From positions 1 through 20,912 of the forward strand of contig JBGQJI010000034.1 of the NCBI GenBank assembly GCA_041498975.1: DNA of 20,912 bases, written 5' to 3'. The DNA is from Candidatus Methylomirabilis sp. (GTDB lineage: Bacteria; Methylomirabilota; Methylomirabilia; Methylomirabilales; Methylomirabilaceae). Shown here piece by piece: positions 1 to 20,912 of the stretch. Made by a program: the position numbers and the translations under genes. The notes beneath the pieces are model-generated. The model had not been told where the DNA came from. It saw only the letters and a list, made by a program, of their open reading frames with translations, and did not search any database. Every line of letters starts with the position of its first letter. The stretch's first letter is position 1.

Positions 1-257
1 ACCACTATATCGGTGACGGTTCCTGTCAGCGTCCCGCCGGGGTCGCCCTTCGCCAAGTCCTCAGGCTTTGGCCCAGTTAGTCCCTTCAGGTCCTGGTCGG
101 TGATAGGAACCGGGGCTGGAGGCGGGGCAGGTTTGGTTTCAGCGGCCGGTGCGAGGGCCGGGGCAGTCTGGCCCCAAACAACAGGGGTCACGAGCGTCAG
201 ACCCATGAGAAGCAAGAGGATAGTCGGCGCAATTCGCCGTCTTTTCTGATTTGACAT
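1..257 (-). CDS. amt: Ammonium transporter (Amt family), N-terminal part; runs off the window edge
   Basis: Not in the ORF track because there is no stop in the window. ATG at 257-255 with SD AAGGAGGGAG upstream. Translates MSNQKRRRIAPTILLLLMGLTLVTPVVWGQ-TAPALAPAAETKPAPPPAPVP...DLAKGDPGGTLTGTVTDIV: signal peptide, Pro/Ala linker and a GDPGGTLTGT segment I recognise from N-terminal extensions of one Amt subfamily. The Amt core is outside the window, so the call rests on this motif and on context. Confidence 0.65.
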   Translation of the reverse strand, partial: MSNQKRRRIAPTILLLLMGLTLVTPVVWGQTAPALAPAAETKPAPPPAPVPITDQDLKGLTGPKPEDLAKGDPGGTLTGTVTDIV

Positions 258-305
258 CAGGCTCCCTCCTTTTTTCATGTCTGTGCGAAGCTGCGTTTCT
301 GTGGC

Positions 306-500
306 CTATCTGAGGCGTGACTGTTTCCAGATGGCTGTCTTAAGGTGCGCCTTGTTCAAGAGACCGAGCAGCCCGTATAGGATGATGGTGATGCCGATGA
401 TGGCCAAGGCAAACCTGCCACCGACGCTACCGACCTGAAGGGCTACCACCGTCGCGAGAAGCCAGCCAACGATCATGGTCATCAGACCTGTAAGTTTCAT
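306..500 (-). CDS. Small two-TM membrane protein (64 aa), unknown function
   Basis: Strong SD (AAGGAGGAGAGG) before ATG. Two hydrophobic helices then LNKAHLKTAIWK. Co-oriented between the porin and amt. Confidence 0.8.
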   Translation of the reverse strand: MKLTGLMTMIVGWLLATVVALQVGSVGGRFALAIIGITIILYGLLGLLNKAHLKTAIWKQSRLR

Positions 501-580
501 TTTTTCCTCTCCTCCTTGCGATTAGGCCAGTTCGGCCGCCAATTCTCCGCGAACGAGACTGCCGCAGGTGCCCAACTGGA

Positions 581-838
581 TTAAGCCGCCGGCGACTTGG
601 CCTTGACATCCCGGACGGAGCCAGCGGCGCGGTTGCCCTCCATTCCCTCGTGCTCTAAAGGCTTGATCCTATAAAAGCCCGTGCATGAGATCACGATCAG
701 GACGGCCCCGGCCAAGCTTCCAAGGGTGGCAAGCATCCCACTGACCCCCTCAGAGAGACCCGCCAAGCCTCCCACCAACAGAGTGAATCCCATGAACAGC
801 CCAAACGTGCACCAACCTTGCTGACTATTTGCCCCCAT
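581..838 (-). CDS. Small two-TM membrane protein (85 aa), unknown function
   Basis: SD AAGGAGG at 855-849, ATG at 838. MGANSQQGW followed by two hydrophobic segments and FYRIKPLE. Co-oriented in the operon. Confidence 0.8.
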   Translation of the reverse strand: MGANSQQGWCTFGLFMGFTLLVGGLAGLSEGVSGMLATLGSLAGAVLIVISCTGFYRIKPLEHEGMEGNRAAGSVRDVKAKSPAA

Positions 839-929
839 CGCTTCTTTGCCTCCTTATCATCCTTATTCCCCATGTTTGTGACGACGTTGCAAAAATCTTC
901 CACCTTGCTTTGAGACGACCTCTTCAGAT

Positions 930-2354
930 TCAGAACTGGTAGACCAACTCAAACGCGATGGTGTCCTGCGAGTCTGACTTCTTCTGGATCCCGAAGCTGT
1001 CGAGCCCACCATCGTCGAAGACCTGGCGACCGTCCGTCGCCTCATCGTGGCGGTACTCAACACTCGCAAAGAGATGATCGAGGAGCTTATATCTGCCTGT
1101 CAAGGTCATCTCCCAGAGGTTCACGCGTAATGGATTTCCAGGGTTGGTGGGATCGGCGCTGGCGAAGCCGAGCCGGAACCCCTGCTCGTCCACGAAGTAC
1201 TCGCCCCGAAGGCCGACGGAGAGCTTGTCGGTGAGGTCATACTGCGCATATCCGGCCACACCATACCAGCTCGCGCTCTTGAGCTCGCCGGTCGCGACAT
1301 TCTGGAAGACTCCCTTATCCTGGTCACCATAGTCGAAGTTCAAGCTGAGGGTCAGGGGCGGGATCGGCTTGTATGTCGCAACGAGGTCGAACAGTCCTCG
1401 TTTCGGCCCGTTGGCATCGTCCCCCGCGAATCGTGCCTCGGCCCCCCAGGTGCCGCCGATGGTGAACGTCAGGTCTTTGATAGGAGTGATCGTCACCATG
1501 CCATGGAACGACTTGTCGTTGTTATTGTCGTCCGTGTTGTCCCAGCCGTTCACGATGCCTCCCGTCAGCGTGAGCCAGTCGTTGACGGCGTAGGTCGCCA
1601 TGATGCCGGTGTGGGTGAAGGGAATGGCGAACCCGAATAGCAGGGAGCGTGAGACCTGATAATCGCCGGTCCGTCGGATTACCTCGGAACCGTGGAGAGT
1701 GACGAACTTGCCCACCTTCAGGTCAAGGCCATTGCCGATTGGAGCCTTGTAGGTCACGTAGGCCTGGGTCAGGTCGAACACGTCGGACTTGGTGGCATCG
1801 TCCCCGGCGCTGATGCCGAGCCCCAGCGAGTGGATCTTTTTCGCATCCCTGCCAATGACGAAGTCGAGGCCAAAGCCGATCCGAGAAGCATCGCTGGTGG
1901 GTTTCTCGATCCACAGCTCAGCCTGGTTAATGTCAAACTGGTTGGCCTTGTCATCAAACACTCGAAAGACATTGTTCCGGCTCTTAGGGTCGTTGAAGTT
2001 GTAGTTGTAGGATGTGGCGACATGCCCCCCGAACTGCCAGTCTTTGATCACGGAGAAGAGGGGCGTGCTCTTGATCGCATCTTCCAGGCTCTTGATCCGG
2101 TCGCCAATGCTCTGGGGTGCTTCGGCCGGCGCGGCAGGGGCCCCCGGCGCGGGCGCGGCTGCCGGGGCTGGCGCCGCTTCTTTCTTGACGCCGAGCTCCT
2201 TTTCCAAGCGATCCAGGCGTTCTCTCATCTCCTGGATCTCCTTGTCCTTTGCGTCTTGCGCCCATGCCGACGGCACGCCCAGCGCGGCGGCAATAAGCAC
2301 TGCCCCACCGAGCAGCAACCTGGCAATCGTCAGATGCGCCAGCCTTGTAATCAT
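930..2354 (-). CDS. Outer-membrane beta-barrel porin (putative porin / DUF1597-like) with N-terminal coiled coil and Pro/Ala linker
   Basis: SD AAGGAGG. Signal peptide ending AWA-Q, coiled segment KEIQEMRERLDRLEKEL, motifs YNYNFNDP, QAYVTY, GKFVTLHGSEVI, PFTHTG, NGWD, RGEYF, EYRHD, alternating beta-strand pattern, C-terminal Phe (YQF). Confidence 0.88.
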   Translation of the reverse strand: MITRLAHLTIARLLLGGAVLIAAALGVPSAWAQDAKDKEIQEMRERLDRLEKELGVKKEAAPAPAAAPAPGAPAAPAEAPQSIGDRIKSLEDAIKSTPLFSVIKDWQFGGHVATSYNYNFNDPKSRNNVFRVFDDKANQFDINQAELWIEKPTSDASRIGFGLDFVIGRDAKKIHSLGLGISAGDDATKSDVFDLTQAYVTYKAPIGNGLDLKVGKFVTLHGSEVIRRTGDYQVSRSLLFGFAIPFTHTGIMATYAVNDWLTLTGGIVNGWDNTDDNNNDKSFHGMVTITPIKDLTFTIGGTWGAEARFAGDDANGPKRGLFDLVATYKPIPPLTLSLNFDYGDQDKGVFQNVATGELKSASWYGVAGYAQYDLTDKLSVGLRGEYFVDEQGFRLGFASADPTNPGNPLRVNLWEMTLTGRYKLLDHLFASVEYRHDEATDGRQVFDDGGLDSFGIQKKSDSQDTIAFELVYQF

Positions 2355-2387
2355 GGTCGATTTCCTCCTTTTGCGTTCAGGACGGTT

Positions 2388-2576
2388 CTAGTTGTCCCGA
2401 ATTCCCAGGCCGCCGATGGACACCTTCCCTTCGCGGGCCAGGATGCTGATGTAGGACAACGCAAGCGCCTCGGAGATCTGAAGCGCAGAAGCAAGGGCAG
2501 GAAGGCTGCTGGGCTGGTGGCTCCGAAGATATCCCAGGACCTCTGATTCGATCTCTTCCACCCAACCCCTGAGCAC
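2388..2576 (-). CDS. Small winged-helix/HTH protein (62 aa)
   Basis: C-terminal part of track ORF 2388..2783. More likely start is GTG at 2576-2574, 7 nt after GGAGG (2588-2584). MLRGWVEEIESEVLGYLRSHQPSSLPALASALQISEALALSYISILAREGKVSIG has a wHTH pattern (LAxxLxISE...LxREGKV). Confidence 0.7.
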   Translation of the reverse strand: MLRGWVEEIESEVLGYLRSHQPSSLPALASALQISEALALSYISILAREGKVSIGGLGIRDN

Positions 2577-2651
2577 TTTCCTGCCTCCTCTGCGGTTCCC
2601 TTTTTCAGCGATCCGGAGATCCCTATGTACGGGTTTGACTCGGCGATGTTC

Positions 2652-2666
2652 GCAAGAACCGAGCCA
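2652..2666 (-). promoter_or_regulatory. Sigma54 (-24/-12) promoter of the wHTH-porin-amt operon
   Basis: Minus strand reads TGGCTC-GGTTC-TTGC versus consensus TGGCAC-N5-TTGC, about 75 nt upstream of the GTG at 2576. Confidence 0.7.
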
Positions 2667-2923
2667 GCATCTCCTAGAGTCATCCGGCAGACGGGTTTCG
2701 GCAGGGGGATGTGGCGCAAAAGAGTGGAGCGAATCGCAGGAAAACAGGATGTTAGCGGATTTAGGCCACAGGAAGGTGGTCACCGAGCTTCTGCAACAAA
2801 ACCGATGTAGATACTTAAAGCGAAGTAATATACATAATTGTAGGCGTCGCCCAGGGGCCGGTTGGCTATCTTCTAGGCAAGAGACGGGACGTGATGCTTA
2901 ACGGCGACGCATGTCGGAAAGAC

Positions 2924-2958
2924 GTGCGGGGTGCGAGGTGCCAGGTACGAAGTTCACA
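2924..2958. repeat. Degenerate 7-bp tandem repeat (5 units, GTnCnnn)
   Basis: GTGCGGG GTGCGAG GTGCCAG GTACGAA GTTCACA, intergenic, just downstream of the tlpA-like gene. Confidence 0.55.
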
Positions 2959-2997
2959 ATCCAGAGGCGCGGGGAAAGCCGTAAGGGGAGCGTGGTT

Positions 2998-3543
2998 CTA
3001 CTTCAGGAGGCTCTCAACTTGTTCCCGCGACTCCTTGTCGGTCCAGTCATGGTACCCCGTCTCCCTGGCGCGGACGATCCCTTTGCGGTCAACGAGGATC
3101 GAGACGGGCAGCCCGAACACGCGGTACTCCCGAGCGACTTTCATCTGGGGATCGAGCAGTACAGGGAATGTGAGTCGAAGCTCCTTCATGAACTCGCGAA
3201 TCTCCTGTTTGGCGTCAGGCTCGATGTTAACGGCCAAGATCTCGAATCCCTTTCCCCTATATTCGGAGTAAATCTTCTGCATGGTCGGCATCTCGAGGCG
3301 GCATGGGGGACACCAGGTAGCCCAGAAGTTGATGAGCACCACCTTTTTGCCGCGCAACTCGGAGAAGCGGAGCGTCTTGCCTTCAAGCGATTTGAGCGCA
3401 AAGTCGGGTGCTTGGTGTCCCTCCTTCGCCTGTGGGTCATTGGCCACCTGGTCGCCCCTTGCCACCGCGAGGGCTGCTACCACTGCGATGAGGAGAAAGC
3501 CAACCGCTGCCAAGAGCCACCGACCAAAACGGTATCGTCGCAT
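2998..3543 (-). CDS. Membrane-anchored TlpA/ResA-like thiol:disulfide oxidoreductase
   Basis: APDFAL, GKKVVLINFWATWCPPCRLEMP active site, cis-Pro motif GLPVSILVD. Likely start ATG 3543 (MRRYRFGRW then a TM helix) rather than the track's 3630. Confidence 0.9.
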   Translation of the reverse strand: MRRYRFGRWLLAAVGFLLIAVVAALAVARGDQVANDPQAKEGHQAPDFALKSLEGKTLRFSELRGKKVVLINFWATWCPPCRLEMPTMQKIYSEYRGKGFEILAVNIEPDAKQEIREFMKELRLTFPVLLDPQMKVAREYRVFGLPVSILVDRKGIVRARETGYHDWTDKESREQVESLLK

Positions 3544-3724
3544 GTCCCGATTTGCTCCCAATCTGTGTGGTATTGCCAATCGGCGTAACGCACCTCCACT
3601 CAAACTACAGTAAAAGGTGGCGCCGGTCAATCTGCTCCCAGTTTTGTCGTATACCAGATTGGAGTAGTCGGCCCGGGGCCTCTACGGGAAGGCTATACAA
3701 CGGGGAAGGGGAGAGTGGTGACGA

Positions 3725-4465
3725 TTAACCTTCGAAGCGGAACTCTTTGATGATCCGGTACTTTTGCATCTTGTAGGCAAGCTGTCTTGGCGTGATCCCT
3801 AGCCGGGTGGCGGCTTTCACCTGAACCCCGCCGGTTTCCTTTAAAGCCAGCATGACTAGCTGCCGTTCGAGCTCGCGCAGGCCCTTCCGAGTGTCGAGCG
3901 TGTGAAGGCTGTGCGCCTGTTCCTGGCGCACCCTCACCGCGTGTCCGATCAGAGATGCCACGACGGTCATCACCCGAAGATCTTCTTCTACCGAGGACCG
4001 GGCATCCCGGGAGGGGCGCTCGACGCTGAGAACACCCAGGACCTCCCCGCCGATCTTGATCGGCAGGCAGATGAAGGCGATCCCATGCAGATCTCGAGCC
4101 TCGCGGGCACGGGTCTTGTTCAGAAAGTGGGGCTCTTTGCTGATGTCAGGGATGACCATCGGGACGCCCAGCTTCATCACCTTTCCGGTGATGCCTTCTC
4201 CCATCCGATAGTGGCCGCGACGCCGCTCCTCGTCGGTCAAGCCGAACGCCGCCTCAATGCCGAGCTCCCGGCGTTTCCGGTCGTAGAGGCAGATGGTGCC
4301 TTTCGTCATCCCCATGAATGAGTTGAGGATTCTGAGGATGGCCTCAAGGCTTTTCGGGAGATCGATCGGGTCGCCCAAGATCTTCGTCACCTCATACAGG
4401 GCGCTGAAACCGACGGTCCTCTGATCAAGCCGGGCCTTTTCGTTGCGCATCGCCATGGTAGTCAT
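3725..4465 (-). CDS. NifA-like regulator made of GAF domain plus Fis-type HTH, lacking the AAA+ sigma54-activation domain
   Basis: NifA-type GAF (YRMGEGITGKV, ISKEPHFLNKT, AFICLPIK, GVLSVER) joined in frame to a NifA-type HTH (LERQLVMLALKETGGVQVKAATRLGITPRQLAYKMQKY). No Walker A or GAFTGA motif. Start uncertain (ATG at 4465, 4456 or 4450). Confidence 0.85.
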   Translation of the reverse strand: MTTMAMRNEKARLDQRTVGFSALYEVTKILGDPIDLPKSLEAILRILNSFMGMTKGTICLYDRKRRELGIEAAFGLTDEERRRGHYRMGEGITGKVMKLGVPMVIPDISKEPHFLNKTRAREARDLHGIAFICLPIKIGGEVLGVLSVERPSRDARSSVEEDLRVMTVVASLIGHAVRVRQEQAHSLHTLDTRKGLRELERQLVMLALKETGGVQVKAATRLGITPRQLAYKMQKYRIIKEFRFEG

Positions 4466-4470
4466 CCCAT

Positions 4471-4485
4471 TCAAGATCGGTGCCA
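4471..4485 (-). promoter_or_regulatory. Possible internal sigma54-like promoter for the GAF-HTH gene
   Basis: Minus strand TGGCAC-CGATC-TTGA: perfect -24 element, -12 element GA instead of GC. Confidence 0.4.
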
Positions 4486-4532
4486 GTACACGATGCCCGT
4501 TCCGTTGAGCTGGCCGGGCATCGTGTGCTGGC
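4482..4532. repeat. 18-bp inverted repeat (hairpin) between amtB and the GAF-HTH gene
   Basis: GCCAGTACACGATGCCCG (4482-4499) and CGGGCATCGTGTGCTGGC (4515-4532), 17/18 complementary, 15-nt loop, no U-tract. Confidence 0.8.
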
Positions 4533-4541
4533 GTCGCGCGC

Positions 4542-5921
4542 TCACAACGCGTAGGCGTTCTCGTCGTGCTGGCTCAAGTCGAGACCGGTCTGCTCCTCCT
4601 CGTCGCTGACCCGCAGGCCCATCACTGCATCCACGATCTTGAGCAGGATGGTCGTTCCCACGATCGCCAGCACCCAACTTCCAAGCACGGCGACCGCTTG
4701 TATCCCCAACTGGCCCGGGTTCCCGAAGAACAGTCCATCCGCGCCGTCGGGGTTGATCGCCTTGGAGGCGAACAGCCCGGTTGCCAGGGCTCCCCAGGTT
4801 CCGCCGACGCCGTGAACGCCCACGACGTCGAGCGAGTCGTCGTAGCCGAGCTTTGTCTTCAGAATGCAGGCGGAGTAACAAAACACCCCTGCGCCGGCTC
4901 CGATGATGATGGCCGGCATCGGGCCGACGAACCCGGAGGCCGGTGTGATGGCCACGAGGCCGGCAACCGCGCCGCTGGCGGCGCCGAGGACGGTTGGCTT
5001 ACCCCGCGAACTCCATTCCGCAAACATCCAGGCGAGCGTCGCGGCGGCCGTGGCGAGATGGGTGACGACGAAGGCGCTCGTCGCCAGCCTGTTGGCCGCA
5101 ATCGCGCTCCCGGCATTGAAGCCGAACCAGCCGAACCAGAGGAGCGCTGCGCCCGTGACCGACATCGTCAGGTTGTGGGGCGGCATCGTTTCGTTCGGGT
5201 AGCCGCGGCGCCGGCCGATGATCAGCGCCGCGACAAGGGCCGAGACCCCAGAACTGATGTGCACGACGGTTCCCCCGGCGAAGTCAAGGGCTCCGAGCTT
5301 CCGCATCCAACCCCCGACGCCCCACACCCAGTGGGCGAGCGGGTCATAGATGAAAGTGGACCAGAGGATCGTAAACACCAGGAACGAACTGAACTTCATC
5401 CGCTCCGCGAATGCGCCGGTGATGAGCGCCGGGGTGATCACTGCGAACATCATCTGATACACCATATAGGCCTGATGGGGGATGGTCGCGCCATAATCGG
5501 GATTCGGGTCTAGCCCCACACCGCGGAGTCCGACCCAGGCGAGACTTCCGATAATTCCCCCCTTGTCGGGGCCGAACGCGAGGCTGTAGCCCCACAATGC
5601 CCATTGAATGGTGATTACGGCCAGGATGATGAAGCTGTGCATGATGGTCGCCAGGGCGTTCTTCCGGCGGACGAGACCCCCGTAAAACAGGGCGAGCCCG
5701 GGGGCGGTCATCAGTAGGACGAAGGCGGAGGACGTGAGCATCCAGGCAGTGTCTCCCGAGTCGATCTTCGGCGGGGCTGGAGCGGCTGGTGCGGGTGCTG
5801 GCGCAGTGGAGGGAGCTGCAGGAGGCGGCGCCTGCTGGGCAAGGACCAGTGTCGGGACAATCAAGAGTACTCCCCACAACATCAGGAGGATCGAAACGTT
5901 TAGCAGCGGTCGTCTTGACAC
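4542..5921 (-). CDS. amtB: Ammonium transporter AmtB
   Basis: GTG start with SD GGGAGGAG. Signal peptide and Pro/Ala linker, then GDTAW, PGLALFYGG, YQMMFAVIT, AHWVW, DFAGGTVVH, WFGWFGFNAGS, DDSLDVVGVHG (twin His) and LRVSDEEEQTGLD. Confidence 0.97.
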   Translation of the reverse strand: MSRRPLLNVSILLMLWGVLLIVPTLVLAQQAPPPAAPSTAPAPAPAAPAPPKIDSGDTAWMLTSSAFVLLMTAPGLALFYGGLVRRKNALATIMHSFIILAVITIQWALWGYSLAFGPDKGGIIGSLAWVGLRGVGLDPNPDYGATIPHQAYMVYQMMFAVITPALITGAFAERMKFSSFLVFTILWSTFIYDPLAHWVWGVGGWMRKLGALDFAGGTVVHISSGVSALVAALIIGRRRGYPNETMPPHNLTMSVTGAALLWFGWFGFNAGSAIAANRLATSAFVVTHLATAAATLAWMFAEWSSRGKPTVLGAASGAVAGLVAITPASGFVGPMPAIIIGAGAGVFCYSACILKTKLGYDDSLDVVGVHGVGGTWGALATGLFASKAINPDGADGLFFGNPGQLGIQAVAVLGSWVLAIVGTTILLKIVDAVMGLRVSDEEEQTGLDLSQHDENAYAL

Positions 5922-6015
5922 AGTGGCTCCTCCCTTCTCGTTGTCGAACGAGAGAGAACCTCAGCTAAGGTGGTAAGCGACAGTATTGTCGAGAACACTT
6001 AATCCGCGTTGATGA

Positions 6016-6030
6016 GCAGTTTTTGTGCCA
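6016..6030 (-). promoter_or_regulatory. Sigma54 (-24/-12) promoter of amtB
   Basis: Minus strand TGGCAC-AAAAA-CTGC, near-perfect consensus about 95 nt upstream of the amtB start. Confidence 0.85.
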
Positions 6031-6225
6031 TTGGGTCATCACGATGTGCATGGTCGGGAAACCCCAGAAGCTGCCATGAACGCTGATGAGGGGCGTGGTT
6101 CTTTTCGTGGCAGCGTGTATTTCCCTACAACGCGTCGGACCTCCGTGACACCGAAATGGGCAGGCTGGTCTCGTGGTGCTCATAACTTGGGCGAGGTCGG
6201 CTGAGAAGGGCCAAGGCCTTTTTCC

Positions 6226-6254
6226 TTGACAAATAATAAATCCTTGATAATAAT
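6226..6254 (+). promoter_or_regulatory. Sigma70 promoter of the perR-rbr cluster
   Basis: TTGACA (6226-6231), 17 nt, AATAAT (6249-6254), in an AT-rich patch. Confidence 0.75.
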
Positions 6255-6261
6255 CGTTATC
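6243..6261. promoter_or_regulatory. Fur/Per-box-like operator overlapping the -10 element
   Basis: CTTGATAATAATCGTTATC matches GATAATGATAATCATTATC at 14/19 positions, directly upstream of a Fur-family gene. Confidence 0.7.
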
Positions 6262-6328
6262 GTTCAATGCGATGAGACGACGAGCGGAATGTGGATATGA
6301 AGAATGTGAAAAAAACGGGATCGGGGCC

Positions 6329-6772
6329 GTGAAGCTGTCGGTCGAAGCGATCACGGACCGGTTTCGAGAATCCGGTCGGAAGGTGACCCCTCAGCGGGCC
6401 GCGGTGTTCGAGGTGGTCTGCGAACATGGCGGCCACCCGACGGTCGATCAGATCTACCGGCAGGTTCGGAAGCGTTTTCCGATGATCTCGCTCAACACTG
6501 TCTACCAGATCATGGAGGCACTGGTCGAGATGAAGATCGTCTCCCCTGTCGGCCATGGACAGGAGGCCGCCCGGTACGAGACTGATCCGACATCTCACCA
6601 TCACGCTGTCTGCATTACCTGCAAGCGAATCATCGATATCTTCGACGCCGGCCTTGGACGGATCAAGCCCCCGCGGGCGATCGCACAGGATCAGTTCCAC
6701 GTCGTGGGTCATCGAGTGGAGTTTTTTGGCTATTGCGCTGACTGCCAGGCGGCAAGGGAAGTCAGTCGCTGA
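6329..6772 (+). CDS. perR: Fur-family transcriptional repressor, PerR-like
   Basis: TPQR, HPTVDQIY, ISLNTVY, HHHAVCITCKRIIDI (Asp at the PerR-type position), GYCADC. Upstream of rubrerythrin. Likely start GTG 6329 (track start 6272). Confidence 0.85.
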   Translation: MKLSVEAITDRFRESGRKVTPQRAAVFEVVCEHGGHPTVDQIYRQVRKRFPMISLNTVYQIMEALVEMKIVSPVGHGQEAARYETDPTSHHHAVCITCKRIIDIFDAGLGRIKPPRAIAQDQFHVVGHRVEFFGYCADCQAAREVSR

Positions 6773-6930
6773 GGGGTGAGCGATAGCGGTCGTTAGGAGA
6801 AGGAGGTGAAGGAAGGTCAAGGGAAGCGAGGTTCGGTACGAGCGTTCGGAGGGCTACGGTGCGGACATCGCCAGCCCCACTACACGGTCGGGCTGGATTC
6901 AACGCTTGAACGTTCAAGGAGGAGAAAACC

Positions 6931-7377
6931 ATGGGAAAAAGTCTGAGCGGAACCAAGAGTCATGAAAACCTCAAGAACGCCTTCGCGGGGGAGTCCCAGG
7001 CGAACCGCCGCTATCTCTATTTTTCGCGTGTGGCGGATATCGAAGGCTACCCTGACATCGGCGGCCTTTTCCGCGACACCGCCGAGGCGGAGACCGGCCA
7101 TGCGTTCGGCCACATGGACTTCCTCAAGCCGGTTGGGGACCCGGTCACTGGCGTTCCCTTCGGGAGCACCGAGAAGAACCTGAAGTCGGCCATCGAGGGC
7201 GAGACGTATGAGTACACGGAGATGTACCCGGGGATGGCGAAGACCGCCAGGGGAGAAGGTTTCGAAGAGTTGGCGGAGTGGTTCGAGACCCTGGCCAAGG
7301 CGGAGAAGTCACATGCCGGTCGGTTTACCAAGGGGCTGACCCAGATCGCGGGCAAGGAACCCGCGGCGGCGATCTAG
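6931..7377 (+). CDS. rbr: Rubrerythrin, short form without rubredoxin domain
   Basis: [51 protein letters not shown] diiron motifs. No C-terminal CxxC pairs. Confidence 0.95.
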
Positions 7378-7395
7378 CGCTGACAGGCCATAGCT

Positions 7396-7433
7396 GGCGG
7401 TTGGGGCGGGATTGTTCGCTCCAACCGCCTTTT
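7396..7433 (+). terminator. Intrinsic terminator-like hairpin after rbr
   Basis: GGCGGTTGGGGCGGG-ATTG-TTCGCTCCAACCGCC (15-bp stem including G:U pairs) followed by TTTT. Confidence 0.75.
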
Positions 7434-7513
7434 GTCTGACCCGAGCGGTGATGTGACGCACCCGATCACTGAGCCATGCGGTGGGATTTTCGCCCGGATA
7501 GGGGGACGGGATC

Positions 7514-8776
7514 ATGGGCTTCAACTTGACATCGGACACATTCTGGAGCGAGTCGGCGCTGGATCAGGAGCTGCGACGGGTCTTTGACCTGTGCAACGGC
7601 TGCCGCCGCTGCCTGCCGCTTTGTCCCTCTTTCAATACATTGTTCCGGCGGCTGGACGACGAGCGCGTAGACGGTGAGGCTGAAAGGCTTGGCGAAGGCG
7701 ATCTGAAGGTAGTGGGGTCGGAGTGCTACCAGTGTAAGCTCTGCTATAACCACTGCCCCTATACGCCCCCCCACCGCTGGGCGATCGATTTCCCCCGTCT
7801 CATGCTGCGGCAGAAGGTGGTGCAGTCCAGGAGTGCAGGCATCTCTTTACAGGACAGGATGCTGGGACGGCCCGATCTGATCGGCCGGATCGCCTGCAGG
7901 ACCGCCCCGCTGTCCAATCGCCTGATCAGGGCGCGGTGGAGCCGCCGGCTGATGGAGACGTTCCTCGGCATTCACCGGGATTGGCCGCTCGCCGATTACG
8001 CCTCCGAGGCGTTCGACCGCTGGTTCCACCGCGAGGGAGCGCAAAGGGCGGGGGCCACTGCGCCGCAGGGAAAGGTCGTCCTGTTCCCTACCTGTTCGGT
8101 CAACTATAACGATGTCGCCGTGGGACAGGCCGCAGTCCAAGTCCTCGCGAGGAATCGGCTCGAAGTGGCGGTGGAGTATCCTCGCTGCTGCGGCATGCCG
8201 GCCCTGGATGGCGGCGACCTGAAGGCCGCCCTCGAAGCGGCGCGGCTGAACGTTCGCGTGTTGGGCAATCGGGTGGCCGCCGGGTTCGACGTCGTCGTAC
8301 CGGGTCCCACCTGTAGTTACGTCTTCAAGCAGGAATATCCTGCGCTGCTCGAGGACGAGGCCAGTAGGAACGTGGCGGCCCACACCTTCGACCTCAGCGA
8401 GTACCTCATGCGCCTGCACGGAGAAGGCAGGCTCGACACCGGGTTCTCCGTCAACCCCGGAACGGTCGCGTATCATCTGCCGTGTCACCTGAAGGCCCAG
8501 AACATCGGATGCAAATCGCGCGACTTGATGCAGCTTGCAGGGGCGAGGGTGGACGTTGTCGAGAAGTGCTCGGCGGTGGACGGGACCTGGGGTATGAAAA
8601 CCCAGTACCATGAACTGTCGCTGAAGTGGGCCAAGCCGCTGTTGGACGCGGTGGAGGCAGCGAAACCCGATATCGTGGCTACCGACTGCCCCCTGTCGGC
8701 CCTTCGGATCTACCAGGGCACAGGCAGGCGTCCGGTTCATCCGGTCCAGGTGCTGCAGCGTGCCTACGGATTCTAA
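7514..8776 (+). CDS. Rubrerythrin-associated Fe-S oxidoreductase (GlpC/HdrD-like, two 4Fe-4S motifs plus CCG domains)
   Basis: CNGCRRCLPLCP and CYQCKLCYNHCP, RCCGMP, PTCS, HLPCH, KCSAVDGTWG, TDCPLS. Lies between rbr and a DUF3501-like gene. Confidence 0.9.
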   Translation: MGFNLTSDTFWSESALDQELRRVFDLCNGCRRCLPLCPSFNTLFRRLDDERVDGEAERLGEGDLKVVGSECYQCKLCYNHCPYTPPHRWAIDFPRLMLRQKVVQSRSAGISLQDRMLGRPDLIGRIACRTAPLSNRLIRARWSRRLMETFLGIHRDWPLADYASEAFDRWFHREGAQRAGATAPQGKVVLFPTCSVNYNDVAVGQAAVQVLARNRLEVAVEYPRCCGMPALDGGDLKAALEAARLNVRVLGNRVAAGFDVVVPGPTCSYVFKQEYPALLEDEASRNVAAHTFDLSEYLMRLHGEGRLDTGFSVNPGTVAYHLPCHLKAQNIGCKSRDLMQLAGARVDVVEKCSAVDGTWGMKTQYHELSLKWAKPLLDAVEAAKPDIVATDCPLSALRIYQGTGRRPVHPVQVLQRAYGF

Positions 8777-8834
8777 GCCCACGGCAGTGATGGAAGCAGG
8801 GCCGGTCTGGCGGGGGGCGCACAAGGGGGAGTGC

Positions 8835-9425
8835 ATGATGCGGAAAATCTCCAGGGCCGATGTGAAGGACTTGGTTCAGTATGAGAAGGTCAGAGACGAG
8901 ATGCGCCAACGGATTATCGCCCTCAAGCGGCCGCGCCGCGTTCCGGTCGGCGATCGCCTGACTTTCCTGTTCGAAAACCGTGAGACCGTCCTCTTCCAGA
9001 TCCAGGAGATGATCCGGACGGAGCGGATGGTGGATGAGCAGAAGATCGCGGAAGAGATCGAGATCAACAACGAGACGATTCCCGGCGAGCGGGAGCTTAG
9101 CACCACCATGTTCATCGAGGTGGATGAACCCGGGCAGATCCGCGAGGTGCTGGATCGCTTCCAGGGAATCGATCAAGGCGAGGTCGTCTACTTCCAGGTG
9201 GGCGAGCGGTTTAACGCCCCCGGAGTCTTCGAGGGCGGGCGAAGCAAGGACGACAAGATCAGCGCCGTTCACTACGTGAAGTTCCCGTTCTCGGAGCCGG
9301 CGCGAGAGGCCTTTCTCGATCAGAGCGTGCCGGTCGAACTCGTCGTGAACCACCCTCGCTATAGGGCACGAACGACGATCGATGGAAAAACCCGACAGGG
9401 GCTGATTGAAGACCTCACGGACTGA
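8835..9425 (+). CDS. DUF3501-family protein
   Basis: SD GGGGGAG before ATG-ATG (8835/8838). YEKVR, KRPRRVPVG, FENRETVLFQIQEMIRTE, SAVHYVKF, HPRY motifs. Typical third gene of the rbr-RFO cluster. Confidence 0.88.
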   Translation: MMRKISRADVKDLVQYEKVRDEMRQRIIALKRPRRVPVGDRLTFLFENRETVLFQIQEMIRTERMVDEQKIAEEIEINNETIPGERELSTTMFIEVDEPGQIREVLDRFQGIDQGEVVYFQVGERFNAPGVFEGGRSKDDKISAVHYVKFPFSEPAREAFLDQSVPVELVVNHPRYRARTTIDGKTRQGLIEDLTD

Positions 9426-9554
9426 CCTGGACCCCGAGACGGGCCTCTGAAACTCAGAGCGCGCCGATCGCATCATCGCTTTGCCCTCCTGCGAATAGGG
9501 TGCATCGTCCGTGTAATTCGGCTGTGAAATGTTCGACATGTCATCTTTTTGGTC

Positions 9555-9583
9555 TTGACTTGCGCAGGCCGCCATACTATAAG
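9555..9583 (+). promoter_or_regulatory. Sigma70 promoter of the Rieske/cytb operon
   Basis: TTGACT (9555-9560), 17 nt, TATAAG (9578-9583). Confidence 0.6.
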
Positions 9584-9639
9584 AGTCGTCATTGTCTTTC
9601 GTCAGACAACCGAGTTTAGGGGATGAGGCGAGGCGCGAA

Positions 9640-10200
9640 ATGGCCGATGAGATGATCGCGAGGAGTGCTCAGGCGGACCGCCTGATCATCGAGCCGGAGG
9701 AGGCCGCGGCGACCATCTGGTCCCGCCGAGACTTCTTCTCCTTTGCCGGATGGGCCGGGATACTGGCCGCTCTCGGCGTCGGCGGCTTGGCCTTCGGGCG
9801 GTTCATGTTTCCACGGGTGCTGTTCGAGCCCGCGCCGGTCTTTAAAGCCGGCCTGCCGGATGAGTATCCCGTTGGGACCGTCAGTGAACGGTGGAAACAG
9901 GAACAGCGCGTATGGATCGTCCACGATCCCGATGGCTTTTATGCGCTCCTTGCGATCTGCACACACCTCGGTTGCACCCCGAACTGGCTGAACGCTGAAA
10001 ATAAGTTCAAGTGTCCCTGCCACGGCAGCGGCTTCCGCAGGACCGGGGTGAACTTCGAGGGGCCGGCGCCCAGGCCGCTGGATCGGGTCAAGATTGCCCT
10101 GGCCGATGACGGGCAGCTGCTGATCGATAAGAGCATTCAGTTCCGGTACGAGAGAGGGGACTGGAGCAAACCAGGAGCTTTTCTCACACTCAAGGCCTAG
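9640..10200 (+). CDS. qcrA: Rieske 2Fe-2S subunit of a Rieske/cytochrome b complex
   Basis: Tat motif SRRDFF plus TM helix, CTHLGC and CPCHGSGF boxes, GPAPRPL. Likely start ATG 9640 (track start 9592). Confidence 0.95.
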
Positions 10201-10223
10201 CTCAGAAGGGGAAGGATCCAAGA

Positions 10224-10994
10224 GTGCCTGACTTGAAAGAGCTGAAGAAAAAGGTTGTTGAGTCGCAACTGTGGCGGTCGATGTTCCGTCACGATTATCT
10301 GGACACCCCCAGAAACCGGGTGCTCCAGATCATGGCGAACGTTTGGCTACACCTGCATCCGCCCAAAATCCGCCGCCACGCCATCAAAATCCGCTTTACC
10401 TGGTGCATGGGAGGCATTACCTTCCTGATGTTTCTGGTCACCGTCGTGACCGGCGTCGTCCTGATGTTCTACTACCGTCCGGTCGGAGAGTACGCCTATG
10501 CAGACATGAAATACCTTGAGTTTGACGTCCCGTTCGGCATGATCGTCCGTAATATGCATCGGTGGGCGGCGCACGGCATGGTGATCACCGTCTGGCTCCA
10601 CATGTTCCGCGTCTTCATGACCGGGTCTTACAAACCTCCGAGGGAATTCAACTGGGTGGTGGGCGTGGTGTTGCTGACCCTCACGCTGCTCCTGAGCTTC
10701 ACCGGCTATCTCTTGCCCTGGGATCAACTGTCGATCTGGGCCGTGACGGTCGGTACCAACATGGCCCGCGCGACGCCGCTCTTGGGCAGCGAAGGCCCGT
10801 TCGCCCAGGTGGTGGGGGTCACCCCTCGCTATGACGCCAGGGCCTTTCTGCTTGGTGGGACGATCGTCGGACCTCCCACATTGCTCAGGTTTTACGTCCT
10901 TCATTGCATCTTCCTTCCCATCCTGGCCAGCCTCCTGATGATCGTGCATTTCTGGAGGATCAGGAAGGACGGCGGGATCTCTGGCCCTTTGTGA
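10224..10994 (+). CDS. qcrB: Cytochrome b6-like subunit (split cytochrome b, helices A-D)
   Basis: [50 protein letters not shown]-x14-H, C-terminal GISGPL. Confidence 0.95.
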
Positions 10995-11081
10995 GTCTCC
11001 TGCAAGCGGACGAGAACGGATGATGGGCTTCGCGGCCATCATCGGGTTGCGGGTGTGTGGTTAAAGGGGTAACCGAGAAGG

Positions 11082-11885
11082 ATGGCTGCAGCCAAAGAGA
11101 TCGCGGCCGTGAGCAAGCCGGCAGCCGGAGCGGCCGAGCCCGCTGTGGCCGACCGCGTCCATGTCTGGCCCTACCTTGTCCGGAACGAGTTCATCTGCTC
11201 GATCATTGTGATGGTCATTCTGACGGTCTGGTCGATCACCATCAACGCCCCCCTGGAGGACCCCGCCAACCCAACCCAAACCCCCAACCCCAGTAAGGCC
11301 CCATGGTATTTTCTCGGGCTTCAGGAGATGCTGGTCTATTTCGACCCATGGTTCGCCGGCGTGGTCCTGCCCAGCCTGATCATTGTCGGGCTCATGGTCC
11401 TTCCTTACATCGACATCAACCCCAAGGGGAACGGCTACTACACCTTCAAGGAGCGGCCGTTCGCCATTGCCACCTTCCTCTTCGGGTTCATTTTTCTGTG
11501 GGTGTCTCTGATCATCACCGGTGTCTTCTTCCGCGGGCCCGGTTGGAACCTGTTCTGGCCGTGGGAGACGTGGGACCCTCACATGGTCATCGCGTTGACG
11601 AACGTCGATCTCCCTGCCTGGGGTCCGTTCAAGTGGACGGGGAACCCCAAGGTGGCTGGGATCGAGGTGATCGGGTTGGTGCTCAGCATTCTCTACTTCA
11701 GCACCGCGGTGATTTTCTACTTCTGGAAACGGGACACCAGCGAGACCATCCGTCAGTTGGGCCCGCTACGCTACGGGATCGTGGCCGTGCTCTTTCTGAC
11801 CATGATGAGCCTTCCGCTCAAGGTCTTCCTCCGCCTGGCCTTCAACATCAAGTATGTCTGGGTGACCCCCTGGTTCAACATTTGA
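11082..11885 (+). CDS. Cytochrome b C-terminal / subunit IV (PetD-like)
   Basis: APLEDPANPTQTPNPSKAPWYFLGLQE (PEWY-equivalent region), LPYIDINP, KERPFA, extra C-terminal TM helices. Confidence 0.9.
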   Translation: MAAAKEIAAVSKPAAGAAEPAVADRVHVWPYLVRNEFICSIIVMVILTVWSITINAPLEDPANPTQTPNPSKAPWYFLGLQEMLVYFDPWFAGVVLPSLIIVGLMVLPYIDINPKGNGYYTFKERPFAIATFLFGFIFLWVSLIITGVFFRGPGWNLFWPWETWDPHMVIALTNVDLPAWGPFKWTGNPKVAGIEVIGLVLSILYFSTAVIFYFWKRDTSETIRQLGPLRYGIVAVLFLTMMSLPLKVFLRLAFNIKYVWVTPWFNI

Positions 11886-11903
11886 TCCCTGACCCGAGGT
11901 TTC

Positions 11904-14660
11904 ATGGTGCGGTGGTGGGCACGGCGGCGCAGCCGTAAGCTGGCCGAAGAACAATCGCTGCGGATCGTCTTCTTTGTCTGCAGCATGCTCTTCGTCCTGG
12001 TCACCGGCTGGGCTGTCTGGAACGAAGAGGCGACCCGGCGTCCATGGAAGGAGTATCAGCTTGAGTTCAACCGCTTGGAGTATCAGCAAGCGTCTCAGGA
12101 ACTGGCCAACGAGAGATCCAGGTTTGCCTCCCCTGAAGTTCAGGCCGCCTTTGCCAAGCTGCAAGGCGACTTGAAGGCGGCGAGTGCGCACTTGGCCGGA
12201 GCCGACTACACCAAAGCGCAGCAGGTCCTGGCGCAACGGCAGGCTGAATATGACGATCTGAATACGAAGGCTCAGTTCATCAAAAGCGAGCTGGACGAGG
12301 CGTTCTACTGGGTGGATCATGCGCTCTATGAGAAACAGGATACGAAAGGGTTTCGGGCCAAGGTCGCCCTGATCGAGAAGCAGCTCCAAGACATCACGCC
12401 CAAGCTGAACATCCAGAACGCGCGAGTGGAGGAGGCTGAGGCTGAACTGAAGCGGTTTCGGACCGATGTCGAGACCATCGAGGCCAAACGTGAGGAGTTG
12501 GCCGGCCCGGTCGCTTCGCTGGAGCGGCGGCTGGCGTCGATAAAGGCCCGTTCCCCCGAGGTGAAGCAGGTCGTTGTGGAGGGCCTGGCGGTCAACGACT
12601 TCAAAGAACCGATCCTGACGGTCGATCGTTGCACCACCTGCCACCTCGGGATCGGCCGGCCCGGTTTTGAGCAGGCGAAACAGCCCTTCCGCACCCACCC
12701 GCATCGAGAGGTGCTGTTCGGGAATCATGCCTTTACCCGCTTCGGCTGCACATCGTGCCACCAGGGCCAGGGGCCTGCCCTTGAGGTGGAGGCCGCCCAT
12801 GGGGACGTCCACCACTGGGAGCGACCGCTGTTGCGAGGCGATTTCGTCCAAGCCGGCTGCCGGAAGTGCCACGTTGAGGAGAAAGAGATCCCGCTCGCGC
12901 CGATCTACTCACGTGGGCGGCAGATGGTGGAGGAGCTCGGGTGCTTTGGGTGCCACAATCTACCAGGTTTCGAGAAGCTCCAGAAGGTCGGACCGGACCT
13001 CACGCGGATCGCCAACAAGGTCGATCCGAGCTGGCTCTTCCGATGGATCAAGGATCCGAAGGGGTATCTCCCGAAGACGAAGATGCCGAGTTTCGGCCTT
13101 TCTGATGAGGACGCGTTGAGCGTCGCCGCGTATCTTCTCAGTGTCTCCCAGCCGATGCTGGAGCTTCGCGGCGCGTTCAAGGCTGCCACCTCAGTCGAGC
13201 GCGGCAGGGAGATCGTGAGCAAGGTCGGCTGCCTCGGCTGCCACCGGATCTCCGGCATGGACGTACAGGCTCAGCCCGCGGCGCCCCCGCCTGCCGTCCT
13301 GTCCGCCCCATCCACGGGGGCGAGTCAGGCGACCGGAGGGGGGTCTGAGAAACAGGCGCCGGCCGGAGCAGAAAAGGAAGAAAAGGCCGGGCCTGGGCCT
13401 GCTGCGAGACCCGAAAAGAGCAGGCTCACGGCGCCTCCTCCCCCGCCTGAGAATCAGGAGTTCGCGCCCGATCTCTCCAGAATAGCCAGCAAGGTGAGCG
13501 CAGACTGGCTCTTTGCCTGGGTCAAGGATCCGAAGCACTTCCGCCCGACAACCCGGATGCCCAGTCTGCGCCTCTCCGACGAGGAGGCGAGGGCTGTGAC
13601 CGCCTTCCTGATGACGCTTGGGCAGAGACGGCCTATTCCAGGCATCGAGCAGGAGATCAAGCGGGGGGATCGGATCGCGGCGGGGGAGCGCCTCATTCGA
13701 AAGCGGGGCTGCTTCGGCTGCCACGACATCAAGGGGTTTGAAACGTCGGAGAGGATCGCGCCCGATCTGAGCAACTTCGGCTACAAGCGGTTGCTCGAGC
13801 TGTTCTTCGGCGAGGCCGTTGGGGTGAAGCAGACCTGGGAGGACTACACCTTCTGGAAGCTGAAGAATCCGCAGATCTATGCGACCGAACGGGTGGAGCA
13901 GTTGATGCCGAACTTCGGCTTCTCCGACGAGCAGGTCCGGACGCTGAGGGTCTTCCTGAAGAGCTTGTCCACCCAGCGTGTCCACCCGCAGTTCCAATGG
14001 AGCCTTTCCGGCGAAGAACTGGACATCCAGAACGGGCGCTCCCTGGTGAAGCGGTACAACTGCAACGGGTGCCACGTCATCGAGGGGCAGGGCGGGGCGA
14101 TCGGCGCCTTCTACGCCGACAAGGCGAAGACCCCACCGCCCCTCGAAGTCGGGGCGCTGCACGAGGGCGAAAAGGTCCAAGCCACGTGGCTCTATCAATT
14201 CCTGGGGCGACCGACGCCGCTGAGGCCCTGGCTCGATGTCCGGATGCCGACCTTCGGTCTCAGCATCGAGGAGGCCACGGCCTTGACCAGCTATTTCGCG
14301 GTCATGGGGAAGCAGCGGGTTCCCTATGAGTATGTCCTGGTGCAGGAGCCGCCGGCGGCGCACATAAAGGCCGGCAGGCTGTTGATGGCTAAGGACTACT
14401 TCGACTGCTTCAGTTGCCATCAGCAAGGCGATAGAAAGCCCGAGGGTCCGCCTGAAGGGTGGGCCCCGGATCTCAGCATGGCCAAGCGCCGCCTGCGACC
14501 GGTCTGGATTGCGAGGTGGCTGAAGGATCCGCAACAGGTCCAACCCGGGACCAAGATGCCCAGCTACTATCCCGGCGGTCCCGACGATATCCTCGAAGGG
14601 AAGGAGGACCGGCAGATCCAGGCGATCACCGATTACGTGATGCACCTGGGCGAGCGGTGA
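11904..14660 (+). CDS. Membrane-anchored octaheme cytochrome c
   Basis: N-terminal TM helix, long helical/coiled-coil stalk, 8 CxxCH motifs (CTTCH, CTSCH, CRKCH, CFGCH, CLGCH, CFGCH, CNGCH, CFSCH). The last five are each followed by a class I-type xMPxF/L/Y motif. Exact start uncertain. Confidence 0.92.
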   Translation: MVRWWARRRSRKLAEEQSLRIVFFVCSMLFVLVTGWAVWNEEATRRPWKEYQLEFNRLEYQQASQELANERSRFASPEVQAAFAKLQGDLKAASAHLAGADYTKAQQVLAQRQAEYDDLNTKAQFIKSELDEAFYWVDHALYEKQDTKGFRAKVALIEKQLQDITPKLNIQNARVEEAEAELKRFRTDVETIEAKREELAGPVASLERRLASIKARSPEVKQVVVEGLAVNDFKEPILTVDRCTTCHLGIGRPGFEQAKQPFRTHPHREVLFGNHAFTRFGCTSCHQGQGPALEVEAAHGDVHHWERPLLRGDFVQAGCRKCHVEEKEIPLAPIYSRGRQMVEELGCFGCHNLPGFEKLQKVGPDLTRIANKVDPSWLFRWIKDPKGYLPKTKMPSFGLSDEDALSVAAYLLSVSQPMLELRGAFKAATSVERGREIVSKVGCLGCHRISGMDVQAQPAAPPPAVLSAPSTGASQATGGGSEKQAPAGAEKEEKAGPGPAARPEKSRLTAPPPPPENQEFAPDLSRIASKVSADWLFAWVKDPKHFRPTTRMPSLRLSDEEARAVTAFLMTLGQRRPIPGIEQEIKRGDRIAAGERLIRKRGCFGCHDIKGFETSERIAPDLSNFGYKRLLELFFGEAVGVKQTWEDYTFWKLKNPQIYATERVEQLMPNFGFSDEQVRTLRVFLKSLSTQRVHPQFQWSLSGEELDIQNGRSLVKRYNCNGCHVIEGQGGAIGAFYADKAKTPPPLEVGALHEGEKVQATWLYQFLGRPTPLRPWLDVRMPTFGLSIEEATALTSYFAVMGKQRVPYEYVLVQEPPAAHIKAGRLLMAKDYFDCFSCHQQGDRKPEGPPEGWAPDLSMAKRRLRPVWIARWLKDPQQVQPGTKMPSYYPGGPDDILEGKEDRQIQAITDYVMHLGER

Positions 14661-14734
14661 TCTGTAGCGTCCGTTGGGTGAGAGGCGTATACTGGAATAG
14701 AAAGACCGACATGCTCACAAGGAGGAGTGGACCC

Positions 14735-15472
14735 ATGGAGAAGGCGAAGGAGAAGACACAGCGTATCATGGCAGCGGCCGCCGCAGCGGTCCTGATCCTC
14801 GGGGCGGTTGATCAAGCCCGGGCCTACGAGGGAGGCGAGGTGAAAGACGGAGGAACGATCTCCGGCAAGGTCACGTTCGCCGGGGCAGCACCGGCGAGGA
14901 AAGAGATCCAGGTCACCAAGGACAATGAGGTCTGCGGGAAGGAGAAGCATCTGAGCTGGGATCTCATCGTCGGTCCCAACAAGGGGATCGAAAACGTGGT
15001 CGTCCGCCTGGTTGATATCAAGAAGGGAAAGAAGTGGTCGAGCACAAAGCCGACGTTGGATCAGAGAGGCTGCGTGTACACGCCTCATGTCGTGGTGGCG
15101 CCAGCGGGGGGTGAGCTGGACATCCTGAATAGCGATGGGATCCTCCATAACATCCATACCTACAGCACAGCGAATCCGCCGATCAACAAAGCTCAGCCGA
15201 AGTTCAAGAAGGTGCTGACCGAGAAGTTCGCCAAGGCGGAGACTTTTCAGGCCAAATGCGATGCGCATGGGTGGATGAGTGGCTGGATTGTCGTGTCCGA
15301 GCATCCATATGTCGCGGTCAGCGACGGGAAGGGTGAATTCACCCTGAAGGATGTTCCACCGGGACAGTACAAGCTGGAGGTCTGGCAGGAGACCCTTGGC
15401 AAGACCGTGAAGGATGTCACCGTCAAGGCGAAGGAGGAGACCAAGGTCAACGTGGAACTCGCCAAGAAGTAG
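14735..15472 (+). CDS. Secreted protein with carboxypeptidase-regulatory-like beta-sandwich and putative cupredoxin (type 1 Cu) domain
   Basis: SD AAGGAGGAG, ATG 14735, signal peptide ending ARA-Y. GTISGKV and GEFTLKDVPPGQYKLEVW flank LDQRGCVYTPH, NSDGILHNIH and KCDAHGWM. Confidence 0.8.
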   Translation: MEKAKEKTQRIMAAAAAAVLILGAVDQARAYEGGEVKDGGTISGKVTFAGAAPARKEIQVTKDNEVCGKEKHLSWDLIVGPNKGIENVVVRLVDIKKGKKWSSTKPTLDQRGCVYTPHVVVAPAGGELDILNSDGILHNIHTYSTANPPINKAQPKFKKVLTEKFAKAETFQAKCDAHGWMSGWIVVSEHPYVAVSDGKGEFTLKDVPPGQYKLEVWQETLGKTVKDVTVKAKEETKVNVELAKK

Positions 15473-15495
15473 CGTTGGCGCGTGCGCATGGCCGA

Positions 15496-15651
15496 GTCCA
15501 CGGTTGACCGCTGACGGTTCACGAATGAAGGAATACAACAGGTTCGTCTGTGAACTATGAACCGTGAACTATAGGCCGAGTGCCGTTCACAGTTCACTGT
15601 TCACGGTTCACAGTCAAACAGGGAGAAGGTTCGGTCCGTGAACTGTGAACC
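15496..15651. repeat. Alternating direct and inverted heptamer arrays (GTTCACN / NGTGAAC)
   Basis: Forward units at 15496-15523 (4, degenerate) and 15585-15612 (GTTCACA GTTCACT GTTCACG GTTCACA). Reverse units at 15549-15569 (TGTGAAC TATGAAC CGTGAAC) and 15637-15650. Confidence 0.9.
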
Positions 15652-15672
15652 AAGTGAGGGGCATTTTTGCGA

Positions 15673-15701
15673 TTGACTTAGTCCGGCTCCTCGGCTAGAC
15701 T
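15673..15701 (+). promoter_or_regulatory. Sigma70 promoter of the oxidase operon
   Basis: TTGACT (15673-15678), 17 nt, TAGACT (15696-15701). Confidence 0.6.
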
Positions 15702-15879
15702 CCTGCGGGTTCCGAACGGGAGCAGGCGCAATCGGCGACCCAAGGTCCTGTGTGCTTGTCCGCCTTTGCCCCCCCAGTTTCTTTCAGGCGCCGGCGACCG
15801 CTTAATAGAAAAGGCGGACGTTCCATCGCATGTTTTCAGGCAACGTAAACTCGGGACACCTTTGAGAGGCTAGATCCTC

Positions 15880-16539
15880 ATGATGAGTTGGCTTCCGGAG
15901 AACGTATCGACCTACGGGAAAGATATCGACCGCCTCTTCTACCTTATCTACTACATCACCGGCGCAACGTTCCTCTTGGTCGCAGTAACCATGGTGGCCT
16001 TCCTCATCCTTTACCGTCACCGGGAGGGCCGGCGCGCCAGATACACGCACGGGAACACCACGCTTGAAATCATCTGGACCATCGTGCCAGCCGTCATCCT
16101 GGTCGTGCTGTCGTTCATGAGCCAGGCGACGTGGGGGAACATCAAAGGCCATATGCCGCCTGCCGATGTCCACGTCCAGGTGACGGCGAAGCAATTCAAC
16201 TGGGAGGTGACGTATCCCGGCCCGGACGGAAAACTCGGAACCGAGGATGACCTGCAAATGGACAACGAGGTTCATGTGCCGGTCAACAAGGTCATCCTTG
16301 TCCACCTCAAATCAAAGGACGTGATCCATAGCTTCTTCCTGCCGAATTTCCGGCTGAAACAGGATGCCGTCCCTGGGCGTGAGATCCAGGCCTGGTTTCA
16401 GGCGACCAAGCCCGGCCGATACGAACTCCCCTGTGCCGAGCTGTGCGGGTTTGGCCACTCCGGGATGCGAGGCTGGGTGTACGTACACCCCGCTGATGAG
16501 TACGACAAATGGGTGAAGGAGCACTGGCCCTCGGCCTGA
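15880..16539 (+). CDS. coxB: Cytochrome c oxidase subunit II (CuA)
   Basis: Two TM helices, LEIIWTIVP, AKQFNW, DVIHSF, CAELCGFGHSGM CuA motif. No signal peptide and no fused cytochrome c. Confidence 0.96.
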   Translation: MMSWLPENVSTYGKDIDRLFYLIYYITGATFLLVAVTMVAFLILYRHREGRRARYTHGNTTLEIIWTIVPAVILVVLSFMSQATWGNIKGHMPPADVHVQVTAKQFNWEVTYPGPDGKLGTEDDLQMDNEVHVPVNKVILVHLKSKDVIHSFFLPNFRLKQDAVPGREIQAWFQATKPGRYELPCAELCGFGHSGMRGWVYVHPADEYDKWVKEHWPSA

Positions 16540-16632
16540 ACTTGGCCACCTCCCCGAAGAGACCCGGGAGTTGGCCGACCGAGGTGTCTTCCCCGGTGCT
16601 GCAGAGTACCTATAAGGAAAGGGCAACTACTG

Positions 16633-18396
16633 ATGAGTGACGGCATGTCCGTAGCAGCGACAGCGACGCATGTGGAACATGTGGGGCACGAGAAGCTGGG
16701 CTTCGTGCGCACCTATGTCTTCTCTACCGACCACAAGATGATCGCCAGGCAGTTCCTCTTTTTTGGCCTGTTCATGATGATCTTGGGCGGACTGATGGCG
16801 CTCATGATCCGCTGGGAACTGGCCTGGCCGGAGACGCAAGTCCCTGGCACCCGTTGGATTCCGGAGCCGTTCATGACGGACGGGTATATGAACCCGTCAT
16901 TCTACAATCAGCTCTTCACCATGCACGCCACGATCATGGTGTTCTTCGTGGTCATGCCGATCCTGGTGGGCTGTTTCGGCAACTTCCTGATCCCCCTCAT
17001 GATCGGCACGAGAGATATGGCCTTTCCCGTCCTCAACATGCTCTCGTTCTGGGTTGGCGCCGTATCCGGCGTGGTCATGCTCGCCGGCTTCTTTGTGCCC
17101 GGCGGTCACGCGGCCGGAGGCTGGACCTCGTACGCCCCGCTCACCGCCGTCACCCAGTATACCGGTGTGAATTGGGGCCAGAACCTCTGGTGCATCAGCC
17201 TGATCATCCTTGGCATCTCGTCGCTGATGGGATCGATCAATTACATCACGACGATCGTCAATATGCGTGCGCCAGGAATGACGTTCTTCCGCATGCCGCT
17301 TGTCATCTGGTCCCTCTTCATCGTAGCCATCCTTCTCTTGCTGGCGCTGCCGGTCCTGACGTCGGCGCTGGCGATGCTATTGCTGGACCGCATGGCCGGG
17401 ACGAGCTTCTTCCTGCCAGCCGGCGGTGGCGAGCCGCTGCTCTGGCAGCACCTCTTTTGGTTCTTCGGCCATCCTGAGGTCTATATCTTGATCCTCCCGG
17501 CGATGGGGATCGGCTCGGACATCCTGGCTGTCTTTGCCCGCAAGCCAATCTTCGGCTATCGTGCCATGGCCTTCTCGATGATCGGAATCGCCTTCCTCAG
17601 TTGGATTGTCTGGGGTCACCACATGTTTCAGAGCGGGATGAACCCGGCACTTGGCACCGGCTTTATGATCTCCACGATGGTGATCGCGGTGCCATCAGCC
17701 ATCAAGACATTCAACTGGCTCGGGACCTTGTGGGGCGGCTCGATCCGGTACACGACGCCGATGCTGAACGCGCTGGCCTTCGTCTCGATGTTCGTCATCG
17801 GGGGTTTGAGTGGCATCTACATGGCCTCGACCCCGGTGGACATCTTCATCCACGATACGTATTACATCGTCGCCCATATCCATTATGTCGTCTTCGGCGG
17901 CAGCGTCTTCGGGATCTTCGCGGCCATTTACTACTGGTTCCCGAAGATGTTTGGCCGGATGATGAACGAGACGCTCGGAAAGATCCACTTTTGGCCGACG
18001 TTCATCGCCTTTAACTGTACGTTCTTCCCGATGCATATTCTCGGGATCGGTGGACACATGCGGCGCATCTACAACCCGATGCAGTATGAGTTCCTGAAGC
18101 CGCTGCAGCCGGTCAACGTCTTCATCACGGTGAGCGCGCTCGCGCTTGGCCTCGCCCAGATCCCCTTTGTGATCAATGTCTTCTGGAGCCTGTTCGCCGG
18201 GAAAAAGGCCGAGCGGAATCCGTGGAAGGCGAATACCCTGGAGTGGGTCGCGCCGTCGCCGCCACCCCATGGCAACTTCGAGGCGATCCCCGTCGTCTAT
18301 CGCGGGCCTTACGAGTACAGCTCGCCCGAGGTCGCCGAAGACTACCTTCCCCAGAATCGGCCGCTCGCGTCAGCGCACGTCGCGGCAGCTCATTAG
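16633..18396 (+). CDS. coxA: Cytochrome c oxidase subunit I, A1 type
   Basis: STDHK, TMHATIM, DMAFP (D-channel Asp), WFFGHPEVY, WGHHMF, PSAIKTF (K-channel Lys), HDTYYIVAHIHY, MRR. Confidence 0.97.
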   Translation: MSDGMSVAATATHVEHVGHEKLGFVRTYVFSTDHKMIARQFLFFGLFMMILGGLMALMIRWELAWPETQVPGTRWIPEPFMTDGYMNPSFYNQLFTMHATIMVFFVVMPILVGCFGNFLIPLMIGTRDMAFPVLNMLSFWVGAVSGVVMLAGFFVPGGHAAGGWTSYAPLTAVTQYTGVNWGQNLWCISLIILGISSLMGSINYITTIVNMRAPGMTFFRMPLVIWSLFIVAILLLLALPVLTSALAMLLLDRMAGTSFFLPAGGGEPLLWQHLFWFFGHPEVYILILPAMGIGSDILAVFARKPIFGYRAMAFSMIGIAFLSWIVWGHHMFQSGMNPALGTGFMISTMVIAVPSAIKTFNWLGTLWGGSIRYTTPMLNALAFVSMFVIGGLSGIYMASTPVDIFIHDTYYIVAHIHYVVFGGSVFGIFAAIYYWFPKMFGRMMNETLGKIHFWPTFIAFNCTFFPMHILGIGGHMRRIYNPMQYEFLKPLQPVNVFITVSALALGLAQIPFVINVFWSLFAGKKAERNPWKANTLEWVAPSPPPHGNFEAIPVVYRGPYEYSSPEVAEDYLPQNRPLASAHVAAAH

Positions 18397-18410
18397 GAAC
18401 AGGGAGCGAG

Positions 18411-19376
18411 ATGTCGGATCGGGTTGTCGCCTCGAGCGTCGACCGTGGGAGTGACAACGCGTGGGTGTGTCGGCTTGCCCTCCTGACCTGCGCTTCGACG
18501 GTCGTGTTGATCTTTGTGGGCGGTCTCGTCACCAACACCGGGTCGGCCCTGGCAGTGCCCGACTGGCCAAGCACATTCGGGTACAACATGTTCCTCTACC
18601 CGTGGTCGAGGATGGTCGGCGGTATCTTCTACGAGCACAGTCATCGGCTGATCGGGTCTGTCGTCGGTCTGTTGACCCTGACGTTGGCCCTCTTGCTTTG
18701 GTTCAAGGAGCGCAGGAAATCGGTTCGGCGGCTGGGAGCTGTTGCCGTCGCAGCGGTGATCGTCCAGGGCGTCCTGGGGGGCCTTCGAGTGGTGCTTCCT
18801 TCCGCCGGAGGTGGACTCGCAGTCATCCATGGATGCCTCGCACAGGCATTTCTTGCGCTGACCGTGACCCTGGCGCTCCTCACCTCCTCCGAGTGGAACC
18901 AGGAGCCACAGAAGATCATGGCCGCTGATTCCGGAGCGCTGAAGCGTCTCTGCCTCCTGACCACCGTGTTTGTGTACATGCAGATCGTCTTCGGGGCGAT
19001 GCTGACGCATATGGGGGGTCTGCTGAACGCTCATCTGTTGTTTGCTGCCCTTGTCGCCATCCATGTGTTCCTGCTTGCACGGCGCATCATGAAACATCAT
19101 CCGGATCAGCGAGGGCTCATGCGGCCCTCGACCATCCTACTCGGCCTGCTGGTTGTCCAGCTCGTGCTGGGCATCGGCTCCTATGCGGCTCGGTTCACTT
19201 CACTCATGGCGCCCTACGCTCCGGTCCTTGGATTGGCGCTCCCAACCACCCATAGGCTCACGGGAGCGTTGATGCTTGCGGCCTGTACGGTGCTGACCCT
19301 GCGGGCCTATCGGCTGCTTGTGCCGCAAGAGGGTATGACCAGCCGGGGTTTCATCGTCGAGCAGGTGCGTGCATGA
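18411..19376 (+). CDS. ctaA: Heme A synthase (COX15/CtaA family)
   Basis: ATG 18411 after GGGAG. GGLVTNTGSALAVPDWP, YEHSHRLIG, QGVLGGLRV, and His in IHG, AHL, THR. About 8 TM helices. Confidence 0.88.
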   Translation: MSDRVVASSVDRGSDNAWVCRLALLTCASTVVLIFVGGLVTNTGSALAVPDWPSTFGYNMFLYPWSRMVGGIFYEHSHRLIGSVVGLLTLTLALLLWFKERRKSVRRLGAVAVAAVIVQGVLGGLRVVLPSAGGGLAVIHGCLAQAFLALTVTLALLTSSEWNQEPQKIMAADSGALKRLCLLTTVFVYMQIVFGAMLTHMGGLLNAHLLFAALVAIHVFLLARRIMKHHPDQRGLMRPSTILLGLLVVQLVLGIGSYAARFTSLMAPYAPVLGLALPTTHRLTGALMLAACTVLTLRAYRLLVPQEGMTSRGFIVEQVRA

Positions 19377-20278
19377 TTCCCAGGACTGAAGCGCTGGACA
19401 TCGGGCTGACGCTTGCGCGCAGGCGGGTGGCGGATTTTGCGGCGCTGACGAAGCCACGGGTGGTCCTCATGGTCCTGGTCACCACGTTCGTCGGCTTTTA
19501 TCTTGGCTCCCCGCCCATGCCGAACTACACGGCGCTGTTGCAGACGCTTATCGGGACGGCGCTCGCGGCCGGAGGAACCCTCGCGCTGAACCAGTTCCTC
19601 GAGCGCGAGGTGGACGCACAGATGGAGCGCACGCGACTCCGGCCGTTGCCAGACGGACGGCTTCAGCCAACCGAGGCGTTGGCATTCGGCGCAGGGATCA
19701 CGGCCACGGGTCTGCTGTACCTCTCCATCTCGGTCAACTCGCTGAGCGGTCTGGTGGCGGCGATCATTGTGGGCAGCTACCTCTTTCTGTACACGCCGCT
19801 CAAACGGAAGACCCCACTCTGCAGTGTTGTGGGAGCGATTCCTGGCGCGCTGCCACCAGTGATCGGCTGGGCCGCAGCCAGGGGCGCGCTTGGGCTCGAA
19901 GCCTGGGTTCTCTTTTCAATCCTGTTTCTCTGGCAGCTTCCACATACCCTGGCGATCGCCAGGCTGTATCGCGACGACTATGCCCGCGCGGGGATCCGGG
20001 TCCTCCCTGTGATCGATCCGGACGGGAGAATCACCGGGCGTCAGATCGTCAGCAATTGCTTGGCCTTGCTCGTCGTAGGCTTGTTGCCGACCCTCATCGG
20101 GTTTGCGGGCTCAGTGTATTTTCTTGGCGCGTTAGGGCTTGGCGCCGGCCTGCTCGGTTGCGGAGTTGCGCTTGCCTTGTCGCGATCGATTGCGGATGCG
20201 CGGCGGCTCGTCTTCGCGTCGATCGTGTACCTGCCGGCGCTGCTGGTGCTCATGGCCCTGGACAAGGTTCCATTCTAG
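19373..20278 (+). CDS. ctaB: Protoheme IX farnesyltransferase (heme O synthase)
   Basis: LTKPRV, NQFLEREVDAQMERTRLRPLP, YTPLKR, GAIPGALPP, WQLPH, DDYARAG. ATGA overlap with ctaA. Confidence 0.96.
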   Translation: MIPRTEALDIGLTLARRRVADFAALTKPRVVLMVLVTTFVGFYLGSPPMPNYTALLQTLIGTALAAGGTLALNQFLEREVDAQMERTRLRPLPDGRLQPTEALAFGAGITATGLLYLSISVNSLSGLVAAIIVGSYLFLYTPLKRKTPLCSVVGAIPGALPPVIGWAAARGALGLEAWVLFSILFLWQLPHTLAIARLYRDDYARAGIRVLPVIDPDGRITGRQIVSNCLALLVVGLLPTLIGFAGSVYFLGALGLGAGLLGCGVALALSRSIADARRLVFASIVYLPALLVLMALDKVPF

Positions 20279-20363
20279 TGCCGTTCCGAATTGATGCGTC
20301 GAATGTGAGCAGCGTTCTATATGGCAATGGTCGCGACCGCGCGGAACGGCGACGTCGCCATAC

Positions 20364-20513
20364 ATGGTTGGAACGGCACTAACGATGTTGTGGGTCGTGC
20401 CCTCCCTGGACATACGGCAGCGAAATCGGCGCGAGGGGATCATCCTGGCCGGGGTGTTTCTCGCGCTCTTGGTAGGGTCGGTCATCTTCATCGTGATACG
20501 GCATCGAGGTTAG
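20364..20513 (+). CDS. Small single-TM protein (38-49 aa), CoxF-like position and pattern
   Basis: Below the track's length cut-off. (MVGTALTMLWV)VPSLDIRQRNRREGIILAGVFLALLVGSVIFIVIRHRG then TAG at 20511. Possible starts 20364, 20385 or 20397. Fills the gap between ctaB and subunit III. Confidence 0.6.
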   Translation: MVGTALTMLWVVPSLDIRQRNRREGIILAGVFLALLVGSVIFIVIRHRG

Positions 20514-20555
20514 GGGAGCGGACGCGCATCCCCCCGCACTCTGAGGGACCATGGG

Positions 20556-20912
20556 ATGCCGCGTGGAGACGTGATGACCTCCGTGGTCGACACGATAGTC
20601 GATGAAGCCAGGCCGGTCTCCCCGAACCATGGGGCGGGGTCGCCGCTTCCCCCGGGACCACCCTTTGGTGAGGATCCCTTGCCGTCGTCTCCTGGGCCCA
20701 GGCCAGCGCCGCCGGTCAGTAACGCTCGACTGGGGATGCTGGTATTCTTAGGATTCGAGGCGATGTTATTCGCCGGATTGATCGGAGCGTTTCTTGTGTT
20801 TCGTATGGGAAGCGCGTTCTGGCCCCCGATGGGCCGCCCTCGCCTGCCAATCGCGGTGACGCTGGTGAACACCGGTGTTTTGCTCTCAAGTGGCTACACG
20901 ATGTGGTCTGCC
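20556..20912 (+). CDS. coxC: Cytochrome c oxidase subunit III, N-terminal part; runs off the window edge
   Basis: Open frame from ATG 20556 (or 20574). Pro-rich leader then SNARLGMLVFLGFEAMLFAGLIGAF...WPP...VNTGVLLSSGYTM. Confidence 0.92.
   Translation, partial: MPRGDVMTSVVDTIVDEARPVSPNHGAGSPLPPGPPFGEDPLPSSPGPRPAPPVSNARLGMLVFLGFEAMLFAGLIGAFLVFRMGSAFWPPMGRPRLPIAVTLVNTGVLLSSGYTMWSA

Follow-up and report, generated by a model that had tools for sequence, protein, structure and literature searches.

Positions 3725 to 4465 of the window, by which we mean the whole 20,912-nucleotide stretch analysed here, hold a gene that resembles a NifA-type regulator from which the AAA+ domain is missing. The locus raises the question of what such a protein does beside an ammonium transporter gene, and where it came from. 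An earlier note on this DNA had proposed a nitrogen-sensing feedback repressor that competes with a full-length paralogue for the same sites, and its claims are taken up below at the points where the evidence bears on them.

Gene and domain architecture

The open reading frame extends from 3725 to 4474 on the minus strand, giving 249 residues when counted from a TTG codon, or 246 from the ATG at 4465. Given that the ATG at 4456 (the fourth codon) is kept in all ten orthologous loci of the intergenic alignment, it is probably the true start, which corresponds to a protein of 243 residues. The features of the gene are as follows.

3725..4465, minus strand: GAF-HTH_8 regulator gene without AAA+ (246 aa from the ATG at 4465; stop codon at 3725-3727)
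3935..4363, minus strand: GAF domain of the NifA/Nlh type (residues 35-177; Pfam PF01590, E = 1.8e-16)
3881..3934, minus strand: linker (residues 178-195; AlphaFold2 model and BLASTP against the long form described below)
3758..3880, minus strand: Fis-type HTH_8 domain (residues 196-236; Pfam PF02954, E = 1.6e-14)

The Pfam search thus bears out the earlier description of an intact GAF-HTH frame of about 245 residues without AAA+ (243-246 in our count), with the GAF and HTH_8 domains joined directly and nothing in between. The HTH_8 match scores 53.8 bits against a gathering score of 22, and the linker and the GITPRQLAYK helix quoted in the earlier note are both found in the protein, the recognition helix being TPRQLAYKMQKY. 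The Sigma54_activat (AAA+) family PF00158 is absent from the regulator, and the same model finds 16 matches elsewhere in the window's genome (G000). Response_reg (REC), CodY and IclR matches are likewise absent in Pfam. The best NCBIfam model is NifA, TIGR01817, which reaches 144.4 bits against a cut-off of 528.85 and matches in two stretches, the GAF and HTH domains only.

Because the AAA+ domain and its GAFTGA motif are missing, the regulator is unable to remodel sigma54-RNA polymerase. This architecture rather favours a one-component regulator, with ligand sensing and DNA binding both predicted. Proteins of this kind currently carry the database labels "Nif-specific regulatory protein" or "VnfA". 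These labels are misleading, as the protein cannot activate sigma54.

Authenticity, distribution and selection

The absence of the AAA+ domain is not an artefact of assembly. Contigs from four other public runs, retrieved from Logan, span positions 3749-4499 or more and cross the GAF-HTH junction without indels, and the contig joints listed all fall inside amtB, none inside the regulator gene. Misassembly or recent deletion is ruled out by these gap-free contigs together with the independent assemblies of eight genomes. The search of the window's own genome found no frameshift and no leftover AAA+ fragment or other piece of the gene, as the earlier note had stated.

In a word-indexed protein search, 54 homologous clusters were found, 48 of which combine GAF and HTH_8 with no AAA+ family; most of these 48 are 229-254 residues long (range 144-292), and the named sources among the 54 are NC10 or Methylomirabilis. 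Across the 201 Methylomirabilota genomes searched, the intact short form was confined to the window's genus (G000, G068, G121, G071, G046, G006 and G005), with two further copies split by contig ends (G097 and G080). A second copy in the window's genome, on contig C215, has 86% protein and 82.5% DNA identity and also follows an amtB 3' end. Since its dS is 0.165 to the G121 copy and 0.73 to the window copy, it may come from a co-binned relative instead of being a paralogue.

The check across orthologues that the earlier note had called for gives a median dN/dS of 0.115 at a dS of about 0.93 (Nei-Gojobori, 36 pairs of nine sequences), which indicates purifying selection and rules out a pseudogene. 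By region, dN/dS is 0.09 in the GAF domain, 0.10 in the HTH and 0.23 in the linker, and the reading frame is open in every copy compared. Taken with the descent and linkage described next, this marks the regulator as a functional protein under selection that stems from a NifA-like activator, lacks AAA+ and is tied to amtB.

Descent from a full-length activator

The regulator's nearest relative is a long form found in the sister NC10 family f5, in 11 of 15 genomes, and in f6, in one of two (loci L031-L039 and L080-L091). In these families the best matches, in open frames of 363-716 residues, share 47-56% identity over residues 3-204. Two of these long frames, L090 and L082, were taken as full sequences, and both are 561-residue GAF-AAA+-HTH proteins with GESGTGKE and GAFTGA motifs. 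Identity between the long and short forms is 50-55% in the GAF domain and 52-59% in the HTH, the recognition helix of the long form being TPRQLGYRMRRH. In the BLASTP alignment, the regulator matches long-form residues 24-213 (50%) and 502-551 (52%), so that about 290 long-form residues, which comprise the AAA+ domain and a linker, are skipped; the linker of the short form stands at the place of the AAA+ domain in the long one.

A maximum-likelihood tree of GAF domains (43 rows) places the eight short NC10 rows in one clade (support 100/100), whose sister group (92/94) comprises the NC10 long forms and one metagenomic bEBP; rows L041, L043 and L046 are not NC10 and fall outside the NC10 clade. 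Judged by sequence, the ancestor of the regulator was a NifA/Nlh-like sigma54 activator, from which the AAA+ module was cleanly lost. Outside NC10, five short GAF-HTH_8 proteins (P0084, P0135, P0151, P0161 and P0183) occupy at least three other places in the tree, among full-length activators, and this scatter indicates that the AAA+ domain was lost several times. The ESM Atlas holds clusters of 50-238 members, 230-270 residues long and with GAF and/or HTH_8 domains, in Acidobacteriota, Thermodesulfobacteriota and Pseudomonadota. With short GAF and HTH_8 clusters in other phyla, a restriction of the architecture to this one lineage finds no support. A family-profile search of 201 Acidobacteriota genomes gave matches at E <= 1e-12 in 51 of them, with every frame at least 352 residues long and no short form; one of these matches is from the unpublished genome G252, on which no other result depends.

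Linkage to amtB is common to both forms, and a half-site motif is common to the long form's target promoter region and the Methylomirabilis amtB leader. The long form differs in keeping the AAA+ domain with GAFTGA, in sitting upstream of glnK-amtB, and in having its half-site arrays upstream of the promoter.

Gene neighbourhood

The following features were found between and around the two genes.

4542..5921, minus strand: amtB ammonium transporter gene, first gene of a presumed operon (Pfam PF00909, E = 6e-134; synteny)
about 4482..4532, minus strand: conserved intercistronic stem-loop without a U-tract (RNAalifold, eight loci: 17 pairs, nine with compensatory changes)
4471..4485, minus strand: sigma54-like motif TGGCAC-N5-TTGA directly before the start codon (one-mismatch match; kept in eight of ten loci)

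As had been noted from the sequence, the regulator gene adjoins amtB, beginning 79 nt downstream of it. In each of the nine loci, from eight genomes, where both genes can be seen, amtB is immediately followed by the short gene in the same orientation, and no other neighbour of the short gene is conserved across those nine loci. The suggestion that it occupies the usual position of glnK finds no backing, as no glnK is missing there in relatives either, and the only P-II gene found in the window's genome is a glnB adjoining glnA on another contig. That genome has one rpoN gene, and its contig C145 carries a fragment of a second amtB type followed by a REC-ANTAR gene. In the long-form loci the order is the long gene, then P-II (glnK), then an amtB of another type, 36-40% identical to that of the window.

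A scan found no terminator-like site between amtB and the regulator gene. The 5' part of the TGGCAC-N5-TTGA motif overlaps the 3' arm of the intercistronic stem-loop, and the pair may serve in mRNA stability or attenuation, as an internal promoter of sigma54 type, or in both ways. The regulator could then be expressed separately or in attenuated form, instead of by simple co-transcription with amtB.

The amtB promoter and leader dyad

Upstream of amtB and elsewhere in the window, the following candidate sites were found.

6015..6030, minus strand: amtB sigma54-type promoter TGGCACAAAAACTGCT (exact pattern match)
5978..5991, minus strand: candidate operator, 14-bp dyad CGACAATACTGTCG, at about +14 to +27 from the predicted start
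6145..6192, minus strand: two conserved islands (GCCCAAGTT..AGCA and CTGCCCATTTC..GTCA), about 140-190 nt upstream of the predicted start (nine-species alignment)
2831..2842, no strand assigned: second, weaker palindrome TACAATTATGTA, about 170 nt upstream of a sigma54-like TGGCTC-N5-CTTGC at 2652-2666

When the upstream regions of nine species are aligned, TGGCAC-N5-CTGCT is invariant in all nine amtB leaders, a motif that we take to fit the sigma54 -24/-12 consensus. Given the GC of the -12 element at 6017-6016, transcription is expected to start near 6004, which would put the dyad at about +14 to +27. All nine leaders also carry KACA-N4-TGTM at a fixed offset, about 24 nt past the end of the promoter motif, while the flanking leader sequence diverges. 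Hence the site at 5978-5991 singled out in the earlier note is a real, phylogenetically conserved dyad, CGACAATACTGTCG, on the minus strand. A hairpin before the amtB ribosome-binding site was also considered and dropped, as it is not conserved in the leader alignment. The two islands at 6145-6192 are a candidate enhancer for a different bEBP.

In eight of nine long-form loci (six distinct sequences; L081 is the exception), a GGCAC-N5-CTTGCC sigma54 promoter precedes the P-II gene, and about 105-145 nt further upstream stand alternating TGTCG/CGACA half-sites with a spacing of 4, as in TGTCG-AAAC-CAACA-AATC-TGTCG-TTTC-TGACA-AAAA-CGTCG. Both the half-site type and the 4-bp spacing are those of the Methylomirabilis leader dyad.

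The window's genome has 33 strict sigma54-like sites. ACA-N4-TGT lies within 60 nt downstream of one of them only, that of amtB, and within 300 nt upstream of none of the 33. Genome-wide there are 73 KACA-N4-TGTM sites, 24 of which fall in the estimated 24% or so of DNA that is non-coding, a weak enrichment. Six of these 24 were inspected, and no second convincing target was found among them: the sites on C48, C76 and C26 proved to be in coding sequence after all (that on C26 within an enolase-like reading frame), the site on C12 falls within the spacer of a sigma70-like promoter, that on C87 precedes a gene of Rrf2 type and probably serves the product of that gene, and on C19 there was nothing to assign. 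No other intergenic site inspected combined the full 14-bp dyad with a convincing promoter context, and the leader dyad is the only intergenic full 14-bp dyad found in this genome.

The other site proposed earlier, at 2830-2843, fared less well. A match is present there, but it is the weaker palindrome TACAATTATGTA; one relative with the same gene order has TACGATTTTGTA, and eight of 100 shuffles of the window gave at least two matches of this kind.

Structure and ligand

The AlphaFold2 model, computed from a 17-sequence alignment, has a mean pLDDT of 78 and a pTM of 0.65. It has a long N-terminal helix (residues 3-31) before the GAF core, and after that core a helix of 32 residues (159-190) leads into the three predicted HTH helices (193-210, 215-222 and 226-235), the linker being the end of this long helix as it continues from the C-terminal helix of the GAF domain. 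With Foldseek and HMMER, the nearest solved GAF domains are those of Aquifex Nlh2/Nlh1 and NifA (Nlh1 with E = 1e-33), and the NifA structure 9qq6 matches both the GAF and the HTH of the regulator. No solved chain was found that has a NifA/Nlh-type GAF and HTH_8 without AAA+.

According to PMC9866876, the GAF domain of A. vinelandii NifA binds 2-oxoglutarate with a Kd near 60 uM, binding is lost in the F119S variant, and the Nlh1 GAF forms back-to-back dimers with a signalling helix and is thought to act on nitrogen assimilation. NifA F119 aligns to F114 of the regulator. As a ligand of the regulator, 2-oxoglutarate is a guess, because F114 is found in only 13 of the 17 aligned family members and the equivalent phenylalanine, present also in Nlh1, whose ligand is given as not known (PMC9866876), is a general motif of NifA-like GAF domains.

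Proposed mechanism

We lean towards a model in which the regulator, modulated by a ligand, uses the leader dyad to repress the sigma54-dependent amtB operon. Under this model, amtB and the regulator would be co-transcribed from the sigma54 promoter, which some other enhancer-binding protein would activate. A putative dimer of the regulator would bind CGACA-N4-TGTCG in the amtB leader, at about +14 to +27, and block open-complex formation or promoter escape, and the outcome would be negative regulation of the amtB-regulator operon, including autoregulation. The GAF domain would tune DNA affinity according to a nitrogen-status signal, with 2-oxoglutarate as the leading candidate, and repression would be released under nitrogen limitation. 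The long activator would use the half-site arrays as its enhancer, and the short protein would have inherited that DNA specificity; in Methylomirabilis the site would have moved into the leader, where bound protein may obstruct sigma54-RNA polymerase.

A repressor role at amtB is plausible because a conserved dyad lies just downstream of a conserved sigma54 promoter. The footprint of a sigma54 open complex reaches about +20. Counting against the model, the half-sites of the dyad are centred only 9 bp from each other, a short distance for an HTH dimer.

Co-variation of dyad and regulator

The main alternative is that the leader dyad belongs to another regulator, while the GAF-HTH_8 protein has other targets or acts otherwise on amtB expression, perhaps with an architectural role like that of Fis, or by activating sigma70 promoters in the manner of REC-HTH_8 proteins. 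The presence and absence of the dyad across relatives bear on this directly. It is intact in all ten leaders whose operon still encodes an intact HTH, which are those of eight full-length forms (G080 is counted among them, its gene being cut by a contig end with the HTH part on another contig) and two 90-residue mini forms (G004 and G066). Of the three leaders without an intact HTH, two have a degenerate dyad: in G007 the recognition helix is changed as well (PPRPLAYKIHNH), and in G003, which has no regulator, half of the dyad is lost. This joint decay of dyad and HTH argues against the alternative, as do the strict linkage of the gene to amtB, the occurrence of the dyad in the long form's enhancer region, and the lack of a further intergenic full dyad in the window's genome.

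The third such leader speaks for another regulator. In G008, a Methylomirabilis genome complete in one contig, the amtB leader retains a perfect dyad, CCGACAAAGATGTCGG, although the search of this genome found neither the short nor the mini form, the best HTH match being 48% identical and part of a 478-residue bEBP. Two GAF matches in G008 were set aside as GAF-only proteins adjoining an ANTAR gene, outside the regulator's family. The G008 dyad may be read by another protein, and this case is the chief argument against an exclusive link between protein and dyad. The palindrome at 2831-2842, at an enhancer-like distance from a sigma54-like site, fits this alternative too, and HTH_8 proteins without AAA+ are known at sigma70 promoters (RegA/PrrA, Fis). 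We regard this alternative as unlikely overall, yet as carrying real weight.

The mini form follows amtB in three species (G004, G066 and G007) and fuses the N-terminal helix, of about 38 residues, to the HTH. Its deletion boundaries are identical in the three, with a dN/dS of 0.22-0.28, which indicates that the GAF domain was shed once and that the remainder is still under selection.

Search for a full-length paralogue

A second alternative, which builds on the earlier note, has a full-length NifA-like paralogue as the target: the short protein would take up that paralogue's enhancer sites, or pair with it in mixed GAF dimers, and in this way compete with it or act as an anti-activator. The clear homology of its HTH and GAF domains to the long activator, and the leader-type dyad in that activator's enhancer region, are in line with this. 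However, the long form was found only in the other families, f5 and f6, and among 18 Methylomirabilis genomes (four of them 99-100% complete) no match lies in an open frame of more than 291 residues. G005 and G006, both 99% complete, approach closed genomes that have the short form and no long form. In the window's genome, the next best GAF domain is only 29% identical and sits in a 1354-residue frame, and the next best HTH, 53% identical, is that of a REC-AAA+-HTH protein whose recognition helix differs; a full-length paralogue with the same helix, which the earlier note had proposed to look for, was not found there. The dyad, moreover, is downstream of the promoter instead of at enhancer distance. 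Given these results, competition with a paralogue is very improbable; the repressor half of the earlier proposal keeps its support, by inference, and the competing paralogue does not.

Hardly any credence is due to the idea that an activator gene is decaying here and that what remains of it has no function: the gene is absent from the congeners G003 and G008 and further shortened in G004, G066 and G007, but dN/dS is about 0.1 at a dS of about 0.9 over nine sequences with every frame open, and even the 90-residue form has a dN/dS of 0.22-0.28.

Relation to known systems

The regulator shares with NifA, Nlh1 and Nlh2, which are GAF-AAA+-HTH_8 activators of sigma54, the GAF domain, the Fis-type HTH and the nitrogen-assimilation context. 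Unlike them, it has no AAA+ domain or GAFTGA motif, and its candidate site lies in the transcribed leader, not in an enhancer. The site also differs, being CGACA-N4-TGTCG where that of NifA is TGT-N10-ACA. A Fis-type HTH is used without an ATPase in RegA/PrrA/ActR and in Fis. The former have a receiver domain as sensor, whereas the regulator's sensor is a GAF domain, with no REC match in Pfam; Fis, for which an origin from the NtrC C-terminus has been proposed, is similar in size to the 90-residue mini form. The logic of a small-molecule-binding GAF or GAF-like sensor that gates a repressor is that of CodY- and IclR-type proteins, an analogy and not a membership, as their DNA-binding domain is an unrelated winged helix and that of the regulator is HTH_8.

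The earlier note knew of no description of such a regulator class, and the full-text literature search likewise found none of a protein with GAF and an HTH_8 or Fis-type domain without AAA+. In the part of the text available, Francke et al. 2011 (PMC3162934) classify activators lacking a sensor or DNA-binding domain and name no AAA+-less type. PMC9866876 cites a paper on the CodY GAF domain. MphX (PMC3063778) was considered as a precedent and rejected, since it is not a truncated bEBP. In the literature on nitrogen regulation in Methylomirabilis, no description of the regulator was found.

Implications

The three protein sizes in NC10 tentatively suggest a three-step series of domain shedding. 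It would lead from a 561-residue activator at an enhancer upstream of glnK-amtB, through a 243-residue ligand-gated repressor with its dyad in the amtB leader, to a 90-residue, Fis-sized DNA binder without a sensor. If true, the bEBP family would include a natural case of an activator turned repressor, and the series would model how Fis-like proteins arise from NtrC/NifA-type activators.

Promoters of the sigma54 type are usually described as controlled only by ATPase activators. A dedicated repressor that derives from such an activator, and that reads the ancestral motif from a site downstream of the promoter, would exemplify regulatory rewiring by domain loss in a simple and testable form. 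For Methylomirabilis, nitrite-dependent methane oxidisers with no glnK by this amtB, it would give a first handle on nitrogen regulation.

Reduced and partial forms of the regulator, and other NifA-like or GAF proteins

In three Methylomirabilis species (genomes G004, G066 and G007), the gene directly 3' of amtB encodes a protein of only 90 aa, in which an N-terminal helix is fused to the HTH and the whole GAF core is gone:

5911-6189 of locus L107 (G004): 90-aa gene
about 1750-2020 of locus L108 (G066): 90-aa gene
locus L111 (G007): 90-aa gene

The GAF-core deletion has identical boundaries across the three species, and the gene presents a dN/dS of 0.22-0.28. In G007, changes are found in both the recognition helix of the 90-aa form and the leader dyad, i.e., the candidate operator ahead of amtB.

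Other partial or rearranged copies were also observed in G046 and G066. In G046, an isolated fragment (L103, 1012-1128) corresponds to regulator residues 207-245 with 92% identity, and lies within a 59-aa open frame 2.2 kb downstream of the intact regulator gene. A 141-aa ORF of G066 (L092, 1384-1809), not adjoining amtB, joins an unrelated N-terminus to regulator residues 145-246; its neighbour, a DUF2249-hemerythrin-like gene, is the same in G004. Two metagenomic NifA-like proteins, P0089 (371 aa) and P0113 (387 aa), have lost most of the AAA+ domain beyond Walker A through internal deletions; they could represent intermediates or artefacts of assembly. The regulator is absent from G008, a complete Methylomirabilis genome. 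There, locus L094 (contig C1, about 1,464,700-1,471,400) encodes two proteins, 230 and 259 aa long, that combine a GAF domain with a coiled coil and have no DNA-binding domain; their genes adjoin an ANTAR-domain gene.

Control elements in the window

Between amtB and the regulator gene, a conserved stem-loop of 17 pairs, nine of which show compensatory changes, is followed on its 3' side by TGGCAC-N5-TTGA, just ahead of the regulator start codon (4471-4532). Possible roles are in attenuation or stability, or as an internal promoter of the sigma54-like type.

Upstream of the amtB sigma54 promoter, two conserved islands (6145-6192) loosely resemble NtrC-type dyads and probably serve as the enhancer for the true activator; the window's genome encodes at least 14 sigma54 enhancer-binding proteins. 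Farther upstream, a divergent arrangement is found:

6226-6254: sigma70-like promoter, 11 of 12 hexamer positions matching
6246-6261: Fur-box-like GATAACGATTATTATC, overlapping this promoter
6272-6769: divergent Fur-family gene, preceded by the combined element
6931-7374: rubrerythrin gene, likewise preceded by it

The combined element ahead of the Fur-family gene is kept in the five closest relatives.

The porin region contains the following features:

933-2354: BBP2/OmpL-type porin gene
2391-2576: 62-aa winged-helix-like ORF, ahead of the porin gene
2652-2666: sigma54-like TGGCTC-N5-CTTGC, before the 62-aa ORF

This last motif is kept in the sole relative sharing the gene order of the region.

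Further amtB loci in the window's genome

Contig C215 (1-972, locus L014) holds a second module, composed of an amtB 3' end and a regulator gene, followed by a cation-efflux-like gene. The module has 82.5% DNA identity to the window and is far closer to the copy in genome G121, with a dS of 0.165. Either a paralogue or a co-binned strain could account for it.

Contig C145 (1-1403, locus L023) carries an amtB of a second type, which in the sister family is the one linked to glnK; the next gene encodes a REC-ANTAR response regulator. This arrangement suggests antitermination control, of the kind reported for Geobacter GnfR.
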